A stretch of DNA of 64,000 bases from Klebsiella phage NU-KP11: sequence record OR644643.1. One strand, written 5' to 3'. A model generated the notes under the pieces. The model saw only the letters and a list, made by a program, of their open reading frames with translations. It had not been told where the DNA came from and made no database searches. Positions 1 through 64,000 of this stretch are shown piece after piece. Each line of letters begins with the position of its first letter. The first letter of the stretch is position 1. Both the position numbers and the translations under genes were made by a program.

Positions 1-36
1 GGGCTTTGTTATATTACACACATCGAAACGAAACAG
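1..36 (+). promoter_or_regulatory. Early promoter (5'-truncated by window edge): -10 TATATT at 10-15, conserved leader CATCGAAACGAAACAG at 21-36
   Basis: Same TATATTACACACATCGAAACGAAAC module recurs at least 6 more times upstream of small + strand ORFs. Confidence 0.6.
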
Positions 37-51
37 AGAAAGGAAAACACC

Positions 52-252
52 ATGAACATGAACAAAAATATTGCCGCTGTAGTTGGTTGTGAAGTTTCTA
101 ACGCAGAACGCTATGATAACGGTTTCTCTTTCTGTGTTCCGACTGAACTCGACGCGTACAAAGCCGCTTACAAATACCGCACAATGCATAAGGTAAACGT
201 TACTTACGCGCCTAACATCGAAATGTGGTTGGTTCAGGTTTACAAAGCATGA
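52..252 (+). CDS. hypothetical early protein (66 aa)
   Basis: ORF directly downstream of promoter/leader, SD AAGGA 7 nt before ATG. Confidence 0.6.
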   Translation: MNMNKNIAAVVGCEVSNAERYDNGFSFCVPTELDAYKAAYKYRTMHKVNVTYAPNIEMWLVQVYKA

Positions 253-443
253 ATTTCCACGAACGCAAGGCCGCACGAACTGATTATTATATGCGGTTCG
301 TGTATGGCTGGAAATTAAGGAAATGTGTTGCATGTAACGGATCGGGGCGGTATGATAGCAACCGTTCCCCCAAATGCAGTAGCTGTAATGGGTCTGGTAA
401 AGAATTTTATAAAAGTGAGGTTTCTAATGAGCGTATCAAATGA
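249..443 (+). CDS. small Cys-rich protein with two DnaJ-type zinc-finger repeats (CxxCxGxG x2)
   Basis: ATGA overlap with upstream stop; motifs CVACNGSG and CSSCNGSG. Confidence 0.45.
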   Translation: MNFHERKAARTDYYMRFVYGWKLRKCVACNGSGRYDSNRSPKCSSCNGSGKEFYKSEVSNERIK

Positions 444-825
444 ACTGACTAACTATTTCAATATTCGTTATACCTCTGGTATTGATGACTGGGCTAGGGA
501 TGACGAAATGACCATTAATCATGCATGTGCAGTTCATATGAAACGCTTGCATGAGCAAGGGAAATTGAAAGACCTTAACCTTTACGGCGACATCGGATCC
601 GGTTACTGCTATTCATTCTCTATCAATGATAAAGAGCGCATGACCGTTACTCTCACCAACTTAGTTATTCATGAACCTGGTAATGTCGTTGCCTGGGGGA
701 TCCAGAACGGGCGATATACTGAAAATCACAGCATGAAATTGGCGCTGATGAATCATAAGTTGTTTGGTGGTTGCGTTCCTGATATCTTTACTAACGCACT
801 TCTGCGTATTTTGAAATCTATGTGA
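427..825 (+). CDS. hypothetical protein (~132 aa; track ORF 325..825 trimmed to ATG with SD GTGAGG)
   Basis: ORF track; SD GTGAGG upstream of internal ATG. Confidence 0.45.
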   Translation: MSVSNELTNYFNIRYTSGIDDWARDDEMTINHACAVHMKRLHEQGKLKDLNLYGDIGSGYCYSFSINDKERMTVTLTNLVIHEPGNVVAWGIQNGRYTENHSMKLALMNHKLFGGCVPDIFTNALLRILKSM

Positions 826-832
826 GGCATAT

Positions 833-1408
833 ATGAGTGATGAAATTGTATTTGATGATGCAACATTAAACAAGTTGCATAGTGTCGCCAGCGGAACCTG
901 TACAGCCATGCGGGATAAATGGGCGGCTACAATCACCGATGATAACAAGATCGGGGTTGTTGATGAAATGGGCCGCACGTTTACGGTTACGTATAATTCG
1001 TCTTGGTCTGCTGCTGACAACCAAACAAAATCCAATTGCTTGATGAAATTCATCGACATGATGGATCCACACATGATCAAAAAGCTGGTTGAAGAGATCC
1101 GCCGCCTTAATAAATTTGAAGCGGAATCGAACCACTGGAAAGCAAATCATGCTTGTGAGGTTGAACGTGCTCGCGTACTCAAAGAGCGCCCTGATATGCC
1201 CTTAGAGCGCATCAAAGCATATGACCGTATGGTTGAGTTGGAAGAAGAAAATAAACGCTTACGTGCGCGTATGGAAGTTCTCATGAGTGCGGAAATGATG
1301 CAAAATAACCTAAACATGTTCAGCGCTATGTTGCATTCTATCCAAAGCGATACTAACCAAACAAAAAAATTGTTGTGTGACCGCTTCAACGTACAAGGAT
1401 ATTATTAA
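833..1408 (+). CDS. hypothetical protein (191 aa), coiled-coil C-terminal half
   Basis: ORF track; SD GAGG before ATG. Confidence 0.55.
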   Translation: MSDEIVFDDATLNKLHSVASGTCTAMRDKWAATITDDNKIGVVDEMGRTFTVTYNSSWSAADNQTKSNCLMKFIDMMDPHMIKKLVEEIRRLNKFEAESNHWKANHACEVERARVLKERPDMPLERIKAYDRMVELEEENKRLRARMEVLMSAEMMQNNLNMFSAMLHSIQSDTNQTKKLLCDRFNVQGYY

Positions 1409-1668
1409 TGTCATGGTTCAAAAAACGAGAGTGTAGGCATGAAGCTACTGGCTATCGAGGTGCAAAACCTTACATATTCCAGAAATATAGTCAGGTAGAT
1501 GGGATCGGGCGCATCCATTTACATTTATACGCTCGATGTGACAAATGCGGAAAAGATTTTCCTTACGCTATGATGCACCTGGATCGGGCGCTTACCGAAT
1601 TGTGCCAGTATTCTACGATGCGTTCGGAAATTCAAAGGGTTATAGATAATACCCCAATCAAACGATAA
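1408..1668 (+). CDS. hypothetical Cys/His-containing small protein (86 aa)
   Basis: ATGtca start overlapping upstream stop (TAATG). Confidence 0.5.
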   Translation: MSWFKKRECRHEATGYRGAKPYIFQKYSQVDGIGRIHLHLYARCDKCGKDFPYAMMHLDRALTELCQYSTMRSEIQRVIDNTPIKR

Positions 1669-1684
1669 TTTTTGCAAAAACCCC

Positions 1685-1732
1685 TTGCCTATGGTGAGGG
1701 GTTTTGTTATATTGCATTCATCGAAACAAAAC
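1685..1732 (+). promoter_or_regulatory. Early promoter: -35 TTGCCT (inside terminator-like hairpin AACCCCTTGCC..GGGGTTTT), 17-nt spacer, -10 TATATT 1708-1713, leader CATCGAAACAAAACAG
   Basis: Consensus-like sigma70 elements with extended TGnTATATT; repeated module. Confidence 0.6.
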
Positions 1733-1747
1733 AGAGGAATCATGAAA

Positions 1748-2079
1748 TGACTATTAAAACGAGAAGTGTTGAGGTTCAGAATTTATATGCAGTTCGCACA
1801 ATCCTGGCTGTTTTGATGGGAATCTCTACCGGAAAATCTTCTTATATTGATAGTTTCATATTCTCTCTGTACAACGGGAAAACTCGTTGGGATGGTGATG
1901 TTAGTTGGACTGAACATTTTTGCGACCAGTTGAATGAGATCGCAAACGAAATCAGAAACGGGAAATACTGGAAAACTGGGATCTTCTTTACTCTGATTGC
2001 AGCGGAAGATGTTAAGTTTTGGGATGCGATAGGGGTTCCGATGAAAACATGGAAAAATATTGAACTCGAAGCAAAATAA
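1748..2079 (+). CDS. hypothetical protein (110 aa)
   Basis: First ATG after leader (preceding ATGAAATGA is a 2-codon stub); track ORF 1672..2079 trimmed. Confidence 0.5.
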
Positions 2080-2083
2080 ATGT

Positions 2084-2131
2084 TGCATTAAATCCTGGTT
2101 GTGGTATATTACACACATAGAAACGAAACAG
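2084..2131 (+). promoter_or_regulatory. Early promoter: -35 TTGCAT, -10 TATATT 2105-2110, leader CATAGAAACGAAACAG
   Basis: Repeated module. Confidence 0.55.
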
Positions 2132-2147
2132 ACAAAAGGAAATCATC

Positions 2148-2426
2148 ATGAAACTTGTTCGCGAATCAATCAAACTGGGTAACGAATACAACGGTAAATG
2201 GTACTTTGTCATTTACGACGACAACGCCGAAAAACTGGAAAAAGTTGAAGATGCATTACGTGCTATGGAAACTGGTGCTTCTGTTGGTGGTGAAGTGATG
2301 ACCTGGGAAAACTACTGCGACGGTTGCCCTTGCTATAGTGATGGTTTCGGATCTGGTTTCTGGATTGATATTGAAGATGTTCCGGCGTTCAAAGCCTCCT
2401 GGAAAATCGCTAAGAAAATGGCATAA
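2148..2426 (+). CDS. hypothetical protein (92 aa)
   Basis: ORF after leader, SD AAGGAAA. Confidence 0.6.
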   Translation: MKLVRESIKLGNEYNGKWYFVIYDDNAEKLEKVEDALRAMETGASVGGEVMTWENYCDGCPCYSDGFGSGFWIDIEDVPAFKASWKIAKKMA

Positions 2427-2461
2427 TTAGCACGAATTGCTAAAACTCGATAACCCTGTTC

Positions 2462-2495
2462 TGTTATATTACACACATCGAAACGAAGGAGGATA
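2462..2495 (+). promoter_or_regulatory. Early promoter, extended -10 (cTGtTATATT 2465-2470), leader CATCGAAACGAAGGAGG
   Basis: Repeated module; no good -35. Confidence 0.5.
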
Positions 2496-2497
2496 TC

Positions 2498-2749
2498 ATG
2501 GAAATCATCTACAAAAGCCGGAACTACAAAAAAGAAGATGTTGCAGCAGTTTACATCAAGTACCGGAACGTGAAATGTGAGTACAGCGGGATCTGGGGTT
2601 ACGAAATCGTTGTTGAAGAAGTCAACGCCGACAACAAAACCATTTGCAGTTTCACGGTAAACTCGGATAGTTCTCTGTTCACTACAGAACAGCTTGAAAA
2701 AGCGTATGATCTCCGGAACCAGGCTTTTAACGCGGTACGTATAAAATGA
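2498..2749 (+). CDS. hypothetical protein (83 aa)
   Basis: ORF track; SD GGAGG. Confidence 0.6.
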   Translation: MEIIYKSRNYKKEDVAAVYIKYRNVKCEYSGIWGYEIVVEEVNADNKTICSFTVNSDSSLFTTEQLEKAYDLRNQAFNAVRIK

Positions 2750-2895
2750 ACAAATTCGAACCCTATATGAAATGGCTACGTAATGTTAGCGCCCACTTAG
2801 GGCGCGATATTAAACCCAGCGCACTAGCTCGCGAACTGTACGAACTTGATGCGGATCCGGAAGATGCTGCAACCGACTACGGGAGATTCCTATGA
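2746..2895 (+). CDS. hypothetical small protein (49 aa, not in ORF track)
   Basis: ATGA-coupled to upstream gene; ends ...DADPEDAATDYGRFL. Confidence 0.35.
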   Translation: MNKFEPYMKWLRNVSAHLGRDIKPSALARELYELDADPEDAATDYGRFL

Positions 2896-3089
2896 ACATG
2901 TACGAAATGCTTAAATCAGAAAACAGCGAAACCCAGGGCGAAAAAGATTACAACAAATGGAAACGCTCTGTTCAACATATGCTGGGTTCTTCTGATTATG
3001 ACGAAGATCTGATGTATGCTCTTTACTCGGACGGTTGCACCCCAGAAGATGCAGTGTGTGAATACTACGCACAAGGGGACGAAGAATGA
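2892..3089 (+). CDS. hypothetical small acidic protein (65 aa) with SDGCTPEDA motif
   Basis: ATGA coupling; paralog of next ORF. Confidence 0.45.
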   Translation: MNMYEMLKSENSETQGEKDYNKWKRSVQHMLGSSDYDEDLMYALYSDGCTPEDAVCEYYAQGDEE

Positions 3090-3256
3090 GAGATCAACCA
3101 TTCAGCAAAAAATATCGTTTGTGGGCTGAACATGTTCGAAGTTTACTATCTCCTTTGAATATTTCATACAACGACCATCACTGTACTTTCTTTGGATTTT
3201 TCTCTGACGGTATGACGCCAGAAGAAGCAATAAAATTCTTCATGGAATACAAATAA
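3086..3256 (+). CDS. hypothetical small protein (56 aa, not in track) with SDGMTPEEA motif
   Basis: ATGA coupling; shares SDGxTPE(D/E)A motif with 2892..3089. Confidence 0.4.
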   Translation: MRDQPFSKKYRLWAEHVRSLLSPLNISYNDHHCTFFGFFSDGMTPEEAIKFFMEYK

Positions 3257-3257
3257 C

Positions 3258-3318
3258 TCTTGCGCTGGGTGTAGGATGATGTTATCTTACACCCATACCG
3301 AAACGAAACGGGGATAAA
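3258..3318 (+). promoter_or_regulatory. Early promoter (TGtTATCTT -10 at 3283-3288, leader CATACCGAAACGAAACGG)
   Basis: Repeated module. Confidence 0.5.
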
Positions 3319-3320
3319 AA

Positions 3321-3584
3321 ATGGACATGTTGACTTTTGAACAGTACAAAGCACAGCGCGATCAGTACCAAAAATGGATTGATGAGATCGGCGCAGAGTT
3401 AAGAGCATATCCTAAAAATGAAATGGGTATGACTATTGAATCGATCCGTATGTCTCCGGCATACAAAGAAAAGAAAAATCTTTTCAATCGTGTATTTTCA
3501 AATCTCCGTGCCTTGAACGGCGAATACATCAAGGTGTACAAAAAAGAACTGGCTGACGAACGCAAACAACGGTGGGTAAAATGA
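3321..3584 (+). CDS. hypothetical protein (87 aa)
   Basis: ORF after leader. Confidence 0.55.
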   Translation: MDMLTFEQYKAQRDQYQKWIDEIGAELRAYPKNEMGMTIESIRMSPAYKEKKNLFNRVFSNLRALNGEYIKVYKKELADERKQRWVK

Positions 3585-3787
3585 TGGAACACGTAATCAA
3601 AACAGAGATTGACAAACGCGTATTTTTGGAAAAGAATAAAACGGTAACGCTGTTGAACTACTCCACTGAAAATTGTTCTAGTGAATTTTGGCGCGTTAAC
3701 ATCGATAGCAAAGGGCAACACCAATCAATACCGTTTGATAATGAAAGTCTCGCTCGCGCTGTCTTCCAATCCCATGTTAGATTTTGA
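3581..3787 (+). CDS. hypothetical protein (68 aa)
   Basis: ATGA coupling to upstream stop. Confidence 0.4.
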   Translation: MMEHVIKTEIDKRVFLEKNKTVTLLNYSTENCSSEFWRVNIDSKGQHQSIPFDNESLARAVFQSHVRF

Positions 3788-3798
3788 GAATTATATTA

Positions 3799-4943
3799 TG
3801 AATAACGCACAAACTGTTCTGAAAGCTCCTACCCTGTTCATCTATCAAGATGGTGATATCCGTTACGCTCGCTCTAAGTGGTATAACTACAATTTCAACG
3901 TTAAAACTGGTGAGTTTGCTCGCTGGGGAACATCGTTTGAAACTGATCCTACCTATGCCCCATTCCCCGAAATTCTCGATATCGAGATCACAACTAAATG
4001 TAATGGCCCCGCTGGTAAACTTTGCGGTTTCTGCTACAAGTCTAATAACCCTAACGGCTTCAATATGGATCTTGATACATTCAAATCTATCATTGATAAA
4101 ATGCCCTGGTTAACACAATGCGCCCTCGGTGCTGATGCACAGGGACAAACAAACCCTGATATGTTTGATATGATGGCCTATGCGCGTTCTAAAGGCATTG
4201 TACCAAACCTTACCATTGCTGATGTATCAAAAGACGTTGCAGCGCGTTTAGCGGCTGTTGCTGGGGCTGTTGCGGTATCAGTATACAAACATGCTGGATT
4301 CGATGTAGCGTTTAACTCAGTGGCTAATCTGGCAGAAGCCGGACAACAGCAAATCAACCTTCATTTCATGGTTAGCTCTAAAACCTATGATGACGCGTTT
4401 AACGTGGTTGATGCTGTAAAGAATGATCCGCGCTTGAAACAAGTTAACGCGATCGTATTCCTGGGTCTGAAACAAAAAGGTCGTGGGAAGAACTGGGATA
4501 CCGTTACACGCGAGCAGTATAAAGCGCTGGTAGATTATTGCCTTGAATCCGGTGTAGGGTTCGGTTTTGATTCCTGTTCCGCTCCGGCCTTTGTAGAGGC
4601 TATGGAAGGGCATGAAAATTTTGAACAATACAAACAGTACGCGGAAGATTGCGAAGCAACTATGTTTAGCTCGTACATCAACGAGAAGGGCGAATTCTTC
4701 CCTTGTTCCTTTACTGAACGTTGGGTCGAGGGTGGATGGTCAGAAGGGCTTAACGTCCTGGAAGCCAGTGATTTTATCAAAGATATCTGGGAACATCCGA
4801 AAACTAAGAAATTCCGTCAGGAATTGATCGGTAACAAGGATCATAACGGTTGCCGTAACTGTCCGGCTTATGCGGTATGTGGTAAAGATATGCGCGTACA
4901 CAAAGCCCCTGAATTGGATGTATACTCGGTGGAATTGAAATGA
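3799..4943 (+). CDS. radical-SAM/SPASM-like protein with non-canonical Cx7CxxC cluster (ITTKCNGPAGKLCGFCY) and C-terminal CxxCx5C (CRNCPAYAVC)
   Basis: Motif layout read in translation; track ORF 3681..4943 trimmed to MNNAQTVL start. Confidence 0.4.
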
Positions 4944-5290
4944 ACCCAATTAATCCTTTAGTGGTTGACATTCCCGAAAAACCGCGTACACTGGAATCGT
5001 TGATCGAGAAGTATGAATATTCTCTGGCTACTCCGGCAACAGCAGAAATGGCAATGGCGGAAAGGCAAAGCATTATCTATGAATGTGATGCGAAGGGTTT
5101 CCATACCGATGAAGATATGGCGATGATTGATTATCTATGGAAAGTTCGCGGCGCGGTAGTCGATTTGATTCTTTCAAACCAACTGATGCAAAACGAAACA
5201 CGCCGCATACAAGACCGTATACGCTCTCAGTTGTATGGTATGAGCACAGAACAGAAGGAAAGAATGTATGAAATGCACAGCCGCCGTTGA
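4940..5290 (+). CDS. hypothetical protein (116 aa)
   Basis: ATGA coupling. Confidence 0.5.
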   Translation: MNPINPLVVDIPEKPRTLESLIEKYEYSLATPATAEMAMAERQSIIYECDAKGFHTDEDMAMIDYLWKVRGAVVDLILSNQLMQNETRRIQDRIRSQLYGMSTEQKERMYEMHSRR

Positions 5291-5621
5291 TGAATTGATG
5301 AGTCACTACTACAAACGCAAAGAAGATTCTCGTATCAAAGAATCAAAGTCAATAGAAATTATTGAACGATATGCTATGAAGTTAAGCGAGCAAGAATTCA
5401 CGCCAAAGGCGATCAATAGTCTGATGATCCTAAAACTTTTGATTGCTTCCGGTGATGATATGCCGTATGATGTAGATAGTGCAGAGGGATTCCAAAAGGC
5501 GTATCGTTCATGGGGAGTGATTTACTCCCGCTCACTTGGTTCTTATGACTCTGTTATGTGGAACCTGATGCACCTTGATAAGCTGATCTGGGAAGTGCTT
5601 GAAGAAGAGGGATTTGTATGA
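5268..5621 (+). CDS. hypothetical protein (117 aa; start uncertain)
   Basis: ORF track. Confidence 0.4.
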   Translation: MKCTAAVDELMSHYYKRKEDSRIKESKSIEIIERYAMKLSEQEFTPKAINSLMILKLLIASGDDMPYDVDSAEGFQKAYRSWGVIYSRSLGSYDSVMWNLMHLDKLIWEVLEEEGFV

Positions 5622-5793
5622 TTTTTACACATACCGGAATGGTTGAAACGATAACAGCAGGTAAGAAGCGTATACCCTTGATGAAATCGGGGAAATACTG
5701 GAAGAGTGAAGAACATAAGTTTGATCATAATGGTAACTCATTTGGTTCTTCTTATGCTAAACTATACCTGAAAACCATTAAACCAATTTAAAG
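5620..5793 (+). CDS. hypothetical small protein (57 aa, not in track)
   Basis: GTATGA coupling with upstream stop. Confidence 0.3.
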
Positions 5794-5804
5794 GAACTGA
5801 TCTC

Positions 5805-6059
5805 ATGTTTGAACAATCTTTTGATGAAATGAAAGCCTCTGTTTTTGTTGGAAATACCGAAGCTGGAATGGCGTTTAGATATGGGATCGCAACAATAAAT
5901 CCAGGTTACAATGAAATCACAAGCAACGATGCATTAGAACTTATTCGTAAAATGGATCGTTTGCAAGTAAACGTACCTAAGCGCCTCCATAAAAAGTGGC
6001 AAGCGTTGAGGGGTTCTTTTGTTATGGCATTTGGGCCTGATATGCTGGAAAGACTTTAA
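5805..6059 (+). CDS. hypothetical protein (84 aa)
   Basis: ORF track. Confidence 0.5.
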   Translation: MFEQSFDEMKASVFVGNTEAGMAFRYGIATINPGYNEITSNDALELIRKMDRLQVNVPKRLHKKWQALRGSFVMAFGPDMLERL

Positions 6060-6068
6060 GGAAACTCT

Positions 6069-6500
6069 ATGTTAACTAATGAACTTAGCGGGGCTATTCG
6101 TACCATTGAAGGGATCCTTCATGATTTGCGTATGGGTAACGAAATTTGTGTAAGCGACATTGAAGCAAATCTGGTTGAATGGCGCGGCGCTCTGTATGGG
6201 GCAACACAAGGAAAAGATCCGTTGTTTACGGAATATGATATGTATACAGTAACCATTGACAATAAAACTTATCGTTTTCAGTGGCCTGATGATGCATACG
6301 ATCATATCAAAACATTTTACAGTACTGGAGGTGCTCTTTTTGCTACCAGTATTGGTGTTAACGAATTGCCTTTTCATCCTGATGGATTGAGACCTTCCGA
6401 TCATTTAGGATGTACAACTGTGTTACTGGGTATGTGCGGTAACTATTCTGATCCCGTGTACTGGATTGAAGCCAGTAAAACCAACTTAAAAAGAGTTTAA
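6069..6500 (+). CDS. hypothetical protein (143 aa)
   Basis: ORF track. Confidence 0.55.
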   Translation: MLTNELSGAIRTIEGILHDLRMGNEICVSDIEANLVEWRGALYGATQGKDPLFTEYDMYTVTIDNKTYRFQWPDDAYDHIKTFYSTGGALFATSIGVNELPFHPDGLRPSDHLGCTTVLLGMCGNYSDPVYWIEASKTNLKRV

Positions 6501-6501
6501 C

Positions 6502-6762
6502 ATGAAATATATTATTGCTTTGGTGTTAGTCGTCATTGTCGTTTTAGCACAAGCCGGATGCACCGATGAGAAAGAAGCCGAACGTATTCTGACTGCTAAC
6601 GGGTTTACCGATATCACGTACACAGGCCACGCCTGGTTTGCATGTGATGAGAAAGACACCTACGCAACAGGGTTCGTTGCTAAAAGCCCTACAGGGGTGA
6701 AAATTGAAGGTGCTGTGTGCTCTGGACTATTTTTCAAAAATAGCACAATTCGCTTCAAATAA
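6502..6762 (+). CDS. putative lipoprotein (signal peptide + lipobox LAQAGC)
   Basis: N-terminal hydrophobic h-region followed by A-G-C. Confidence 0.55.
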   Translation: MKYIIALVLVVIVVLAQAGCTDEKEAERILTANGFTDITYTGHAWFACDEKDTYATGFVAKSPTGVKIEGAVCSGLFFKNSTIRFK

Positions 6763-6765
6763 GTG

Positions 6766-6826
6766 TTGACGTAGATACGGGGTTATGAGACTATAGCCCT
6801 GTCGAAACGAAACGCACTTTAGGAGA
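6766..6826 (+). promoter_or_regulatory. Early promoter: -35 TTGACG, -10 region ACTATAG, leader GTCGAAACGAAACGC
   Basis: Repeated module. Confidence 0.5.
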
Positions 6827-6831
6827 GAAAA

Positions 6832-7095
6832 ATGGACATCATGAACGAAATCTTAGCTCACATCGAAGCCAACAAAGAAGCAATGAAAGCTAAAGAAGGT
6901 TGGGTTGTTGTTGACGATTGCTTCAATCCTAATATCTGGACTCCGGTTTTCATCGATGAGAACGGTAACGAAGCCCACGGGTTCTATGATGCTGCAATCT
7001 TCGATACTGCCGAAGAAGCATGTGATTTCTGGGCCTACGTTAGCGGTGATGCTCCATTTACAAAATACGGTGTGTGCCGTTGCTGTGAACTTTAA
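6832..7095 (+). CDS. hypothetical acidic protein (87 aa)
   Basis: ORF track. Confidence 0.6.
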   Translation: MDIMNEILAHIEANKEAMKAKEGWVVVDDCFNPNIWTPVFIDENGNEAHGFYDAAIFDTAEEACDFWAYVSGDAPFTKYGVCRCCEL

Positions 7096-7101
7096 TTAAC
7101 T

Positions 7102-7126
7102 AGCCCCGAAAGGGGCTTTTTTGTAG
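7102..7126 (+). terminator. Rho-independent terminator AGCCCCGAAAGGGGCT + T6
   Basis: GC hairpin with GAAA loop followed by T-run. Confidence 0.75.
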
Positions 7127-7134
7127 GTAAAATT

Positions 7135-7458
7135 ATGATTACGAAAGCACAAAGGATCATTAACCATTTAGAAACAGGGTTCCCGTACCAGGGAGATTTA
7201 ACCCGCGATATTATTGATATCCTTTCTGAACACGACGGCATGAAGGCCGAAATCGAAGAACTGTTACATCCTGATGCTAACGTGTTTGCTTCATTGATGA
7301 GCGATGTAGTGAACATTGACGCCGATGAACTTGGATGCATTGAAACAACAAATGATGGTGATAAAACCATACTGAAACAGGCGTGTGAACGGATAGACAA
7401 CCTTCACGATCGTTTGTTCACTTTAACTTTTCCGTCAAAAAACGATAAACCTTGTTGA
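7135..7458 (+). CDS. hypothetical protein (107 aa)
   Basis: ORF track; start MIT... Confidence 0.55.
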   Translation: MITKAQRIINHLETGFPYQGDLTRDIIDILSEHDGMKAEIEELLHPDANVFASLMSDVVNIDADELGCIETTNDGDKTILKQACERIDNLHDRLFTLTFPSKNDKPC

Positions 7459-7512
7459 CATCCAGAAAATAAACCAGTAGTCTGTAGTTACACCAATTGA
7501 GAGGAATATATT

Positions 7513-7914
7513 ATGAAAAGTGCTTTTGAAAAACGTGCTGTTAAGAAAGATGTCAAACCAGGCGCGATCATGTATGAAGTATTTTGTGTGAATGGCGAAA
7601 AGGCGGAAATGGGTAACAAGATTATTGTTACTGGTTTCCCTTATATGAATCGCGGTATCGGGCTGTTTGCAAAATGCATCACCCTGTACAAAGACTGGGA
7701 CTGTCACACAGAATTCTCTCTTGATGACCGTAGTATGAATGGGCGCAACGGATATAACTTCCATGCATTCTTTCTAACAAAAGAGGATGCACAGGCTTAT
7801 ATTGATGAAGTCAATGAAGATCGTCTCCCTTCTGATATGAAAGAGAGAAAAGAAGAACAGATGAAACGTAAACGTGAATTTGAAGAATGCTTCGGTGATC
7901 TTTACGATTATTAA
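7513..7914 (+). CDS. hypothetical protein (133 aa)
   Basis: Leader AATTGAGAGGAATATATTATG. Confidence 0.55.
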   Translation: MKSAFEKRAVKKDVKPGAIMYEVFCVNGEKAEMGNKIIVTGFPYMNRGIGLFAKCITLYKDWDCHTEFSLDDRSMNGRNGYNFHAFFLTKEDAQAYIDEVNEDRLPSDMKERKEEQMKRKREFEECFGDLYDY

Positions 7915-7981
7915 TTATCGAACCTCTTAAACCATAAATACCCTGTGTACCCAAACAGGGTATTTTTACAAGAGGTGATTT

Positions 7982-8377
7982 ATGTTTAAATTCAGTCAAA
8001 AAAGCCTTAACAACCTTAAAGGTGTTAAACCTCAACTGGTGAAAGTTGTAGAACGCGCTCTGCAACTATCTCCTGTTGATTTTGGTGTACGTGAAGGTCT
8101 GCGTACTGTTGAACAACAGCGCGAGAACGTCCGTAAGGGTGTATCTCAAACAATGAACTCAAAACACATCACGGGTGATGCTGTGGATCTGTATCCTAGC
8201 GTATTGCCTCAAGGCTGGCAAACAAACCCTAAAGTGTGGTTGCCTGTCCTGAATGCTGTTAAACAAGCAGGTGATGAACTGGGTGTTAAACTGCGTTTTG
8301 GTATCAACTGGAAAAATGATCCGAACCTTCCGATCGAAACAAAATTCATTGATGCCCCGCATGTGGAATTAGCGTAA
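7982..8377 (+). CDS. endolysin, L-alanyl-D-glutamate peptidase (peptidase M15, T5 Lys-like)
   Basis: Strong similarity to recalled T5 endolysin sequence (SPVDFGV..EGLRTV..SKHITGDAVDL..GHVEL). Confidence 0.8.
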   Translation: MFKFSQKSLNNLKGVKPQLVKVVERALQLSPVDFGVREGLRTVEQQRENVRKGVSQTMNSKHITGDAVDLYPSVLPQGWQTNPKVWLPVLNAVKQAGDELGVKLRFGINWKNDPNLPIETKFIDAPHVELA

Positions 8378-8408
8378 CAAAGGGGCTTTGGCCCCTTAAA
8401 GGTAAAAC

Positions 8409-8867
8409 ATGAATAGTGAATTTTATGTAAAGACAATTGAAGAATGTCGTAAGATGCATCTTATGCGAGAGTTGGAAGAACCAACGCATAATTACGGCCC
8501 TAACGATTTTATGGTATTTGAAACCAGGTTGGATCTGGGTAGAAGAACACAAAAGACTAAAGGTGCGTTTGATTTTATGAAACGTTCCCATAGTTCCCTT
8601 AACATTTACGTAGCGCATACGTTAAATGCAGCACAAGAAGCCAAACGGCTACACGGTGCTACCGGATGTGATGTATTGACCAGTAAAGGGGCCATTCTTA
8701 ATCATTTCCGTGGACGTCGAATAGAGCACCAGGCAATAAACCTTATTTTTGATGAGTGTGATCTCACACACAATGAACGCATAGACATTGTATATAATAC
8801 AATCATGCATTGTGTACAAAAGAGACACCCATTAGCATATATTCACGTAATTTCGCTGGGTATGTGA
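8409..8867 (+). CDS. hypothetical protein (152 aa)
   Basis: ORF track. Confidence 0.5.
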   Translation: MNSEFYVKTIEECRKMHLMRELEEPTHNYGPNDFMVFETRLDLGRRTQKTKGAFDFMKRSHSSLNIYVAHTLNAAQEAKRLHGATGCDVLTSKGAILNHFRGRRIEHQAINLIFDECDLTHNERIDIVYNTIMHCVQKRHPLAYIHVISLGM

Positions 8868-8922
8868 TTGCAGTACGCGGGGTACGAATCCGCGTACCCC
8901 GTAATCAAATCAGGAATTTTCT

Positions 8923-10266
8923 ATGAAATATGTTTTAGACACTAACGTTTTAGTCTCGAACCCCTATTCAATCTATTCATTCACTCAACCTGGTACAGAA
9001 ATCATTATTACCTCTGCTACTATGGGTGAATTAGATCACCTGAAAACGAAAGAACGAACAGCACACGAAGCACGATTGGCGATCCGGCTTCTGTCAAAAG
9101 TTATTTTCGGTCAGTCATATGATGCGATTACGAAATCAGGTATTCCTTTAAACCTGACAAACCCAGCACTGTCTGACACTATCACCCTTAAAGTGGTTGA
9201 TTATGTCGGAAACAAAACGTTTGCTCTTGACAAGCAAGACGAACGAATCATTGAAACTTGTATGCAACAGGATGCAACCTTAGTTACTCGCGATATTATG
9301 ATGTTGCTGATCGCAATGTCCCGTGGGTGTAAGGTAGAACAGTATACTGGCGACGATACGTTAAAAGATAGCGATGTATTGTATTCCGGTTATGTAGAGA
9401 TCCCTGATTTCTGGGATACCGTAGAAGTGTTGGGATATACAGATAATGTAGCCCAAATCACTTACAGTTCGCTTCCTGACGAATATTTTTATCCTAACCA
9501 GTACATTACCTCAAATGGTGAGTTAGTCGGGCGTGTGGTGACTGCTGATGAGATTTGCTTGAATGTCTTACCTGTTAAGCACGAACAGGCTATGAAACGC
9601 AAACTCATGAAAGCTATTCAGCCCCGTGATTCTCTGCAAGCGGCTTTCGTTGAATCCATTATGAGCAATGAAATCGATGTTGCTACCATTATGGGCGGCG
9701 CTGGTTCTGGTAAAACAATGCTTGCTGTTTCCGGTGCTATGCACCTGGTTAATAGTGGACATTACGCTAACTTGATGTATGTGAAGTCAGATAGCCCGTT
9801 ATCAAGTGAAATCGGCTTCCTTCCTGGTACATTGGGCGAAAAACTCCGGCCTTCTATCGAACCTTGTATTACTAGCCTGAACATTCTGTTTAAGGATAAT
9901 CCGGAATCTGAAAAATACATTGAAGGTTTGATTGAAAAAGGGGTGGTGCAATTCCCTAGCCTGTATTACTTCCGTGGTCGCAGTATCGGACATCCGGATC
10001 CGGGCAAAGGTTCTGTGCTGATTGTTGATGAATGTCAAAACCTTAGCAACCACGAAATTAAATCTATCATTTCTCGTTGCGGAGAGAACACACTTCTGAT
10101 ACTATGCGGGAACATTAAGCAGATCGACAACCCTCGAAACACTGCCGTTAACAACGGGTTTGTATGGGCTGTTGAAAAGCTGAAAGAATACGAACACTCA
10201 AGCCATATCATTCTTGATACAGTGTATCGTTCCCGTCTCGCGGCGTTTGTCGAAGATAATTTCTAA
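8923..10266 (+). CDS. phoH: PhoH-like ATPase with N-terminal PIN domain
   Basis: Walker A GGAGSGKT; N-terminal YVLDTNVL PIN-like. Confidence 0.85.
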   Translation: MKYVLDTNVLVSNPYSIYSFTQPGTEIIITSATMGELDHLKTKERTAHEARLAIRLLSKVIFGQSYDAITKSGIPLNLTNPALSDTITLKVVDYVGNKTFALDKQDERIIETCMQQDATLVTRDIMMLLIAMSRGCKVEQYTGDDTLKDSDVLYSGYVEIPDFWDTVEVLGYTDNVAQITYSSLPDEYFYPNQYITSNGELVGRVVTADEICLNVLPVKHEQAMKRKLMKAIQPRDSLQAAFVESIMSNEIDVATIMGGAGSGKTMLAVSGAMHLVNSGHYANLMYVKSDSPLSSEIGFLPGTLGEKLRPSIEPCITSLNILFKDNPESEKYIEGLIEKGVVQFPSLYYFRGRSIGHPDPGKGSVLIVDECQNLSNHEIKSIISRCGENTLLILCGNIKQIDNPRNTAVNNGFVWAVEKLKEYEHSSHIILDTVYRSRLAAFVEDNF

Positions 10267-10270
10267 TGAT

Positions 10271-10294
10271 GGGGGCGAAAGCCCCCTTTTTGTG
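10271..10294 (+). terminator. Rho-independent terminator GGGGGCGAAAGCCCCC + T5
   Basis: hairpin + T-run. Confidence 0.75.
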
Positions 10295-10302
10295 AGGTGT
10301 AT

Positions 10303-10500
10303 ATGATTACTGTTATCCATAGTCAAAAACTAATTACCGTTTGCAGTTGCTGTAAAAGTGGGTTAGAATATGAACTATCTGATATACAGCAAAAGAGAGA
10401 ATCGATTTACAATGGATTTTTCTCTGCTGCTGATTATGTTGTGAAAAAATTTATCACATGTCCTAAATGTGGTAACTCTGTGAAATTATTTTTGAGTTGA
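10303..10500 (+). CDS. zinc-ribbon small protein (CxxC...CxxC)
   Basis: SD GAGGTG; CSCCKSG...CPKCGN. Confidence 0.45.
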   Translation: MITVIHSQKLITVCSCCKSGLEYELSDIQQKRESIYNGFFSAADYVVKKFITCPKCGNSVKLFLS

Positions 10501-10512
10501 GGTTTCCATAAA

Positions 10513-11067
10513 ATGAAACTAGAAAAACGTTATTATGTAGCAAAATTGAGCGATCTTAAAGAACTGACGCCAGAAGATTTGAAAACGTTCAACGAAATTT
10601 GCACGAAAATCGAAATCGGGCGCGGGATTAATGGTAAGAAACCATTTGATGCGATCGTGATCGAGAATGATTGGCCCGAATACGATAAAGTGTTGGAAAT
10701 GCTGACTTCTCGTATTGTTCGCGAAGAAACCGATCGCAAGTTTGAAAAGATGCTGGACAACAAAGAACGCCTCGGATACTTTTTCGTTGTGGAAACTCAC
10801 CAGGGAACTTTTCTGATCACCAGTGATGCGCACAGCACGAATCGGCTGACGAAATACAGTGGGTACAAATACCGCGCGTTATTCAGCCCTAACTGTGGAT
10901 TTGACAACAGTGAGATCCTTACTACTAGCTGGAGCGTCTACTTTAAACATGCCGTTATGGTATCGTTAGATGAAATCATTGCACTATACGATCCTAACAA
11001 GGCTATTTCAAATTATAACATTGCTGAGTTTATCGCCGATAAACTACGTGACGCGAAAACTATCTAA
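10513..11067 (+). CDS. hypothetical protein (184 aa)
   Basis: ORF track. Confidence 0.55.
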   Translation: MKLEKRYYVAKLSDLKELTPEDLKTFNEICTKIEIGRGINGKKPFDAIVIENDWPEYDKVLEMLTSRIVREETDRKFEKMLDNKERLGYFFVVETHQGTFLITSDAHSTNRLTKYSGYKYRALFSPNCGFDNSEILTTSWSVYFKHAVMVSLDEIIALYDPNKAISNYNIAEFIADKLRDAKTI

Positions 11068-11131
11068 AATAGTTGCATAAATATAAAGTGGGGTGTATTA
11101 TTGCCCCTCTTTTTGCAACATAGGTATTAAA

Positions 11132-11773
11132 ATGAAGAAAATTATTATTGCTGCCAGCATTTTCTTGTGCTCTTTTTCTGGCAACGCTGCGACGGATCCG
11201 CTAGGGGATTTCATTGCGGATTTGCCTACTCATCAATTGCCTTTACAAAAGGCTACTGTAAAGCCTCCGGCAAACAAAAATTCTCCATCCTACATCAAGG
11301 ATTTGGATAATATCACACCGAAGCAGAAAGAGGTTTTGGAGTATGCTTATCGAGTTGGACACAACTATGATTTGAAGACTGCAAAACCTGTAGAAAAAGA
11401 TAAGGCTAAACGTTTAGGCTATCATTTAGCGGCTATTGCCTGGATCGAGTCTCGCGCATGTGAGAATGTCGGTAAAGGTAAAAAAGGCCATCACGCTTAT
11501 GGATGCTGGCAAGTTACCGCAAGGAGCGCCAGCGCACGAATGGATAAGTCATATCCTAAACGCGTAGTAATCAAAAAGCTCGAAACTCTTCAAGGTGGAT
11601 CGAAGTATGCGATCTATGAACTGGAGTACTGGCTTGATTACCACAAAGGCGACTTGAAAAAGGCGCTGGCGAGCTATAACGCTGGTTTCAAGTATACAAA
11701 GAAAGAAGCCCGTGATTATGCTCGTATGGTTAATACAACCGCGAAGCTGTTAGAAGAAAAACAAATCATTTGA
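11132..11773 (+). CDS. secreted protein, possible lytic transglycosylase-like (signal peptide; IAWIESRA motif)
   Basis: Signal peptide MKKIIIAASIFLCSFSGNAA; weak SLT-like ES motif. Confidence 0.4.
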   Translation: MKKIIIAASIFLCSFSGNAATDPLGDFIADLPTHQLPLQKATVKPPANKNSPSYIKDLDNITPKQKEVLEYAYRVGHNYDLKTAKPVEKDKAKRLGYHLAAIAWIESRACENVGKGKKGHHAYGCWQVTARSASARMDKSYPKRVVIKKLETLQGGSKYAIYELEYWLDYHKGDLKKALASYNAGFKYTKKEARDYARMVNTTAKLLEEKQII

Positions 11774-11775
11774 CA

Positions 11776-11840
11776 AAAAGCCCTTGACTTCGGTCGGGGG
11801 CTTTTTTATTATGAGTGCATCTAATTGAGAGGAATACATT
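11776..11840 (+). promoter_or_regulatory. Terminator/promoter module: hairpin AAAAGCCCTTGACTTCGGTCGGGGGCTTTTTT containing -35 TTGACT, -10 TATTAT, leader AATTGAGAGGAATACATTATG
   Basis: Repeated at 18790, 28481 and (minus) 39395. Confidence 0.6.
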
Positions 11841-12236
11841 ATGAGCGTTTCACATCAAGTCATTGTTTCACAAAAATATGATTACCCTAACCTGTTGCGT
11901 TGTGTGCAAGCAATCCGCGATCATTTTAGCAAACAAGACAACATCGTTATCAAAGAGATTACTTTGAGTAAATCTCTCGATTGTTTTAACATTTATTTCA
12001 CATATGATAACGAACAGCGCCGCCTGTTCATTTGTGAACTCATGGATATGTATTATGATATGGAATACAATCCTATTCCTAAAAATGGGATTTATTTTAG
12101 TATCAATGTCTGGGGAGAATCACAGAAAATCATGGATCTTGTGAAAGAAACCGTGTACACTGTCATTACAAGTTCGGATACTGTGTATGAGCGCCCGAAC
12201 GATGCTTATGAATCACGATTCACTTTGGTTAAATGA
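11841..12236 (+). CDS. hypothetical protein (131 aa)
   Basis: ORF track. Confidence 0.55.
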   Translation: MSVSHQVIVSQKYDYPNLLRCVQAIRDHFSKQDNIVIKEITLSKSLDCFNIYFTYDNEQRRLFICELMDMYYDMEYNPIPKNGIYFSINVWGESQKIMDLVKETVYTVITSSDTVYERPNDAYESRFTLVK

Positions 12237-12246
12237 GGAATACATT

Positions 12247-12393
12247 ATGAGCGACCTGATCCTGAACGAAACTAAACGCGTACTGTTTAAAGCTGGTTCC
12301 TACATCGTAGCGACTCCGAAAGGCAATACTTCCCATTGGGCGGTTGCTGATTGGATCATGTACATTGATAAAAACGGGGAATGGGTACAATGA
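12247..12393 (+). CDS. hypothetical small protein (48 aa)
   Basis: Leader ATGAGGAATACATTATG. Confidence 0.4.
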   Translation: MSDLILNETKRVLFKAGSYIVATPKGNTSHWAVADWIMYIDKNGEWVQ

Positions 12394-12980
12394 GAAACTT
12401 AGCGTTCGAAGTGACCGTGATTGATCAACGAATCAAAGAACTTCATGCACAGATAGCCCCGCTGCAAGAAGAAATTTCTACCTTGATCAAGGAGAAAAGA
12501 GACCTGATTGAACTCATCGATCAGGATATCATTAACAACGTCAAGGACGGGGAAAAGATCCCCGTGATGTTGGAATATCGTTCTTCTAGTGTGTCTTATC
12601 ACGCGGCGACACAATTTTTCGAATCTATCGGCCTGGGTATCGATGGTATGGATCCGGACATTAACCAGTACTGTTTGCGGATCGCGATGGATGAAGACGG
12701 TTCAAACCTCAATCGAGTTTTAACCGCTTTAGAAATGGTAGAACCTTTTGTTAGACCGCAAGCAAACGGGCGTAAGCGTTTCGATCTGTTCGAACATACT
12801 CTGTCTGAATGGGATTGCTACTGGCTGACATACAATCCAGCTAACAAACGTTGGGCTGTTGAAACTGGTAGTGGGATGAGACGAAATCAGGATCCGACAT
12901 TCTCGGATATGTCTCTGAAAAAAGTTCTTGCGTATATCTGCAATGCGCATTATTATACCCCTATCGAAGAGGATGAATAA
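12390..12980 (+). CDS. hypothetical protein (~196 aa)
   Basis: ATGA coupling. Confidence 0.5.
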   Translation: MRNLAFEVTVIDQRIKELHAQIAPLQEEISTLIKEKRDLIELIDQDIINNVKDGEKIPVMLEYRSSSVSYHAATQFFESIGLGIDGMDPDINQYCLRIAMDEDGSNLNRVLTALEMVEPFVRPQANGRKRFDLFEHTLSEWDCYWLTYNPANKRWAVETGSGMRRNQDPTFSDMSLKKVLAYICNAHYYTPIEEDE

Positions 12981-12989
12981 GGAATCATC

Positions 12990-13313
12990 ATGAAAAAGTT
13001 AGCACTGCTTTTAACTCTGGTTGCTGGATTTGCTCACGCGGGTGATGCTCGCCTGGATGAGTTATGCAACAATCGTGATATCAAAGATGTCGCAGTATGT
13101 AAGCAAGTTATCGCAGAACAGTTAGATGTTGCTTATATGTGGGGAGAGGAAAATGCTCACCTGTATAAACGCGGTAAGTTGCTGAAACAAAAAGAGTTTT
13201 TGCAGTCTGAACCAATGATGAATCTATGCAAACAAGCGCCAAATAAGGAACGGTGCGAAAAGTTCCGTACTTATTTGGTTGACGAATTCAATGCTGGTAT
13301 AGGACTTTACTAA
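12990..13313 (+). CDS. secreted/periplasmic protein (signal peptide, 4 Cys)
   Basis: MKKLALLLTLVAGFAHA signal. Confidence 0.55.
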   Translation: MKKLALLLTLVAGFAHAGDARLDELCNNRDIKDVAVCKQVIAEQLDVAYMWGEENAHLYKRGKLLKQKEFLQSEPMMNLCKQAPNKERCEKFRTYLVDEFNAGIGLY

Positions 13314-13429
13314 TGGCTATCTGGATTTTTATTATTATGGCGGTGGTTGTGGTGTTCTTGGCGTACAATGCTGGTAAGCATGAGAGCACTGGGCCTTGTT
13401 ACTATTGCGGGGATGATGACTATGTGTAA
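13313..13429 (+). CDS. micro membrane protein 1 (38 aa, not in track)
   Basis: TAATG coupling; single TM + CYYCG. Confidence 0.35.
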   Translation: MAIWIFIIMAVVVVFLAYNAGKHESTGPCYYCGDDDYV

Positions 13430-13526
13430 TTTCATCTGGGTTGTTATTGGCCTTGTGGTCTTTACTGGTGTAATGTATATGTGTCATCAAGAAGACCTCC
13501 GCCGTGAACGGAAAGCGAGAAAATGA
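13416..13526 (+). CDS. micro membrane protein 2 (36 aa, not in track)
   Basis: overlapping start; TM + basic tail. Confidence 0.35.
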   Translation: MTMCNFIWVVIGLVVFTGVMYMCHQEDLRRERKARK

Positions 13527-13621
13527 GCGTAGGGGTTCAATTCACTGTATTGTGGATCCTTGTGATTTTGATGGGCCTTGTTGTGGCCCTACTATATCGG
13601 AAAAATAAAAATGATCATTAA
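13523..13621 (+). CDS. micro membrane protein 3 (32 aa, not in track)
   Basis: ATGA coupling; TM + RKNKNDH. Confidence 0.35.
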   Translation: MSVGVQFTVLWILVILMGLVVALLYRKNKNDH

Positions 13622-14084
13622 AGAAGTGAAAGGTAATGCTGTCAATATGTATCTGAACGGTGAAGGCCACCTGATCCACGGATGCAACTGTTATTGCAAT
13701 ATGGGCGCTGGCATTGCTCGCGAGATCCGCGATCGTATTCCTGGTGCATTTCAAGTTGATGCCAATACGTTAAAAGGTTCCCGTGATAAGCTCGGAACTT
13801 GTTCTGTTTACATTGGCGAAAAAGGCAACATTGTTTTCAATGCATATACTCAATATGATTTCTGGACACCTGGGCCGCGTGTCGATTATGACGCAATCGG
13901 CAATGCTTTTAAACAGGCTGTAGGGCTTGCTGACGCCGTTAAGACTGGAAAGCCTATCATCACACCTTTAATCGGTGCTGGCCTCGCTGGGGGCGACTGG
14001 GAACTCATTAAGCGCATTATTAATGAGGTGACTGGTGATTACCCGATCATTGTCGTTCATTTCGATCCTCGTAAGGCGAATTAA
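13611..14084 (+). CDS. macro-domain protein (ADP-ribose/O-acetyl-ADP-ribose processing)
   Basis: HGCNCYCNMGAGIAREI and PLIGAGLAGG resemble macro-domain glycine-rich motifs; ~158 aa. Confidence 0.55.
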   Translation: MIIKEVKGNAVNMYLNGEGHLIHGCNCYCNMGAGIAREIRDRIPGAFQVDANTLKGSRDKLGTCSVYIGEKGNIVFNAYTQYDFWTPGPRVDYDAIGNAFKQAVGLADAVKTGKPIITPLIGAGLAGGDWELIKRIINEVTGDYPIIVVHFDPRKAN

Positions 14085-14086
14085 TC

Positions 14087-14374
14087 ATGATGGATCCTAT
14101 CAAAGCAGGTCGGGAGATTAAGAAAGCGAACAAACGGATCGCCGTAATCAAAGGACAACGCTCCGCACTGGTTAAAACCTGTAATGCATTGGCGCAAGCG
14201 ATGAAAGCGAATAACATCAACATTATGCAGCGTAAAGAAACTGTTAATGTTCTATGTATCGTTGACAATTGTCTGAGTAAGGAAATGGACGAACTGAAAA
14301 GTAAAATCAATATGTGGTATCTTGATATACATCAAGCACAAGATAACGAAATGAGCGGTTATAATCATGACTGA
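14087..14374 (+). CDS. hypothetical protein (95 aa)
   Basis: ORF track. Confidence 0.5.
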   Translation: MMDPIKAGREIKKANKRIAVIKGQRSALVKTCNALAQAMKANNINIMQRKETVNVLCIVDNCLSKEMDELKSKINMWYLDIHQAQDNEMSGYNHD

Positions 14375-14582
14375 CAAAATCAAAGCTAAAGCAATGAAGG
14401 TGATTGCGACATACGGAACACTCCGTTGGTGTAACGCGCAGGTGTGTGGGTGTATGGGTTGCGCAAATCATACCATGACAAAAGAAGAGTATGACACTGC
14501 GATCCAGATGCCAGAAATCAAAGAGTATCTTGCGCGACATAATGAAAAACTCATGGGTAAAGGATGGTTTTCAATTGGCTAA
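14367..14582 (+). CDS. hypothetical Cys-rich protein (71 aa)
   Basis: ORF track. Confidence 0.45.
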   Translation: MTDKIKAKAMKVIATYGTLRWCNAQVCGCMGCANHTMTKEEYDTAIQMPEIKEYLARHNEKLMGKGWFSIG

Positions 14583-14772
14583 CGCACACATTATAGAAAA
14601 AGTTCGTTGTCGGGATTGTCATTTCCCTTTAATTTGCGTAATGAACATTACCAAACCCCCTTATGATGAGTGGGATTGGTGGATCTACTGTTCAAATAAA
14701 ACATGCAAAAACCATGAAGGGGAAGGGAAATTCCAAAATACCCCAGATTTTGTTGAGAGGATAAATGGCTAA
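14542..14772 (+). CDS. hypothetical Cys-rich protein (start uncertain)
   Basis: ORF track 14491..14772, trimmed. Confidence 0.3.
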   Translation: MKNSWVKDGFQLANAHIIEKVRCRDCHFPLICVMNITKPPYDEWDWWIYCSNKTCKNHEGEGKFQNTPDFVERING

Positions 14773-15373
14773 ACTATATTTTCATTATGCATCAATGAAT
14801 GCTGGCAAGAGTGCTCGTTTACTCACTGATGCATACAACTACCAGGAACGCGGTATGCGGATCCTGATGTACAAACCAGCAATTGATACGCGAGAAGGTA
14901 AACAGAGTATCTCTTCGCGCATTGGGTTGGAAGCAACATGCACCATGATCACGCCTGATATGGACTTGTATTATGATGTTCACAACAATCATTTTTATAG
15001 CGACAGCCCGAATCTGGTTTCTTGCGTGTTTGTGGATGAAGCGCAATTCCTTTCCAGGAAAAATGTCATGGATCTGTGTCGGGTTGTTGACGAATTAGAT
15101 ATACCCGTAATGACATATGGACTAAGAACCGATTTCCAGTTGAACTTGTTCGAAGGTTCTTATATGTTGCTGGCGCTGGCTGATGAGATCAGGGAGTTGC
15201 GAGGGGTTTGTCATTGTGGAAAGAAAGCAACTACCGTTGCCCGTATTGATGCAAATGGCAAATTTGTTGCTAATGGCGACCAGATTGAGATCGGGGCAGA
15301 AGACAAATATGTTTCACTTTGTCGAAAACACTACTTGCAACTAAAGAACAACCCTGATACAGTGGAAGCATAA
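14765..15373 (+). CDS. tk: thymidine kinase
   Basis: P-loop SMNAGKSARLL; C-terminal Zn ribbon CHCGK...C. Confidence 0.85.
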   Translation: MAKLYFHYASMNAGKSARLLTDAYNYQERGMRILMYKPAIDTREGKQSISSRIGLEATCTMITPDMDLYYDVHNNHFYSDSPNLVSCVFVDEAQFLSRKNVMDLCRVVDELDIPVMTYGLRTDFQLNLFEGSYMLLALADEIRELRGVCHCGKKATTVARIDANGKFVANGDQIEIGAEDKYVSLCRKHYLQLKNNPDTVEA

Positions 15374-15389
15374 ACAAAAGGAGATCATT

Positions 15390-15782
15390 ATGAGTCGCAC
15401 TTACCGTAAGAAATACAATCCTCTTCGTGACCGTTCATCTAACGAAAAGATCGAAGAAGTAAAAGAGTATTCTCGTTATTATGCTCAACATGGTATTGAT
15501 CCGGATGGGTTACGTTGGTACTCAACCAACTGGAAACACAAATCAGGATGTGCATACATTCGATTTGATAATAATTTGTGTCGCGACGGTAACAAAGCTC
15601 ATGGCGATCTGAACGCAATGCTTTCTATTGCAGTAAAGAAAATTGATTCAAAAGTACGTACCCGTTTACGTCAGGAACTGAAACGTATGAAAGCTGGTGT
15701 GATCGGTTGGGATGAAAACGTAGAAAACGCGAACAAAATACGCGCTTTCGAAAGAAGTTTGTGTTGGTATGACATTACTTGA
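15390..15782 (+). CDS. hypothetical basic protein (130 aa)
   Basis: ORF track. Confidence 0.55.
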   Translation: MSRTYRKKYNPLRDRSSNEKIEEVKEYSRYYAQHGIDPDGLRWYSTNWKHKSGCAYIRFDNNLCRDGNKAHGDLNAMLSIAVKKIDSKVRTRLRQELKRMKAGVIGWDENVENANKIRAFERSLCWYDIT

Positions 15783-15800
15783 TTGACTTTACAGCAAAAA

Positions 15801-15826
15801 TATTATAACGAGGCTTCGGCCTCGTT
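15801..15826 (+). terminator. Rho-independent terminator ACGAGGCTTCGGCCTCGT + T5
   Basis: hairpin + T-run. Confidence 0.7.
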
Positions 15827-15831
15827 TTTGC

Positions 15832-15839
15832 TATAAATA
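15832..15839 (+). promoter_or_regulatory. T4 late-promoter-like box TATAAATA
   Basis: Exact gp55 consensus octamer 29 nt upstream of ATG 15868; only clear instance found. Confidence 0.35.
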
Positions 15840-15867
15840 TATACAGGAGTAGACCTATAGTGGGTCT

Positions 15868-16170
15868 ATGAGTAAAAGAGTAATTGTTATGAACATTAAA
15901 CGCATATCAATGGCTGTGCTGTTCGGATTGTTGATGATGACACCCACAACACACGCCGCCGACCGTCCGGTTCAGAAAGAATTTGACGATTATATCAATG
16001 CGGCCCTTCAAGTATACATCACAACGATCCCTCCCAGCGTAAATACAAGCGAACTATTCTACAACTACATGGAACGAAAATGGCACCAAAAACAATGCCG
16101 ATCTGAATCCGAATGCGCAAAGCTAGGGATTAGGGTCGCGTATGAGTTTGCAAGTATCCATCGTTCATAA
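15868..16170 (+). CDS. secreted protein (signal peptide ...TPTTHAA)
   Basis: ORF track; alternative start 15889. Confidence 0.5.
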   Translation: MSKRVIVMNIKRISMAVLFGLLMMTPTTHAADRPVQKEFDDYINAALQVYITTIPPSVNTSELFYNYMERKWHQKQCRSESECAKLGIRVAYEFASIHRS

Positions 16171-16180
16171 AGGGATCATC

Positions 16181-16564
16181 ATGCAATCATTTAAACAAAT
16201 TACAGAATCTGAGAACTCAAGCAAGATAGATGCCTTTATTGGCATGTGCCTTATGTCCGTTACCTATATGCATAGCGCACATTTTGCAACAGGTTCATAC
16301 TCACAACATAAAGCATATGAGGGTTTTTACGAAGATATGCAGGATTTGGTTGATAAATTCACCGAAATCCACATAGGAATCACGGGAAGATACAAACCTG
16401 TGCTAAAAACCGAAAATGTGCTTGACACGGTGGCGTATCTCCGTAAAATAGCCAATGAAGCAAACGAGATCTACGAATCAGTAGATAGTTCTTTGAAGAA
16501 CATCCTGGACGAGATTAAGGGCTTGTGCTATCAAACAATCTACAAGCTGACAAAACTTTCTTAA
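16181..16564 (+). CDS. hypothetical protein (~127 aa)
   Basis: track ORF 16142..16564 trimmed to ATG. Confidence 0.45.
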   Translation: MQSFKQITESENSSKIDAFIGMCLMSVTYMHSAHFATGSYSQHKAYEGFYEDMQDLVDKFTEIHIGITGRYKPVLKTENVLDTVAYLRKIANEANEIYESVDSSLKNILDEIKGLCYQTIYKLTKLS

Positions 16565-16570
16565 AAATAG

Positions 16571-16623
16571 TTTGACAGCGTGAAATGTGATGATAGAATA
16601 ACTATCGAATTGAACAACAACTT
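16571..16623 (+). promoter_or_regulatory. sigma70-like promoter -35 TTGACA, 16 nt, -10 TAGAAT
   Basis: near-consensus hexamers. Confidence 0.55.
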
Positions 16624-17550
16624 ATGGAAATTATGATGAACTTAAACACTATCGTGAACAACCCGAAGAAAACCTCTCTGATCGCTCTGGGCGTAGTCGC
16701 AGCACTGTGGTTAGTGCCTAACATGTATACCATTGTGCAAGACGGTACGGTTAAAACTGAAACCTTCATGGGTAAAGTATCACCGAAACCCGTACTACCT
16801 GGTTTCCACATTGTAAACCCGCTGGCAACGTTTGATACGTTCAGCACCAAAGACATCGCGATGAAGTTCGACAAATTACAGGTTCCGTCCCAGGATAAAT
16901 TTAAATCCACTGTGGATATGACCGTAATGCTGCAATTCGACGGTAGCAAAGCACCGATCAACCGTATCAACGCGGGTAATCAGGATCAGGCACTGGATAA
17001 GTATGTAACTGAAAAACTGCTTTCCACTGTTCGCGAATTTGGTAAATCCGTACCAAAAGCGCAAGACCTGTTTGATGCGAAGATCCAAAACCAACTGCAA
17101 ATCGCAATTCAGCAGGAAGTAGAAGATTATGCACGGCCTTACGGTTACACTGTGAAACAGGTATTCTTGCAGGATATCACCCTACCGGAAGTTATCATGG
17201 AACAGGTAACTAACACGAAGATCCGCGAAGAACAGGTTAACGCTGCTAAAGCTGAACTGCAAAAAGTAGAACAGACTTCATTACAAGCAGTAAAACAAGC
17301 GGAAGCCGATCGTCAGGCGCGTGAAAATGCTGCAATCGCTAACGAACGTGATGCTGATGCCCGTCTGTATGCAGCGAAGAAAGAAGCAGAAGCCAACGCC
17401 GCCCTGCAACGCACCATTACGCCGGAAATGATCCGCTGGAAAGAACTGGATGTACAGATGAACTACTCTACCCGCTATAAAGGTGGCGTACCTCAAACTG
17501 TAATGGGTTCGGATTATGCTGGTAAAGTGATTTTCGATTCTCGTAAATAA
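16624..17550 (+). CDS. SPFH/band-7 (prohibitin/HflK-like) membrane protein
   Basis: N-terminal TM, band-7-like core, long Ala/Glu-rich coiled-coil tail. Confidence 0.55.
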   Translation: MEIMMNLNTIVNNPKKTSLIALGVVAALWLVPNMYTIVQDGTVKTETFMGKVSPKPVLPGFHIVNPLATFDTFSTKDIAMKFDKLQVPSQDKFKSTVDMTVMLQFDGSKAPINRINAGNQDQALDKYVTEKLLSTVREFGKSVPKAQDLFDAKIQNQLQIAIQQEVEDYARPYGYTVKQVFLQDITLPEVIMEQVTNTKIREEQVNAAKAELQKVEQTSLQAVKQAEADRQARENAAIANERDADARLYAAKKEAEANAALQRTITPEMIRWKELDVQMNYSTRYKGGVPQTVMGSDYAGKVIFDSRK

Positions 17551-17600
17551 TGTTTTAAAGCCCCCTCTTTGGGGGCTTGACATCTAAAACGAGAATACTA
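17551..17600 (+). promoter_or_regulatory. Terminator-like hairpin AAGCCCCCTCTTTGGGGGCTT followed by consensus promoter TTGACA-N16-TATAAT
   Basis: perfect -35/-10 hexamers. Confidence 0.6.
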
Positions 17601-17726
17601 TAATGAACATAAAACAGATCGTATTGACAATACTCATTTCACTATTCTTTGGTTTTATTGGTGGATTGTTTGGTGTTTTAATAATTGCGTCTGTTTTATG
17701 ATTAACCTTTAAACGTGGAGCACGTT

Positions 17727-18785
17727 ATGAAACACAAATATGATAAAGCTGTAGTAATTGGACGTTTTCAACCTTTTCACTATGGTCATGAGAAAATGGT
17801 AAGGGAAGCCCTTGCTGTTGCTGATACGGTTTACATTCTGATCGGTTCTGCTTATGCATATCCGAACACATTAAACCCATTGACCGCTAAACAGCGTCAA
17901 GCAATGATCACTCGCTGGTCTATCTGCAAACTTGATGTTGAAGATGCAGCCAGAATCAAATTCGCGCACATTCCTGATTACCTCTATAACGAGGAAAAAT
18001 GGAAATCCCGTGTTCGTATGGCAATCGATGAAACTCGAAATGATCGAATTGCGATCGTTGGGTACGAAAAAGACAAAGATTCTTACTGGCTTAAAGCATT
18101 CGGATGGAATCATATTCCGGTTGAACCTGTGAAGGTTGGAGATCAGGATCTATCCTCGACCAATTTACGCAAAATTATCTGGGAACACCATGAAGGCTGG
18201 GACGAAGATTTGTTAAAATATGCGCCTAGCACTACGGTTTCCTTTATCGATGAATGGACACAAACAAAAGAATTCCAGCGTTTGTCCCATGAAGATGCAC
18301 ACTGGCAACGAGAGATTGACAAGTTCAAAAAATATCCGTATCCGGATTCTCTGAACTGTTGCACGGCTGATTCAGTGGTCGTATGTAATAACCACGTGTT
18401 AGTAATCCGTCGTAAGTTTGCGCCTGGTAAAGATGCGTTAGCGCTTCCGGGTGGACACAAAAACGGTAACGAAACGTTCCTTGATTGTGCGATCCGTGAA
18501 TTGCTGGAAGAAGTACGAATTAAAGTACCTGAAAAGGTTATTCGTGGTTCTATCCGTAATTCGATGCTGTTCGATCATCCGAAACGTTCGGTGTACTTCT
18601 CAAAACCCACTGTAGCACAGTATATCAAGCTCGAACCTAATAACGATGGTTCATTGCCTCGTATTATGGGCGGCTCTGATGATGCAGCAGACGCGTTCTG
18701 GCTACCGATGCACGAAGTGATCGCGATGCGGGATCTATTCTTCGATGATCATTATCAAATCATCGTAGCATTTACCGGAATTTAA
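17727..18785 (+). CDS. bifunctional NMN adenylyltransferase / Nudix hydrolase (NadM-Nudix, KVP40 NatV-like)
   Basis: VVIGRFQPFHYGHEKM (HxGH nucleotidyltransferase) N-term; Nudix box GGHKNGNETFLDCAIRELLEEV C-term. Confidence 0.7.
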   Translation: MKHKYDKAVVIGRFQPFHYGHEKMVREALAVADTVYILIGSAYAYPNTLNPLTAKQRQAMITRWSICKLDVEDAARIKFAHIPDYLYNEEKWKSRVRMAIDETRNDRIAIVGYEKDKDSYWLKAFGWNHIPVEPVKVGDQDLSSTNLRKIIWEHHEGWDEDLLKYAPSTTVSFIDEWTQTKEFQRLSHEDAHWQREIDKFKKYPYPDSLNCCTADSVVVCNNHVLVIRRKFAPGKDALALPGGHKNGNETFLDCAIRELLEEVRIKVPEKVIRGSIRNSMLFDHPKRSVYFSKPTVAQYIKLEPNNDGSLPRIMGGSDDAADAFWLPMHEVIAMRDLFFDDHYQIIVAFTGI

Positions 18786-18789
18786 AACA

Positions 18790-18853
18790 AAGCCCTTGAC
18801 TTAGGTCAGGGGCTTTTGCTATATTGGGCCTACAGAAACAAAAGAGGCTTATT
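18790..18853 (+). promoter_or_regulatory. Terminator/promoter module AAAGCCCTTGACTTAGGTCAGGGGCTTTTGCTATATT + leader CAGAAACAAAAGAGG
   Basis: repeat of 11776 module. Confidence 0.6.
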
Positions 18854-19123
18854 ATGAAACATCCCTATTGTCTTGTTACCCGTCCGATTTGTCCAGGTGG
18901 GTTGCCTGTTGCCTGTTGGCAGTTGATTGAAAAGGGTGATGCGTTTTTAAACAAACGCGGTGAGAATGTTTTCGTTTACGGTGTTAACTCAATCGATAAT
19001 GAAACTATGGTTATCACCGATGAGAAAACAAATGAAAAATATACGTTGACATCCGAACACGATTGTCGTAATTTTAACGTATATTGGAAATCTGATGAAG
19101 AATTTGAAACTGTGAGGAAATGA
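18854..19123 (+). CDS. hypothetical protein (89 aa)
   Basis: trimmed to ATG after leader. Confidence 0.5.
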   Translation: MKHPYCLVTRPICPGGLPVACWQLIEKGDAFLNKRGENVFVYGVNSIDNETMVITDEKTNEKYTLTSEHDCRNFNVYWKSDEEFETVRK

Positions 19124-19731
19124 TTATGATCCCTGTTATTAGTGCTCGTGAACAAGTAGCAAAACCCCGTGGTGTTAAAGTTGGTGATTTTCTGGACGTG
19201 AGTTTTACCTGTGGAGAAACTCAGAAGCAACACAAAGAATCTTTCAGCGTGATCCTTGTATCTAAAGATTCTGATGGTTCAATGGTTTACATTCTGCATA
19301 AAGTAGGAACCGCCCGTGTTCAGGGTCATGTAATGATTATCTCAGTATATCCTGGCGGAGATAAAGTATCTTCTCAGTGTTTAGATAAAGTGACTGCTCG
19401 ATATCTGAGAGATAGTGTTTTCATGGCGGAGATTAGCAAAATTTATGTTAATTCTCGTTCTGCTGTTGATGGTATTGTTACCCATGTAGGCGATGAATTA
19501 ATGTTTACCGAAAAATCTCATGAATCGGTTAGACGTGCTGTTAAAGTTGGTGATAAACTCGGAAGCCCTCGCCGTGATTATGTGGTTGAATACATTACCT
19601 CTTCTGGTGATATCATCGTGAAGGCAGAAAAAGGTTCTACCGTTGTTATTTCCCGCCGCGATAAAAAACTGATTGAATCACTCAATCAGAATCTGGAATG
19701 GATCGATGAATCAGAGGTGTACGCTGCATGA
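19120..19731 (+). CDS. hypothetical protein with internal duplicated VKVGD... repeat (203 aa)
   Basis: ATGA coupling; first gene of a 7-gene overlapping operon. Confidence 0.5.
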   Translation: MIMIPVISAREQVAKPRGVKVGDFLDVSFTCGETQKQHKESFSVILVSKDSDGSMVYILHKVGTARVQGHVMIISVYPGGDKVSSQCLDKVTARYLRDSVFMAEISKIYVNSRSAVDGIVTHVGDELMFTEKSHESVRRAVKVGDKLGSPRRDYVVEYITSSGDIIVKAEKGSTVVISRRDKKLIESLNQNLEWIDESEVYAA

Positions 19732-19955
19732 AACCTCGCTTGATTATGTCGGATATAGTGATTGTCAACAACGAAGAATACTATGTTGCAGACATTAACA
19801 CGAAGGGAACCCGCGAGATTTTGGATCTGGAGTGTGTTAGGGGTGGCGAAAACCGATTCGTTGTGATAACATACAACAGAAGCAGTAAAGAAACGTTGGG
19901 TGTGCCTGTTCCCGTTCACTACTGTGAAAAAACTAATTGCTGGAGACGTAAATGA
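19728..19955 (+). CDS. hypothetical protein (75 aa)
   Basis: ATGA coupling. Confidence 0.5.
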   Translation: MKPRLIMSDIVIVNNEEYYVADINTKGTREILDLECVRGGENRFVVITYNRSSKETLGVPVPVHYCEKTNCWRRK

Positions 19956-20329
19956 TTGATTTAAGTGATGTGAAAGTTGGTGATACGTTGTATGATGCTG
20001 GGATCCGTAGTGACCAGCGACAAAATCGCAACCCCAAAACCCTTTACGTACAAAAAGTTGCGCGTCAGTACCTGTATGCATCTTTCCGACCGGAAGATGG
20101 GTCTGATTGTTGTACTAATATTAAAATCAAGCGCAATTCCGGATGGGCTGAGGGGTGGATGGGGTATCAACTGTATCGTAGCGAAGAAGAATATAAAGAA
20201 ATGGTGTACCGCCGCGATTTGTGTGATAAGATTAAAAAAGTATTTGGGAACAGCTACGGAACAAACATCCCTGATATTACTACCGCTGAATTGCGCGGGA
20301 TTGCAAAAACATTAAAGGTTGAATTCTGA
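19952..20329 (+). CDS. hypothetical protein (125 aa)
   Basis: ATGA coupling. Confidence 0.5.
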   Translation: MIDLSDVKVGDTLYDAGIRSDQRQNRNPKTLYVQKVARQYLYASFRPEDGSDCCTNIKIKRNSGWAEGWMGYQLYRSEEEYKEMVYRRDLCDKIKKVFGNSYGTNIPDITTAELRGIAKTLKVEF

Positions 20330-21336
20330 TGAAAATGATTATGGAAACCGTATTTGGTTCTCACCTGTACGGACTGGAAACACCAACAAGCGATAAAGAC
20401 TACAAAGGGATCTATCTCCCTCATCCTCGCGAAATCCTGTTAGGTACTGCGAAGAAGTCTATTGATACATCAACTGGCGATAAAAACTCAAAGAACGGTG
20501 TTAATGACGTAGACCGTCAGATTTACAGTCTGCAAAAGTTTATCAGCCTCGCATGTGATGGTGACACCGTGGCGATTGATATGCTTCATGCAGATGATAG
20601 CAAACTGATCGCTAACTCTGATATCTGGCAATATCTCCGCGCTAACCGTTCACGCTTCTACACTACGGAACTAACTGGTCTGTTTGGTTATGTTCGTAAG
20701 CAAGCGGCGAAGTATGGCGTTAAAGGTTCTCGCCTGGCTGCACTGCGTGAAGTTGTTGATGTGTTACAGATGATTCCTGATTACTGGTATGGCACATCAT
20801 TGCTGGGTAACGTGGATGAATCTAATTACGGCAAGCGCATCAAAGTTGGTGAGATTTCTAACCGATTCCCGACCAACGAGTTTTGTCGATTCGTTACAGA
20901 CAAAACACTGAAATCAGGTTGTCAGGATTTTTACGAAGTTCTGGGGCGTAAATTCCAGTCTACAATCACCGTAGCAGAAATGAAGAAATCCGTGTATAAA
21001 CTCTGGGATGAATACGGGGAACGCGCACGGCAAGCAGAAGCCAACAACGGGATCGACTGGAAAGCTCTTTCTCATGCATTGCGCGGTGGTATGCAGTTAA
21101 TCCAGATTTTCAAAGAAGGTGATATTGTGTATCCTCTTCCGGATAGCGCATTTTTGAAAATGGTTAAAGCTGGCGGTGTTCCTTTCGCAACCGTACAAGA
21201 GGCGCTAGAATCAACGATGTGTGAAGTTGAAAAGCTGGCGGCTGTATCTGGTTATCCGAAAGAAGTTGATCGAGATTTCTGGAATGATTTCATTGAACGT
21301 GTGTATTCTGAACATGTTGTGAGGTACTACAAATGA
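20329..21336 (+). CDS. Pol-beta-superfamily nucleotidyltransferase (GS-x10-DxD: FGSHLYGLETPTSDKDYKGIY)
   Basis: motif in translation; ATGA coupling. Confidence 0.5.
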   Translation: MKMIMETVFGSHLYGLETPTSDKDYKGIYLPHPREILLGTAKKSIDTSTGDKNSKNGVNDVDRQIYSLQKFISLACDGDTVAIDMLHADDSKLIANSDIWQYLRANRSRFYTTELTGLFGYVRKQAAKYGVKGSRLAALREVVDVLQMIPDYWYGTSLLGNVDESNYGKRIKVGEISNRFPTNEFCRFVTDKTLKSGCQDFYEVLGRKFQSTITVAEMKKSVYKLWDEYGERARQAEANNGIDWKALSHALRGGMQLIQIFKEGDIVYPLPDSAFLKMVKAGGVPFATVQEALESTMCEVEKLAAVSGYPKEVDRDFWNDFIERVYSEHVVRYYK

Positions 21337-21578
21337 CATACCCGAAATTATCCGGCGCTGAAATTGATGTTCTGTGTAAACTTTACGGATACTCATCAAA
21401 AATGTTAGATTTGGATTTCAACGATGTACCCAGTAAATCAGGGCGTGATGCCCTGATTCAAAAAGGTTATGCATCTATGGCGTTTAGTTCACCAACGAAA
21501 AATACTGATATGTGTTTAGTGATCACCCCTTTGGGCGTTGACGCTTATAAACACGGAATTGAAACGGAGTGGCGCTAA
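21333..21578 (+). CDS. hypothetical protein (81 aa)
   Basis: ATGA coupling. Confidence 0.5.
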   Translation: MTYPKLSGAEIDVLCKLYGYSSKMLDLDFNDVPSKSGRDALIQKGYASMAFSSPTKNTDMCLVITPLGVDAYKHGIETEWR

Positions 21579-21841
21579 TGACTGATGTTATTTTGAACGT
21601 TAAAGATATTGTACTGGGCGATAAAGTCAAAAACCCAGACGCGGTTACACTGGAACAGGCTGTTGTTAATATTATGCGCGATAGCCTCCGCCTGGAAGTT
21701 AACGAGATTACAGAAACTTGTTATACAGGTGGACTTTGTGGTCAATCTCTTTATCGTGATGCAAAAAGCGTGAATATTCAGCTATGGGCTGATATTGGCG
21801 AAGAATCATACAAAATCGATGAGGTTGATTTCGACGTATGA
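21569..21841 (+). CDS. hypothetical protein (90 aa)
   Basis: overlap coupling. Confidence 0.5.
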   Translation: MALMTDVILNVKDIVLGDKVKNPDAVTLEQAVVNIMRDSLRLEVNEITETCYTGGLCGQSLYRDAKSVNIQLWADIGEESYKIDEVDFDV

Positions 21842-22749
21842 AAATAATTGACCTTTGCGCTGGTGTTGGTGGCGTGAGGCTCGGTTTCGATAAGGCATTC
21901 GGCGGGGTCGAATGCCTTTTAACGTCTGAAATCGATAAACATGCACAACAAACATATGCTGATAACTGGGGTGATGAAAATATTCAGGGTGATATATTCG
22001 CCATTGATGAAAACGATGTACCCGATCACGATATCCTGTTGGCGGGATTTCCTTGTCAGGCGTTCAGTAAAGCAGGGTTAAAACAGGGCATGTTAGATCC
22101 TCGCGGTACTATCATCTTTGAAATACTCCGCATTATACGGGCTAAAAAGCCCTCTGTGCTGTTCTTTGAGAATGTTCCCCAGCTATTAACCCATGACAAG
22201 GGAAACACGTTTAAAACCATCTACAGGCTGTTACAGGACGAAGGATACGATATCCATTATCAGGTAATGAATACAAAAGACTTTGGATTGCCTCAACGAA
22301 GAGAGCGCGTGTTTATTGTCTGCTTTCGCGATCCGGTGTTCTTTAGTTTTCCTGTTCCTCCACGTACCCCAACAAGGGTCGGTGACATTCTCGAACCGGA
22401 TAATGATCAATACACCATATCAGATCGTGCCTGGAAGGGCTTTAGAGAGCGTAAAAAACGAAACAAGGCAAACGGTAAGGGGTTTGGCTATCAGGCCGTT
22501 ACAGTTGATTCTGTGTGTACTGGGACGATAACAGCCCAATACTATAAGGATGGTGTTCAATGTCTGGTATTGCAGGAAGGTAAGAACCCTCGAATGTTAT
22601 CACCTCGCGAGTGTTTCCGGTTGCAAGGATTTCCGGATTCATTCAAGATGCATAAGAGCAAAACACAGGCGTACAAACAAGCGGGTAACTCTGTATCTGT
22701 TCCGGTGATCGAAGCAATTGCAAAACAAATCAAAAAAGCGCTTGCATAG
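21838..22749 (+). CDS. DNA (cytosine-5)-methyltransferase
   Basis: Motif I DLCAGVGG, motif IV GFPCQAFS, ENVP motif. Confidence 0.85.
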   Translation: MKIIDLCAGVGGVRLGFDKAFGGVECLLTSEIDKHAQQTYADNWGDENIQGDIFAIDENDVPDHDILLAGFPCQAFSKAGLKQGMLDPRGTIIFEILRIIRAKKPSVLFFENVPQLLTHDKGNTFKTIYRLLQDEGYDIHYQVMNTKDFGLPQRRERVFIVCFRDPVFFSFPVPPRTPTRVGDILEPDNDQYTISDRAWKGFRERKKRNKANGKGFGYQAVTVDSVCTGTITAQYYKDGVQCLVLQEGKNPRMLSPRECFRLQGFPDSFKMHKSKTQAYKQAGNSVSVPVIEAIAKQIKKALA

Positions 22750-22756
22750 GATAACA

Positions 22757-22807
22757 AAGAATAGTATAGTGACCTTGTTGAAACGAAACTGACAAAAGGA
22801 ACATACC
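22757..22807 (+). promoter_or_regulatory. Early promoter -35 TTGCAT, -10 TATAGT, leader TTGAAACGAAACTGAC
   Basis: repeated module. Confidence 0.5.
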
Positions 22808-23086
22808 ATGACTTTTAATGACCTGTTTAACGGATGTACTGGTGCTGGCGCGAAATTCAATCTTCTGAAAGATTACCCGCTGGGTTCTAATCCTGGTTAT
22901 GTGATGGTTGAAGTTCGCAACGGTGAATACTATAACGTGTTCATGTGGGATCGCTCTTTCTCTTACTGCTGGTTCGGTGCGAAATATAAACCAGATTACA
23001 TTCTGGAGCAAATCGAAACAGTGAAAGCTAAAAATCCTGAACTGTATGCATTCGCAGAGTCTATTCGTGGTGTGTTCGGGCATTAA
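22808..23086 (+). CDS. hypothetical protein (92 aa)
   Basis: ORF track. Confidence 0.55.
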   Translation: MTFNDLFNGCTGAGAKFNLLKDYPLGSNPGYVMVEVRNGEYYNVFMWDRSFSYCWFGAKYKPDYILEQIETVKAKNPELYAFAESIRGVFGH

Positions 23087-23089
23087 TTA

Positions 23090-23114
23090 AACAAGCCCCG
23101 AAAGGGGCTTTTTC
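23090..23114 (+). terminator. Rho-independent terminator AGCCCCGAAAGGGGCT + T5
   Basis: hairpin + T-run. Confidence 0.75.
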
Positions 23115-23125
23115 GTGAGGTTTAT

Positions 23126-23293
23126 ATGATTACCGAAGTTATTGAAATGGTTTTATACGCGTTAACTTTTGTCCTCTTGTTCCTTAGTGCGGAGTGGACT
23201 AGTCGCGGAAATGTAGTAATGGCCCGTATTTGTGCGGTTGCTGTGTTCTGGATCCTGGGTTTACTGCTGGTTAGCATCGTTAGGGGGTGGTGA
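23126..23293 (+). CDS. small two-TM membrane protein (55 aa, not in track)
   Basis: SD GTGAGG; hydrophobic. Confidence 0.4.
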   Translation: MITEVIEMVLYALTFVLLFLSAEWTSRGNVVMARICAVAVFWILGLLLVSIVRGW

Positions 23294-23580
23294 TGATTTA
23301 CGTAGCTTCTTATAGTGCTGATTATGAATTCACTGAAATTGCCCATGTTTCTGAATCATTGCAAAACTGCGTTGATGCGCTGAACAAAGTTCCTAATTTC
23401 CCTTATCTTGGTGATCATGTTACTATTGATGTATGGGAAAATGAAAAAATCATTGCAAAAAGTTCAACATTCGGGCATCGCGATGTATGGGATGATGAAT
23501 CACTACAGTACAACGAAATCCCCGTAACTTTTGAAGAGGTTATGAAAAACATGAAGGAAGTGAAAGATGAACATCTATAG
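23293..23580 (+). CDS. hypothetical protein (95 aa)
   Basis: ATGA coupling. Confidence 0.5.
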   Translation: MIYVASYSADYEFTEIAHVSESLQNCVDALNKVPNFPYLGDHVTIDVWENEKIIAKSSTFGHRDVWDDESLQYNEIPVTFEEVMKNMKEVKDEHL

Positions 23581-23806
23581 CATTGAGTTGATTTTTGATG
23601 ACCGTTTTGAGCAAACGTCTGATTGTGTATGTTCTACTGTTGACCTGAACGTCGCGATCAAATACATTAAACATACACCGCTTCCGTCGTTGCATTACTA
23701 TTGTGTAACCGTGTTTGATGGATTCACAGGAAAGCCAACACATCGTTGTACTGTTGGTTATAACGAAAGAAAACATTTCACTGCGTTTGAGTGGGAGAAA
23801 TTATAA
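23567..23806 (+). CDS. hypothetical protein (79 aa)
   Basis: ORF track. Confidence 0.45.
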   Translation: MNIYSIELIFDDRFEQTSDCVCSTVDLNVAIKYIKHTPLPSLHYYCVTVFDGFTGKPTHRCTVGYNERKHFTAFEWEKL

Positions 23807-24321
23807 TGAAGATCCGTTCTGGTTTTGTGAGCAATAGTTCATCAAGTAGTTTCATCGTCCGGTTCCCGAAGGATCCGACTGATATCAACAATCTCCGCGA
23901 AATGATGGGTGATTGTGTTCCTAACTGTGGTTATAGCTGGATGACTTGCCCGACAGCGGAAGAAGTTGTACAGCAAGTACACCGCGACCTGGGAGGTCAT
24001 ATGGGGAATGGCTTTGAATCATACTATGATGATAAGCGTTATGAATGGGAAACCGAAGATAGCGCCGAAACTCGATATCGGTCTAATCCTCAAATTGCGC
24101 TTGCTTATGATGGGCGTGACTGGTATGATCTGGAAACAGAAGAGAAAGACGCTCTGATCAAGATGTGGTTGTATGAAGAGTACAACTCTAAATTTGGCAA
24201 TCAGGACGGTGTATTCATTTATGAATTTACTTACTCTGATGAATGCGGAGAATTCCAATCCCAGCTTGAACACGGGCAAATTTTCCGTAATCTGGAACAC
24301 ACTATGAAGAGTCATCACTGA
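23806..24321 (+). CDS. paralog A of MKIRSGFVSNSSSSSF-leader family (171 aa)
   Basis: N-terminal 16 aa identical to ORF 27706..28176 with synonymous DNA differences. Confidence 0.55.
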   Translation: MKIRSGFVSNSSSSSFIVRFPKDPTDINNLREMMGDCVPNCGYSWMTCPTAEEVVQQVHRDLGGHMGNGFESYYDDKRYEWETEDSAETRYRSNPQIALAYDGRDWYDLETEEKDALIKMWLYEEYNSKFGNQDGVFIYEFTYSDECGEFQSQLEHGQIFRNLEHTMKSHH

Positions 24322-24641
24322 TGGAATACGAAATCTGTGTAAAAATGCCCCCCTATCAACTGGGGGAAGAAATAACGTTTAGTCAAACTCTACCAGTACC
24401 GATTGATTTATTTTCTTTGCGAAAATATCTTGAACGGTTTGATCTGAATGAGTATACTATTCAAATCGTAAGGATTAAAAATCCTGTTGCCTACGCTCTG
24501 TCTTTTGACGTTGGCGAGTCTCAAACAACAACGATGGATGATTTTGTTTCATTGTTGAGTAGTAAGTTTGGATGCGATGATGCATTAGATACTATTAGCA
24601 AAAAAGTAAACGAAATTTTAATCAAATTTACCTATAAATGA
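24321..24641 (+). CDS. hypothetical protein (106 aa)
   Basis: ATGA coupling. Confidence 0.5.
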   Translation: MEYEICVKMPPYQLGEEITFSQTLPVPIDLFSLRKYLERFDLNEYTIQIVRIKNPVAYALSFDVGESQTTTMDDFVSLLSSKFGCDDALDTISKKVNEILIKFTYK

Positions 24642-24648
24642 GAAAATT

Positions 24649-26865
24649 ATGATCACTAACATTGAATTCAAAAACGCCGTAGCCAAACCAACCCCGACTA
24701 ACCACGTTTTTGTTTGTGACGTATCCGGATCGATGTATAACGAACTCCCGCGCATTCGTCAGCACCTGAAAAACAACCTGGCAACGCTGGTTAAGCAGGA
24801 TGATACCGTATCTATTCTGTATTTCTCCAGCCGTGGTCAGTTCGGTTCTGTATTCGTGGGCGAAAAGGTTAGCTCTGTATCCGACCTGAGCAAAATCAAT
24901 GATGCTATCGATCGTTATCTGCGTCCGACCGGATGTACTGGCTTCGTTGAACCTCTGCAACTGGCGGTTGAAGTCGCTACCGATCTGCAAGCGGATAATG
25001 GCAATCTGAACAGTCTGATCTTCCTGACTGATGGTTATGATAACTGCTGGCGTACTGATGACATCCTGAAAGCGTGTTCTACTCTGCCGTTGACGTTTAA
25101 CAACATTGCTTTCCTGGAATATGGTTATTATGTAAACCGTCCTCTGCTGGAAAAAATGGCGGAAGCAACCAACGCATTACACAAATTCGTTGAAGGGTTT
25201 GATGCGTATGTACCTGCATTTGATGAAATCATTACCGCGCAAACCTCCGCACGTGTTGAAGTCAAAGTTGGCGATGCAACCCATGCGATCTACCTGGATG
25301 AAGGCCGTGTGTATGTCCTGAATGCTGCAAATGGTGTTGTTCTGGTTCCGGAACATATCAAAAACATTTGGGCGCTGGGTGAAAACGCGATCAATGACGT
25401 TGACGGCTTCGATCCGGCAACAGCAGAAGGTGAACAGGTTCTGTATGTGGTTCTGTATCATGCGCTTCATACCATGAATCCAGATCTGGCATGGAAAGTT
25501 CTGAAAAAGCTGGGTGATGTGCGTCTGATTAAAGCATACGATAACTGCTTTACCAAACAGGATTATTCCAACGCTAAAGATATGATCTCCGAAGCGGTTG
25601 TTGATCCGGCTAAACGTCTGATGGATGGTGTTGATTACAACATGGTTCCTGATGAAAATGCGTTTACTCTGGTTGATGCTCTCGAACTGCTGGCAGAAAC
25701 CGACACCGTGATCGACCTGTCTTCTGAACACTGGGCGTACAATCGTACAGGCCGTCAGACTGTCCAGAAAGATGATGATACGCTGGATAAACTGTCAGAA
25801 CAGATTGCAAACGCTTCTACTCCGGAAGAACGTAAAGCACTGGCGGCGCAACTGGTAGCGCATGAAGTATGGAAACCGGAATTTACCCAAACCACAACGA
25901 AAGTTGCAGTGAAACACCTGGTGGGTAACAGTTCCCGTCCGAACATTTCCATCAATACGGATCTACAAGGTTATGTAACCATTCCGGAAAGCAAACAAAA
26001 AGAGTTTGGATTACCGGAAAAAGTAGAAACCAAACAAGTGCGTAACTTTACCATTGTTAAAGATGGTATCGTGAACGTTAAAGTACTGCCGCTGGAAACT
26101 GATATTCCGACTCTGAAAAACTTACGTGCTTCTGGTCTGACTATCAAACCGCTGGCGAAAATTGGTGAAGACCGTATGTCTGTACTGGTTGACTTTACCT
26201 CTCTGCCTCTGGTTAACCGTTCGATGACTCGCGGTATTTCTGGTAAGGAATTTGTTGCTGATAACGTCCGTCTGGAAATCCTGAAAGGCCGTCAGAAGGT
26301 AATGAAGTTCTTCCGTGATAACGCGATTGGTTTACGCAACGCAGAAGGGCTTAAACAGCGCTTTGGTGAGGCGGCTGGTGAATGGTTGTCTGAGCAAGGG
26401 ATCCGTGATTACGGCTTCTCTCCGAAGGTTGAGCGCACAGAATCGACTGATGTTTACATGTCGAAAGAACTGAACGTGAAAATCAAAGGCGTTTCATCAC
26501 TTCCGGCTGTTGCGGCTACCGTTGCAAAACGCGCCGAAGGTAAGAAGAAACTCAACAATGGTGACCTGATCATTCTGTGGGCTTACGATACCGTATCTAA
26601 AGAGATCGAAGCGCTTGACAAGAATGACCTGATCGAGTATCTTGATAAGCAGACAAAGGAAACTATTAAAGAGGTTCGCGCCCTTAATAATCGCCTGAGT
26701 CGTGTAATGTACGGTATTGTCGTCGGACACGCATGGTTTGCGGATCTGGATTTCGAAGAAACCAGCGTAAGCGTTACCGCAACAGATATCGTTGCAGCGG
26801 AATTCTGGAAAGATGTGAAATTTGATTGCACAATCGTTCTGGAAGAAAAAGAAGTCAAACTCTAA
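24649..26865 (+). CDS. large von Willebrand factor A (vWA) domain protein (738 aa)
   Basis: MIDAS motif VFVCDVSGSMYN near N-terminus. Confidence 0.7.
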   Translation: MITNIEFKNAVAKPTPTNHVFVCDVSGSMYNELPRIRQHLKNNLATLVKQDDTVSILYFSSRGQFGSVFVGEKVSSVSDLSKINDAIDRYLRPTGCTGFVEPLQLAVEVATDLQADNGNLNSLIFLTDGYDNCWRTDDILKACSTLPLTFNNIAFLEYGYYVNRPLLEKMAEATNALHKFVEGFDAYVPAFDEIITAQTSARVEVKVGDATHAIYLDEGRVYVLNAANGVVLVPEHIKNIWALGENAINDVDGFDPATAEGEQVLYVVLYHALHTMNPDLAWKVLKKLGDVRLIKAYDNCFTKQDYSNAKDMISEAVVDPAKRLMDGVDYNMVPDENAFTLVDALELLAETDTVIDLSSEHWAYNRTGRQTVQKDDDTLDKLSEQIANASTPEERKALAAQLVAHEVWKPEFTQTTTKVAVKHLVGNSSRPNISINTDLQGYVTIPESKQKEFGLPEKVETKQVRNFTIVKDGIVNVKVLPLETDIPTLKNLRASGLTIKPLAKIGEDRMSVLVDFTSLPLVNRSMTRGISGKEFVADNVRLEILKGRQKVMKFFRDNAIGLRNAEGLKQRFGEAAGEWLSEQGIRDYGFSPKVERTESTDVYMSKELNVKIKGVSSLPAVAATVAKRAEGKKKLNNGDLIILWAYDTVSKEIEALDKNDLIEYLDKQTKETIKEVRALNNRLSRVMYGIVVGHAWFADLDFEETSVSVTATDIVAAEFWKDVKFDCTIVLEEKEVKL

Positions 26866-26903
26866 TGAGATCTCGCCCCCGAAAGGGGGCTTTGAGGTGA
26901 CTT

Positions 26904-27554
26904 GTGGAATTACTTGAATTGGACTTTAAAAATCTTATGAATATATGTGAACTGAATCAAGGTGACATCCTTTATTTCTCCAATCGTGATGGGTTTCGTA
27001 ATTCCCGTCCTGAAAACATCGGCTTTCATTCACAGCTACCTGATTTCATCGTCGTTGATGATGTCCGGTTAACAGATAACGGCTGGCAGGTTGATGTAGT
27101 CGGATTCAAAAATAACAATGGTGCTATCGTATGGCGTCCTGGTTCTATTGATGAGTCGGTGTATTTTAACAACATTCGTGTAAACATCGATGAAATCGGA
27201 ACCGATCTGAGCGAAGTTCGGGAATCTCCGTATGTGTTCAGCAACTGGTTTAAAGTTGGTGGCGCGTATCGTTCTGATAACACAACCGTTGTGTATGTTG
27301 ATAGTTTGATGTCTGGTATGGTTAACTTCAACCCGTCATTACCTGGCAACAACGGCACGATGATGGACATTTTCAGAGATTATAATCGTTCTGGAACAAT
27401 GTTACCTTCTGAAAAAGCATATGTTATCAATCGTTGTTTGAAAGGGCTGTACCAGGATATGCTTACCTATAACGAAGGTAACGTAAAAGATGCGCTTCAC
27501 GATCTGAATAAGATCCTGAAAGAAGTTTCTATGAGAATGGATACCCGCAAATGA
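26904..27554 (+). CDS. hypothetical protein (216 aa, GTG start with SD GAGGTGA)
   Basis: ORF track. Confidence 0.5.
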   Translation: MELLELDFKNLMNICELNQGDILYFSNRDGFRNSRPENIGFHSQLPDFIVVDDVRLTDNGWQVDVVGFKNNNGAIVWRPGSIDESVYFNNIRVNIDEIGTDLSEVRESPYVFSNWFKVGGAYRSDNTTVVYVDSLMSGMVNFNPSLPGNNGTMMDIFRDYNRSGTMLPSEKAYVINRCLKGLYQDMLTYNEGNVKDALHDLNKILKEVSMRMDTRK

Positions 27555-27709
27555 TTTCTTTATTCGCGTTCGTTTCAGTTGTTGTATTGATTTTCGCTGG
27601 AGGTGTTATCTATCATGGGTGTGACCGTCGTGAAGATAAGGTCATTCTATGGGGTATCGTCTTTGCGCTAATCCCTCTATTCATGATTGGTAATATGGTG
27701 ATGCGATGA
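27551..27709 (+). CDS. small two-TM membrane protein (52 aa, not in track)
   Basis: ATGA coupling both sides. Confidence 0.4.
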   Translation: MISLFAFVSVVVLIFAGGVIYHGCDRREDKVILWGIVFALIPLFMIGNMVMR

Positions 27710-28176
27710 AAATTCGTTCTGGGTTTGTGAGCAATAGCTCAAGCAGTAGCTTTATTATCGGGATCGGACTTGTTCGCCCTGGTAAAGAAAAGGAAGTTGC
27801 TGATATCTACGGTGAGAATAATATTGAGTCATTAATAGATATGATCACCGATGATACTCGTTCGAAGTGGGGTATTCCTCAAGTCGATAGCAACGGTACG
27901 ATCTCACTGGAAGCGTTCGGTTCCCATAGCGTTGAGATTTCGTATATCTGGGATAAGTTGAAAGAACTGGGGATGGACGATATCAAAATTGTTCACTTCA
28001 ATGAACGCGGCGATGAACCAGAATATGATGATGAATGCGGAAGATACAATTATAGCTGGTATGAAGACGCCGACGCGTTCGGGCCTGAACTCGAAAGAAA
28101 GTATAATTTATTACGTGATAACCGCGAACTGTTCATTGAAGGCGATGTGAATTGTGGCGGGGATTACGACGGTTAA
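27706..28176 (+). CDS. paralog B of MKIRSGFVSNSSSSSF-leader family (156 aa)
   Basis: see 23806..24321. Confidence 0.55.
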   Translation: MKIRSGFVSNSSSSSFIIGIGLVRPGKEKEVADIYGENNIESLIDMITDDTRSKWGIPQVDSNGTISLEAFGSHSVEISYIWDKLKELGMDDIKIVHFNERGDEPEYDDECGRYNYSWYEDADAFGPELERKYNLLRDNRELFIEGDVNCGGDYDG

Positions 28177-28191
28177 CCACTGGGGTAATGC

Positions 28192-28476
28192 ATGATAACG
28201 ATAGTATACTGGGAAGAAGTCGAAAGCGAAATGATCGATGGGGAACTGGCGGAGGTTGACGGGGAATCCGAAATGCTTACTGCTACTGAAACAATCGAAA
28301 ACGCTTTCGATCGAATCAAAGCGCATCAAAAAGAAATGGAAGGTCGTGATATTCAGTACATGATGAGTTTCTGGGTCGGAGGCGAGGCGTTATGTCATGC
28401 CGTAATTGCGGAAAGCACCTCAGTTGATACATGTCGTGAAAAGATCGAACAGTACGTGAAATCTTTCTTGCATTGA
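28192..28476 (+). CDS. hypothetical acidic protein (94 aa)
   Basis: ORF track. Confidence 0.5.
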   Translation: MITIVYWEEVESEMIDGELAEVDGESEMLTATETIENAFDRIKAHQKEMEGRDIQYMMSFWVGGEALCHAVIAESTSVDTCREKIEQYVKSFLH

Positions 28477-28480
28477 TGAA

Positions 28481-28548
28481 AAAGCCCTTGACTTTGGTCG
28501 GGGCTTTTTGCTATATTGGTTCTATCGAAAACAATGAGGAATACATTA
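28481..28548 (+). promoter_or_regulatory. Terminator/promoter module AAAAGCCCTTGACTTTGGTCGGGGCTTTTTGCTATATT + leader TCTATCGAAAACAATGAGGAATACATTATG
   Basis: repeat. Confidence 0.6.
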
Positions 28549-28844
28549 TGAAATATCTACTACTTGCACTTAGTCTTCTCGCAACTCCCGCTCTCGCGTT
28601 CGAGGAACCGCCTCCGATGGACAAAGCAACGTATGATGCGATGTCAGACGATGAGAAGTGCGAACACCTCCCCACGTATCAAATGATGTCTGATTGGCTC
28701 AAAGATTCCAAAGTAGATGAGAAGTTTAAAACCAAAGTCATCACCCAGTACCTTTACAGTCAGAACCAGGTATGTTTAATGACTTTACGAATCAAAATTC
28801 GTGAGTTAGAATATGAACTCAATACTGGAAAGAAACTGAAATAA
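28549..28844 (+). CDS. secreted protein (signal peptide ...ATPALAFEE)
   Basis: track ORF 28473.. trimmed to ATG after leader. Confidence 0.5.
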
Positions 28845-28853
28845 GGAAACGAT

Positions 28854-29078
28854 ATGAACTGCGTATATGTTATCATTGAAAAATTTACTTCTCCTGCTGG
28901 TAACGTTGAACAAACAACAGTATGTGCTGCTCTGAATGAAGAAGAAGCAAAGCACAAAGTCAAATATCTCAATGAAAATGCAATTATTCCTTTCGGTTTC
29001 AAAGGTTATACTGTAAAATACGAATATACTGCGATTTCTCTTGAAACTAGCCCTTCATGGCTACTTGATATGAAATGA
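28854..29078 (+). CDS. hypothetical protein (74 aa)
   Basis: ORF track. Confidence 0.5.
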   Translation: MNCVYVIIEKFTSPAGNVEQTTVCAALNEEEAKHKVKYLNENAIIPFGFKGYTVKYEYTAISLETSPSWLLDMK

Positions 29079-29085
29079 GGTTAAA

Positions 29086-29541
29086 ATGAATCCTTATACA
29101 AAATGCGGGGTCATGTCCCTGTTATTAAAAGAAGTTGTGCGGTTCTATAGCCCTATTGGTAAAGTGTGGTGTGTATCTATCGGTGGTAGACAAATCGGAT
29201 GGATCCGCCGTGGAGATACAATCAAAGGCTGGCACCAATACACCGCAATTTCTATTATGGGTTGTGAATATGGTGAGTTTGATAACTTCATGCAAGCATT
29301 GTCACTGTTCATAGATAACGCTATTCACGAGATCAGTTCACAGGGTTCCAAAGTTACAAAGTACATGGATACTCTTTATGTGAACGTGGAAACCGATCGA
29401 TATTGCATCATCAAAGAAGCGCTATATGATGATAATGATGAGGTGTATTATTACATCATATCCGATCAAAACCAGATGCAAAGTTATATCTCCCCGTTTG
29501 AATTGCGATATCAAACACTAATGGGATTCATTGAATTCTAA
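29086..29541 (+). CDS. hypothetical protein (151 aa)
   Basis: ORF track. Confidence 0.5.
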   Translation: MNPYTKCGVMSLLLKEVVRFYSPIGKVWCVSIGGRQIGWIRRGDTIKGWHQYTAISIMGCEYGEFDNFMQALSLFIDNAIHEISSQGSKVTKYMDTLYVNVETDRYCIIKEALYDDNDEVYYYIISDQNQMQSYISPFELRYQTLMGFIEF

Positions 29542-29548
29542 AAGAAAG

Positions 29549-29577
29549 CCCCAACCGAAAGGAAGGGGCTTTTTGTT
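29549..29577. terminator. Bidirectional terminator AGCCCC..GGGGCT + T-runs on both strands, between convergent + and - blocks
   Basis: hairpin flanked by AAAG.../...TTTTT. Confidence 0.65.
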
Positions 29578-29968
29578 ATGATGCGGAAAGCTGTAGTTTG
29601 ATTTGCTCTACGTCATCCGGGTCATCAATGATACTGTAATAGATGGTTACTGTTACTGAGTTATCATCATACTGTGGAATAACTTCAACAGAAAGATTAT
29701 ATACTCTAGGCTCATATGTCCGGATCGCAGATACGATAGAAGTTCTAATTGATTCCGCTGTCAGAGGGTTCATGTTCTCAAACAGCATATCACTAATAGC
29801 ACAACCAAAGTTACTATCAAATGGACGTGTACCCTTGATCGTGGTTACGATACCAATCAAACTATTTCTTACTGCTGCGGCCCCTTTTGAAGCCGCTACG
29901 TCATTATTCCAATCTCGTTGCATGTTAGGTTCTATATCGCTATATAGCAACCTCAGATTTACACCCAT
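29576..29968 (-). CDS. 25: baseplate wedge protein gp25-like
   Basis: Close match to recalled T4 gp25 (LYSDI.P.M..DWN.DV; GTRPFD..FGC..SD.LFENM.PLTA; DDPDDVEQIKLQL). Confidence 0.8.
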   Translation of the reverse strand: MGVNLRLLYSDIEPNMQRDWNNDVAASKGAAAVRNSLIGIVTTIKGTRPFDSNFGCAISDMLFENMNPLTAESIRTSIVSAIRTYEPRVYNLSVEVIPQYDDNSVTVTIYYSIIDDPDDVEQIKLQLSAS

Positions 29969-30523
29969 TTAGACCACCTTTAAAAATTGCTGTAAGCCTC
30001 TCAGAGAGACGATATGGCTATGTCCACACGAACACCTTACCGGAATGTTTGCGACCACTGCTGGCTTATCCAGGGCGGTAGAAATCGATTTATAGGTTGC
30101 ATAGTCGATTGCATCCAACACCATTTCTTTATCTTTGTCGCTGCAATCACTCCACATGATCTGTTCGCCGTCTATCATTACGTAATCGATAAGATCGGGG
30201 ATCTCTTCATCACCAGTCTTACGAGGGTGAACAGATAGCGCGATCCCGTCATTGCCGTATAGCTTATCGTCGAAATCTTCAACCATGATTTGATTGCGTT
30301 TAAGCTGAAATTCTATTCTTTCCTGACATTCTTCACAGTTGATGAACAGTTGACGGGTATCTATATTTTTACTTTCCAGAAGTGCCAGAATGAAAAGATA
30401 TTCTCTTTGATACAGGTAAACATCCCCTTTGATAAAATCTGCATTGGGGGTAAACTCTGTATGTGTCAGAGGACGATAATCAACATTATATTTCTCAACG
30501 TGTTTATATTCATGCTTTCTCAT
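29969..30523 (-). CDS. baseplate hub component, gp26-like by position/size
   Basis: synteny only. Confidence 0.3.
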   Translation of the reverse strand: MRKHEYKHVEKYNVDYRPLTHTEFTPNADFIKGDVYLYQREYLFILALLESKNIDTRQLFINCEECQERIEFQLKRNQIMVEDFDDKLYGNDGIALSVHPRKTGDEEIPDLIDYVMIDGEQIMWSDCSDKDKEMVLDAIDYATYKSISTALDKPAVVANIPVRCSCGHSHIVSLRGLQQFLKVV

Positions 30524-31323
30524 TTAACAGCACCTTGTTTTTTCAAGTCTTCTGCAAGCAATGCAGTATAAATTTGCCTTTCCATCGGGCTACTATTCAT
30601 GATAGGTTCCAGGTTCAGGCCATTTTTATTTAGCAGATAGTTGGTCTTCACAAATTCATCCAGATCCCCACGACTAAACAGGATCTTGAACAGGGTTAAC
30701 ATACCACTAAATGATTTACCGCGCATAGACACGTCAACCGATTTCGTTAGCATAGTAACTATTTTTTCTACATCATCAAGTTCGACGATATCAAGAATAT
30801 TCTCTTTCGTTTCTTCGGTTAGTGATGTCCATTCATAGCGCTGTTCGTTGTATATCACATAACTGATACATTCAAGAAACAACTCTTCGCTTGTATTGCG
30901 TGTACGGGGGAAGTTAAACCCTAATGTGATTTCATCATTCAGCTTGTATTCGTTTTCCAGTTGAATATCATTAATCACCATGAAGGCTTCGGAGTGGCCC
31001 CCGCCTTTACCGCCTATCACAACCTTGATAACGTTTTTACCGAACGAACCACAATACACCCGGCTGAAAATATATTCCTGTTCTGTTTTGGAATACCCAG
31101 GGTAAAGCAGATCCAACACTTCATCCAGTATTTCCTGTTGCTCTTTAAGGGGCCGACCTTCCATATCAATACGGGTCAGCATTAGTTTAAACTGGTCTTT
31201 AACTGTAAACATAGGGAATCGTTTGATCCCTGATGGTAATGTTACTCGAATAATATCAAACATAAGATCCTCAAAAGGGGCCGTAGCCCCTTTATTGTCC
31301 TGTAATTGCGGTACGTGCTGCAA
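30520..31323 (-). CDS. baseplate hub assembly protein, gp51-like by position/size
   Basis: synteny only. Confidence 0.3.
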   Translation of the reverse strand: MQHVPQLQDNKGATAPFEDLMFDIIRVTLPSGIKRFPMFTVKDQFKLMLTRIDMEGRPLKEQQEILDEVLDLLYPGYSKTEQEYIFSRVYCGSFGKNVIKVVIGGKGGGHSEAFMVINDIQLENEYKLNDEITLGFNFPRTRNTSEELFLECISYVIYNEQRYEWTSLTEETKENILDIVELDDVEKIVTMLTKSVDVSMRGKSFSGMLTLFKILFSRGDLDEFVKTNYLLNKNGLNLEPIMNSSPMERQIYTALLAEDLKKQGAVK

Positions 31324-32158
31324 TGGCTAAACCTTCCTCTACGGATTGTTTGAACCCTTCCCAGCCTTCTTTATCAGCCTCGACAACCCATGATGTTTTA
31401 TAGGCAAAATCAACAGTAAATGTCCAGATTTCGTTGTTGTTCTCATAGCTCAATTCACTGTTACTGATTTTGACGGGCAAGCACTTCTGAAATACGTATG
31501 TTGTATGCGGTGAACCATCACGATCGTGTAAGTTAACCTGAATAGTACTTGTCACTTCATCAATGAAGGCGTATTGTCCTGTTACATCATCGCGAATAGC
31601 GGAAATCCATTCGTTAAAGATTTTCAGGTTACGGGCTTCTGAATCGGTGCGGAACGTCAATGACAATTCCCCATTCTCAGGGCGAGTGAATCTGATTTGA
31701 GGTACGCCACCATTATAAACGTATTCGTACCCAATGGATTTACCAGGGAGGTTAACTCCCATAATGCTTAAACCCATATTATACATCATTTCATCACGGA
31801 ATTCAGATAGCAGTTGTCCATACATGCTATCACCAAACAGGGAAGTAATCAAACGGGGGCTAATTGCCCCGATGATTTTGCTAAATCCTGTTTTGTTCAG
31901 CGACATAATCGCCTTATCGACGGTGTAACTAAACAATTTACTCACACCGCCAGTGATAGCATTAATGAATTCGTTCGGGTTGTTCGCGTTGATAGAACTA
32001 ATAGATCCATCAATCAAAGTATCTCGAATACTACCGATCGTGTTGTCAAGGATACGTGATGCAGGGCTGGTTGCAAATACAACGCTAAACAGGTTGCTAC
32101 GCTGAAAATCGCGATTAGCCATACCTGATAAAAATTCATCTACGTTGTAAAACATCAT
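31292..32158 (-). CDS. 54: baseplate tail-tube initiator gp54-like
   Basis: DFQRSNLFSVVFATSPAS, FRTDSEARN, IQVNLHDRDGSPHTT match recalled T4 gp54. Confidence 0.65.
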   Translation of the reverse strand: MMFYNVDEFLSGMANRDFQRSNLFSVVFATSPASRILDNTIGSIRDTLIDGSISSINANNPNEFINAITGGVSKLFSYTVDKAIMSLNKTGFSKIIGAISPRLITSLFGDSMYGQLLSEFRDEMMYNMGLSIMGVNLPGKSIGYEYVYNGGVPQIRFTRPENGELSLTFRTDSEARNLKIFNEWISAIRDDVTGQYAFIDEVTSTIQVNLHDRDGSPHTTYVFQKCLPVKISNSELSYENNNEIWTFTVDFAYKTSWVVEADKEGWEGFKQSVEEGLAIAARTAITGQ

Positions 32159-32164
32159 ATCTCC

Positions 32165-33238
32165 TTAGTAATTTGTATCAAAAATAGAATCCTGACGCAT
32201 ATCGATCAGTTCCATAAATTGAATTTCGACCTCAAGTGAGATCGGGGTATTTGGTGATTCTCTTAATGTATTTACAATATTATCAATAGAACGACCAAAG
32301 CGAACACTGGTAATACCTGCTGGCCCAAAGGTTGAATGAGGTAAACGCAAGGAATCCCCAGACTGGAAATCACGAATAAACCAGACAGGAGGCGATTTAA
32401 TAACCTCTACGTTTGAAATGAAGTCAACCACATCATTACCCAGACTATTATCAAAATCTGACGCTGTTACTGGGTTACTGGAAGGGCTAATTGCGTTCGC
32501 GGTTTTAGCACCCAGAACACCGTAATATTGTTTAACCAATGCAGCAACCTCTTTAGCAGTACCGCCAGAAGTTGTACCATAACCCAGAACAGTAAACAGA
32601 TAGTAGATTTTAATCAGTTCCAGCAAATCATTACGGCTTTCGATCACGAATGTATTGTAATACATCTTTGTTCGCTTGTCAGAACCCTGGAAAGCGGCTT
32701 TAGTACCAACATCAAGGGCTTCTCTTCGGTCTGCCATAATACCGCCTGAAACGGATTCTACAGCGCCCCATACCATGTTTGAAACAACACGGCTCAACCC
32801 TTTGGTTAAGAAACTATCGTTTGCATCTTGATAGCGGTGGCTGTTTACTTCGTTATCGTTCAGGCTTCGCGGTAGCAGGATCTGGCAAACAGGTTCCATA
32901 GTACCAATAGAACTATTCAACACTTGTTTGTACTTAACATTACCCGTCGCAGATGATAGTATTTGTTTTGGGTTCTGTGCTGCCTGACGTAATGAACGAT
33001 AGTTGTCTTTACTACCAACACCATTAAAATCATATGCAGTGAACAGAAGGCCGTTATTATACAGACTCGAAGCATTATAAGCATTATCGATACCTGCTGC
33101 ACGTTGGGCCGGAAATTCGGCGGTAACGATAGTTTGCTTTAATACTGATTCTGTGATTGCGGCACCCCCAGAGGGGATACCGCGATTTTTAATATTTTTG
33201 AGAGTGTTTATACTGTCATCAATAATAGAAAACTTCAT
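32165..33238 (-). CDS. baseplate tail-tube cap gp48-like (by synteny)
   Basis: adjacent to gp54-like, 357 aa vs 364 in T4. Confidence 0.4.
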   Translation of the reverse strand: MKFSIIDDSINTLKNIKNRGIPSGGAAITESVLKQTIVTAEFPAQRAAGIDNAYNASSLYNNGLLFTAYDFNGVGSKDNYRSLRQAAQNPKQILSSATGNVKYKQVLNSSIGTMEPVCQILLPRSLNDNEVNSHRYQDANDSFLTKGLSRVVSNMVWGAVESVSGGIMADRREALDVGTKAAFQGSDKRTKMYYNTFVIESRNDLLELIKIYYLFTVLGYGTTSGGTAKEVAALVKQYYGVLGAKTANAISPSSNPVTASDFDNSLGNDVVDFISNVEVIKSPPVWFIRDFQSGDSLRLPHSTFGPAGITSVRFGRSIDNIVNTLRESPNTPISLEVEIQFMELIDMRQDSIFDTNY

Positions 33239-33248
33239 TATATGTTCC

Positions 33249-35042
33249 TTATGCCAGCGCTACGAGCGGTTTATGCTCTGTGCGTTGTACTGAATGAGTT
33301 ACGTTGTTGTTAACAGTTTTGTTGTTAACCTGAATGTTGCTTGCTTTATCAGCATCCGGTTTATTTGCTGCTAACGGTGGCTGTGCGTCGATCGGGGCGC
33401 TGGATTCTGTACGGGCTGCAATCTTGTTTTGCAATTGCTCGATAAGGTCAGAGATTCTATCCTTCTGTACATCGTCCAGATTGCCTTCATTACGACGTTT
33501 TTCAAGCTGATCCAACAGTTCATCGTTAATGTATTTGATATCGGCTGCATCCAGATTTTCAGAGTTAGCATAGTTGGTTGCTTTACCCAACAGATCATCA
33601 CCTTTTTTCTCGGATCCTTCTGGCGGTTGTTTGCCTTCCTTACGCGCTTGTTTCAGGCGATCCGCTTCGATTTGTGCCTGACGAACACGCTCTCTGTTGC
33701 GTTTGTTTTCCTCATCGGCTAACTTCTGTGCTTCTTCTGCACTGCCTTCAATCAATTTCACCTGACTTTTTAATTCGTCGGTGTGTTTTTTCATAGTATC
33801 CAGACGTTCTTTGTCAGCATCGACAATCTTCTGATTTCTTTCCTGATAATCAGTAGGAGCTACTTTGTAGATCGAACCGTTAGGGATCTGGCTAGGAGTA
33901 ATCGTCAACGCCTGACGTGCTGCAATGGCTTTATCTTCTTTTTCCAATGCTTCCTGTTGTTCTGCCAGTTCTTGTTTCTTAATCATGATAATATCGTCTT
34001 TGGTCAACTCAAGACCAAATTTCTGTTTATCACGTAAAGCGGTGATCTGCATTCCGCGTCCGGCATTGGTAATGCTGTCTATGCCAGTTGATTCACCCAA
34101 TGATTGAATAAGACGACCGATACCCTCAGTGATTGCCGTTTGTACAGTTTGTCCCAACAACTTCATAGGCTCAACGAACAAATCACGGAGTGATTCTCCT
34201 AAGTTATTCATATTGAAGTTGTTCAAACCTTCTTCGATCTTTGTTACGATAGCCTTTACGTTACCCAGATATGTACCAAATAGTTTCTTTGAGGATTCCC
34301 CTTCTTTCAGGATATCTTCGAACCATTTGCGTATTGTGACGCGCAACACATCGAATGTAAAGATTAACGAACCAATAAGGAGCGTCCATTTAGCAAACTT
34401 TGCCATTGCTTCCAGAGAGTAACCAATGAAACGGCTAAGGATCTGCGATGTAAACCCTTTAATAGAAACCAGGCTTTTAGCAATGCTATCCAGAGTTTTG
34501 CTTCTTTTGTCTTCATCATCAATGATGCGTTTTTTCTTAGTGTCTACATACGGATCAGGTTCTTCCACTGGTTCAGGAAGCGGTTTATGCTTATCAGTAT
34601 TTTCATATAAATCAACAAGTTTGTTAATAGCATGAAAAATAGATTCGGTGTTTTCTTCCAGCTTACCGAACTGACCATTTTGGTTAACGTTTACTGTATT
34701 GTCAACAGTTTTTGAGTTATCATCGGTTAAGGATATAGGACGGATCGGGCCGACGAAATCAGGTAGCTGTTCGGCTAATGATTCCTTTTTATCCTCTTCG
34801 TATTGTTCTTTGAACCCCGCGAATTTGTCACGGAATTTTTCTTCGAACGATTTCAACCCTTCTTTGATATCAAGAGTATTGATTGCACTTTCAAGGGTGT
34901 TATCGTTGATTTCCTTTAGGTCACGGGCGCTTTCAGCATCAAGGGAGGCTGTTACTTTGGTGACCGCTGGTTGTTTGTTGCTGTTTCTGTTCAGAAACTT
35001 TTTCTTTTGTTCTTCGTTGAAATAAGAGTTAGCCATTATCAT
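33249..35042 (-). CDS. tail tape-measure / baseplate hub protein gp29-like
   Basis: 597 aa, long charged coiled-coil middle, position next to gp48/gp28-like. Confidence 0.5.
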   Translation of the reverse strand: MIMANSYFNEEQKKKFLNRNSNKQPAVTKVTASLDAESARDLKEINDNTLESAINTLDIKEGLKSFEEKFRDKFAGFKEQYEEDKKESLAEQLPDFVGPIRPISLTDDNSKTVDNTVNVNQNGQFGKLEENTESIFHAINKLVDLYENTDKHKPLPEPVEEPDPYVDTKKKRIIDDEDKRSKTLDSIAKSLVSIKGFTSQILSRFIGYSLEAMAKFAKWTLLIGSLIFTFDVLRVTIRKWFEDILKEGESSKKLFGTYLGNVKAIVTKIEEGLNNFNMNNLGESLRDLFVEPMKLLGQTVQTAITEGIGRLIQSLGESTGIDSITNAGRGMQITALRDKQKFGLELTKDDIIMIKKQELAEQQEALEKEDKAIAARQALTITPSQIPNGSIYKVAPTDYQERNQKIVDADKERLDTMKKHTDELKSQVKLIEGSAEEAQKLADEENKRNRERVRQAQIEADRLKQARKEGKQPPEGSEKKGDDLLGKATNYANSENLDAADIKYINDELLDQLEKRRNEGNLDDVQKDRISDLIEQLQNKIAARTESSAPIDAQPPLAANKPDADKASNIQVNNKTVNNNVTHSVQRTEHKPLVALA

Positions 35043-35641
35043 TCACCAATGATGTTAAGCCCTTTGATGGTTTTCCCCTCATGAATAATGTATACTTCCT
35101 GGAGGACACCACGCGATACCTGATCATATTCGAATCGGTACAGGCAATTAATTAATTCGTCTCGTTTATCCTCAGTTAATTCTACTGGCTTACCGTCAAC
35201 ATATGCCTCTTTGATGAGGAACGGAAGGTGAGCATTTAACAGGCTGGGTTTGTCAAAGACTAACCGCACATTGTCAAACGTAAAATCATAGCAAGGTTCG
35301 GAGATTTTGAGGTCATCAAGATTTAGCCCAATTTCTTTAAGCGTATTGGCATAATCAGCGTTATTGTGTGCATACATATGGATCAACACAAATTCAATTT
35401 CCGCTGCTGTTAGTTCACGCGGTTTGATGTCATCAATGATGAATCGCATGATCGCAACTGGGTCATCTTTCAGAGTCTTAATCTTTACAAAATGACGATA
35501 CGACATCTTAGGGATCTCAATGGCTGTTCCATCCGGAAGATGAACGGTTTTAACGTTAGTCTTCTTGATTTCAAGCCGTGTAGTCATAAATTTATCAAGA
35601 GTTTTATTTTTCATTATTGCCTCAAATTGAACCTGGGTCAT
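35039..35641 (-). CDS. baseplate hub distal subunit gp28-like (by synteny)
   Basis: 200 aa, upstream of gp29-like. Confidence 0.35.
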   Translation of the reverse strand: MTQVQFEAIMKNKTLDKFMTTRLEIKKTNVKTVHLPDGTAIEIPKMSYRHFVKIKTLKDDPVAIMRFIIDDIKPRELTAAEIEFVLIHMYAHNNADYANTLKEIGLNLDDLKISEPCYDFTFDNVRLVFDKPSLLNAHLPFLIKEAYVDGKPVELTEDKRDELINCLYRFEYDQVSRGVLQEVYIIHEGKTIKGLNIIGE

Positions 35642-35683
35642 TATTTACTATTTAGTAAATAGGATATATTAGGAGGGATTTTT

Positions 35684-36793
35684 ATGGCTGAAAAAATCGT
35701 CAATCGAGTCACATCGATTAAATTATATACATCATACGAAAAATACATTGATAACGCATATACTGAATTGCTACCCGCTCTTGTCTCGTTTAGTGAAAAG
35801 ACGATGATTAACGGCTCATCGGAAACGCTGATGCAGATATACGACGCACAGTTAATCTATCAGCAACTTATCCAGCCGATCATACAGGTATCTTTCCAGT
35901 ACAACGGTACACAGGAACAACATTATTACGGATTGCTTTACTCTAACGTAGATACCGACGATAAAAACCGCTCTGTGCTGCGTATGAACCTCTCTCCGCT
36001 GCATAAAACGTTCAGACGTAAGTTTGCCCGTTCATTTAGTAACAACGCCGTACAGACGATTACAGAGTGTATGACGGCACTGTATAGCAAAATGAAACTA
36101 CTTACCCCCGAAGTTGACGGCGGTAACATACGTATCCCTCCTGGATGTCTAAATGGCACATATCAGGATATATTTGATTATATCAGGGACAACGGGCAAA
36201 GTGTAGTTTCTTCTGACTTCTGTTATCTGTGGGAAGATGGTTCCGGTATTTTCCTTAAAAGTTCAACTGACATTCTGGCCCAGACACCGATCCCAGCATA
36301 CAAATTTAACGTTGATAACGTGTTTGTTGGTGATACTGTCATATTCACAGAAGCCCAGTATATTACCCATAAGGATAACACAACGCTGTTTAAAGATGCC
36401 AGTTTCTTTAGTCTGTCATTGACTGATAAAAAGATGTACGGTGATATACTGGCTGATACAGACACAGAAAATACATGGATCTTCACAAACCGTAATGCAA
36501 TCTATGATACCAACTTTCAGAACCCCGATTCAGAAGGTAAACCGTTCCAGGCGTCTAAAATGCAATTGCTATCCAGCTATGAACGCCGGATCAGATTCGA
36601 TATAAAGCAGGGTCGTTTAGATGTTAAGGTAGGGGCAATCATTGAGGTATTTGGGGAAGAGTATGCAGGAAAATATCTGATCGTTGAATGTGTTCGAGAC
36701 GTATCAAAAGATTTCCACCTGCAAACACTTGAATGTATACAGGTGGGGGAACCTACCAGCGCCGCTACTACGAACACAACTAGCAGTACTTAA
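35684..36793 (+). CDS. putative baseplate hub protein (gp27-like by size/position), divergently transcribed
   Basis: 369 aa; no motif confirmation. Confidence 0.3.
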   Translation: MAEKIVNRVTSIKLYTSYEKYIDNAYTELLPALVSFSEKTMINGSSETLMQIYDAQLIYQQLIQPIIQVSFQYNGTQEQHYYGLLYSNVDTDDKNRSVLRMNLSPLHKTFRRKFARSFSNNAVQTITECMTALYSKMKLLTPEVDGGNIRIPPGCLNGTYQDIFDYIRDNGQSVVSSDFCYLWEDGSGIFLKSSTDILAQTPIPAYKFNVDNVFVGDTVIFTEAQYITHKDNTTLFKDASFFSLSLTDKKMYGDILADTDTENTWIFTNRNAIYDTNFQNPDSEGKPFQASKMQLLSSYERRIRFDIKQGRLDVKVGAIIEVFGEEYAGKYLIVECVRDVSKDFHLQTLECIQVGEPTSAATTNTTSST

Positions 36794-37167
36794 TCCTCAA
36801 ACAATCCGAGGTGGAGATCGAAAACATTGTTATTGACCTTTTTACGGGCCTTTATGATGTTTTCGTAATGTTCGCGTGGTAACTCAACCAAAAAACACTG
36901 TCTGTCTTCTGGAGCATTCTCAACTTGTGCTTCCAGAAGCGGATAGTTCTTAGGATCATCATAATCAATGTTGTTATCGAGATCCAGAATAACACAACGC
37001 CAAATTTCCGGCTCTGCTGATGTTTTAACAGTTTGAACCAATGACGCGTTTTTCAATCCCAGTCGATGCGAAAGAATTTCATGGGCGAATTCGGGGTCAT
37101 CATAACGGATCTCTTCACCATTCCAACGAATAAGGCGAACGGTTGCACTCAGTTTAAATTTGCTCAT
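36790..37167 (-). CDS. hypothetical protein (125 aa)
   Basis: ORF track; stop overlaps convergent + gene stop. Confidence 0.5.
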   Translation of the reverse strand: MSKFKLSATVRLIRWNGEEIRYDDPEFAHEILSHRLGLKNASLVQTVKTSAEPEIWRCVILDLDNNIDYDDPKNYPLLEAQVENAPEDRQCFLVELPREHYENIIKARKKVNNNVFDLHLGLFED

Positions 37168-37463
37168 TTCATTTTCCTTGTCATCAATTCACGTAATTTT
37201 TTAGTTGGCGCTGGAGGATTTTTAATGATTTCCTGGATCTGATCCCATGTTTCGGGGGATACTTGTTCCTTTTCCATCACAACTATATTTGGATTATCGC
37301 AACACTTACCAACAAGAACAGAACGCCCACAATTAAGGCAAATCGTATCAGGGCATTTTCCAAGTTTATCAGGGTCGATAGATTCAAGGAATCTTCTTGC
37401 TACCGATAACCGCTCTTTAACTTCTTCTTCGCTAACTTCCATTTGTAATTTTCCGCCATTCAT
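37164..37463 (-). CDS. zinc-ribbon protein (CPDTICLNCG...CC)
   Basis: ORF track. Confidence 0.5.
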   Translation of the reverse strand: MNGGKLQMEVSEEEVKERLSVARRFLESIDPDKLGKCPDTICLNCGRSVLVGKCCDNPNIVVMEKEQVSPETWDQIQEIIKNPPAPTKKLRELMTRKMK

Positions 37464-37473
37464 AATAATACCC

Positions 37474-37764
37474 TTATGCGATTTCGTAGCACTTCATGAC
37501 TTCTTCGAATACCAACGGCATTTCCAGATCCCATGAATCCGCAACTGGGTCATATGTTGCTTGATCTACCAGGGAAACCGGAATTGCAGAAACCCAACCA
37601 GAACCACCCTGAACATCAACGCGCTTGACCGTCATCAACGATAAATTGTTATAGAATTCTTCACTGAATTTTTCGCCACCATTACCAAGACTCTCTAACA
37701 TTTCACGGTTAACGAGTTTGATGTTTTTACCTTCCAAATCTTTGTTGATATCGATGAAGTTCAT
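37474..37764 (-). CDS. hypothetical acidic protein (96 aa)
   Basis: ORF track. Confidence 0.5.
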   Translation of the reverse strand: MNFIDINKDLEGKNIKLVNREMLESLGNGGEKFSEEFYNNLSLMTVKRVDVQGGSGWVSAIPVSLVDQATYDPVADSWDLEMPLVFEEVMKCYEIA

Positions 37765-37777
37765 GTGATGTTCCTTT

Positions 37778-37805
37778 TGTTGGGGTTAAAAGCCCCCGAA
37801 GGGGC
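37778..37805 (-). terminator. terminator GCCCCTTCGGGGGC + T-run (minus strand)
   Basis: hairpin + TTTTAA. Confidence 0.55.
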
Positions 37806-37811
37806 AACTTT

Positions 37812-38075
37812 TTAGTAAGATCTGATTCTTAACTTAGTGATAGTTACCAGGTTTTTAGCGTGGGCTTTACATGCCGCTGGGAGACTGCTTTTCTCCGCGC
37901 TATGCTGGCGCATCAACCAGTTAAACATCCCTTCCAGACTACGGTTACTGTAGTGAACTACGTTTTCAACAACCAGTACGATATCACCGTCACTGTCCAT
38001 CAACAGGATCATGCGTCCACCCATTGCATTAGAAATAATCTGGTCATCGTGGAAATCTTTGATTGTTCTAGCCAT
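37812..38075 (-). CDS. hypothetical protein (87 aa; MARTIKDF...)
   Basis: trimmed to ATG following minus-strand early promoter/leader. Confidence 0.5.
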   Translation of the reverse strand: MARTIKDFHDDQIISNAMGGRMILLMDSDGDIVLVVENVVHYSNRSLEGMFNWLMRQHSAEKSSLPAACKAHAKNLVTITKLRIRSY

Positions 38076-38088
38076 TTTCGTAGTTCCT

Positions 38089-38140
38089 TTTGTCTGTTTC
38101 GTTTCGATGAACACACTATACCAAACAAGAACAAGATAAT
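38089..38140 (-). promoter_or_regulatory. Early-class promoter on minus strand (TATAGTGTGTTCATCGAAACGAAACAG)
   Basis: reverse complement of + 38092-38128 matches module. Confidence 0.55.
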
Positions 38141-38318
38141 TTTAGCAAAAAGTGCTATTAATGGAGAATTTCAGCAGTCATCACGATCCATATAGAAAGA
38201 GGAAACCCGTGAATGAATACCCACAACCCAAAATCATCACGTTTATTGTAAATCAAAGCAGTTATGAATATCGAAGCCGCCCAAAGAGCAGTAAACAGAA
38301 GATAATCACTGAGTGTGA

Positions 38319-38510
38319 TCATTTCTTCACCTCAAACAAAATACCGTCTTTTGTTGCCAGATCGATTTCGGTTTCCAACACTGCCGCAAGTGTCCACTCA
38401 TCGGAACCAGGTAAGCGCCTTTCCACTTGTCCGTTATCCAGCTTCCGCCACTGTGCGCCATTAACGCGAGATTCATAAGAAACGTTAACTTTCATAATCA
38501 GCCCATCCAT
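38319..38510 (-). CDS. hypothetical protein (63 aa)
   Basis: ORF track. Confidence 0.4.
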   Translation of the reverse strand: MDGLIMKVNVSYESRVNGAQWRKLDNGQVERRLPGSDEWTLAAVLETEIDLATKDGILFEVKK

Positions 38511-38701
38511 TTACGGTATTTGATTGATTGGTTCATTGCAGAGATAATGCCAGATTCTTGCATGTTAGAAGCGCAATAGACTTCGGCAACCTGGATTTCG
38601 CGGTCATAGAGGTAAACACTACCACGAAAAGTTTTCAAGTGAGCGAATCCGCAATCTTTAACCAGGTTAAGGAATTCTGCTTTCTTCATCATGTGAGCCA
38701 T
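38498..38701 (-). CDS. hypothetical protein (67 aa; MAHMMKKAEF...)
   Basis: trimmed to ATG after minus-strand promoter/leader. Confidence 0.45.
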   Translation of the reverse strand: MAHMMKKAEFLNLVKDCGFAHLKTFRGSVYLYDREIQVAEVYCASNMQESGIISAMNQSIKYRKWMG

Positions 38702-38745
38702 TTTGTTTATCTCCGTGTTTCGTTTCAATGAACACACTATACAAA
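38702..38745 (-). promoter_or_regulatory. Early-class promoter on minus strand (TATAGTGTGTTCATTGAAACGAAACACGG)
   Basis: module. Confidence 0.55.
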
Positions 38746-38789
38746 AAAGCCCCCTGCATTGCAAGAGGCTTCTTTAACAAAAAGTGCTA

Positions 38790-39359
38790 TTAAACGGCTT
38801 CTGTTTTCACTTCTAAACCAAGTTTAGCAAGCGCTTCAACTGCCATGAAATGATTTTCAAACGGAACTTCAACAGAAATTCGAATTGTTGTCGGTGTTGG
38901 ATCAGTCAGATATTTTGTCATTTGACGATCTTTCTGGTTTTTGCAAAGGATATCCGCCAGCGCTTCTACCGCGTCAGAATTGAAATCGTATGCATAATCA
39001 AGTCGGGATTGCACATAACGCATGTTGCGTTGAACATAATCCGGATATTCTTCAACGATCGGGGTTGCAACAGCCGCTTCGCTCATGCATTCAAAGTTAG
39101 GTTTTCGGAAAATACCAACACACTTATCATCGGATTCGTTATATACGAAAATAAATGCGTTGCTGTTCATGATATGGACGCACTGATACACTGGATGTCG
39201 GTAAATCACTTTCAGTACTTTCTTCACAGAAGGTTTGATAATGTGATTGGTTTCGAAGCGGGAACCTTCGGTTACTGTCAGCAGAGATTTTACTTCGTCG
39301 ATATGTTTACCGGACAGGTTTGCCATAAGGGTTTTGTGTTTCTGATAACTACTAGTCAT
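38790..39359 (-). CDS. hypothetical protein (189 aa)
   Basis: trimmed to ATG after module leader. Confidence 0.5.
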   Translation of the reverse strand: MTSSYQKHKTLMANLSGKHIDEVKSLLTVTEGSRFETNHIIKPSVKKVLKVIYRHPVYQCVHIMNSNAFIFVYNESDDKCVGIFRKPNFECMSEAAVATPIVEEYPDYVQRNMRYVQSRLDYAYDFNSDAVEALADILCKNQKDRQMTKYLTDPTPTTIRISVEVPFENHFMAVEALAKLGLEVKTEAV

Positions 39360-39440
39360 AATATATTCTCTCAGTGATTTACGTTTCGATATGCAATATA
39401 ACAAAGCCCCCGACCGGAGTCAAGGGCTTTTTATTAAAAT
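39360..39440 (-). promoter_or_regulatory. Terminator/promoter module on minus strand (AAAGCCCTTGACTCCGGTCGGGGGCTTTGTTATATTGCATATCGAAACG); terminates ligase gene
   Basis: reverse complement matches + strand modules. Confidence 0.6.
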
Positions 39441-40963
39441 AGATCTGCAAAGACAACATGAATATCGTCGGGTTCGGTCTTATCGCGTCTTATCTTCTTG
39501 ATAATAGGAAGGAAGAAACTGTATTCCGGTTCCCCTTTCTTACGCGTTTTCGACTTCTGGAGGCCGTCAACTTCCATTTCTACAATGGCCCCAATGTATT
39601 CATCTTTATGCGCCATGATGTATTCGCGATCCAGTTCACCACGTTCATCTAATGGAATGTATACACGGGTAATACCATCATCATCGTAACGATAATCGGT
39701 ATCAGTTAACCCAGATCCGGTATTCGTTCGAGCCATTCCGGATAAATCTTCCACCACAAACCCGCCGACCTTATGGTCTTCTTTAGTGTGCGCGTAGATA
39801 TCAATGATCCGTAGTTCAATCGGGGTTTTGTTTTTCAGCTTAACCTGATCGGCTACTCGCGAATCTTTCCATTTGAAGTTTCTGTTTTTGAGAATAGAAC
39901 CTTCTTTACCGTCATTGCGGTAATTGTTATAGTCCTGCTTCGCTTCTGCAATGTTATTAACCAGCTTAGACTGAATCAAACGAACAGAAGGCAGAGAAAG
40001 ATCCAAGAGGATATCACGCAACAGGCTAAACCGCTCATCATAAGTCTGAACACTTTCAGCTTCGCCGTAATACACCTCATATGGAATAATATCCCAAACA
40101 ACATAAACAATGTTTCGCTGTTCTTCTTCGGTGATCGTCCCTTTCAGAGATTTGTTTACGATCCCATTCCCTTCTTCGCGTTTTGCTTCGGCCTGTTCTT
40201 CTTCTGGGGTCGATACTTTGCGAACTTCTTCCGCAAATAACGCAATGTCGTTATCATCATCGTCCATGAAAGCAGATAAAGAAAAAGGCATGTCTGTTTC
40301 AGGTTCAGGTAATGTTGGTACGGTTCCGGAAGGAACATAAATCAATTCTCCATCCAGAACTACATCATATCCCAGATAATCGCGAATCTTTTTCAGATCG
40401 ATATCAAGCTGAGTTAACCCTTCGTACTCGTTACCCGCTCTCGATACCTTACGGTTTAATGCTTCCAGCAAATCAGCCATGCAACGCGCACCATCGGCTT
40501 TAAGCTGCGAGTAAGCAGGGAAAATGATGCGACGTAAAGCCTTTTCACTAAACGGCGTAGCGAGGCATTGAGGCTGTTCAGGAATGAGTTTCTTCCATAC
40601 CCGGTTTGGTAAGGTTGTGCCAGCACCACATTCCAGATCGCGGTTAATGATACGGCGTAGCACTTCACGATCGTTAATGTTCACTGACGATACGATATCC
40701 AGCAAACGATCACGCGCTGCATTACCTGTATATTTCCGGCTTGCTAAATCTTCCAGTAATGCTTTGATTGCATCGGAAAGCGGTGTTGTGCCTGGTTTCC
40801 CTTCTACCAGAGGAAATTGACGCACATAAAACATAATCTGTTTTGTATACGTAATGCGGAAAACTTCTTTCAACAATTCATTATCGGCATTACGTTTTAA
40901 AATTGCTTCTTTCTCTTTAGTTTTCAGAGTAGACGCAAGTTCATTAAGGATTGACAAGATCAT
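39434..40963 (-). CDS. 30: ATP-dependent DNA ligase (T4 gp30-like)
   Basis: motif I KADGARC identical to T4 DNA ligase; 509 aa. Confidence 0.8.
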   Translation of the reverse strand: MILSILNELASTLKTKEKEAILKRNADNELLKEVFRITYTKQIMFYVRQFPLVEGKPGTTPLSDAIKALLEDLASRKYTGNAARDRLLDIVSSVNINDREVLRRIINRDLECGAGTTLPNRVWKKLIPEQPQCLATPFSEKALRRIIFPAYSQLKADGARCMADLLEALNRKVSRAGNEYEGLTQLDIDLKKIRDYLGYDVVLDGELIYVPSGTVPTLPEPETDMPFSLSAFMDDDDNDIALFAEEVRKVSTPEEEQAEAKREEGNGIVNKSLKGTITEEEQRNIVYVVWDIIPYEVYYGEAESVQTYDERFSLLRDILLDLSLPSVRLIQSKLVNNIAEAKQDYNNYRNDGKEGSILKNRNFKWKDSRVADQVKLKNKTPIELRIIDIYAHTKEDHKVGGFVVEDLSGMARTNTGSGLTDTDYRYDDDGITRVYIPLDERGELDREYIMAHKDEYIGAIVEMEVDGLQKSKTRKKGEPEYSFFLPIIKKIRRDKTEPDDIHVVFADLF

Positions 40964-41558
40964 TTAGTTTCTCTTCAATTTCAAACCATGATTTTACTAA
41001 CTGGTGAGGTGCATTTGTTTCTTCACGTTCACCACGTAACATATGGAATAACGGCAACTGACTAATGACGTTATGACATTCGTTTAAGTTTATCGCGAGA
41101 TCATCAACAAAGCAAACCAGACGATTACCATACTTTGCTTTCGCTTCCAGGTAACGATGAGTTTTTGTTTCACCGTGGCCCACGACCATCACCTCTTTAA
41201 ACGCAGACGGGAAAAGAGTATTCAGGTTAGCAATTCGGTTAAGGCTTGCCGTTGGTGTTGTTCCCAGAGCGGTAACGGCAACGAAATCATACTGCGTTTT
41301 CAGACGGTTGATCACAATCAATGCATCATCATACGCATTCAGATAACGAATGAAAGAACTGTTATTGTATTCTTCCATAAGGATTTTAGCCAACTGCTGA
41401 TCACATCCGAAGATTTCGGTCATATCACGAAATTTTTCATCTGTAACCATTTCTAATGCAATATCAGTAGGCATGTTGTGCTTAGACAAAAAGAACGGGA
41501 GGCCGCTTTGCCATTTTACGGCGATCCCGTCAATATCGGTAAGAATAACAGGTTTCAA
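40944..41558 (-). CDS. HAD-superfamily phosphatase (possible 5'-nucleotidase)
   Basis: motif I LTDIDGI. Confidence 0.45.
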   Translation of the reverse strand: MKPVILTDIDGIAVKWQSGLPFFLSKHNMPTDIALEMVTDEKFRDMTEIFGCDQQLAKILMEEYNNSSFIRYLNAYDDALIVINRLKTQYDFVAVTALGTTPTASLNRIANLNTLFPSAFKEVMVVGHGETKTHRYLEAKAKYGNRLVCFVDDLAINLNECHNVISQLPLFHMLRGEREETNAPHQLVKSWFEIEEKLNDLVNP

Positions 41559-41803
41559 GATATAACCTCATAACGATCAAAGAAAAGGGTACTTTTGAAT
41601 GCATTCAATTCACCCAGGAAATAATCACGCTCAAATGTCCGATAATATTCAAATTCGATGCACAACATATCATCATTTGTTACACCAATGCCAACGACAT
41701 CTTGATGATATTTCTTTGCCTGTTGAAGCACGAACGGATCGAGATCCGAACAATCGAAATAAACTACGTAACTCATATCAACCCTTATACATATAAACAG
41801 CAT
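41555..41803 (-). CDS. hypothetical protein (82 aa)
   Basis: ORF track. Confidence 0.45.
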   Translation of the reverse strand: MLFICIRVDMSYVVYFDCSDLDPFVLQQAKKYHQDVVGIGVTNDDMLCIEFEYYRTFERDYFLGELNAFKSTLFFDRYEVIS

Positions 41804-42041
41804 CTACCCCAGCATCAAAATCGACTTTATCAAAGACAACGCCGTTTGATGCACATTCCTTAACATAGGATTCAATAACAACCATGTTATTTGCGCCGAT
41901 GGTAACATAATACACACCTGCTTTATAGATAACACTCTGAATCAGCGTTGAACGTAGTGCATGTTGCGCATACAGTAACGCTAATGGATTAATCGCGCCT
42001 TTGAACAGGAACACGCATTCTACTCTTTCTTTTTCACTCAT
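41778..42041 (-). CDS. hypothetical protein (87 aa)
   Basis: ORF track. Confidence 0.45.
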   Translation of the reverse strand: MSEKERVECVFLFKGAINPLALLYAQHALRSTLIQSVIYKAGVYYVTIGANNMVVIESYVKECASNGVVFDKVDFDAGVDAVYMYKG

Positions 42042-42478
42042 AACAGATCTCTCAATCGGGTTAAGTTGCGTACAAACTCTCTTTCAGTCAGTACAGTTTC
42101 ATTTATTTTATTCTTTCCCATTGAATGTGTCAAGGTACTTTTTCCGGTTGCTGCCAGCGCACGGCGAAACCCTTCATTAAGGAATAACGCATTATATGCG
42201 TTTTCAATCAGGATTTGATACGCCTCAGAGGAACGATGAATAGGGATACCTTTCCAGTATAGGGTCTGGTTAGTCCACCATTTTTTCTTTTTGCCTTTGA
42301 ACTTTGCAGCCTTACCTACCAGAGTACATACATGGGCTTGCATATCGGGATTACTGAATTTAAGGCTTTGTAAAAAGCCCTCCATTGATGCACATTCTAC
42401 CCCGTCAAACGTGAATGGATGAGGGGCGAAGTTGCTCAACGCGCATGATGGGTATTGGCTACCCGAACCAATGTCCAT
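42038..42478 (-). CDS. NADAR-domain (YbiA-like) protein
   Basis: ALSNFAPHPFTFDGVECASMEGFLQSLKF matches NADAR signature (SNF..F..DG...S.E...Q..KF). Confidence 0.6.
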   Translation of the reverse strand: MDIGSGSQYPSCALSNFAPHPFTFDGVECASMEGFLQSLKFSNPDMQAHVCTLVGKAAKFKGKKKKWWTNQTLYWKGIPIHRSSEAYQILIENAYNALFLNEGFRRALAATGKSTLTHSMGKNKINETVLTEREFVRNLTRLRDLL

Positions 42479-42558
42479 AATGAACCCCCGCCGAAAAGAT
42501 TAAATCATACAAACCGCGACCGATGATAACACCAACAATAATTGATATCCACGTTTTC

Positions 42559-42711
42559 CAATTATCCACGATCTTCACCTTCTTTCTTCCCTTCCTGGCG
42601 AGCGCGTTTGCGTCCCGCTCGTACTAAAGAATCATAGTAAGGACGTTTGCGGTCGATGTTTTCTGTACGATACGCTTTACCAAAATGACTCGTTTTGAAT
42701 CCGTAGTATTT
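42559..42711 (-). CDS. small basic protein (50 aa, not in track)
   Basis: MKYYGFKTSHFGKAYRTENIDRKRPYY... Confidence 0.3.
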
Positions 42712-42780
42712 CATGATGCGGCCCAGTATCCCAACATAAAAGATACTATGACAAGAATCACGTTATTTGTTTCGATATCA

Positions 42781-42951
42781 ATCACACTTCCACCTCATGG
42801 GGGTTATTGTGCAAACCACGGGCCGGATCATAACGATCATAAGTTGTTTCGTACTCTGATTTAATGGATACATCACAGCGAGTGTTCCATTGTTCCAGAG
42901 CGCTTTTAATTTCTTTCACTGAGTCGGTGAAAAATTTTACAATACTCGCCA
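42781..42951 (-). CDS. hypothetical small protein (56 aa, not in track)
   Basis: SD GAAGGTGG before ATG. Confidence 0.35.
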
Positions 42952-43194
42952 TACACTACCACCTTCATAAAATGCATTTAGTTTATGTAACATTTCTACA
43001 CGGGCTGATTCTTTTGCGGGGCTGCAAGATAATGTCAGAACCAACCCAACAGGACAATCAAAAGCAGTATCAATCGTTACTCTTTCCAGACGTTGCCCGT
43101 GATCACGAATCATCTTCAAAAAGGTATCAGATAACTCGGTATTTTCATATTCCACTTTATATATGAATCGTGCCATAGTTAACCCCTTGCACAT
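42937..43194 (-). CDS. hypothetical protein (85 aa)
   Basis: ORF track. Confidence 0.5.
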   Translation of the reverse strand: MCKGLTMARFIYKVEYENTELSDTFLKMIRDHGQRLERVTIDTAFDCPVGLVLTLSCSPAKESARVEMLHKLNAFYEGGSVWRVL

Positions 43195-43472
43195 GAAAGA
43201 TAAGAACGCTTCTTGAACACTTTAACTTCGTGGCCCCTACCGCTTGCAGCAGTGTTAAGAGTTTCGGCGTGACGCGCACCAAGTACCAGAGTTTTAACCG
43301 GAGTAACCGGAGCAGCGATAACGATAACAGCGGCCCAACGAGCACCAACAGCTTTATCAGTACCCATATCGATAGCAGCAGAAGTATTTTTACCAGCCGC
43401 CAGAACGTAAGCACGTGCTTCACGACGAGTTTTGAAGAAAACCAGTTCATTCATGTTGTAAGAGCGTTTCAT
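43179..43472 (-). CDS. hypothetical protein (97 aa)
   Basis: ORF track. Confidence 0.5.
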   Translation of the reverse strand: MKRSYNMNELVFFKTRREARAYVLAAGKNTSAAIDMGTDKAVGARWAAVIVIAAPVTPVKTLVLGARHAETLNTAASGRGHEVKVFKKRSYLSCARG

Positions 43473-43548
43473 AATGTCATCCTCATAAAAGTGTTTTCTT
43501 GTCTACGGGATTAACTATAATGAAATGTGCGAAGGGAGTCAACAACTT
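43473..43548 (-). promoter_or_regulatory. sigma70-like promoter (minus): -35 TTGACT, 17 nt, -10 TATAGT
   Basis: rc of 43520-43548. Confidence 0.5.
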
Positions 43549-43564
43549 TTTATGTAAAAAACGA

Positions 43565-43600
43565 AAAAAGCCGCTACCTTTCGGCAACGGCTTGATTTTT
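43565..43600. terminator. Bidirectional terminator AAGCCGCTACCTTTCGGCAACGGCTT with T-runs both sides
   Basis: hairpin + T-runs. Confidence 0.55.
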
Positions 43601-43868
43601 AATATTTTTCGTCAGGCTGAAACACCGCACGACACGCCCACATAGAGGCTTCTTTCAGTCGGTCTTTCGCTAGTTGAATTTGATGGATACGTTCAAGCAC
43701 CTCATCTAATTCTTCCTCTATCAGTGAATCAATATCTGAATTTGATAGTCGCTGTTCGATATCTTCCAGGATTGCACCTAATGCATTTTCAGCATCTTTG
43801 ATACGGTTTACTGTTTCTACTTTTTTATCAGTATGGGGTTTATAACCCGTAATATCAGAAATTGCCAT
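43599..43868 (-). CDS. hypothetical protein (89 aa)
   Basis: ORF track. Confidence 0.5.
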   Translation of the reverse strand: MAISDITGYKPHTDKKVETVNRIKDAENALGAILEDIEQRLSNSDIDSLIEEELDEVLERIHQIQLAKDRLKEASMWACRAVFQPDEKY

Positions 43869-44230
43869 TATAGACTCTCTGTAAAAGTACGGGCAATAAC
43901 ATCGCGTTGCTGTTCCGGCGTCAGGGAGTTAAAACGCACTGCATAACCAGATACACGGATCGTCAACTGCGGATATTTTTCAGGATGTTCAACCGCATCC
44001 AGGAGAGTTTCGCGGCGCAACACGTTAACGTTTAGATGTTGTCCACCTTCCACTTTAACAGTTGGCTGATATTCGATCTCGATCTCTCGCTTTGCAAACG
44101 GAGTAACGCGAGCTTTACCGATTACAGAATCCATAGTTAATGTTTTTGATACTACGATCCGAACGTCGTTACCTTCTTCCAGATAGATTGTGCCCGTATG
44201 CAAACCTTCTAAAATTTGAAATGCTTTCAT
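43868..44230 (-). CDS. grcA: autonomous glycyl-radical cofactor GrcA/YfiD homolog
   Basis: C-terminal ~60 aa nearly identical to recalled E. coli GrcA ([58 protein letters not shown]). Confidence 0.85.
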
Positions 44231-44240
44231 TGTATTACCT

Positions 44241-44813
44241 TTACTTGATTACATAATACCTGAATGGATTGAAATGAAACGCCAGCATTGCGCGATCCAG
44301 GTTAACAGGGTCGCTAACTTCTTGTTTCAGCTTCCATCCAGCATAAACGCGCAAACAGAATTGCACCTTGTGGATCCGTAGCCACGGTTTATAGACATAC
44401 AACCCCCATGCTGATTCATTCCACATGAGCAGATATCCATGATTTACGGGGTTTGGCCCACCTTCTGTTTTTGGGTTGCCTTTCCAGTTGAATTTGCTTG
44501 TCGCTTCACGTCCTAAAACGTGATATGCGAAGTTATAAGCCTTGTTTCTCCACAACCAGCCAACACGCTGCATGTATACCCCAAAATCCCCCAGATGATA
44601 GCGTATAGACGCCCAACGGCGGATATGTCCACCATCACCATCAATAGGGTTATCGAAGGTTTCCATCCACCGGAAGCCTTTAGGAAGATGCCCTGTTTTC
44701 TCGTTGTAGAACGGTACAACAAACGGGGCAAACAGAATTGCTAATACTCCAGTAATAATGTCAAGAGGGACGAGTACGATCCAACTTGCATACTTTAAAA
44801 AGCGCATAGACAC
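44241..44813 (-). CDS. membrane protein (190 aa)
   Basis: N-terminal TM segments. Confidence 0.5.
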
Positions 44814-44816
44814 CCC

Positions 44817-44845
44817 AAAAATAAGGCTATCCGAAGATAGCCATT
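44817..44845 (-). terminator. terminator GGCTATCTTCGGATAGCC + T-run (minus)
   Basis: hairpin + TTATTTTT. Confidence 0.55.
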
Positions 44846-44848
44846 TGA

Positions 44849-45271
44849 TTATTTGTTTGTGTTGATGTATACAAATGATTCATCAAATTCACTGCTAACC
44901 GCTTCATTTGTAAACGGAATTTCAGGATTTTTGAAACCACCACTGATAAGATACTGGATAAAGAATACCGAAGTATCAAGAGAAATCAATTGGTGATTGC
45001 TCGGAGATATATTTGTTCTACGAACGAGATTGACAATCTCCCAATCAAAGAATCGTTCGCTATACTCTTTCTTGCTATTTACTTGCGGCGATGCAAAGAA
45101 CCCTTGTTTGGAATATGCCTCAAGCGCTTTATGAAGTTCAGAATCAAAATCATCGAACTCTTTTACAAAAAGTTCCATCAATTTTTTATTGCGATTCGTT
45201 GGGTTGCTATTTTCTCCGATGATTTTTCTAATTGCCGGAGACATTTCAAACAGTTTTTGTAAATTTTTCAT
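44849..45271 (-). CDS. hypothetical protein (140 aa)
   Basis: ORF track. Confidence 0.5.
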   Translation of the reverse strand: MKNLQKLFEMSPAIRKIIGENSNPTNRNKKLMELFVKEFDDFDSELHKALEAYSKQGFFASPQVNSKKEYSERFFDWEIVNLVRRTNISPSNHQLISLDTSVFFIQYLISGGFKNPEIPFTNEAVSSEFDESFVYINTNK

Positions 45272-45280
45272 GATATCTCT

Positions 45281-45562
45281 TTAAATTTCGTATGCGGAAT
45301 CAATACAAGATTCGTAAAGCTGTTCTGGCGAATTCTCAATGAGAGGTGTTGTTTTACCGAAAATATCCTGATCGTAAGGATCGTCATCTACATAACATTC
45401 ACTGAATTTGAAGTTTTTTCGATAATCCCCATCGGGTAATCCATTTTTCCATTCATTAAATGTCATACCATAGCGTTCTTTGAATTTTGCAGGAGACATA
45501 TCAACAAAAATCTGCGTATGTTCGACCGCATTATGGTATTTCACAGTTTCACGAAATTTCAT
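45281..45562 (-). CDS. hypothetical protein (93 aa)
   Basis: ORF track. Confidence 0.5.
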   Translation of the reverse strand: MKFRETVKYHNAVEHTQIFVDMSPAKFKERYGMTFNEWKNGLPDGDYRKNFKFSECYVDDDPYDQDIFGKTTPLIENSPEQLYESCIDSAYEI

Positions 45563-45709
45563 ATAAACCTCATTAAATTAGTGGGCTGGAAGTTTCTTTA
45601 CTTCACCCCGCATTCCGGGGAACCTATTACCGGATACCAACAGAGCCTTTCCCGTGGATAAGGTTGCATATTCCGAACCATTTAACGGCATTGCGCTCGC
45701 ACCCAAATT

Positions 45710-45786
45710 TGGTGGCAAGGGTAGGATTTGCACCTACAACCAACAGAATCAGATTCTGTTCCTCCCGCTTCTCTAAGTGCCTTGCC
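45710..45786 (-). tRNA. tRNA-Gln (anticodon CUG), 77 nt with encoded CCA
   Basis: Manual cloverleaf: acceptor GGCAAGG/CCTTGCC, anticodon stem ACAGA/TCTGT loop ATCTGAT, T-arm GTAGG-TGCAAAT-CCTAC; C at position 8 atypical. Confidence 0.6.
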
Positions 45787-45791
45787 TTGTT

Positions 45792-45868
45792 TGGTGGCCC
45801 CTCCCGTGACTTGAACCGGGAACCTAACCATTATGAGTGATTAGCTCTACCTATTGAGCTAAGGGGCC
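45792..45868 (-). tRNA. tRNA-Met/Ile2 (anticodon CAU), 77 nt with encoded CCA
   Basis: Acceptor GGCCCCT/AGGGGCC, D-arm GCTC-AATAGGTA-GAGC, anticodon loop CTCATAA, T-loop TTCAAGT; T-stem needs a 1-nt A bulge. Confidence 0.6.
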
Positions 45869-45875
45869 GATATTT

Positions 45876-46127
45876 TTAGAACTGTTTGCGGTAGATTTCG
45901 CGAACAGCCGGATCAACAGCTTTGGCGTATTTGCATACATCCTCGAACTGTACGATGTATTCCATTACTTCCGAAGCACGGGAATTCAGTTTTCCCTGGT
46001 GAGCATCAATGATCATTGAAGTCATTACATCGATGCGGGTCGGTGCTTCGAGGATGTCGCCTTTGTCGAAAAGTTTTTTGGATTTTGCGACGGTATCGGC
46101 GATGATTGCTTGAATTTGTTTAGCCAT
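45876..46127 (-). CDS. hypothetical protein (83 aa)
   Basis: ORF track. Confidence 0.5.
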   Translation of the reverse strand: MAKQIQAIIADTVAKSKKLFDKGDILEAPTRIDVMTSMIIDAHQGKLNSRASEVMEYIVQFEDVCKYAKAVDPAVREIYRKQF

Positions 46128-46137
46128 GTTGGATCTC

Positions 46138-46491
46138 TTATTCGTAAATTGCTTGAATCGCTTTATAGTGTGCGGTTACATATTTAACCGGATACTTGCG
46201 AGCTTCTTCTTTTGTTGCCTTTCCTGCAATCAGTTCAGGATCCGGCACGTTTGCCATTTGTGCATGAGGAAGCGGTACACGCTTACCCATAAGCAGGGTT
46301 TTATATTCTTCCGGTACATCCGGCCCACATGATAACACTGTGCCGTAGATCGGTTCCTCGCCGTGTTGACGAACACCAGTCACAATACCAGAAGGTGATA
46401 CAATTTCAGTTCCAGCCGCTTTAGCGTTGGTTTCAATCAGAACATATTCAAAGGATGCTTTTACACTCAGTTCAGACATACATTTACTCAT
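46138..46491 (-). CDS. GroES-like co-chaperonin (T4 gp31 position)
   Basis: size, Gly-rich mobile-loop-like stretch, position between cd and tRNAs as in T4. Confidence 0.35.
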   Translation of the reverse strand: MSKCMSELSVKASFEYVLIETNAKAAGTEIVSPSGIVTGVRQHGEEPIYGTVLSCGPDVPEEYKTLLMGKRVPLPHAQMANVPDPELIAGKATKEEARKYPVKYVTAHYKAIQAIYE

Positions 46492-46494
46492 TGG

Positions 46495-47052
46495 TTATTT
46501 GATCCGGAAATGTTTATTCATTTCTTCGGGGTCAAGTTGTACTACTTCGGCACCGTATTGCTGTAGACGCCATATCCACTCGATGCCACCACGATCGTAT
46601 TTATGTAGATATACTACACGCTTAATCATACCTGTTGCAACACAAAATTCGATATTTTTCGCACATTGTGAGCAAGGGGAATGAGTTGTATACAAAGTTG
46701 CGTCTTTGATTTGTTCATGAGACGCCGCCAGCATAATAACGCGCATTTCTGCGTGTACTTCGTTGCGATCTGACCATTGTGAATGTTCAGGGCGCTTTTC
46801 TTCACTCAGTTTCCCATTATCATCTAATAAGTGATTGCACTGATCTGTACAACGATGACTAGGATCAACCGTATTATTTGCGCCTACAAACACACGCCCG
46901 TTACCATTTCTCAATGCAGCACCAACATTAACAGAGACACATTGAGAGAACTTAGAAGCACTTATTGCTCTAAGCATAAACATAATATCATCAATCTTCA
47001 TGATACACCACGTGATAAAGAACTTTCCAGTAAACTTGAATCTTTCCATCAT
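46495..47052 (-). CDS. cd: dCMP deaminase
   Basis: HAEMRVI ... CSQCAKNI zinc-binding motifs. Confidence 0.8.
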   Translation of the reverse strand: MMERFKFTGKFFITWCIMKIDDIMFMLRAISASKFSQCVSVNVGAALRNGNGRVFVGANNTVDPSHRCTDQCNHLLDDNGKLSEEKRPEHSQWSDRNEVHAEMRVIMLAASHEQIKDATLYTTHSPCSQCAKNIEFCVATGMIKRVVYLHKYDRGGIEWIWRLQQYGAEVVQLDPEEMNKHFRIK

Positions 47053-47275
47053 CTAACACTCGATGATGTGCAGAAACAGAACTGATTACTACTTTTTCTG
47101 GACTCGGTCGAAAACAACTTGTGAATTTTCGAACAAGACAAGCAATGAAAGTATTTGGGTTGTCGATTTCGTCAATGATAGTATTAACAGTTACTTCACC
47201 GAAATGACAAGGGATATCATATGCTTTTAATGCTTCCAGGAGCGCCATACTCATAGAGCCAGGATGATCAAGCAT
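46991..47275 (-). CDS. hypothetical protein (94 aa)
   Basis: ORF track. Confidence 0.45.
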   Translation of the reverse strand: MLDHPGSMSMALLEALKAYDIPCHFGEVTVNTIIDEIDNPNTFIACLVRKFTSCFRPSPEKVVISSVSAHHRVLDDGKIQVYWKVLYHVVYHED

Positions 47276-47534
47276 CTTTCATCACCTTTAGTAGCTGTTT
47301 GATAAAATCAGGAGTCGCTTCAACGATATATTCTGAACCGTTGATTGTAGTAACGCGAACTTCTGTCTGATTTTTGTTGATATCATATTCTGCAATCGGA
47401 CTTGTTACTACATCAATATCAGTTCCTTTGATGTATCCGAAAACACCGCCATAATAACGAGGATCCGGGTATACAGATTCGTCCGTAATTACCGCTCTAT
47501 CAATAATTTTTACGTTCATAATACAGCCGCCCAT
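47268..47534 (-). CDS. hypothetical protein (88 aa)
   Basis: ORF track. Confidence 0.45.
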   Translation of the reverse strand: MGGCIMNVKIIDRAVITDESVYPDPRYYGGVFGYIKGTDIDVVTSPIAEYDINKNQTEVRVTTINGSEYIVEATPDFIKQLLKVMKDA

Positions 47535-47803
47535 GTAACGTAGCCAGTAATAGGATTTAACACCAGCCCGAAAGATTGGGTGCTGTTAGTATCCACGTCA
47601 TGAATATACACAATATAGGAGTACTGAGAAACCGGAGTGGCGCTAACTTCAAACCCGCCCGGAGCTTTACCCTGTTCCTGAATTTTGTTAGCAATTTTTT
47701 GGCACAACAAACGAACTTTTTGGTTAAAATCGCCCAGATTTTCTACGCGAATGCGATCGCCAAGTTCAACCATGATGTGTTTATCTTCACGAATAACGTT
47801 CAT
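47516..47803 (-). CDS. hypothetical protein (95 aa)
   Basis: ORF track. Confidence 0.45.
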   Translation of the reverse strand: MNVIREDKHIMVELGDRIRVENLGDFNQKVRLLCQKIANKIQEQGKAPGGFEVSATPVSQYSYIVYIHDVDTNSTQSFGLVLNPITGYVTWAAVL

Positions 47804-47855
47804 AATATAATCCTCTTTTGTGTGGGTACTTTAACATACCCACATTATATGTCAA

Positions 47856-48740
47856 TCAGAAATCACCATAATCGACTTGTAAGCACGGAATCCCGTTTGC
47901 TCGCCACATTCCGACCGGAGTGTCTCTATCGTCCACTGCAATAACAGGATAATACTTATCTAAAATCTTGTCAAACAAAATTTCTTCTTTTACTTCAAAA
48001 TCTGTCCTGGTATCACCTTCTTGACGCATAAAAATTTCATCCGGTTCAACGCCATAACTCAACAGGCTAACCCATGTATCATGTGCGCATTGCGGATTAC
48101 CTTCACGCCCAGACACAACAACACATTTATACCCTGCATTTTTGTACAGGTGAAACAGTTGCTGGATCGGGATGTTTGGCGGATCATTGATCACTTTGGT
48201 AAAGTCATACGGGCTACGTTGTCCCACTTTGGTTAGAGTACCATCGACATCAAAGATCACACACTTCTGATTGTGGGGATTAACAATTTCCATTGCTGGT
48301 ACGAACCCACGGATCTTACGATACTGGTTAAACATTTCCCAAAGACGAGAAACGGGTAATGCATCACGACCGCGTTTGTGGTTACGGCGAAGCAGTTCAA
48401 CAATAGACACATCAAAATATTCAATATGAAAATCAGCTTTGTGTTCCAACGCAATTTCACGCCAGTGATTTTTATCACTTTCTTTCAGATGTGTGTTGTG
48501 TATGATCACGTTTTTACCATCTTTCAGAGTGGAGATAACAACGTGATCCTGCATTTCTGCAATCATGTCTTCTTTCGCTTTGGTGTATTTGTATCCGCCA
48601 GCACCTTTACCCGCATTATACAAAGAGCTACGCAGATCATCGCGAGAGATCGTAACAGTATTACCCAATTCACGGGCTTTCTCATGCGCCCAGGTAGTTT
48701 TTCCACTACCCGGAACGCCAATAGTCATAAACAGATTCAT
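47856..48740 (-). CDS. pseT: polynucleotide 5'-kinase/3'-phosphatase
   Basis: GVPGSGKTTWA kinase P-loop; VIFDVDGTLT HAD phosphatase motif; near-colinear with T4 PseT. Confidence 0.85.
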   Translation of the reverse strand: MNLFMTIGVPGSGKTTWAHEKARELGNTVTISRDDLRSSLYNAGKGAGGYKYTKAKEDMIAEMQDHVVISTLKDGKNVIIHNTHLKESDKNHWREIALEHKADFHIEYFDVSIVELLRRNHKRGRDALPVSRLWEMFNQYRKIRGFVPAMEIVNPHNQKCVIFDVDGTLTKVGQRSPYDFTKVINDPPNIPIQQLFHLYKNAGYKCVVVSGREGNPQCAHDTWVSLLSYGVEPDEIFMRQEGDTRTDFEVKEEILFDKILDKYYPVIAVDDRDTPVGMWRANGIPCLQVDYGDF

Positions 48741-48894
48741 TTCACTATCTCATATTCAATTAGTTCTTTGTTATACTCATTCGTCAGATTGAGCCATATA
48801 TCACGATTCCAATCGTTTTCTATCCATAGACCTTCTTTATCCTTTTTCGCAGTATAAACTTTTCCTTCTGTTATGTCACGAAAAAACGTTTTGG

Positions 48895-49212
48895 TTATTT
48901 TGATTTGCATTTCTCAGGGTATCCCAACGTACACAGAACATTATCGGTTTGATCCTTTTGTCTTTTAACGTCATTCATCCAGCTACGAAAAATCAATGAA
49001 TCTGGATATGATAATGCAACATAAGGATTTCCGTCATAGGGCATTACAAGGTATTTTTTACCGTCAATCTCTCGGACTTCTGCAACCACTTTCCATTTCA
49101 CATTCACCGGATTCACCTTAGCGGGGAGCGTAGGCAAAATCTTTTCTGGGGGCTTCTCAGCACACCCGACCAACAGAACTCCCAGAACAAGGGCTAACGT
49201 TGCAATTTTCAT
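48895..49212 (-). CDS. o-spanin (outer-membrane lipoprotein, lipobox LVGC)
   Basis: signal + Cys, Pro-rich; follows i-spanin with 4-nt overlap. Confidence 0.5.
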   Translation of the reverse strand: MKIATLALVLGVLLVGCAEKPPEKILPTLPAKVNPVNVKWKVVAEVREIDGKKYLVMPYDGNPYVALSYPDSLIFRSWMNDVKRQKDQTDNVLCTLGYPEKCKSK

Positions 49213-49532
49213 TTGTCGTATTCCGCCATATACTCTTCGAAGGACTTGTTGATCTTGATTTCGATCAGTCCTGGTTTTTTAAACAGCAGATCTTTACGTC
49301 CGGCATCCTTGACCAACTGCTGATCCTTACCTTTTTGTTCGACATAGATCACAGTATTGCTTGTATTTGTCTCTTTTACTTTCTTCACATCGTCTTGCAA
49401 AGATTTTATATCCTTGCGTAATGATGCATTTTCAATTTTGGTATCGACTGCAATGTAAAAAAGGGCTATCAAAGATAGCCCCACGATCACAGGCCATACC
49501 CAAGATGATATCTTAGGCATTATGAACCTCAT
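49209..49532 (-). CDS. i-spanin (N-terminal TM + periplasmic coiled coil)
   Basis: architecture; adjacent to pnk as T4 pseT.2/pseT.3. Confidence 0.5.
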   Translation of the reverse strand: MRFIMPKISSWVWPVIVGLSLIALFYIAVDTKIENASLRKDIKSLQDDVKKVKETNTSNTVIYVEQKGKDQQLVKDAGRKDLLFKKPGLIEIKINKSFEEYMAEYDK

Positions 49533-50686
49533 TTATATTGTTCAGGAATGAACTGGTCGTAATTTTTAACCATCATTTCAATGATGCGGTCGACCAGTTT
49601 TTGCGGATCGGTTTCTTCGAAATACTTCATAAGAGGCCCGAAGATGATCCGACCGTCGTTTGACAAATCCGCGCTTAGACTGATAGCAAAATCTTTACGC
49701 GATTTCCCTTTGTTATCTTCAATAGCTTTGAATGCTTTTGCACTCAAACGATTGAGACTATCAAGGAAAAGTTTTTCGAAATCGTCAATCTTTTTCAGAG
49801 AGACCAGATCCGAACTGAATAGCTGTTTCAGGTCATCGACCGTATTCTCAACAATATTTAGGAAAAGATCCTTATTGTTGGTGATGCTATCTTTTGTGCG
49901 ATGCAGGTTGACATACCAGTTTGTTTTGATTTTTACAAACCCTTTCGTTGTCAGAACAACATAGCCTTCGAATCCTTCATTCTGATATGCTTCTTTTGCG
50001 AATGCATCCAGATCCAGTACTTCGATATTCTCACGCTTAACCAGATACGCACGTAACAGCGCGTCAGCAAAGAGTTCATCATAAGGGATGTATTCACCCG
50101 TGATGTTGTGACGAACGTTCAGGATACGCAGATCAGGAGAATCATAACCAACGACAATACGGTTTTTCGGGGAAACGTATTCCATGTTCACCGTATAGTT
50201 TTCTTTAGCGATCTCAGTTAAGCGGGTCAGCAATTCACGATTTGCCATTAACACGCTGTGCGCATCCATAGCTTGTTCTGATTTAACCGAACCTTTAGAC
50301 TTGACCGCCAGAAATCCACCGTCAAGGAAAGTTGAGATCAAGGAACCATCTTCTTTAATCATCACGTCTAAAACTTCGCCTAATTCAATAGGAGACTCGT
50401 TAAGCGCTTCCCATGCCTTTACCTCGGCATAGTTAAAAAACTTCTCCATAGGGCGGCTGATGATTGATACGGGGGTATCTCCATCCATTTCAAACATGAT
50501 ACCGCGACATTCCAGAGCACCAGGCTTTAGCCAGTCTGTATATGAGGCCATGCGATAGTTAAAGATTCTAACAGGTGTACCCATCACGGTTACTTGATCA
50601 ACGAAGAAAAATGTTTCGGATTCACCACACAACTGCATGAGTTGTTTGTAAAGGGTATTGATAATTTTAGTTTGTGCCTTTGTCAT
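49529..50686 (-). CDS. rnlA: RNA ligase 1
   Basis: motif I IKEDGSL and long colinear similarity to recalled T4 Rnl1. Confidence 0.85.
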   Translation of the reverse strand: MTKAQTKIINTLYKQLMQLCGESETFFFVDQVTVMGTPVRIFNYRMASYTDWLKPGALECRGIMFEMDGDTPVSIISRPMEKFFNYAEVKAWEALNESPIELGEVLDVMIKEDGSLISTFLDGGFLAVKSKGSVKSEQAMDAHSVLMANRELLTRLTEIAKENYTVNMEYVSPKNRIVVGYDSPDLRILNVRHNITGEYIPYDELFADALLRAYLVKRENIEVLDLDAFAKEAYQNEGFEGYVVLTTKGFVKIKTNWYVNLHRTKDSITNNKDLFLNIVENTVDDLKQLFSSDLVSLKKIDDFEKLFLDSLNRLSAKAFKAIEDNKGKSRKDFAISLSADLSNDGRIIFGPLMKYFEETDPQKLVDRIIEMMVKNYDQFIPEQYK

Positions 50687-51032
50687 AGTGCTGTTTATTC
50701 CATTCAGGGTTGTATTTTCGTATCATGTTGATTTCATAATCATGATATGTATTTTCATCGTGAGTAGTCACGATAAGTTTCACAGTTTTTCGTTTTTTGA
50801 TAGCCATTTCCAATCGACACGTTTTTAAGATGTTACTGGGGTTGGCTTCTCTCCAATACTTTGCATTGCGATATGTGTCTAAACGCTTCCACATATCCCT
50901 ACACTTACCAACATATACTATTTCATCGTTAATTGCAATAAAATAAACACAATGCCTAAGTTCACCACACTTAACAAAACTTCGATCGATGCGACCACAT
51001 TTATCAAGGGTTAAGTTGAATTCAGATTTCAT
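50667..51032 (-). CDS. stand-alone GIY-YIG nuclease domain protein (homing-endonuclease catalytic domain only)
   Basis: CVYF-x9-VYVGK..WKRL..R..E resembles I-TevI N-terminal domain. Confidence 0.5.
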   Translation of the reverse strand: MKSEFNLTLDKCGRIDRSFVKCGELRHCVYFIAINDEIVYVGKCRDMWKRLDTYRNAKYWREANPSNILKTCRLEMAIKKRKTVKLIVTTHDENTYHDYEINMIRKYNPEWNKQHYDKGTN

Positions 51033-51035
51033 ACA

Positions 51036-51368
51036 TTATATATCCAAAAAGTCAAGTGATCTTTTCTTACCACACAAAACATTAACCACATGCGCGATGT
51101 AATCACCGTGACAGGGAAGAGGCGCACAGGTACAACCAAGCCTCTTTCCATCAAGTTCTTTCAATTCTTCAATCGTGATCGCCCCAGTACGAACCTGATT
51201 CTGGAACCAGGGGATAAACGCTAAAATGTTTTCTCCCCTGGTTCCTGTGTGATAAGGGTTGCCGAACTTCGTACCTCTTTGAATATCGACATCCCAATCA
51301 GTTTTGTACTTGTTTACTACCCGACAATCACGCGTATTTGCTGGCCCATTTTGCATACGCTTCATCAC
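51036..51368 (-). CDS. conserved phage protein with FGNPY and CxCxPLPCHGD motifs (DUF4326-like)
   Basis: motifs only. Confidence 0.4.
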   Translation of the reverse strand: MMKRMQNGPANTRDCRVVNKYKTDWDVDIQRGTKFGNPYHTGTRGENILAFIPWFQNQVRTGAITIEELKELDGKRLGCTCAPLPCHGDYIAHVVNVLCGKKRSLDFLDI

Positions 51369-52505
51369 TGATTTCAGTATTCAGGTTTCCGACGAGGTAA
51401 GAACTTACTTCAACCTCTTGCGGGGCAACCTGTACGTTATCACTTTTGAGCCATTTATTCATCCACGGATACGGGTTAGGGATCGGGGTGAATGGCGAAT
51501 CAAGCCCTACCGCTCGCATACGCTGATCTGTAAGGTGTTCAATATAAGCGATAGTGCTTTTCAGCGATACACCTTCTACATCACCAACAGAGAATAAATG
51601 TTCAGCCCATTCTTTTTCCTGTTCATATACTTCCAGGAAGATAGCCGTTGCTTCTTTTTTCAGCCTACGGGAGATTTCAACCATTTCTGGATCATCTTTA
51701 CCCATTTGCCACAAACGGATTTTACTCTGAGTACCTTTCTGATGCAATGCTTCATCACGCGCAATCAGGCGCATAATTTTCGCGTTGCCTTCCATCTTGC
51801 CTTGTTCAGCAAAGTTAAAGGTGAAACTAAACGACACATAGAAACGGATCGCTTCCAGAGCGTTCACAGCGTGCATACACAGGTACAGAGCTTCTTTGCA
51901 CTTAGTGGCCTGTTTAGTGTATTGCTCGTTATAATACACGACAGCCGGATCATTTGGTTTATAGCCGCTAACCTGTTCCTGTAGCATCATGATGGTTTTC
52001 AGCTTATGACATTCATCAATCAGAGTATCATAATACCGTGTCATTGATGCGGAACGTTTCATAATCGCTTCATTGCGAAGGATTTGGTCGAACTGTACAG
52101 AAGGATCAATGTGCAAGTTACGTTGAATATGCGTGTAACTACGGCTGTGGATGGTTTCACTAAACGCCCACGTTTCGATCCAGGTTTCCATACTCACATC
52201 GGATGCAATTGGCAAAAATGCGAGGTTAGGCCCACGTCCCTGAATGGTATCTAACAGGGTTTGATACTGTAGGTTAGAATCGAAAATGATTTTTTCATGT
52301 TCAGGAAGTTTTGCATACTGCATACGGTCAGTAGACAGATCGACTTCTTCCGGACGCCAGAAGAAAGAAAGCTGTTTTTGCGTCAGGCTTTCGAAAACTT
52401 TGTGTTTCTGCGATTCATAACGTGCAACACCAGTATCTTCACCAAAAAACATAGGTTGTTCTAAGTGGTTATGATCTGGGTTTGTATTCATTACTGTTAA
52501 CATGT
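51328..52505 (-). CDS. nrdB: ribonucleotide reductase small subunit
   Basis: Colinear with E. coli NrdB (EQPMFFG, LSFFWRPEEVD, EALHQ...); start set at ATG after hairpin and SD AAAGG. Confidence 0.9.
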
Positions 52506-52535
52506 CTTTACCTTTAAAAAGCCCCCGAAGGGGCA
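52506..52535 (-). terminator. intercistronic hairpin GCCCCTTCGGGGGC + T5 between nrdA and nrdB
   Basis: hairpin + T-run then SD. Confidence 0.5.
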
Positions 52536-52539
52536 TTAA

Positions 52540-54792
52540 TCAAATCTTACAACCCGCGCAATCTTCGGCGGCTTCTTCTTCATCACCAGCACCATCACGC
52601 GTATTATGATAGTACAGAGTTTTAACACCGTAGTAGTTAGCATACAGCAGATCATCAATGATGTCTTCTGTTTTAACTTTCCCGTCTTCATAGTTTGCCG
52701 GGTCATAATTGGTGTTTGCAGAAATAGACTGATCGACAAACTTCTGCATAACTGCTACATGAGACAGATACCCTTTGTTACCGCGTTTAGCCATATCCCA
52801 GAGCAGATCATAGAAATCAATCTGGTTATTCTGGTTAGGCACAACCTGGTTATAGTGTCCTTCTTTCGAAGATTTGATACTCACTAAACCGCGCGGAGGT
52901 TCGATCCCGTTGGTAGAGTTACTAACCTGTGAACTACTTTCACAAGGCATTAAAGCAGAAAGAGTAGAGTTGCGCAAGCCGTATTTCTTAATCTGACTAC
53001 GTAACCATTCCCAATCGCAATTATAAACAGGTGCTACCAGTTCATCAACGGTTTTGCAATACCAATCGATAGGCAGTAACCCGCGAGCGTATTTGGTATC
53101 GTTGTACAATCCACATGCACCACGTTCTTTCGCCAGTTCCATAGAAGCAACGAGAAGGTTAAACTGAAACGCTTCCATTAGCTCATGAACTTTGTCTGTA
53201 TACGCTTCTGAGTAGTCGCAATAGTTGCTCGCTAACCATGATGCATAGTTGGTGATACCAACACCCAGAGAACGGCGCTGTTTAGCTTTCAGAGCGGCTT
53301 TTACAGGGTAGTTCTGGTAATCCAGCAGGTTATCAAGCGCACGTACTGCAATACGCGTGAGTTTCGGGAATTCGCTGATATCAGCGTTATCCAGAACGAT
53401 AGCCATTAGCGTACACAATCCGATTTCACCAGCCATTTTATCATCGTCATCCAGCGGCGACGTTGGGATCGCAATCTCACAACACAGGTTAGACATACGA
53501 ACAGGAACCGTAAAACTACCCTGTTGGTTGACGTGATGAGTGTTGAAAATGTATTTGCGTCCTGTCTGTGCGCGTTCCTGTGCTAACAGTTGGAACAGGT
53601 CAACCGCTTTGATGCGTTTCTTACGAACAGTTGGATCTTTTTCCAGGCTTTCATACAGTTCTTCAAATGCAGTCTGATCAGCTTCATAGAACAGATCATA
53701 CAGACGATCGTTAGCAACATCCGGACTAAACAGCGTAATGTAATCACGATTCATTAAGCGTTTATACATCAACTGGTTAAGCTGTACACCATAATCAATA
53801 TGACGAACGCGGTTTTCTTCTACACCTTTGTTGTTCTTCAACACCAGAAGGTTTTCAACTTCCAGATGCCAGAAAGGATAATACAATGTTGCAGCACCAC
53901 CACGAACGCCACCCTGTGAACAGGATTTAACAGCGGTTTGGATATGTTTCCAGAAAGGAATCACACCAGTATGAACAGCTTCACCACCACGGATTTTAGA
54001 ACCCATTGCGCGAATATGTCCCGCGTTAACCCCAATACCAGCACGTTGTGAAATATACTTCACGATCGCAGAGGTTACAGCGTTAAGAGAACCAAGAGAA
54101 TCACCCGATTCAATTACTACACAACTGGAGAACTGGCGCGTAGGAGTACGTACACCCGCCATAATTGGAGTTGGTAGAGACAGTTTGCGATCGGAAATTG
54201 CGTTATAAAAATCAACGATATGCGTAACCTGTGCTAATCCAGTTTCTTCCTGATGCAGACACATCGCAATAAGCATAAACGCATACTGAGGGGTTTCAAA
54301 GATTTCGCCAGTATCGCGATCCTGAACCAGATATTTCCCGATTAACTGTTGGGAACCAGCATACGAAAATTCAAAATCCTTATCATGATCAATTGCACGT
54401 TCGAAAACTTGAATATCTTGCTTGCTGTATTTTTCCAGGATCTCTTTATCGTATTTCCCCGCTTCAACCATTTTAACGATGTGATCGTAGAACGGGATAG
54501 GATCGAACTGACCGTAAACGTCTTTACGCAATGCAAACATTTCAAGATTCGATGCTACGTATTGCCAATCCGGTTCTTTAACAGAAATATGATCTGCTGC
54601 ATACTTGATAGCGATACGTTGAATTTGTTTGGTAGTCATACCATCGCGTATCAGTTCTAATACATTTTCAAGGAATGCACGAACATCGATATTATGACCA
54701 TCACAGGCCCACTTGAGCACTTTGTATATTTTTTCTTTGTCAAACGGCTGGCGTACACCAGAGGATTTTACTACTACTTTAATGTCATTCAT
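52540..54792 (-). CDS. nrdA: ribonucleotide reductase large subunit
   Basis: Colinear with E. coli NrdA incl. C-terminal ...GCESGACKI-like tail. Confidence 0.9.
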   Translation of the reverse strand: MNDIKVVVKSSGVRQPFDKEKIYKVLKWACDGHNIDVRAFLENVLELIRDGMTTKQIQRIAIKYAADHISVKEPDWQYVASNLEMFALRKDVYGQFDPIPFYDHIVKMVEAGKYDKEILEKYSKQDIQVFERAIDHDKDFEFSYAGSQQLIGKYLVQDRDTGEIFETPQYAFMLIAMCLHQEETGLAQVTHIVDFYNAISDRKLSLPTPIMAGVRTPTRQFSSCVVIESGDSLGSLNAVTSAIVKYISQRAGIGVNAGHIRAMGSKIRGGEAVHTGVIPFWKHIQTAVKSCSQGGVRGGAATLYYPFWHLEVENLLVLKNNKGVEENRVRHIDYGVQLNQLMYKRLMNRDYITLFSPDVANDRLYDLFYEADQTAFEELYESLEKDPTVRKKRIKAVDLFQLLAQERAQTGRKYIFNTHHVNQQGSFTVPVRMSNLCCEIAIPTSPLDDDDKMAGEIGLCTLMAIVLDNADISEFPKLTRIAVRALDNLLDYQNYPVKAALKAKQRRSLGVGITNYASWLASNYCDYSEAYTDKVHELMEAFQFNLLVASMELAKERGACGLYNDTKYARGLLPIDWYCKTVDELVAPVYNCDWEWLRSQIKKYGLRNSTLSALMPCESSSQVSNSTNGIEPPRGLVSIKSSKEGHYNQVVPNQNNQIDFYDLLWDMAKRGNKGYLSHVAVMQKFVDQSISANTNYDPANYEDGKVKTEDIIDDLLYANYYGVKTLYYHNTRDGAGDEEEAAEDCAGCKI

Positions 54793-54799
54793 TCTCTTA

Positions 54800-54828
54800 C
54801 CTTGTTAAGAAAGGGGCCGAAGCCCCAT
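54800..54828 (-). terminator. intercistronic hairpin GGGGCTTCGGCCCC + T-run between td and nrdA
   Basis: hairpin then SD AAGGTAAGAGA. Confidence 0.5.
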
Positions 54829-54831
54829 TTT

Positions 54832-55707
54832 TCATACTGCCATTTCAGCTTTTAGAGAGCCGTGATTATGATACCCTTCTAAGGTTATCGAGTCAAAGAA
54901 TTCTTGATCTAAATCAAGTAAGCTATTTACCTTCGGCATTTTTAGAATCGGTAATGGCATTGGTGAACGGTTAGGCTGTAAAAGTTCTTTTGCCTGTTCA
55001 ACCGCATTTTTATAGATATGGACATCACCACCAGTCCAAACCAGATCGCCCACTTCGTACCCGCAAATATCAGCGATAATATGCGTCAGGAGAGCATAGG
55101 AGGCGATATTGAACGGCAACCCTAAGAAGACATCAACTGAACGCTGATACCACTGTAGAGACAGTTTACCGTTGATTACAACGAACTGGAAGAAACAGTG
55201 ACACGGACGCAACGCCATATCATCAAGATCAACAGGGTTCCAGGCAGAAACGATGATCCCGCGATCGTCTGGGGTTGATTTCAGTTGTTCAATGACTTTT
55301 GCGATCTGATCAACACCACTACCGCCATAATAACTATCATCATCCCCATAAAGAGAACCAAATGAACGCCATTGATGACCATAGATTGGCCCCAGATAAC
55401 CATCTTCATAGCCTAAATCAATAGCTTGTTTCTCATAGTTATCGTCCCAGATCGTGCGCTTATCGCTATTTTCACCCCAGGTCATCCGGCGAAGTTCTTC
55501 GACATTAGTCGAACCGGACAGGAACCATTGCAATTCATGCTTGCACGGCTTGAAGAACAGTTTTTTACAGGTAGTTGCGGGGAAACCTCTGTTTAGATCC
55601 CATCGGGCTTGTGCGCCGAAAATACGAATAGTACCTACACCAGTGCGATCGGTTGATTCAACACCGTTATCAAGTACAAGTTTAATAATATCCAGATACT
55701 GTTTCAT
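54832..55707 (-). CDS. td: thymidylate synthase
   Basis: ThyA motifs (RPCHCFFQF, 291 aa), no intron. Confidence 0.85.
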   Translation of the reverse strand: MKQYLDIIKLVLDNGVESTDRTGVGTIRIFGAQARWDLNRGFPATTCKKLFFKPCKHELQWFLSGSTNVEELRRMTWGENSDKRTIWDDNYEKQAIDLGYEDGYLGPIYGHQWRSFGSLYGDDDSYYGGSGVDQIAKVIEQLKSTPDDRGIIVSAWNPVDLDDMALRPCHCFFQFVVINGKLSLQWYQRSVDVFLGLPFNIASYALLTHIIADICGYEVGDLVWTGGDVHIYKNAVEQAKELLQPNRSPMPLPILKMPKVNSLLDLDQEFFDSITLEGYHNHGSLKAEMAV

Positions 55708-55708
55708 T

Positions 55709-56299
55709 TTATACCTTTTTATATCGATCGACTACGATTTTTTCAATGCGTTCATGTTCTTTGATGTACTGAGTTTTGAAATCAGTAAATTCATATTTTA
55801 ACAATGCATCACCCAATTCAGAAGCAGTAAACGAAACATCGCGTTTAAATGCTGGGGCATTATATACATGATGTCCGTAAATGTGCGTCAAAACTACTTC
55901 ATCAACCATTTTATTATTGATTGAATCTAAAAGCAACCCCTTACCACCGATGACACATACATTTTTATCTGGGTGTGTTGCTTGCATTGTACCAATAGCA
56001 GCAGACAACCCGCCACCGTGGATCACATAATCAGCAACCTCTCCTTTTTTGGTTTTCAAAAAACTACCGGAACCAGACAGAACACAATGGATCCTACCAG
56101 GTAGTTTACCCGGAAGAGAGATAAACGTATTTGCACCCATGATCAAAACGCTATCGGCGGTTTCTTCTTTGAAGTTCTGTAAATCTTCTTTACAGTGGCC
56201 CCACGGCAAGCCTTGCTGATATCCAAAAGCGAAATCATCGTGGTAGATATCATGCCCCAGCGCAAACACCGCTTTTACTATGCTCATATTGCGATCCAC
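55709..56299 (-). CDS. frd: dihydrofolate reductase
   Basis: GLPWG...DLQNFK...IMGANTF; upstream of td as in T4. Confidence 0.75.
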   Translation of the reverse strand: MDRNMSIVKAVFALGHDIYHDDFAFGYQQGLPWGHCKEDLQNFKEETADSVLIMGANTFISLPGKLPGRIHCVLSGSGSFLKTKKGEVADYVIHGGGLSAAIGTMQATHPDKNVCVIGGKGLLLDSINNKMVDEVVLTHIYGHHVYNAPAFKRDVSFTASELGDALLKYEFTDFKTQYIKEHERIEKIVVDRYKKV

Positions 56300-56541
56300 A
56301 TTTTGTTGTCTTCAACAGTTACAATATAGCCTAATGCTTCAATCATAACTTTCAGTTTTTCTTTGTACTTCTCATCATACCCGCGAATCTTCTCGAATTC
56401 AACAGAGAAAATACTACACCCCTGATATTTTGCATTGATCACGCGAGATTCAATATCAAAAATCATGATATCCAGAGGACACCAATCAACAGAGTGAAGT
56501 TTTTCGCGGGTTAGTAGTGTTGTGTTCTTAGGGAGTTTCAT
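56284..56541 (-). CDS. hypothetical protein (85 aa)
   Basis: ORF track. Confidence 0.45.
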   Translation of the reverse strand: MKLPKNTTLLTREKLHSVDWCPLDIMIFDIESRVINAKYQGCSIFSVEFEKIRGYDEKYKEKLKVMIEALGYIVTVEDNKMWIAI

Positions 56542-56768
56542 TCCGTTTCCTGTTCATTCAGCCATGATTCGATACGAGATAGTTCTTCATCTCGCGGGGT
56601 AAATCCATATGATGCGTCGATCATCCCAATCTGATCCCAAACATCAATTTCCAGGATCTCAGTCACTGGAGGATTTTGTGAGATATGGTCGCGACATACA
56701 GCAAGAGCGGTATTGATGGATTGTGTGACAGTCAGAGTGTCACCCTGTACAGATACTTGAATAATCAT
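56538..56768 (-). CDS. hypothetical protein (76 aa)
   Basis: ORF track. Confidence 0.45.
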   Translation of the reverse strand: MIIQVSVQGDTLTVTQSINTALAVCRDHISQNPPVTEILEIDVWDQIGMIDASYGFTPRDEELSRIESWLNEQETE

Positions 56769-57055
56769 TCAGAACTCCATGCATTTTTCAAAGTAAATCT
56801 TTGTTGGGAATTAATAATCGTAGCGCGAATAACAGCAAGTTTCATTTCTTCAAATTTATTTCGCGTCATATACAAACCAATCAAAGGAAAATAGAGCCTT
56901 TCCCATTTGTAAGTGTCGCTTACTTCTTTAACAGCATTGATTAAAATCTCAGCCATTTGAAAATCGGTAGGAGGAACCCAACCAAGATTAATATAAATCC
57001 GTTTTTGTGTACCTTCTTTCAGATTTTCCAAACGTAACCATGTTGGACAACTCAT
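56765..57055 (-). CDS. hypothetical protein (~96 aa; MSCPTWLRL...)
   Basis: track ORF 56765..57100 trimmed: its first 15 codons are a terminator hairpin. Confidence 0.45.
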   Translation of the reverse strand: MSCPTWLRLENLKEGTQKRIYINLGWVPPTDFQMAEILINAVKEVSDTYKWERLYFPLIGLYMTRNKFEEMKLAVIRATIINSQQRFTLKNAWSSE

Positions 57056-57065
57056 AATATTTTCC

Positions 57066-57100
57066 TCAAATAAAAAGGGAACTGCGTTAACAGTTCCCAT
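57066..57100 (-). terminator. terminator GGGAACTGTTAACGCAGTTCCC + T5 (after J-domain gene)
   Basis: hairpin + T-run, followed by SD GAGGAAAATATT ATG. Confidence 0.6.
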
Positions 57101-57114
57101 TATAGTTCATTTGA

Positions 57115-58824
57115 TTAGTAAGTCAAGCGCCACAATTGAATTGCTGCATCAACTTCCTTCTTGATATCTTCCGGAGTGTCTTTGCGCTGTGCTTTGACTA
57201 ACATAGTCATCATTTTACGAATAGTGTTGTTCATATTCGCTTTCTCACGTGCTGCATGAACAGCCTGTGATTTTTCCACTTCCGGTGTATCTTTCTTAGC
57301 CGCCTGTGGTTTGGTAGGCTGTGCGCCGATTTCGTCTTTCTGTTTAGGTGCTTTTTGCTCTGCTTCCTTCTTCACATGAGGCGCGGAGAATTTACCCGCT
57401 TTGAAGTTAGAATTCATTTGATCTAAAGCGCTCTTAACAGTGTTCCAGTCAGAGATCCCGCGTAAAGATTTCAGAGTATCAGTGAGCAGGCTAATGCTTG
57501 CGCCTTTGGTATCTTCTGCGATATCGATTCCTTTCAACCACTCAATGTGTTTCTGACCAGAGTACGTGAAATTAAAGCTACTGAATGAGTAGTATGCTTT
57601 ACGGTTTACAACAATACGCTTGAAGTTGATAGTAACACCAGCGCCGTTATCAAATTCAACATAACCGCTGGTAGGCATTACACGAGCACCAATATCTTTT
57701 AGTGCTGCGAAGTATTCCTCTTTACCGATACGATTAACAGTGCGTTTTGGCTTCTCTTCTGGTTTTGGTGCGGCTTCCTGAGCAGCTACACGTTTAACAA
57801 AAGATGCTGAACGATGTCCCGCCGCAAACTCTGCGTTCATCTTATCGATCGCGTTCACAACTCCTTGAACACTCGGTTTCAGTTTCTGCAACTCTTTGAA
57901 CGTATCAACGATCATATCCAGGCAAGCGCCGTCCTCATCTTCGAACATTGTTCCGCGAAGTTGTGCAGCCGGACGATACTTAGATACAGCAGGATCATAC
58001 ACCGCGCTAAACACATAAGCACCTTTGCGCATGAATACGTGACGATAGAAACGAACTTTCAGTGTACCAACTTCAACAAAGATATCGTTTCCGCTAATGT
58101 CAGCGCCTAACAGCTTACGGAATGATGCCAGGTAATCAGCACGTTTGTACTTGATATTTTTCTGTACAGGGCTGAAAATGCTTTCCAGTTTTTTAGACGG
58201 GAACAGGCTTTCCGGAGTGATCTTATCTGGGTTTTTGCCCCATTGATAATCACGGCTTGCCATTTTATGTTTTTTAGTTCCAACCAGTACAAAGGTACTA
58301 ACAGAAACGCTACCCAGTGCAGATGAATCCGGAGCGGCTAACCCTTGTCCATTCGGAGGGGTGCAGTTGAAACCGAAATCAAAGTAAGCATCACCAGAAG
58401 TGAAACGGAACGAAGCATAAACACCGTGACTACCTTTTGTTACTTCCTGTTTGAAAGTGGTAGGCAATCCAGTGTATTTGGTGAAGTATTCCGCAAATTC
58501 CTGTGCGTTAAATTTGGTGCTGAAATAGTTTTTCGCCACTACAAAGTAAGCATCAACTTTTTCTTCCCATTCTTTCTTTTGACGTGCATAACGTGCGCGA
58601 ACGTCACCAGCAGTCTCAGAACGTGCGCCACTAGGCCCAGTTTTTGTAACGACGTCGTAAGCCTGGTTAATTTTCTGCATTAATTCATTGCTACCACCAC
58701 GGTCGGGGTGATTGCGTAAGGATGCACGTTTGAAGAGTCTGGACATTTCGGCGCTGGTTTCGCTACCAGTTGCGCCCAAAACTTTCAGTGCTTCCTGATA
58801 AGTCATTTTGGATTCGGTGATCAT
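57115..58824 (-). CDS. J-domain (DnaJ N-terminal, HPD motif) protein with two internally duplicated ~120-aa domains (569 aa)
   Basis: YQEALKVLG...LFKRASLRNHPDRGG; two ~120-aa segments each ending in a shared Q/MN..F.AG..SA..VK motif. Confidence 0.6.
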   Translation of the reverse strand: MITESKMTYQEALKVLGATGSETSAEMSRLFKRASLRNHPDRGGSNELMQKINQAYDVVTKTGPSGARSETAGDVRARYARQKKEWEEKVDAYFVVAKNYFSTKFNAQEFAEYFTKYTGLPTTFKQEVTKGSHGVYASFRFTSGDAYFDFGFNCTPPNGQGLAAPDSSALGSVSVSTFVLVGTKKHKMASRDYQWGKNPDKITPESLFPSKKLESIFSPVQKNIKYKRADYLASFRKLLGADISGNDIFVEVGTLKVRFYRHVFMRKGAYVFSAVYDPAVSKYRPAAQLRGTMFEDEDGACLDMIVDTFKELQKLKPSVQGVVNAIDKMNAEFAAGHRSASFVKRVAAQEAAPKPEEKPKRTVNRIGKEEYFAALKDIGARVMPTSGYVEFDNGAGVTINFKRIVVNRKAYYSFSSFNFTYSGQKHIEWLKGIDIAEDTKGASISLLTDTLKSLRGISDWNTVKSALDQMNSNFKAGKFSAPHVKKEAEQKAPKQKDEIGAQPTKPQAAKKDTPEVEKSQAVHAAREKANMNNTIRKMMTMLVKAQRKDTPEDIKKEVDAAIQLWRLTY

Positions 58825-58835
58825 TTATTGTTCCT

Positions 58836-58875
58836 CAAATAAAAACAAAGCCCACGTTTCGTTACATGGGCTACT
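58836..58875 (-). terminator. terminator AGCCCATGTAACGAAACGTGGGCT + T-run upstream of J-domain gene
   Basis: hairpin + TTGTTTTT. Confidence 0.55.
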
Positions 58876-58897
58876 TTACTGTATTTATGGATTTCGG

Positions 58898-59089
58898 TCA
58901 ATAGATTTTTTCGAGGAACCAAACAGAACTTTTGTTGTTCTTGATTCGCGTCAACTCTATAGGATTATTTTTGAATGCTTCCTCAACATCTTTCATAGTA
59001 ACTATATGTTTTTCTTCAAGAAAATTGTTGTGGAGATAAAACCGCTCTATTTCCGGAGCGGTTTCTAATTCAAATTCTCTTTCTAACAT
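58898..59089 (-). CDS. hypothetical protein (63 aa)
   Basis: ORF track. Confidence 0.45.
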   Translation of the reverse strand: MLEREFELETAPEIERFYLHNNFLEEKHIVTMKDVEEAFKNNPIELTRIKNNKSSVWFLEKIY

Positions 59090-60789
59090 TATGCACCTCG
59101 ATCATTGATAGTACACTTTGTGAACCGTCCAACTTTCTGCATGGTGATATGTCGGTCGAAATCTTGCGGATCCAGATCCTGATGACTGATAATGATAGTG
59201 TTTCCTTCAATGCTGTCAAGTAAAGTTTTGATTGCATATGAACCTTCTCGGTCAAGTGGCCCGTCAAAAACTTCATCCAGGATCAGAAGGGATAAATCAA
59301 CACCAGAAATTTTACTGGTTACATCGCGCCAGGTGAACAATAAAGCAAGGTTAATACGTGCTCTTTCGCCTTGACTGAACGATGCGTAACTAAAATCATT
59401 ACGACCCAGCGATTTAATAGATTCGTTAAATTCGTCATCCAGAGTGAACTGATAATCAGCACCCAACAGATCCAGATAGTACGCAATCTGTTTATTGAAG
59501 TAAGGAATATAACGTTTAACGATGCTCGCTTTAACGCCGGAATCTTTCAGCAGATCCGTAACAATACCTCTGAAATATTTTTCCTTGACAAATCCGGAAC
59601 GTTTAGAATCAAGTTCCTTTTCATCTTCACGGAGTTTTTCAACTGGGGATTCATCGATCACCACGTCTTCCTGTGCTTTATCCATGACAGCCCGAACACG
59701 TTTAGCCGCTGCAACTTCATTTTGAAGTGTACCGCGTAGTGATTCGTATTTGGATTTCAGCCCATTTAGTGTACGTTGTTGTGTTAGTAAATCATCCATG
59801 ATTTTCTGTAGCTGATCTTGTTTGTTCTTAATCAGCGTAAGTTTCTGAGTACCGTTTTTAATATTCTCGGCAATCTCTTCCATGCGTTCAGGAGTGGGGC
59901 TAATTGGCTGTTTACAGGCCGGACATTCACCACCCTTGCGATACATCACCTCAAGACGCTGCAACTGTTCTACGTTCATTGAGAGGCGTGTATAGCCATC
60001 ACGCAGTTTTTGAATATTTGCTGTTTGGTCTTCACCATTGATCACACATTCTGCGATCTGGGTTTGAAGTTCAACTAATTGCGCTTTAATCTGTTTTGCT
60101 GTTTCTACGTGGGAATCGTAGATATCCTGGTAACGCGCCGTATTCTGATTTGCTTTTGCCCGTTGTTCGTCAATGAACTTTTGATGTGTTGCGATCTGCT
60201 GTTGTACGTGTCCAATCTGCATTGAAAGCGTATCCAGTTCACGGTTAACACCACGGATGTATGATTTGTTCAGTTTGTCCATTTCACTGATGATAGACAA
60301 AGACAACAAATCTTCAACCAGTTTACGGCGATCTGGTGTTTTCAGTTCCATGAAAGGTACATAACCAGCAGTACCCAGAACGATAACCTGTTTAAAGCCC
60401 ACCAGGTTAATATTCAACATTGATTCAAGCTGTGACTGATAATCACCAGCGGCTGAATCTTCCGGCAGTTTTTCGCCATTCTTCCAGATCTCAAATACTT
60501 TCGGCTTTTGTCCACGGATGATTTTATATTCATCATTGCCGTATTCGATCAACAGTTCAACCAGACATTTTTTCTTGTTGATACTGTTCACCAGTTGCCC
60601 GACTTTCAGATCGCGAAATGACTTACCAAAGAGAGCATATGTAAGCGCTTCGATCATGGTGGATTTACCACCGCCGTTTTTACCCGTAATGAGGGTTTTC
60701 TTTGCTGAATCAAAATCAATGACGATCGGTACGTTACCAACCGACAAGATATTTTGATAAGTCAATGTTTTAAATTTGAGTTTCATCAA
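59089..60789 (-). CDS. 46: recombination endonuclease ATPase subunit (SbcC/Rad50-like, T4 gp46)
   Basis: Walker A GKNGGGKST, long coiled coil, CxxC zinc hook, C-terminal D-loop/LILDE. Confidence 0.85.
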   Translation of the reverse strand: MMKLKFKTLTYQNILSVGNVPIVIDFDSAKKTLITGKNGGGKSTMIEALTYALFGKSFRDLKVGQLVNSINKKKCLVELLIEYGNDEYKIIRGQKPKVFEIWKNGEKLPEDSAAGDYQSQLESMLNINLVGFKQVIVLGTAGYVPFMELKTPDRRKLVEDLLSLSIISEMDKLNKSYIRGVNRELDTLSMQIGHVQQQIATHQKFIDEQRAKANQNTARYQDIYDSHVETAKQIKAQLVELQTQIAECVINGEDQTANIQKLRDGYTRLSMNVEQLQRLEVMYRKGGECPACKQPISPTPERMEEIAENIKNGTQKLTLIKNKQDQLQKIMDDLLTQQRTLNGLKSKYESLRGTLQNEVAAAKRVRAVMDKAQEDVVIDESPVEKLREDEKELDSKRSGFVKEKYFRGIVTDLLKDSGVKASIVKRYIPYFNKQIAYYLDLLGADYQFTLDDEFNESIKSLGRNDFSYASFSQGERARINLALLFTWRDVTSKISGVDLSLLILDEVFDGPLDREGSYAIKTLLDSIEGNTIIISHQDLDPQDFDRHITMQKVGRFTKCTINDRGA

Positions 60790-61084
60790 TTATCCTTTGG
60801 GATATATCACTAATCATGTTTGTAATCGTGCTATCAAAGCAGTATATCACGGAATCTTCATCCATGCTATTCAGGACAGTAAATGTCCAAACCTTTGTTT
60901 CGTGATAGTTGTCTTTAATCAAAGTGAACCCCAATGACACATACTCATTATGGGAATCCTGCTGTACTGCAACAATCACATCAAATCCAAACATTTTATA
61001 AAGGGCTTTATATCGCCCTTCTTCGTTTAAAATATTAACGTAATCAACTATTTCCATTGCTCGTAACCTCTGCATACAATGCAC
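60770..61084 (-). CDS. hypothetical protein (104 aa) between gp46 and gp47
   Basis: ORF track. Confidence 0.45.
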   Translation of the reverse strand: MHCMQRLRAMEIVDYVNILNEEGRYKALYKMFGFDVIVAVQQDSHNEYVSLGFTLIKDNYHETKVWTFTVLNSMDEDSVIYCFDSTITNMISDISQRIIDETQI

Positions 61085-62090
61085 TCATTATTGCAGATAC
61101 TTCGGTCTTTTCTTCTGGAGTGATCTGCATGTTGTTGATGTACTCACTAATCAATCCAGATACACTTTTGATTTCAAAATCAGTATCGACTTCTGAATCA
61201 GTGATCACGCGATCGACAATGTTCAATTCATAAACTGTTTCTTCCAGTTTTGTTTGAAACTTAGGCAAATCGTTATCAACTTCGCGTACAATCAAGCGAA
61301 CAGAGCAATTTTTGTAATCTGCAACATCAACATCTTTTTGATCCGGATAGGTGATCCGGCGATGGTGGCATACTGGGTTAGCAATGAAAGTTAATTCACG
61401 TTTACCGTCGCCATAAGATAGCTCATAGAAGCCCCTGGTTTCGTCCTCATCGTTCGCGCTCATGGTCAGAGGTGTACCGATATAGAAAACGTTAGCGCCT
61501 TCGTTAGCGTGATGATAGTGGCCTGAATACACGATATCATATTTCTTTAAGAAATCAGGTTCAAGCCCATGATCCGCTTTACTGTTCTTATAGAAATAGT
61601 ATCCGGACAGTTCAAAGTGTCCTAAGCAGTATTGAGATTTTGACTTTTTGATGAAATCAAAAATCTGTTGTGTGTTTTCTTGACAAATCCACGGGATCAA
61701 ATCGATTGATTGCAGCGGAGAAGTATCAAGATTTACTGTCATCGGTTCATCAACAACCGTGAAGCAATCATACTGATCAAGAATCTCTCGCGGTGAGTTA
61801 GGGCGGATCTTGTCTTTAAACTGGCAATCGTGGTTCCCAACCAGAACATAGATATGTAATCCGGCTTCTTCCAGTAGTGGCACAATACGTTCACGAATGA
61901 ATTTCATCGTGGTTTGTGTGGTGGCCTTGCGCACATCAAAGAAATCACCAGCATGGAAAGCCTCGGTAATGCCGTTTGCTTTGCAGTGTTCTACGATTTG
62001 TACGAATACATTGTATAGGTTTTCTTCATTCCAGGGGTTGTCCTGACGCAAGCCAGCGTGAGTATCCCCGATCATTAAGTACTTTCTCAT
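61044..62090 (-). CDS. 47: recombination endonuclease nuclease subunit (SbcD/Mre11-like, T4 gp47)
   Basis: phosphoesterase motifs MIGDTHAG, GNHD, GHYHH. Confidence 0.85.
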   Translation of the reverse strand: MRKYLMIGDTHAGLRQDNPWNEENLYNVFVQIVEHCKANGITEAFHAGDFFDVRKATTQTTMKFIRERIVPLLEEAGLHIYVLVGNHDCQFKDKIRPNSPREILDQYDCFTVVDEPMTVNLDTSPLQSIDLIPWICQENTQQIFDFIKKSKSQYCLGHFELSGYYFYKNSKADHGLEPDFLKKYDIVYSGHYHHANEGANVFYIGTPLTMSANDEDETRGFYELSYGDGKRELTFIANPVCHHRRITYPDQKDVDVADYKNCSVRLIVREVDNDLPKFQTKLEETVYELNIVDRVITDSEVDTDFEIKSVSGLISEYINNMQITPEEKTEVSAIMSALYAEVTSNGNS

Positions 62091-62126
62091 AAGACCCTCA
62101 TAGCCCCTTTCGGGGCTACTTGTTTG

Positions 62127-62453
62127 TTATTGCTTCTGTTGTGAAGCTACGATATTTCGAATTGATGCTAGTGAAGTGTTCCACATCGTATCAATGAAAT
62201 CCTCTGTATACGGCTGTTTGAGCATATCACGAAGTTTCTTAACCGCATACACATACTGAACTTTATTACCCCTGAATAGGGCTTCCTCTGCGTGTCTACG
62301 GAGGCGTTTGATCTCAGTCCGGTTCTTCTTAATGAATTTTTGTGCTCGCTTCAATGCATCGGCTTCTACACGTGCCTGGATCTTTTGTCGAATTTCCTCT
62401 TCTGGATCCACTTCTTCCACACTGGTTAGTACTTCTTTCTCTTCATCAATCAT
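62127..62453 (-). CDS. hypothetical protein (108 aa)
   Basis: ORF track. Confidence 0.45.
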   Translation of the reverse strand: MIDEEKEVLTSVEEVDPEEEIRQKIQARVEADALKRAQKFIKKNRTEIKRLRRHAEEALFRGNKVQYVYAVKKLRDMLKQPYTEDFIDTMWNTSLASIRNIVASQQKQ

Positions 62454-62661
62454 AAGTGATCTCCATGATCATAGTTTCGGCGTTTATCATATAAGACAAA
62501 ACCCCTTCTTCTACTTCGAAATCGGGGTTTCTTACGTCAGTTGGATCGATGATAACCGGGATTCCCACGTTTTGCAACTCTAATTTTACGAAGTAGGGTA
62601 GCAAGTCAATTTCGTAATCGATATCAGTTAATATTTTGTTTAAGTCAATTATTGCTTTCAT
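62446..62661 (-). CDS. hypothetical protein (71 aa)
   Basis: ORF track. Confidence 0.45.
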   Translation of the reverse strand: MKAIIDLNKILTDIDYEIDLLPYFVKLELQNVGIPVIIDPTDVRNPDFEVEEGVLSYMINAETMIMEITYD

Positions 62662-63185
62662 AGAAAATCTTCCAATGTTGGGAATACTTCCGCTTCCTTG
62701 TCTTTGGTTTTGGTGGCGGAAGCCTCGTACTGAGATAGTTTGTCATGTAGATCTTGAATGAAACCTTCGTCTGCAATACTAACCATATCTGAATCTTCGC
62801 AGTCGTAAACGTGCTCAAGGAAGAATTTATATTTCTTCGCGTTCTCTTTTTTCTCGTACAGAATACGTGTTACGAATGCTTGCCAACATGCTTTGTTAAT
62901 GTAACCGTAAACGTTGGTATAACGAGTTTCATCGAAGTTATGCAGTCCTGAGATTGCAGCGGAAATTCCGTCATCGATCATATCCATTTTCCAATCTTCG
63001 GAATAACGGTTGAAGTTGTAACGACGTGATAGCCCGTTTGCAATATCCATAATAGCAGCACCTAACTCATTAGGCATTTTGCGATCACCTGTTTCGGCGA
63101 TTTGCTTTTTCCATGCACAGAGGATAGGGTATAATTTTTCATTGTCTGCGTAGATATTGGTTGTTTCTTTAGTCATAGTATTCAT
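62658..63185 (-). CDS. 55: late-transcription sigma factor gp55
   Basis: Colinear with recalled T4 gp55 (GLSRRYNF..Y...WK..MI.DGI.A.I.GLHNFDET.Y.N...YI..AC..AFV.RI). Confidence 0.85.
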   Translation of the reverse strand: MNTMTKETTNIYADNEKLYPILCAWKKQIAETGDRKMPNELGAAIMDIANGLSRRYNFNRYSEDWKMDMIDDGISAAISGLHNFDETRYTNVYGYINKACWQAFVTRILYEKKENAKKYKFFLEHVYDCEDSDMVSIADEGFIQDLHDKLSQYEASATKTKDKEAEVFPTLEDFL

Positions 63186-63229
63186 ATTTCCTCTTTGAAG
63201 TTAAGAATATTATATAATAACTGTAGACA

Positions 63230-63420
63230 AAATCAAATTTCATTCTATATTATTTAAGGTTAAAGTAGATCTAATGATCTATAGATCAGATCTAAATTAT
63301 ATAAAATTTATTGATTTTAGTACTTGACCTACAATGATCATTGTAGTAAAATAATTATTAATTAATAAATTATAGATCATAAATTTGATCAGATCAAGTA
63401 TTATTGATCAAAATTTTTAT
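63230..63420. repeat. AT-rich intergenic region with ~9 GATC sites in palindromic arrangements (TAGATCTA, TACAATGATCATTGTA etc.)
   Basis: direct reading. Confidence 0.6.
63326..63360 (+). promoter_or_regulatory. sigma70-like promoter -35 TTGACC, 17 nt (containing palindrome TACAATGATCATTGTA), -10 TAAAAT
   Basis: hexamers. Confidence 0.45.
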
Positions 63421-63431
63421 GGTCTTTTGTA

Positions 63432-63465
63432 TTGACTTCATTTCGTAAGTTACTACAATAACCCC
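63432..63465 (+). promoter_or_regulatory. sigma70-like promoter -35 TTGACT, 16 nt, -10 TACAAT upstream of rnh
   Basis: hexamers. Confidence 0.5.
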
Positions 63466-63489
63466 GTTCTTTGAAAAATTGAGGTATGT

Positions 63490-64000
63490 ATGAGCAGTTT
63501 TGCAAGCATGTTTAACTTGAACAAGCTGATGCAAGATGAAGGGGAACCCGATGATACTATGGTCATCGATATCTCTAACATTTCCATCGCTACACTGATG
63601 AACAACTTCAAACCAAAGGAACAAGCATCCATCACGATCGAAATGATTCGTCATCTGGTGCTTGACACTTTACGGTTTAACGTTGTAAAATTTAAAGGTG
63701 AGTATCCAGAAATCGTGATTGCCTTCGATGACAGAAATTACTGGCGTAGGCAAAAAGCCTGGTACTACAAAAAACGTCGTCAGATCGAACACGAAGAATC
63801 AGAATGGGATTGGGATCGTCTGAACAACTTCCTGAATCCTGTGTTCGAAGAAATCCGTCAGAATATGCCTTATCTCGGATTAAAGGTTGAATTCGCGGAA
63901 GCTGATGATATAATTGCTGTTGTTACGAAAAAAGCTGTTGGTGAAGGTAGACGAGTATTAGTGGTTTCTGCTGATAGCGACTTTACACAACTACAGAAAT
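63490..64000 (+). CDS. rnh: RNase H / 5'-3' flap exonuclease (T4 rnh), 3'-truncated by window end
   Basis: Colinear with recalled T4 RNase H (D.S.I..ST..NF..KE.....M.RHL.L......VKK; YWRR..A.YYKK.R; EADD.IAV..KK; SSD.DFTQL). Confidence 0.8.
   Translation, partial: MSSFASMFNLNKLMQDEGEPDDTMVIDISNISIATLMNNFKPKEQASITIEMIRHLVLDTLRFNVVKFKGEYPEIVIAFDDRNYWRRQKAWYYKKRRQIEHEESEWDWDRLNNFLNPVFEEIRQNMPYLGLKVEFAEADDIIAVVTKKAVGEGRRVLVVSADSDFTQLQK

Follow-up and report, generated by a model that had tools for sequence, protein, structure and literature searches.

A family of early-promoter modules repeated on both strands of the DNA of Klebsiella phage NU-KP11 is identified here as a set of composite promoter/terminator cassettes of the PeSL (promoter-early stem-loop) type, a kind already known in T4-like phages (PMC2839356; PMC4122927). 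The interpretation that we favour, by a modest measure, is that they are portable early-promoter cassettes with a selected initial transcribed sequence (ITS), which double as a recombination patch. The window, that is, the whole stretch of 64,000 nucleotides analysed (OR644643.1), belongs to a Slopekvirus and is 99% identical to Klebsiella phage pR7_1. An earlier note on this DNA had drawn attention to the modules but overlooked their PeSL kinship, the insertion and deletion of cassettes between relatives, and the occurrence of the downstream box far beyond NU-KP11.

The promoter-plus-leader module is present in 11 copies, plus a degenerate one (Table 1). The ten copies listed in the earlier note all exist and their repetition is far above chance; to its count of at least ten, copy 7 is now added as an eleventh and the degenerate copy as a twelfth. 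The decamer GAAACGAAAC occurs exactly seven times in the window versus 0.37 expected, and none of 100 shuffles reached seven. The box, which had been described as invariant, carries this exact decamer in only 7 of the 11 copies, its core GAAAC being common to all 11. The spacing proposed at first, TATATT-N6-box, gave no matches as written, even when three mismatches were tolerated. The true spacing is TATATT-N5-CATCGAAACGAAAC, a pattern with six matches versus 0.01 expected. An 8-nt gap separates the −10 hexamer from the box in nine of the 11 copies; it measures 10 nt in the copy at 3299 and 6 nt in the one at 39388. The end of the box lies 0–10 nt before the SD core, not 15–25 nt before the SD as had been supposed, and 8–20 nt from the ATG across the 11 copies. 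Since the distance to the −10 is fixed and that to the ATG is variable, the box appears to be tied to the transcription start and not to the ribosome-binding site.

Table 1. Box-bearing promoter modules and associated features in the window (the ORF between copies 2 and 3 is included).
Feature	Span (strand)	Upstream elements	−10 hexamer	Box	Start codon and ORF	Remarks
Copy 1	1–54 (+)		TGtTATATT (extended), hexamer 10–15	CGAAACGAAAC 24–34	ATG 52; 66-aa ORF 52–252	Truncated by window edge; inferred +1 A22
Copy 2	1677–1749 (+)	Terminator-like hairpin 1677–1705 containing −35 TTGCCT 1685–1690	TATATT 1708–1713	CGAAACAAAAC 1722–1732	ATG 1747	From terminator and promoter scans
110-aa ORF	1747–2079 (+)					Between copies 2 and 3
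Copy 3	2082–2150 (+)		TATATT 2105–2110 (TGg extended)	AGAAACGAAAC 2119–2129	ATG 2148; Frd.1-like, 92 aa	
Copy 4	2427–2500 (+)	Marbox-like TTAGCACGAATTGCTAAA 2427–2444 (1 mismatch), 20 nt to −10; no usable −35	TATATT 2465–2470	CGAAACGAAGG 2479–2489	ATG 2498	Box merges into SD (CGAAACGAAGGAGG)
Copy 5	3260–3323 (+)	−35 TTGCGC 3260–3265	TATCTT 3283–3288	CGAAACGAAAC 3299–3309	ATG 3321	Gap 10 nt
Copy 6	6766–6834 (+)	−35 TTGACG 6766–6771	GACTAT 6789–6794 (TG extended)	CGAAACGAAAC 6803–6813	ATG 6832	Flanks unlike all other copies
Copy 7	18789–18856 (+)	Hairpin with −35 TTGACT 18796–18801	TATATT 18820–18825	AGAAACAAAAG 18834–18844	ATG 18854	Absent from earlier list; inside synteny gap vs RB43
Copy 8	22741–22810 (+)	−35 region cTTGCA	TATAGT 22765–22770	TGAAACGAAAC 22779–22789	ATG 22808	Inside synteny gap vs RB43
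Degenerate copy	28479–28545 (+)	Hairpin and TTGACT	TATATT, then ggttctat	CGAAAACAATGAGG; box form CGAAAACAATG		Synteny gap vs RB43 begins at 28472
Copy 9	38073–38158 (−)	Exact marbox-like ATAGCACTTTTTGCTAAA 38158–38141, 20 nt to −10	TATAGT 38120–38115 (TGg extended)	CGAAACGAAAC 38106–38096	ATG 38075	
Copy 10	38699–38790 (−)	Exact marbox-like ATAGCACTTTTTGTTAAA 38790–38773; hairpin with −35 TTGCAA 38764–38759	TATAGT 38741–38736	TGAAACGAAAC 38727–38717	ATG 38701	
Copy 11	39357–39432 (−)	Hairpin with −35 TTGACT 39423–39418	TATATT 39400–39395	CGAAACGTAAA 39388–39378	ATG 39359; 189-aa gene 38790–39359	Gap 6 nt

All 11 copies have a −10 element, extended in nine by TG at −15/−14, and a recognisable −35 (TTGNNN at 17–18 bp) was found in six of the ten copies whose −35 region is inside the window. 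Hairpins accompany copies 2, 7, 10 and 11, the degenerate copy and copy 1, whose upstream hairpin aaaaaagcccttgcattcgtgcaagggcttt is visible in pR7_1; none was found in copies 3, 4, 5, 6, 8 and 9. The modules end in an SD and a start codon, and the ORFs downstream, of 66–189 aa, are annotated as hypothetical. A search of the whole pR7_1 genome yielded 15 promoter-linked copies of the box, the sole other exact decamer being antisense, inside a late gene. These features support the view of the modules as putative early promoters of the sigma-70 type, each with a conserved stretch starting just past the inferred start site. That they are not T4 early, MotA-dependent middle or late elements, as first noted, was borne out: no Mot box, defined as (a/t)(a/t)(a/t)TGCTTtA at 11–13 bp upstream of the −10, was found at the required spacing. 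The closest look-alike, TTTGCTAAA, is separated from the −10 by 20 nt and was rejected as a T4 middle promoter element. Both middle promoters and motA are lacking in RB43 (PMC3486835; PMC1524935).

The probable start lies in a CAT context 7 nt past the −10. If the A of CAT is the start, the box would occupy positions +3 to +13, with the invariant GAAAC on +4 to +8. The annotation of the phi80 O-L operator stops one base before the A of CAT, and the annotated starts of the T7 promoters A1 and A3 are the A of ccAtcgagaggg and of cacAtgaaacgacag, respectively. In this reading the module is built on an extended −10 sigma-70 promoter whose −35 either lies in a terminator-hairpin loop or gives way to a marbox-like site. 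Then come the CAT start context, a leader that is short, purine-rich and predicted to be unstructured, an SD and, last, a small ORF. The box CGAAAC(GAAAC) would be the ITS, from about +3 to +13. Two reasons for its conservation are proposed. Firstly, the box may be part of the promoter in a broad sense and, with the CAT start, set initiation and promoter escape by the host RNA polymerase. The precedent by analogy is the transcribed region of T5 N25, for which such a role was shown; an indication in the same direction comes from T7 A1 and A3 with their near-identical starts. In these classical strong phage early promoters the transcribed region, in N25 the downstream sequence region, governs promoter clearance and strength in vivo (Kammerer 1986, cited in PMC5961368), and an ITS can shift promoter strength more than 10-fold (PMC5961368). 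Escape is slowed by YG steps at the positions +5/+6 and +6/+7, and it is favoured by GG or GA near +6 and by a high purine content (PMC5961368). Secondly, the stretch from the −10 to the SD may act as a homology patch for the gain, loss and swap of whole promoter-plus-gene cassettes, inside the lineage as well as across phage families; genome comparison showed the junctions, and recombination is the mechanism we infer from them.

Some observations weigh against this reading. C3G4 and C8G9 of the box are YG steps, unfavourable at some positions according to Heyduk (PMC5961368). Only some of the early-type promoters of NU-KP11 carry the box. In addition, 185,579 species genomes were scanned and yielded only 117 stretches, mostly prophage PL promoters, phage contigs and coding coincidences, and the box was not in use at strong host promoters in that scan, so that an argument based purely on the best ITS for RNA polymerase is incomplete. 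The occurrence of the box far beyond NU-KP11 speaks for the reading. The 13 bases that would open the transcript recur at the same position in unrelated phages (T1-like, phi80-like and, in part, T7 A1/A3). In IMG/VR, exactly 5 nt lay between the best −10 hexamer and CAT in 69 of the 108 unique contexts of CATCGAAACGAAAC. These contexts comprised phi80-type PL promoters, T1-like phages, RB43, RB49, phages of 60–180 kb and GC-rich phages, and several of them have only the 14-mer and its spacing in common.

An unlikely alternative is that AUCGAAAC(GAAAC), at the 5' terminus of immediate-early transcripts, works as a linear motif in the RNA, with a conserved factor of the host or the phage as its reader; it might then act as a shield from 5'-end-dependent decay, as a nuclease or regulator site, or as a ribosome standby site. 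The earlier note had argued for an RNA-level function from the conservation of transcribed sequence. Transcribed conservation stands but is insufficient for that conclusion, the box being at a fixed distance from the −10 and at a variable one from the SD and ATG; its constant place at the extreme 5' end would suit an RNA motif, yet from sequence alone this position is inseparable from an ITS role. Hardly any U occurs in the leaders, and they fold less well than their own shuffles (z +0.8 to +1.95; 158–199 of 200 shuffles fold as well or better). That unrelated enterobacterial phages conserve the box suggests a conserved partner, and host promoters do not carry it. By contrast, no structure was found at the predicted 5' ends, and at the gathering score Rfam returned a single tRNA in the whole window, with no match at the modules or at phi80-type leaders. 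The box contains no GGAG, the target of RegB, and RNase E prefers U-containing sites. No known RNA-binding-protein motif was matched to the box, and the ARN frame of Hfq fails. Translation control, another function suggested at first, does not hold as the common one: the phi80-type PL transcript also has the 14-mer CATCGAAACGAAAC at its head, and its first start codon, in gene N, comes only about 400 nt later, making a translational role unlikely.

A broader version of this idea, for which we likewise see only a small chance, is that AUCGAAAC(GAAAC) is a conserved 5' tag on the immediate-early transcripts of unrelated enterobacterial phages (T4-like, T1-like, phi80-like and, in part, T7 A3), spread by horizontal transfer and selection and read as RNA by a conserved host component such as the 5'-end decay machinery or the ribosome/S1, a subset of cassettes also recruiting Rob/MarA/SoxS/RamA through a perfect class II marbox. 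If so, early phage messages would be handled differently from host messages.

Marbox-like sites were observed in only 3 of the 11 copies, exact in copies 9 and 10 and with one mismatch in copy 4. The sites at 38158–38141 and 38790–38773 match AYnGCACnnWnnRYYAAA exactly in forward orientation (consensus AYnGCACnnWnnRYYAAAY from PMC3709825). Two such exact 18-mers occur in the window versus 0.12 expected, and all four exact matches in pR7_1 are upstream of box promoters. Copies 4 and 9 have 20 nt between site and −10, as does the class II marbox promoter micF; this places the site centre at about −40.5, within the class II range of −36 to −55 with overlap of the −35 (PMC12052159; PMC8811837), while the 31-nt gap of copy 10 is outside this geometry. 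By consensus and spacing, the site is a candidate class II marbox for MarA/SoxS/Rob/RamA. It is also a dyad (TAGCA-N5-TGCTA) and far less degenerate than host marboxes, so a different dimeric regulator is possible.

The role of the modules as exchange patches, the second part of the favoured interpretation, is suggested by comparison with relatives. At the homologous promoters of KP15, phiEap-3 and RB43 the box is present; its absence there had been named in the earlier note as a refuting outcome. KP15 (L290), L291 and RB43 lack the cassette of the 110-aa ORF (1747–2079) and have in its place a single hybrid module made of the copy-2 hairpin and the copy-3 leader. RB43 also lacks module 11 and its 189-aa gene. 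Homology to phiEap-3 restarts exactly at CATCGAAAC (window position 2475), in the box region of copy 4, and in KP15 and RB43 the junctions fall within the −10/box segment. Five of the 15 length-changing synteny gaps versus RB43 hold a module, although modules make up only about 1.2% of the window; this overlap is inflated because intergenic regions diverge faster anyway. Exchange would extend to other families: the Frd.1-like gene occurs with the same cassette in T1-like contigs (73–76% aa identity), whereas in more distant T4-like phages the Frd.1-like gene has a different promoter and no box.

These same data could mean that the box has no function of its own, its likeness reflecting shared descent together with gene conversion between cassettes that were duplicated or exchanged recently. 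The junctions inside modules, the sharing of a whole cassette with T1-like phages and a 38-nt module that is 100% identical within the RB43/Slopekvirus clade are in line with this. We nevertheless regard it as rather improbable, for GAAAC and the 8-nt spacing persist where −35, spacer, discriminator and SD are unrelated, as in copies 6 and 8, module 4 of phiEap-3 and GC-rich phages. In the Frd.1-like cassette, moreover, the T4-like and T1-like boxes are one base apart (CATCGAAACGAAAC versus CATCGAAACGAAGC) while the −10 (TATATT versus TATTAT) and the discriminator (ACACA versus CTATT or TACTT) have changed. It is very improbable that the direct repeat GAAAC-GAAAC, shortly past the start, is a DNA operator for a repressor or roadblock protein shutting off early transcription. 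The element is a direct repeat of 5 bp, it lies where roadblock operators typically do, and only a subset of the early-type promoters of NU-KP11 carries it. But T4-like, T1-like and phi80-like phages and T7 A3 have this sequence without any known regulator in common, and many copies do without the second repeat (GAAACGAAGG, GAAACGTAAA, GAAACAAAAG).

The proposed cassettes with a selected ITS can be set beside several known systems. T7 A1 and A3, T5 N25 and the NU-KP11 modules all have a CAT start. The A1 RNA begins AUCGA and the A3 RNA AUGAAACGA; identity to the box is only partial, and the T7 and T5 promoters, unlike the modules, are not multi-copy recombination cassettes. The PL promoter and nutL leader of phi80/HK225-type lambdoid phages carry the identical 14-mer CATCGAAACGAAAC 5 nt past the −10, common to many immunity types with unrelated operators; they differ in having a long structured leader with boxA ahead of the distant gene N, and in being a single orthologous locus per prophage.

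PeSLs have been described in the T4-like phages RB49/phi1, T4/PST and KVP40/nt-1 (Arbiol 2010, PMC2839356; Comeau 2014, PMC4122927). In the available text of these papers, Slopekvirus is outside the phages analysed, and neither a conserved box between −10 and SD nor its spread across families is defined. Unlike PeSLs, about half of the NU-KP11 copies have no hairpin, and three have a marbox-like site in place of the −35. The likeness to PeSLs lies in multi-copy intergenic cassettes in plastic regions that combine a sigma-70 early promoter and an SD/ATG, in some copies with a terminator hairpin, before small ORFans, and in indels between close relatives with junctions inside the element; the NU-KP11 modules correspondingly show predicted sigma-70-type promoter elements, many copies before small ORFs, and association with indels whose junctions fall in the element. 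For PeSLs, mapping placed the crossovers of mini-circles in the stretch from the −10 to the SD/ATG (same sources), and in RB49, itself a PeSL phage, CATAATacacccatCGAAACGAAAC and TAATATacccccatCGAAACAAAGG occur at the 8-nt gap seen in the NU-KP11 modules.

The promoter-plus-leader repeats described in the earlier note on both strands are present in the window, where 0.37 occurrences of GAAACGAAAC are expected and 7 are found. The pattern given for them, TATATT-N6-CATCG..., has no match in the window; with N5 spacing, 6 sites are found at up to 3 mismatches (0.01 expected). Copies were defined by reading every site and were then aligned on the box, a conserved segment of about 11 nt after the -10, CGAAAC(GAAAC). 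All ten copies of the earlier note were recovered and the box at 18834 was added, for a total of 11. GAAAC is invariant in 11 of 11 copies; within the -10 hexamer, only the A and the last T are equally constant. The box starts 8 nt from the -10 hexamer in 9 of the copies, with gaps of 10 and 6 nt in the remaining ones, whereas its distance to the ATG varies between 8 and 20 nt, indicating that it is anchored to the promoter and not to the ribosome-binding site. An extended -10 (TG at -15/-14) is found in 9 of 11 copies, and CAT (YCAT) closes the 8-nt stretch between -10 and box in most of them. Transcription in E. coli starts modally 7 nt after the -10, with a preference for Y at -1 and R at +1. 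The A of CAT is the likely +1 of the box promoters; the box would then span +3 to +13, with GAAAC occupying +4 to +8. In T7, the A of ccAtcgagaggg is the position annotated for the E. coli promoter A1 (498) and the A of cacAtgaaacgacag that for A3 (750), so that their transcripts start AUCGA... and AUGAAACGA..., respectively; in phi80, the last base of the deposited O-L feature directly precedes the A of CAT. Neither a relevant description of the box sequence nor Slopekvirus transcription start data were found in the literature.

Coordinates of box copies, marbox-like sites and second-family leaders
Feature	Sequence	Position	Strand	Basis
Box start, copy 1	window	24	+	box alignment
Box start, copy 2	window	1722	+	box alignment
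Box start, copy 3	window	2119	+	box alignment
Box start, copy 4	window	2479	+	box alignment
Box start, copy 5	window	3299	+	box alignment
Box start, copy 6	window	6803	+	box alignment
Box start, copy 7	window	18834	+	box alignment
Box start, copy 8	window	22779	+	box alignment
Box start, copy 9	window	38106	-	box alignment
Box start, copy 10	window	38727	-	box alignment
Box start, copy 11	window	39388	-	box alignment
Degenerate relative of module	window	28479-28545		
Marbox-like site	window	38141-38158	-	
Marbox-like site	window	38773-38790	-	
Marbox-like site	window	2427-2444	+	
cgTAGACAAGAnAC leader	window	43494-43507	-	
cgTAGACAAGAnAC leader	pR7_1	109984	+	
cgTAGACAAGAnAC leader	pR7_1	154767	-	
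cgTAGACAAGAnAC leader	pR7_1	76384	-	

Window 1-7000 is 99% identical to the Klebsiella phage pR7_1 (Straboviridae, Slopekvirus), whose position 32331 corresponds to window position 1, and matches 177 phage records, mostly T4-like phages of Klebsiella, Enterobacter, Cronobacter and Citrobacter, with phiEap-3, PMBT1 and RB43 relatives among them. The start of the window is a row of small genes, hypothetical by annotation. Amid these small ORFs lies a large one (3798-4943, + strand), annotated in relatives as radical SAM / Fe-S oxidoreductase; immediately downstream of it (window position 4943-4965), phiEap-3 and RB43 carry some 300-350 bp extra, which in phiEap-3 is a 98-aa ORF. The only Rfam match of the window is a tRNA gene (45795-45868, - strand), and at the homologous position tRNA-Met is annotated in pR7_1 and tRNA-Ile in RB43.

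The complete pR7_1 genome contains 15 promoter-linked box copies, the sole further exact decamer lying antisense within a late gene. In other early-type promoters of this phage the box is absent or decayed. A second leader family, cgTAGACAAGAnAC, follows the -10 of a few other sigma-70-like promoters at 8 nt, which points to several classes of leader within the phage. A hairpin-type, PeSL-like promoter (promoter-early stem-loop, a cassette type of T4-like phages), aaaaagcccTTGACTtcggtcgggggctttttTATTAT at window 11775-11830 (+), keeps the CAT start and has CTAATTGAGAGG in place of the box, which is thus not obligatory for promoters of this type. MEME prediction in the paper on KP15/KP27 yielded 17 and 41 promoters, which are listed there only as far as the -10, and the box goes unmentioned. 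A generic scan of window 1-7200 for sigma-70 promoters and terminators, too blunt for extended -10 promoters, gave no enrichment over shuffles and recognised copy 2 alone.

Beyond this phage, RB43, Cronobacter GAP161 and several Enterobacter phages have a 38-nt module at 100% identity, and RB49, the type phage for PeSLs, carries CATAATacacccatCGAAACGAAAC and TAATATacccccatCGAAACAAAGG, likewise after an 8-nt gap. Among at least 108 unique CATCGAAACGAAAC contexts in IMG/VR, the best -10 lies exactly 5 nt upstream of CAT in at least 69; at least 24 have no -10 hexamer, are mostly GC-rich coding sequence and are plausibly chance matches. Four groups can be distinguished among the promoter contexts, namely phi80/HK225-type lambdoid PL, T1-like, T4-like, and assorted 60-180 kb and GC-rich phages (for example cccTGTAGACTaaccaCATCGAAACGAAACgaaccATG). 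At phi80/HK225-type PL (phi80, L171, 360-480; further comparison sequences L012-L170), highly diverse and unrelated operator/-10 variants, corresponding to immunity types, precede one leader; this begins at CATCGAAACGAAAC, the homology boundary being the transcription start, and leads into a boxA-like GCTTTTTAACAA, gene N lying some 400 nt further downstream. Of 5426 complete E. coli genomes, 126 have this leader, DH5alpha and DH10B among them. In one genome each of 185,579 species, the -10/N5/14-mer was found in only 117 stretches, about 70 being expected by chance for 17 specified bases by our own rough estimate. These comprise prophage PL promoters, phage contigs, a few chromosomal promoters before unremarkable genes (Vibrio, Pragia, Rahnella) and coding coincidences, such as a recurring gPRYCPSIETK-type reading frame. 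The scan rules out a general host-promoter feature and marks the box as a phage feature.

As to function, the earlier note was right in describing a promoter plus leader; the RNA-level role it derived from this is unsupported as stated, since phi80 PL has the box with no nearby start codon, which excludes a shared translational role, and no structure is predicted. In RNA folding the 5' ends are predicted to be unstructured and less folded than their own shuffles (z +0.8 to +1.95), ruling out a structured RNA element; Rfam gave no family at the leaders, its only matches across the window and the phi80-type loci being a tRNA and RyeA/RyeB. Common to all contexts is the fixed distance to the -10 and to the start. 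We lean, by a modest measure, towards the box being a selected initial transcribed sequence (ITS) that also serves as a source of homology for cassette exchange. Differences in promoter output of over 10-fold can arise from the ITS (Kammerer, as cited in PMC5961368); positions around +6 weigh most, YG steps there slow escape, and GG/GA and high purine content favour it (PMC5961368). It is the invariant GAAAC on +4 to +8, together with this literature, that favours a selected ITS; this reading is weakened by the CG steps at +3/+4 and +8/+9 and by the lack of the box in strong host promoters. A linear signal at the 5' terminus of the RNA is a good deal less probable. Pure shared descent with gene conversion appears somewhat more doubtful still, as some copies keep only the box and its spacing. 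Least probable is a downstream operator, given that the box is spread over phages with no common regulator and that its second repeat is dispensable. A MotA box and RegB (GGAG) or RegA targets misfit in sequence and spacing, and Hfq (ARN)n, IHF and OmpR-type repeats, the NAD-capping promoter consensus and crRNA 5'-tag mimicry were dropped because motif or host does not fit.

A second element, ATAGCAC-N5-TG[CT]TAAA, lies upstream of three window copies, and two of these sites match the marbox consensus AYnGCACnnWnnRYYAAA (PMC3709825) exactly, against 0.12 expected; the marO marbox is identical to window 38158-38139 at 15 of 20 positions. pR7_1 has 4 exact matches, all forward, each lying ahead of a box promoter with 20 or 31 nt to the -10, and the module-linked sites in the window, pR7_1 and the IMG/VR contexts among the matches listed are all forward. 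Copies 4 and 9, with the 20-nt gap, have no usable -35, and with this gap the site comes to lie around -40.5, which is the class II position (PMC12052159); RamA has its site on micF around -41 (PMC8811837). In E. coli micF, ACAGCACTGAATGTCAAA is followed by 20 nt, TAGAAT and 7 nt to +1, a spacing to the -10 equal to that of most marbox-like sites. Phage T1 (L307) has 15 exact matches against 0.08 expected, most of them forward, and at least 11 of the 15 are followed by 20 nt, a -10, nnnnCAT and a box-like CGACAACGAA or AGAAACGAAA. No link between marboxes and phage promoters and no match for the ATAGCAC element were found in the literature. Host marboxes are far more degenerate than the phage element, which is also a dyad, TAGCA-N5-TGCTA, and could be the operator of another, dimeric regulator. 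Real marboxes at these sites would link early expression in these Klebsiella and E. coli phages to Rob/MarA/SoxS/RamA, regulators up-regulated in multidrug-resistant isolates.

Exchange of these modules is suggested by their neighbourhoods. The Frd.1-like 92-aa gene of copy 3 (window 2148-2426, +) has homologues of 73-76% aa identity in T1-like contigs of about 50 kb (comparison sequences L298-L302, L305 and L306), where aaATAGCACTTTTTGTTAAAagccccgcgtgggcttttgcTATTATctattCATCGAAACGAAGCAGACAAAGAGG precedes them; this is the same cassette, with -10 and discriminator diverged and the box nearly intact. In more distant T4-like phages the gene stands behind a T4-type promoter with no box. This indicates that gene and promoter moved together between Straboviridae and Drexlerviridae. 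KP15 (L290), the comparison sequence L291 and RB43 have one hybrid module, made of the copy-2 hairpin and the copy-3 leader, and lack the 110-aa ORF 1747-2079 that separates copies 2 and 3 in the window. Module 11 and its 189-aa gene are also missing from RB43, where the end of the gene upstream directly adjoins one module. In phiEap-3, gene 2498 is preceded by a different promoter and by an additional ORF of 54 aa, and homology to the window restarts at 2475, at CATCGAAAC. A box module lies inside 5 of 15 synteny gaps between window and RB43 (two sides differing by at least 200 bp) and a sixth gap starts at the degenerate copy, modules making up only about 1.2% of the window; this overlap is inflated by intergenic bias and is supportive only. 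A 57-aa ORF found directly after module 5 in phiEap-3, KpCCP1 and PSKm4DII has been lost at an 8-bp direct repeat, ATGTTGAC (window 3326-3334, +), by a microhomology deletion that is not module-mediated.

A transcript start of 13-14 nt is thus kept at base-pair-exact spacing across phage families, which offers a simple, testable way into the question of how a phage early promoter or leader works and also a strong promoter/5' UTR part ready for use in engineering. No description of this conservation or of the marbox-like sites was found in the literature as far as its text was available, and both are parts worth an experiment. The architecture itself has precedents. A G/C-rich hairpin and T-run with the -35 in the loop (for example AAAACCCCTTGCCTATGGTGAGGGGTTTTGTTATATT, a terminator by scanner score) are found in 5 of 11 copies and in the degenerate copy, the same architecture as in PeSLs, composite terminator/early-promoter motifs whose 3' end carries the SD and ATG. 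According to PMC2839356 and PMC4122927, PeSLs occur in RB49/phi1, T4/PST and KVP40/nt-1; a role in cassette shuffling is proposed for them on inverse-PCR evidence, and their crossovers map between -10 and SD/ATG. The window carries the comparative signature of such shuffling, with concrete junctions of gene gain and loss, including a cassette that it shares with T1-like siphoviruses. Its modules are further members of the known PeSL kind, extending PeSL cassette shuffling to Slopekvirus, a genus used in Klebsiella phage therapy.

Follow-up and report, generated by a model that had tools for sequence, protein, structure and literature searches.

Does a short hairpin between two genes of a Klebsiella phage end the transcript of the first gene, start that of the second, or do both? 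The question is raised by a locus near position 11,775 of the stretch of DNA analysed here, which is 64,000 nucleotides long (Klebsiella phage NU-KP11, record OR644643.1) and is called the window below. The phage belongs to the genus Slopekvirus (T4-like, infecting Klebsiella); the window shares 99.6% identity with Klebsiella phage pR7_1 and about 98% with the Slopekvirus phage Matisse. Comparison with the genome of phage KP15 places it at about 31.3-95.3 kb of the KP15 coordinates, in reverse orientation. A preliminary description had read the locus as a terminator hairpin whose own sequence supplies the -35 box of the next sigma70-type promoter. The comparisons reported here support the core of that reading, as a prediction from sequence.

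Such a design has already been described in T4-like phages. About 50 ‘promoter-early stem-loop’ (PeSL) cassettes are present in each of the phages RB49 and phi1; they combine sigma70-like promoters with stem-loops and are divided, by where the stem-loop lies, into five subclasses; in one of these it overlaps the -35 box (Arbiol et al., 2010; PMC2839356). In a lacZ assay, termination by a PeSL stem-loop equalled that by rrnB T1, and the promoters of PeSLs proved very strong (PMC2839356). By recombining with one another, PeSLs cause cassettes of ORFans to be deleted, inserted, and circularised, and the excision of mini-circles has been shown for RB49/phi1 (PMC2839356). PeSLs were extended to the phages T4/PST and KVP40/nt-1 (Comeau et al., 2014; PMC4122927). 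The preliminary description had overlooked both the fact that the design was known and the double role of the units as junctions for the recombination of gene cassettes. A literature search found no paper that describes PeSLs in Slopekvirus.

Repeated units in the window

The 13-mer AAAGCCCTTGACT is found in exact copies at 11777(+), 18789(+), 28481(+), and 39430-39418(-), in agreement with the near-identical modules described earlier at 11776, 18790, 28481, and 39395(-). When two mismatches are allowed it has 8 matches against 1.24 expected, a number reached by none of 100 shuffles. A variant copy at 1678, AAACCCCTTGCCT, has a 3' arm that compensates. A mechanical hairpin scan and a composite scan recovered the five sites of the preliminary description and added a sixth at 38776-38742(-). 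The composite scan, which asked for a hairpin carrying a -35 box, a spacer of 16-19 bp, and a -10 box, found six real units and one dubious hit in the window, against a mean of 0.57 in 30 dinucleotide-preserving shuffles. A covariance model (R1), which was built from 10 copies and yields 21 sense-strand units in 288 kb, revealed the tail of a seventh unit at the very start of the window, in its first 21-29 bases. The window thus holds six complete terminator/promoter units and one that is cut at the window start. They are listed below with three related elements; the promoter boxes are predicted.

1-29, plus strand: U0, a unit truncated at the window start, of which the 3' part remains, with GGGC, TTTG, -10 TATATT at 10-15, and ATCGAAAC at 22-29
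52-252: downstream ORF, predicted to be driven by U0
1677-1713, plus strand: U1, with hairpin 1677-1705 (AAAACCCCTTGCC-TAT-GGTGAGGGGTTTT; -19.1 kcal/mol, z -4.7), -35 TTGCCT at 1685-1690, 17-bp spacer, TGT and then -10 TATATT at 1708-1713, downstream ATG at 1747; model score 46.4 bits
11775-11812, plus strand: U2, the copy named in the preliminary description, with upstream stop TGA ending at 11773, hairpin 11775-11806 (UUCG loop; -20.7 kcal/mol, z -5.7), -35 TTGACT at 11784-11789, 17-bp spacer, -10 TATTAT at 11807-11812, Shine-Dalgarno 11829-11832, ATG at 11841; model score 61.5 bits
18789-18825, plus strand: U3, with hairpin 18789-18816 (-19.9 kcal/mol), -35 TTGACT at 18796-18801, 18-bp spacer, TGC and then -10 TATATT at 18820-18825, ATG at 18854; model score 64.4 bits
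28481-28517, plus strand: U4, with hairpin 28481-28508 (one bulged T; -17.0 kcal/mol), -35 TTGACT at 28488-28493, 18-bp spacer, TGC and then -10 TATATT at 28512-28517, ATG at 28548; model score 47.7 bits
39395-39430, minus strand: U5, with hairpin 39430-39403 (-20.7 kcal/mol), -35 TTGACT at 39423-39418, 17-bp spacer, TGT and then -10 TATATT at 39400-39395, ATG at 39359, DNA ligase gene upstream; model score 61.8 bits
38736-38776, minus strand: U6, absent from the earlier list, with hairpin 38776-38742 (core GCCTCTTGC-AAU-GCAGGGGGC; -21.4 kcal/mol), -35 TTGCAA at 38764-38759, 17-bp spacer, -10 TATAGT at 38741-38736, ATG at 38701
17557-17604, plus strand: related element in a different arrangement, with hairpin 17557-17578 (-18.7 kcal/mol) abutting TTGACA at 17577-17582, 16-bp spacer, TATAAT at 17599-17604
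2083-2110, plus strand: hairpin-less promoter copy, with TTGCAT, 16-bp spacer, TATATT, then ACACACATAGAAAC
22742-22770, plus strand: ‘half’ unit, with an A-run, GCGCTTGCAT, 17-bp spacer, TATAGT, then GTTGAAACGAAAC

U0 matches positions 25-46 of the model with bases 1-21 of the window, its 5' end being cut, and it has the same form as the complete KP15 unit at 94627-94671. Two places, 1681 and 17551, had been taken for related arrangements; the former is the variant unit U1, whereas the latter has another layout, in which the hairpin almost lacks a T-run and abuts a promoter that matches the consensus at 12 of 12 positions. In the ‘half’ unit, GCGCTTGCAT resembles a 5' arm and the 3' arm is missing. 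The genes behind the units of the window encode small proteins that belong to PHROGs of unknown function in six of seven cases. KP15 carries about 14 units by the scan and the covariance model, with none within 100-154 kb, a stretch that includes the late structural block. A search of Rfam with the units returned no matching family.

Common layout of the units

The units occupy gaps of 67-88 nt that separate co-directional genes, and their parts follow in a constant order: the upstream stop codon, an A-run, the GC hairpin, a T-run, the -10 hexamer, a leader, the Shine-Dalgarno sequence, and the ATG. The stop codon lies 1-13 nt ahead of the hairpin, and 28-35 nt separate the -10 from the ATG. 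The -35 is TTGACT, TTGCCT, or TTGCAA and the -10 is TATATT, TATTAT, or TATAGT. All six complete units have 5-7 U among the 8 nt past the stem (7 of 8 in U6, as read from the sequence). A TGn triplet, either TGT or TGC, stands right before the -10 in four of the six (U1, U3, U4, and U5); it is absent in U2, which has TTT, and in U6, where TTG directly abuts the -10.

Several details differ from the preliminary description. The -35 had been placed in the loop or the 3' arm of the hairpin, but TTGAC (TTGC in U6) forms the inner 5' arm and only the last base or bases lie in the loop. The -10 had been put 16-19 nt downstream of the -35, but the spacers, made of the 3' arm and the T-run, are 17 or 18 bp. 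TATATT had been given as the -10 of the named copy, where the sequence at 11807 reads TATTAT. Likewise, the leader said to follow most copies does not do so: the 21-nt leader has only two matches with up to three mismatches, at 7495 and 11823, and the first of these is away from any unit. The 15-mer GAGGAATACATTATG follows U2 and U4 only. It also stands ahead of genes within operons (7501 and 12235), and so is a general ribosome-binding context.

The hairpin as an RNA structure

The folding energies of the hairpins on the sense strand run from -17 to -21.4 kcal/mol, and z lies between -4.4 and -5.7. The antisense folds reach -13.5 to -16.2 kcal/mol and are 4-7 kcal/mol weaker because the stems hold G.U pairs; there are 1-3 of these in most copies, and they become A.C mismatches on the opposite strand. 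When units of the window, of KP15, and of the Pseudotevenvirus phage Miller, 18 in all, were folded one by one, TTG was present in 18 of 18, its partners being G/A, G/A, and C/U, while positions 4 and 5 of the -35 were seen to covary with their partners. The six positions of the -35 behave as follows in the 18 folded units.

Position 1: T; partner G or A
Position 2: T; partner G or A, unpaired in 2 units
Position 3: G; partner C or U
Position 4: varies; pairs as C-G or A-U
Position 5: varies; where it pairs, C-G, A-U, or G-C; part of the loop in 6 units
Position 6: varies; always in the loop

Covariation was counted in 21 copies, 19 of them distinct, taken from the window, KP15, and Miller. 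In an alignment that is fitted to the model structure and in which many copies are related by descent, 99.1% of the cells hold standard pairs, against 87.8% in shuffles, and none of 500 shuffles reaches 99.1%. Two-sided changes are found at 4 pairs, in 19 cells. As a control, the partner was slid by 1-3 columns, upon which pairing falls to 30-69% (at most 68.6%). Whole-unit alignments made with MAFFT were dropped as they misplaced the 3' arm or shifted the class with 10-nt arms, and were replaced by the individual folds and the covariance model. The inner stem occurs with compensation as GAC/GTC, GCA/TGC, GCG/CGT, and GCC/GGT. At orthologous sites of Miller the design is kept with a changed stem while TTG and the -10 are retained. 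For example, after the Vs.1 gene TTGAC...GTCGG has become TTGCA...TGCAG in Miller and the unusual -10 TATTAT is still in place. A further candidate rule, that the perfect complement CAA never occurs in the 3' arm, by which an antisense -35 would be avoided, was refuted by Miller 66959-67003 (CCCCTTGC...GCAAGGGG).

These observations also bear on the idea that the inverted repeat acts as DNA, whether as the operator of a dimeric repressor over the -35, as a cruciform, or as a recombination site. The repeat is indeed centred on the -35, and units coincide with recombination junctions. However, the inner stem changes freely with compensation, which fits poorly with a sequence-specific operator, and the A.C mismatches and weaker fold of the antisense strand speak against a cruciform. 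For recombination, a repeated sequence suffices by itself. A role of the repeat as DNA is therefore regarded as highly improbable. Rather, the stem covariation and the G.U pairs that exist on the sense strand only point to an RNA hairpin, and hence to a predicted terminator.

The hairpin as a probable terminator

The units have a GC-rich hairpin that is followed immediately by a U-tract and lies downstream of a stop codon, as is the case for Rho-independent terminators. Unit hairpins are also called as terminators independently in the records of relatives, by ARNold in KP15 and as curated features in Matisse and Miller. For example, the U2 hairpin is a terminator feature in the Matisse record, and the KP15 record has a promoter and a terminator at the same site. 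Similarly, at the site of U5 the KP15 record has a promoter, 55838-55875, that encloses a terminator, 55843-55864.

How efficiently the hairpins terminate is the main uncertainty. Strong GC hairpins with T-runs also lead straight into a Shine-Dalgarno sequence where a promoter is absent, at 7102, 10271, 23093, and 26875. The genes beyond these need read-through, and the hairpins of this phage may consequently be leaky attenuators or stabilisers of RNA 3' ends instead of efficient terminators. The units could, on this basis, be promoters accompanied by an inefficient terminator, with a hairpin that stabilises or marks the 3' end of the upstream mRNA or attenuates weakly; the nearly missing T-run of the 17557 hairpin is in line with it. 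Against it stand the 5-7 U per 8 nt in six of six units together with stems of -17 to -21 kcal/mol, the terminator calls in the KP15, Matisse, and Miller records, and the PeSL stem-loop that cut lacZ expression as strongly as rrnB T1 (PMC2839356). A promoter with an inefficient terminator is considered unlikely, and the hairpin is read below as an intrinsic terminator.

The predicted promoter side of the units

Generic promoter matches do not help to decide whether the units also start transcripts. Scans of the window with generic promoter consensus sequences gave no excess over shuffles (55 against 53.2; 46 against 47.8), so such a scan cannot carry a promoter claim alone. A background set was taken from IMG/VR with the pattern GCCCTTG N10-11 GGGCTTT, which retrieves mostly unrelated terminators among the matches listed. 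About 8 of 36 of these unrelated full-stem GCCCTTG...GGGCTTT hairpins, among the matches listed, have a -10-like hexamer at 16-19 bp. With such a hexamer in around one in five background hairpins, one coincidence counts for little, and it is the family as a whole that has to carry the argument. Two IMG/VR loci, L057 and L072, are true relatives of the units among the matches listed.

Both of these results favour the idea that the units are terminators only, the promoter likeness being a by-product of the TTG in GCCCTTG stems and of a T-run with an AT-rich leader behind it, which easily resembles a -10 box. The family argues otherwise. TTG is constant in 18 of 18 folded units while the adjacent stem positions covary, the Miller orthologs alter the stem and retain TTG and the -10, the spacers are confined to 17-18 bp, and TGn directly precedes the -10 in four of six units. 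Six bases past the -10 there is a conserved block, ATCGAAAC(G)AAAC, and the window has 8 copies of the combination TATATT-N6-ATCGAAA, where shuffles have 0.68. This is a separate conserved module, and blocks of the TATATT-N6-ATCGAAAC type are also found behind a hairpin-less TTGCAT, at 16-17 bp (2083 and 22742). The motif was, moreover, found independently by MEME in KP15, whose record lists 17 MEME promoters, 8 of which overlap an ARNold terminator. PeSL promoters were active as lacZ fusions (PMC2839356). A terminator that only resembles a promoter is hence held to be very unlikely, and the units are taken to be predicted promoters as well.

The type of promoter can be narrowed down further. 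The units have TTGNNN, a spacer of 17-18 bp, and a -10 box, as in the sigma70-like early promoters of PeSLs. The KP15 RefSeq record labels them ‘putative middle promoter’, which would imply promoters of the MotA type. Beyond this label, used in the KP15 annotation, the evidence goes in the other direction. The Mot-box pattern (a/t)3 TGCTTnA, N11-13, TAnnnT has no match in the window, TTGNNN stands at sigma70 spacing, and the GCTT of the units lies at -19 to -16 and not at -30 to -27. Two weak tests agree: five candidate KP15 ORFs gave no MotA or AsiA Pfam hit, and tblastn with a T4 AsiA query of approximate sequence found nothing. The sister phage RB43 is without motA and middle promoters (PMC1524935). 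The probability of MotA-type middle promoters is accordingly put close to nil. The early promoters of the RB43 type have a G at -33 and an A-rich stretch from -40 to -44, in a phage without MotA (PMC1524935), and the A-run of the units matches that A-rich stretch.

Gene cassettes exchanged at the units

The comparison with relatives shows that cassettes have been inserted, lost, and exchanged at the units, both within Slopekvirus and with Pseudotevenvirus. The ORF 1747-2079 (PHROG 19403, "head protein") is extra in comparison with KP15 and sits exactly between two TATATT boxes. Its cassette of about 400 bp has the -10 of U1 as the left junction and the hairpin-less copy at 2083-2110 as the right one. 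Among the phage records that match the query, 47 of 171 cover it to at least 80%, which is taken to mean that the record carries the cassette; it is absent from other relatives including KP15 and Miro, in which about 400 bp are missing. Segments with 91-95% identity to Pseudotevenvirus genomes start at 1678 (the start of the U1 hairpin), at 1697 (inside the hairpin), and at about 2105 (the -10), and end at 2426, just ahead of the next promoter. The segment that starts at about 2105 has 93-95% identity. Regions in the neighbourhood reach only about 75-80% with these genomes.

The cassette at U3 is polymorphic relative to KP15: it exists as two alleles, with a difference of about 300 bp and another subtype of the hairpin. 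The homology to KP15 breaks at 38716, 26 nt past the U6 hairpin, and the genes downstream are replaced. Only 3 of about 9 rearrangements between the window and KP15 are located at units; others, at 4944-6150, 13515, 14375-14576, and 23571-23792, lie away from them.

Relation to known systems

In design, the units closely resemble the PeSLs of RB49 and phi1. They share the intergenic cassette with a stop codon, an A/T-rich region, the -35 and -10, a stem-loop, a Shine-Dalgarno sequence, and an ATG. They are likewise repeated, occur in plastic early regions upstream of small genes of unknown function, and have copies at the junctions of indels or replacements between close relatives. A stable stem-loop, intergenic position, repetition, and location at junctions are thus all found. 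There are also differences. [quoted passage not shown] The published stems are described as polyG-loop-polyC, in contrast to GCCC...GGGC with G.U pairs. The genomes hold about 14 copies here and about 50 in RB49/phi1, and the conserved +1 block ATCGAAAC is a feature of the window phage.

The PeSLs of T4/PST and KVP40/nt-1 are similarly composite terminators/promoters near indels, and their ‘half’ or degraded copies resemble 22742-22770; their stem-loops, however, lie just upstream of the promoter, and their boxes are TTTACW or TTGYVH (PMC4122927). With the early promoters of the RB43 type the units share the G of TTG at -33, the UP-like A-rich -40 to -44, a -10 in which -11 is A and -7 is T, and probably the lack of a MotA middle mode (Nolan et al., 2006; PMC1524935). 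In that study promoters and TransTerm terminators were predicted separately and their overlap was not described (PMC1524935). Compared with canonical Rho-independent terminators, the units have the GC-rich stem, a loop of 3-4 nt (UUCG in U2), the U-rich tail, and the position just past a stop codon, but their 5' arm is bound to contain TTG, and their U-tract and tail double as the spacer and the -10. A further known description is the KP15 record (NC_014036), in which a MEME ‘promoter’ encloses an ARNold ‘terminator’ at the same sites in 8 places. It differs in speaking of ‘putative middle promoters’, and the paper on KP15/KP27 employs neither PeSL nor stem-loop as a term (PMC5219037). As the PeSL design is known in T4-like phages and is visible in the overlapping features of KP15, the finding is real but ordinary.

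A model of the composite unit

Each unit is probably a composite of an intrinsic terminator and a sigma70 early promoter of the PeSL type, repeated as a cassette that also serves as a homology patch. Support for the core of this reading comes from stable hairpins, U-tracts, canonical spacers, stem covariation, sense-only G.U pairs, and the terminator calls of relatives, and further from the -10/+1 block reused behind a hairpin-less -35 and the PeSL experiments in RB49/phi1 (PMC2839356). Searches of the literature found no Slopekvirus transcriptome or data on transcript 5' or 3' ends, and we infer termination, initiation, and the start site.

In this model RNA polymerase leaving the upstream gene would transcribe the unit from the A-run through the GC-rich hairpin to the U-tract and would release the RNA some 7-9 nt past the stem, within the spacer or the -10 of the next promoter. 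The hairpin would remain on the 3' end of the upstream mRNA. As duplex DNA the same sequence would act as a sigma70-type early promoter: TTGNNN, from the 5' arm and the loop, would be the -35, the spacer of 17-18 bp would consist of the 3' arm together with the T-run, TGn would make an extended -10 in four of six units, and the A-run at about -40 to -45 may act like the UP element that it resembles. Initiation would take place at the A of ATCGAAAC, 7 nt past the -10, and new transcripts would thus be free of the hairpin. In this way, about 70 nt could suffice to insulate each small early gene or group of genes as a separate transcription unit. The cassette of about 60-80 bp, being repeated, also serves as a homology patch for the insertion, loss, and exchange of genes.

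Since the predicted release site is inside the next promoter, it is conceivable that the overlap does more than save space and that the terminating polymerase is handed directly to that promoter, i.e., that termination is coupled to re-initiation and the polymerase is recycled. If so, upstream transcription would boost the downstream start with no occlusion. Such a hand-over is judged distinctly unlikely. The +1 block ATCGAAAC(G)AAAC could belong to such a restart signal, or it could be a common 5' leader that has a separate role.

Significance

The finding opens no new question, and its value lies in what it extends and corrects. It corrects the ‘middle promoter’ label of the KP15 reference record and provides compact natural parts that are predicted to combine a terminator with a promoter. 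For phage engineering, the units mark boundaries of transcription units and of recombination that should be respected. It also supplies clean examples of gene-cassette exchange across genera, in which the junction lies at the hairpin or the -10. The PeSL design is extended to the Slopekvirus and Pseudotevenvirus phages of Klebsiella and Enterobacteriaceae, which are widely used as candidates for therapy, and the subclass with the -35 inside the hairpin is the dominant form in this group.

Conserved sequence downstream of predicted promoters

The conservation at many of the predicted early promoters in the window, in Klebsiella phage KP15 and in the Pseudotevenvirus phage Miller extends to a block, ATCGAAAC(G)AAAC, which starts 6 nt past the -10 and frequently continues into AGAnAAAGGAA. 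The block is found at promoters with and without the hairpin and is kept across genera, and it could be an initial transcribed sequence or a common 5' leader. In the window it is located at the following positions.

22-34, 1720-1732, 2117-2129, 2477-2489 and 28524-28531 (+): ATCGAAAC(G)AAAC block
39390-39383 and 38108-38096 (-): ATCGAAAC(G)AAAC block

A further promoter family has TTGAC(N), a -10 and the conserved downstream block CGTAGACAAG, in that order. A terminator hairpin at 43593-43568 (-) lies about 25 nt upstream of a promoter of this family, with no overlap between the two.

Window, ~43542-43470 (-): TTGAC(N)/CGTAGACAAG promoter
KP15, 18863, 88413 and 148527: TTGAC(N)/CGTAGACAAG promoters

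Hairpins with other partners

Several GC hairpins with GAAA loops and T-runs lead straight into the Shine-Dalgarno of the next gene, with no intervening promoter.

7102-7117, 10271-10286, 23093-23110 and 26875-26890 (+): GAAA-loop GC hairpins before a Shine-Dalgarno

Since the genes 3' of these hairpins must need read-through, the hairpins would be leaky terminators or RNA stabilisers. Elsewhere, the T4 late-promoter box TATAAATA occurs a single time in the window, 5 nt past the hairpin at 15807-15826.

15807-15839 (+): hairpin plus TATAAATA

The pair appears to combine a terminator with a late promoter, following the principle of the hairpin/early-promoter units.

Annotation of the KP15 record

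All 17 promoter features in NC_014036 are labelled 'putative middle promoter', a label at odds with their sequences, which have sigma70-type -35 and -10 boxes and lack a Mot box. The CDS KP15_96 appears to be annotated over the unit equivalent to that at window 28481..28517 (+). The KP15 record also lists a tRNA-Gln adjoining tRNA-Met; in the window, the tRNA-Gln was called by neither ARAGORN nor Rfam, and both called the tRNA-Met.

45792-45868 (-): tRNA-Met (CAT)

Cassette contents and edges

The ORF at 1747-2079 (+), which matches PHROG 19403 ('head protein'), is missing from KP15 and is carried by some Slopekvirus genomes and not by others. This ORF recalls T4 and its shuffled internal-protein genes. 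Ahead of several units, a 5' flank, TAGCAC(T)5G(T/C)T(A)n, is conserved and takes in the stop codon of the upstream gene.

Window, ~38156 (-) and ~2429 (+): flank
KP15, 10042, 10386 and 56495: flank
Miller, 57003 and 94053: flank

This flank is probably the 5' edge of the shared cassette.

What the first reader, a model, noticed from the sequence alone, without database searches (positions are those of the whole stretch)
23806..28176. Large vWA (MIDAS) protein bracketed by two paralogs that share an identical 16-aa N-terminal peptide kept under purifying selection
ORFs 23806..24321 and 27706..28176 both start MKIRSGFVSNSSSSSF, but their DNA differs at synonymous positions (atgaagatccgttctggttttgtgagcaatagttcatcaagtagtttc versus atgaaaattcgttctgggtttgtgagcaatagctcaagcagtagcttt). 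The peptide, not the nucleotide sequence, is therefore conserved. The rest of the two proteins has diverged, with shared DECG-containing acidic stretches. Between them sit a 738-aa vWA protein, a 216-aa protein and a 52-aa two-TM peptide. The shared leader resembles a targeting tag, such as the capsid-targeting sequence of the T4 internal proteins (an anti-restriction cargo) or a secretion or degron tag. A vWA-centred cassette of this shape is not a known T4 module.
Basis: partly seen in the sequence, partly recalled or inferred. Interest (0 to 1): 0.7.

Follow-up and report, generated by a model that had tools for sequence, protein, structure and literature searches.

The report
Radical-SAM-linked N-terminal tag on phage proteins
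The identical 16-residue start of two small proteins in this T4-like Klebsiella phage is a near-invariant tag on hundreds of otherwise unrelated phage proteins whose genes sit beside one radical SAM enzyme gene (also in this window), which points to an undescribed protein-modification system and not to a vWA cassette.

Summary
ORFs 23806..24321 (A) and 27706..28176 (B) both start MKIRSGFVSNSSSSSF, and their 9 DNA differences are all synonymous. The interpretation needs revising.

- A and B share only the tag. Their bodies show no detectable homology.
- The tag (M-K-x-R-x-G-F-V-S-N-S-S-S-S-S-F, always at residue 1) heads at least 359 distinct proteins in about 130 fetched viral loci. There are up to 13 per locus, falling into dozens of unrelated body types.
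- The one gene family that travels with them is a roughly 350-aa radical SAM enzyme with a SPASM/twitch Fe-S domain. Of 72 loci outside the window's clade seeded with that enzyme, 64 carry tagged ORFs. All 264 are on its strand, usually starting just downstream.
- The window has this enzyme at about 3774..4943. The closely related KP27 genome has exactly two tagged genes.
- The vWA protein is never near tagged genes outside the RB43-like clade. Its orthologs occur in Ackermannviridae without tagged neighbours.

Most likely the tag is the site where the radical SAM enzyme recognises and modifies these proteins. The chemistry and the biological role are unknown. I found no Pfam, NCBIfam or literature description.

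The parts
23806..24321 (+). Tagged protein A (171 aa). It has the N-terminal tag and an 'A-type' body that ends FTYSDECG...LEHGQIFRNLEH...SHH-COOH.
23806..23853 (+). Tag of A: MKIRSGFVSNSSSSSF (16 codons).
27706..28176 (+). Tagged protein B (156 aa). It has the N-terminal tag and a 'B-type' body that ends CGGDYDG-COOH (family consensus YGAGRNG-COOH).
27706..27753 (+). Tag of B: MKIRSGFVSNSSSSSF (16 codons).
3774..4943 (+). Radical SAM enzyme with a SPASM/twitch-type auxiliary Fe-S domain, the candidate enzyme that acts on the tag. The ORF is open from GTG 3681. ATG 3774 corresponds to the KP27_176 annotation, and the true start is uncertain. The Cys triad reads C-x7-C-x2-C (TKCNGPAGKLCGFCYKSN).
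   Evidence: ORF. Pfam SPASM scores 27.9 bits against a cutoff of 21.5. NCBIfam gives a radical SAM maturase N-terminal region at 2.3e-7, SPASM at 2.8e-5 and twitch at 1.9e-5. It is 36-47% identical to the enzyme next to the tagged-gene arrays, with C87/C95/C98 and C279/C304/C322/C374 invariant. It matches phrog_7293, function unknown. KP27 annotates it as a hypothetical protein.
24649..26865 (+). 738-aa vWA/MIDAS protein. It is a neighbour of A and B, and I judge that it is not part of the tag system.
   Evidence: Pfam VWA. It is 87-89% identical across the RB43-like clade. Orthologs at about 49% identity occur in Ackermannviridae without tagged neighbours. It is absent from all other tag or radical SAM loci.
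24321..24641 (+). 106-aa ORF (phrog_7677, function unknown). It is clade-specific filler between A and the vWA gene and carries no tag.
26904..27554 (+). 216-aa ORF (phrog_7309, function unknown). It is clade-specific and carries no tag.
27551..27709 (+). 52-aa ORF with two hydrophobic segments (phrog_7160). Its stop overlaps the start of B, and it carries no tag.

Best explanation
A and B are two members of a very large, undescribed set of phage and archaeal-virus proteins. They share nothing except an N-terminal tag, M-K-x-R-x-G-F-V-S-N-S-S-(S/T)-(S/T/A)-S-F, placed exactly at residue 1.

The tag is most likely the recognition and modification site for one virus-encoded radical SAM enzyme with a SPASM/twitch-type auxiliary Fe-S domain. 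In this window that enzyme is at about 3774..4943. One enzyme would then serve many substrate proteins: two in this phage and up to 13 in others. This resembles one RiPP maturase serving many precursors with a common leader, or anSME serving many sulfatases.

- **Shown:** the tag, its conservation at the amino-acid level, the diversity of the bodies, and the tight two-way genomic linkage with the enzyme.
- **Inferred:** that the tagged proteins are substrates rather than partners, and that the flexible N-terminal tail enters the enzyme's active site.
- **Guessed:** the chemistry. One candidate is oxidation of an invariant Ser to a formylglycine-type aldehyde. Another is a C-C cyclophane crosslink within F7-V8-S9.
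- **Unknown:** what the modified proteins do. They are probably accessory, host-directed proteins.

The vWA gene lies between A and B by lineage-specific gene order, not by function.
For: 1. **Tag conservation.** In 359 distinct proteins, M1 is 100% conserved, K2 99.7%, R4 99.7%, G6 95%, F7 99%, V8 96%, S9 99%, S15 99% and F16 94%. The core sits at a fixed offset from Met in 455 of 482 occurrences. All Ser codons are used at every Ser position.
2. **Unrelated bodies.** 142 tagged proteins fall into 57 BLAST clusters. A and B bodies give hhalign probability 0.6%.
3. **Forward linkage.** In tag-seeded loci, the only non-tag family found in many loci is a radical SAM/SPASM protein, present in 25 of 42 loci.
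4. **Reverse linkage.** Eighty viral loci were seeded with the enzyme. Sixty-four carry tagged ORFs, and all 264 of those ORFs are on the enzyme's strand. The nearest one usually starts 12-700 nt after the enzyme's stop, and one locus has 13 in tandem. Eight of the 16 loci without tagged ORFs belong to the RB43-like clade, where the genes lie about 19-23 kb apart. No third family co-occurs.
5. **Closest outgroup.** Its enzyme is 68% identical to the window's. It has a B-type gene about 1.8 kb upstream of the enzyme and an A-type gene about 1 kb downstream.
6. **Isolate phages.** The enzyme (180 records) and B (172 records) occur in the same genera with nearly the same counts.
7. **Enzyme class.** The class fits protein or peptide modification. 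It has a SPASM domain above the Pfam cutoff. The best profile matches to solved structures are BtrN (2.3e-6), SkfB (0.007) and SuiB (0.06).
8. **Accessible tail.** AF2 places residues 1-10 or 1-11 of both A and B as a disordered tail in front of a confidently folded domain.
Against: - In this window the enzyme gene is 19-23 kb from A and B, so there is no operon link in this phage.
- There is no biochemical evidence of any modification.
- Pfam detects no PqqD-like (RRE) leader-binding domain in the enzyme.
- Eight non-RB43-clade enzyme loci have no tagged ORF within 10 kb. Seventeen of 42 tag-seeded loci have no enzyme within 10 kb.
- The closest solved relative, BtrN, acts on a small molecule (from my own knowledge).
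- The tag could be a docking peptide rather than a substrate.
- N10, S11 and S12 look invariant partly because the search pattern required them.
Confidence: 0.6

Rival explanations
1. Docking adaptors. The tag is not modified. It anchors each small protein to the radical SAM enzyme, and each variable body recruits a different target for the enzyme to act on, or regulates the enzyme.
For: This rests on the same genomic linkage. The bodies are very diverse. The enzyme has a conserved N-terminal extension of about 50 aa (NYNF.F...G.F.RWG...DP..SP.GPE) of unknown role that could bind a strand.
Against: Enzymes of the SPASM/twitch class with solved structures modify the peptide they bind (SkfB, SuiB; and my own knowledge). 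An invariant run rich in Ser, Asn and Phe looks more like a reaction site than a simple docking strand. No case of this adaptor arrangement is known to me.
Confidence: 0.12
2. Intrinsic functional motif. The tag is an active-site or ligand-binding loop (for example for phosphate or a nucleotide) of proteins that share a cryptic common fold. The radical SAM enzyme is merely part of the same pathway.
For: In A-type and B-type proteins, conservation reaches both the first and the last residue, which suggests the termini meet. A-type has conserved D, E-H, H and S-H-H residues that could bind metal.
Against: The bodies are not detectably homologous. AF2 leaves residues 1-11 unpacked in both models despite high confidence elsewhere. 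No residue outside the tag is conserved across the whole set. No fold match to known nucleotide- or phosphate-binding folds was found.
Confidence: 0.1
3. The tag targets A and B to the capsid (like the T4 internal-protein targeting sequence), to secretion or to degradation, and the vWA protein is the hub of a cassette.
For: The tag is short, N-terminal, disordered in models and shared by unrelated proteins. The order A-vWA-B is conserved across the RB43-like clade. A has an L-x-E triplet at residues 30-32 (read).
Against: vWA does not co-occur with tagged genes anywhere else. The tag is invariant across viruses with very different hosts and virions. No head, protease or secretion gene co-occurs, only the radical SAM enzyme. 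B has no L/I-x-E near its N-terminus. The 'head-tail adaptor' label for B comes from a weak phrog_132 hit matched by only 2 of 128 tagged proteins. In a Vi01-like phage proteomics paper, the vWA protein appears only in the list of conserved proteins. The term does not occur again in the main text, which holds the virion mass-spectrometry table (PMC10892097).
Confidence: 0.07

Closest known systems
RiPP systems with a radical SAM/SPASM maturase and many precursors that share a leader (for example sactipeptides with SkfB, streptide with SuiB; the many-precursor logic of prochlorosins)
   Same: One radical SAM enzyme with an auxiliary Fe-S domain is encoded next to several genes. Their products share a short conserved N-terminal sequence and differ downstream. 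All lie on the same strand in a tandem array.
   Different: The 'cores' here are folded proteins of 80-400 aa, not short peptides. The conserved part is only about 16 residues and starts at Met1. No RRE, protease or exporter is associated. The system is found on viral contigs, or on MAG contigs that look viral.
anSME (anaerobic sulfatase-maturating enzyme) and its sulfatase substrates
   Same: A radical SAM/SPASM-family enzyme would modify a short Ser-containing motif in many full-length proteins. Ser-to-aldehyde chemistry would suit an invariant Ser-rich tag. The nearest solved relative by profile is BtrN, which from my own knowledge is also a radical SAM dehydrogenase.
   Different: The sulfatase motif (C/S)-x-(P/A)-x-R is absent. 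The substrates are not sulfatases. Only 4-5 auxiliary Cys are conserved, which suggests one extra cluster rather than two. No NCBIfam anSME hit was found.
Three-residue cyclophane ('triceptide', FxS-type) radical SAM/SPASM systems (recalled from memory, not tested)
   Same: The invariant F7-V8-S9 fits an aromatic-x-x motif of the kind crosslinked by such enzymes.
   Different: No specific sequence similarity to those maturase families appeared in the NCBIfam scan. Their substrates are short peptides.
Capsid targeting sequence of the T4 internal proteins
   Same: It is a short N-terminal peptide shared by unrelated small proteins of a T4-like phage.
   Different: There is no sequence resemblance to the T4 sequence as I recall it. 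The tag is spread far beyond T4-like phages and is linked to a radical SAM enzyme rather than to head genes.

Membership tests
Radical SAM / SPASM-twitch protein- or peptide-modifying system | Radical SAM Cys triad (CX3CX2C or a variant) in the enzyme | tested here: met
   C87, C95 and C98 are invariant in 18 homologs. The spacing is C-x3-13-C-x2-C, and C-x7-C-x2-C in the window. Pfam Radical_SAM scores 1.3e-8 for the metagenomic homolog. The window copy matches the radical SAM maturase N-terminal region at 2.3e-7. Pfam Radical_SAM itself was not reported for the window copy at E <= 0.1.
Radical SAM / SPASM-twitch protein- or peptide-modifying system | C-terminal auxiliary Fe-S (SPASM or twitch) domain | tested here: met
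   PF13186 SPASM scores 27.9 bits against a cutoff of 21.5. TIGR04085 scores 2.8e-5 and the twitch family 1.9e-5. C279, C304, C322 and C374 are conserved.
Radical SAM / SPASM-twitch protein- or peptide-modifying system | Substrate genes with a shared recognition sequence encoded beside the enzyme | tested here: inconclusive
   Met in relatives: 64 of 72 loci outside the RB43-like clade, all on the same strand, and in the closest outgroup. Not met in the window itself, where the genes are 19-23 kb apart.
Radical SAM / SPASM-twitch protein- or peptide-modifying system | Leader-binding RRE (PqqD-like) domain | tested here: not met
   Pfam shows only Radical_SAM and SPASM. This feature is not universal in the class; from my own knowledge, anSME lacks it.
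Radical SAM / SPASM-twitch protein- or peptide-modifying system | A demonstrated chemical modification of the tagged protein | not testable with these tools
   This needs mass spectrometry of co-expressed proteins.
anSME-sulfatase | Substrate motif (C/S)-x-(P/A)-x-R | tested here: not met
   The tag MK.R.GFVSNSSSSSF has no such pattern.
Glycyl radical proteins and their activases | An invariant Gly in an R-V-x-G-[FY] fingerprint | tested here: not met
   The tag has R-x-G-F, which is a different spacing. G6 is replaced by T, S, R, Y or K in 18 of 359 proteins. The enzyme has a SPASM-type domain, which from my own knowledge is not typical of activases.
T4 internal-protein capsid targeting sequence | N-terminal targeting peptide that ends in a prohead-protease site (L/I-x-E), plus presence in virions | tested here: inconclusive
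   There is no resemblance to the T4 sequence as I recall it. A has L-R-E at residues 30-32, and B has none before about residue 85 (read). Packaging could not be tested.
vWA / MIDAS domain (the 738-aa protein only) | vWA fold profile and a DxSxS metal-site motif | tested here: met
   VWA_2 scores 29.2 against 27 and VWA scores 26.4 against 23.8, over residues 20-175. The motif D24-V-S26-G-S28 is present. The C-terminal 560 aa or so have no family hit.
Head-tail adaptor (phrog_132 label carried by some GenBank records for B) | Membership of the adaptor family | tested here: not met
   B matches phrog_132 at only 7.7e-10. Only 2 of 128 tagged proteins match it. There is no structural match to adaptors. 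The genes sit among early or accessory genes.

The most novel reading that the evidence does not exclude
This is a widespread, previously undescribed post-translational modification system of large phages and probably of archaeal viruses. A single radical SAM/SPASM-type enzyme would install a modification on an invariant 12-16-residue N-terminal tag carried by up to 13 unrelated folded proteins per genome. The modification could be a Ser-derived aldehyde or an aromatic crosslink. This would extend RiPP-like maturation from peptides to a whole repertoire of viral effector proteins.
Probability: 0.5. Interest if true: 0.9.

Novelty: new variant of a known kind. Interest (0 to 1): 0.8.

Why it matters
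If the tag is modified by the radical SAM enzyme, three things follow.

- **New enzymology.** It would define a new radical SAM substrate class made of whole folded proteins that share a 16-residue handle.
- **Annotation.** It would give a common biochemical identity to more than a thousand sequence clusters of 'hypothetical' phage proteins. Some of these are now mislabelled 'head-tail adaptor'.
- **Experimental access.** The tag would be a genetic handle for finding and studying a hidden set of phage accessory proteins. It might also serve as a portable tag for enzymatic protein modification.

The system is directly testable with an isolated, well-characterised Klebsiella phage that has only one enzyme gene and two substrate genes.

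Tried and rejected
**Family and homology searches**
- Sequence searches of A, B and vWA against PDB gave only chance-level hits.
- Pfam, NCBIfam and PADLOC found nothing for A, B or the small ORFs.
- tblastn of the family consensus, and of a distant member, against isolate phages was too insensitive: no match and a self-match only.
- The first attempt to scan genome contigs failed on the broad alignment. A narrower alignment worked.

**Ideas rejected**
- Glycyl-radical idea: rejected because G6 varies.
- T4 capsid-targeting idea: there is no supporting linkage and no clear protease site.
- 'Head-tail adaptor' (phrog_132) and 'minor tail protein' labels in some GenBank records: judged to be annotation artefacts.

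**Uninformative analyses**
- Promoter and terminator scans around the cassette and the enzyme gave counts no higher than in shuffled sequence.
- A quick dN/dS estimate for A against an ortholog was invalid because of an indel, and I discarded it.

**Literature**
- Searches for the motif strings, for phage radical SAM/SPASM systems and for RB43-group radical SAM genes found nothing relevant.
- The KP15/KP27 genome paper has no virion proteome.
Full report
**What the window is.** The region is 98.8-99% identical over 5 kb to Klebsiella phage KP27 and its relatives (Slopekvirus, Straboviridae; the RB43-like 'pseudo-T-even' group). All genes from about 3.7 kb to 29.5 kb of the window run on the + strand, among small genes that are mostly unannotated.

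**Checking the observation.** ORF A (23806..24321, 171 aa) and ORF B (27706..28176, 156 aa) both begin MKIRSGFVSNSSSSSF.
- Their first 48 nt differ at 9 positions. All differences are synonymous, and one is a TCA/AGC serine switch.
- No other ORF in the window carries the motif. None does in the rest of the KP27 genome either.
- Four ORFs lie between A and B, not three: 106 aa, the 738-aa vWA protein, 216 aa and 52 aa.
- The vWA call is sound. Pfam scores are above the cutoffs and the DxSxS motif is present.
- A and B are not paralogs in the usual sense. Profile-profile comparison aligns only the first 36 columns. With the first 20 residues removed, the probability of homology is 0.6%. The shared 'DECG' is not significant.

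**The two families.**
- Relatives of A keep the tag and a C-terminal motif (F-T-Y-S-D-E-D-G ... M-E-H-G-x-I-F-R-N ... H ... S-H-H) that ends at the last residue. The middle is variable and sometimes carries a 90-aa insertion.
- Relatives of B are very numerous. There are 1005 clusters at 50% identity, nearly all about 150 aa. They keep the tag from Met1 and end in Y-G-A-G-R-N-G.
- Neither family has a Pfam, NCBIfam or PADLOC match, and sources name them only 'hypothetical protein'.
- The AF2 models are confident: A has pLDDT 83, and B has pLDDT 87.5 with pTM 0.79. In both, the first 10-11 residues are a disordered tail and the domain starts with a strand at about residue 12.
- Neither model resembles a solved or predicted viral structure.

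**The tag is not special to A and B.** A scan of IMG/VR for the tag found 509 matching stretches. In the 51 loci fetched, 148 ORFs begin with the tag, with up to 10 in one 20-kb locus and 7 within 3 kb in another.
- After removing the tag, 142 distinct proteins fall into 57 BLAST clusters.
- Besides the A and B types, there is a 90-aa type, a type with a zinc ribbon directly after the tag, and many singletons.
- Pooling all loci gives 359 distinct proteins with a median length of 134 aa. Conservation is M1 100%, K2 99.7%, R4 99.7%, G6 95%, F7 99%, V8 96%, S9 99%, S13 89%, S14 80%, S15 99% and F16 94%. Conservation stops after two hydrophobic residues.
- The core sits at a fixed distance from the start codon in 455 of 482 cases. 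N10, S11 and S12 were required by the search pattern, so their 100% is partly by construction.
- Every Ser position uses all six codons, and Arg4 uses both codon boxes.
- None of 128 tagged proteins has a credible Pfam hit. Eighty-one match phrog_7397 and only two match phrog_132, which is the source of the 'head-tail adaptor' label in some records.

**The partner.** I clustered all ORFs in the tag-seeded loci. Only one non-tag family was present in many of them, in 25 of 42 loci. It is a protein of about 350 aa with a CxxxCxxC motif and a Cys-rich C-terminus. Pfam identifies it as Radical_SAM plus SPASM.
- Its homolog is in this window at 3681/3774..4943. It is 36-47% identical to the metagenomic copies and has invariant Cys at 87, 95 and 98 and at 279, 304, 322 and 374.
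- The SPASM domain scores above the Pfam cutoff.
- KP27 annotates it as hypothetical protein KP27_176.

**The reverse test.** Seeding with the enzyme returned 187 viral relatives, of which I examined the best 80 with 10-kb flanks.
- Sixty-four carry tagged ORFs.
- All 264 of these ORFs lie on the enzyme's strand.
- The nearest usually starts a few tens to hundreds of bases after the enzyme's stop codon.
- One locus has 13 tagged ORFs in a row.
- Eight of the 16 loci without tagged ORFs belong to the RB43-like clade, where the tagged genes lie beyond the flank.
- No third gene family travels with the pair.
- The closest outgroup to the window's enzyme (68% identity) has a B-type gene and two further tagged genes just upstream of the enzyme, and an A-type gene about 1 kb downstream. 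Adjacency therefore looks ancestral, and the separation in the RB43-like clade looks secondary.

**Distribution.**
- Among isolate phages, the enzyme and B occur in the same genera with nearly the same record counts.
- In 185,579 species-representative genomes the enzyme was found only 19 times, always in MAGs and mostly on short contigs. Many of these are archaeal.
- Thirteen of those 19 loci carry tagged ORFs. Several show a variant tag that keeps MK.R.GFVSNSS and then differs.

**The vWA protein.** It is highly conserved within the RB43-like clade (87-89% identity), more so than its small neighbours.
- Full-length orthologs at about 49% identity occur in Ackermannviridae, and more distant ones in Rhizobium and other phages.
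- In the Ackermannviridae locus I inspected there is no tagged ORF within 6 kb. That family is also absent from the radical SAM hits.
- None of the roughly 115 other tag or enzyme loci holds a vWA homolog.
- The vWA gene is therefore an independent gene that sits between A and B only in this lineage.
- Its function remains unknown. Only residues 20-175 match any family.

**How it most likely works.** Enzymes of the radical SAM class with SPASM or twitch domains mostly modify ribosomal peptides or proteins at a short recognised sequence. This statement rests on established knowledge of AlbA, SkfB, SuiB, PqqE, MftC and anSME. A profile of the viral enzyme matches BtrN (2.3e-6), SkfB (0.007) and SuiB (0.06) among solved structures.
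- The evidence has three parts: an invariant tail predicted to be flexible at the very N-terminus of many unrelated folded proteins, an adjacent enzyme of this class, and no other partner. The simplest reading is one enzyme with many tagged substrates.
- The residue chemistry is open. Positions 13 and 14 tolerate Thr, Ala and Cys, and the archaeal-type variants change 13-15. The reactive residue is therefore more likely within G6-S12.
- A glycyl radical is unlikely because G6 is replaced in 5% of proteins.
- Two candidate reactions fit. One is Ser oxidation to an aldehyde, as anSME does, and BtrN is also a dehydrogenase. The other is an aromatic-to-C-beta crosslink in F7-V8-S9.
- What the tagged proteins do after modification is unknown. 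They lie among early or accessory genes and are highly diverse, which suggests host-directed accessory functions.

**Rivals.**
- The tag could dock adaptor proteins onto the enzyme without being modified.
- It could be an intrinsic active-site loop of a cryptic common fold.
- The first two cannot be excluded without experiments. The third has no support from gene linkage, but packaging was not testable here.

**Novelty.** Full-text searches for the motif and for phage radical SAM/SPASM systems found nothing relevant, and no curated family covers the tagged proteins. The logic of a maturase with tagged substrates is known. Applying it to a repertoire of full-length viral proteins that share a 16-residue N-terminal handle appears to be new.

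Noticed in passing
window 3681..4943: The radical SAM Cys triad has unusual, variable spacing. It is C-x7-C-x2-C in the window and C-x3 to C-x13 before the CxxC in relatives. A conserved extension of about 50 aa (NYNF.F...G.F.RWG...DP..SP.GPE) precedes it and has no known role.
   Followed up: partly
L138, L139, L145, L148 (MAG contigs labelled Promethearchaeota, Thermoplasmata, archaeon, Heimdallarchaeota); L141 lies on a 793-kb contig: The enzyme also occurs on contigs binned with archaea. The adjacent ORFs there carry a variant tag (MK.R.GFVSNSS followed by TYSY, TVNF or VSSF), and one of them is 423 aa long. This suggests archaeal viruses or integrated elements carry the system.
   Followed up: partly
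L038, L044, L035 (IMG/VR loci): The radical SAM gene appears split into two or more ORFs in some metagenomic phages. It may be interrupted by an insertion. An HNH-like ORF directly follows the enzyme in L065.
   Followed up: no
window 27706..28176 and 24649..26865; GenBank records of the 'Roth' phages (L001): Some public records call B a 'head-tail adaptor' and the vWA protein a 'minor tail protein'. The first label traces to a weak phrog_132 hit. Neither label is supported by gene context or by structure searches.
   Followed up: yes
window 26873..26890: A GC-rich hairpin (GCCCCCGAAAGGGGGC followed by TTTG) lies directly after the vWA stop codon and looks like a terminator. The consensus terminator scan did not list it.
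   Followed up: no
window 23806..28176: Gene junctions overlap: the stop of A overlaps the start of the 106-aa ORF, the 216-aa ORF overlaps the 52-aa ORF, and the 52-aa ORF overlaps B (ATGA). This suggests translational coupling along the block.
   Followed up: no
window 21838..22749 and 20329..21336: Just upstream of the block lie a cytosine-C5 DNA methyltransferase-like ORF (303 aa) and a 335-aa nucleotidyltransferase (phrog_388). The literature describes the KP15/KP27 group as having an unknown DNA modification (PMC5219037).
   Followed up: no
window 8923..10266 and 7982..8377: A 447-aa PhoH-like protein (phrog_2765) is present. A 131-aa ORF has the same length as the published KP27 endolysin and lies where KP27 annotates its endolysin. 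I did not check its family.
   Followed up: no
L004 (Vibrio phage D479, 257 kb): An isolate phage outside the RB43-like clade has five tagged ORFs within 9 kb, among RNA ligase, PNK and NADAR genes. One Vibrio record also appears among the radical SAM hits, but I did not confirm that it is the same phage.
   Followed up: partly
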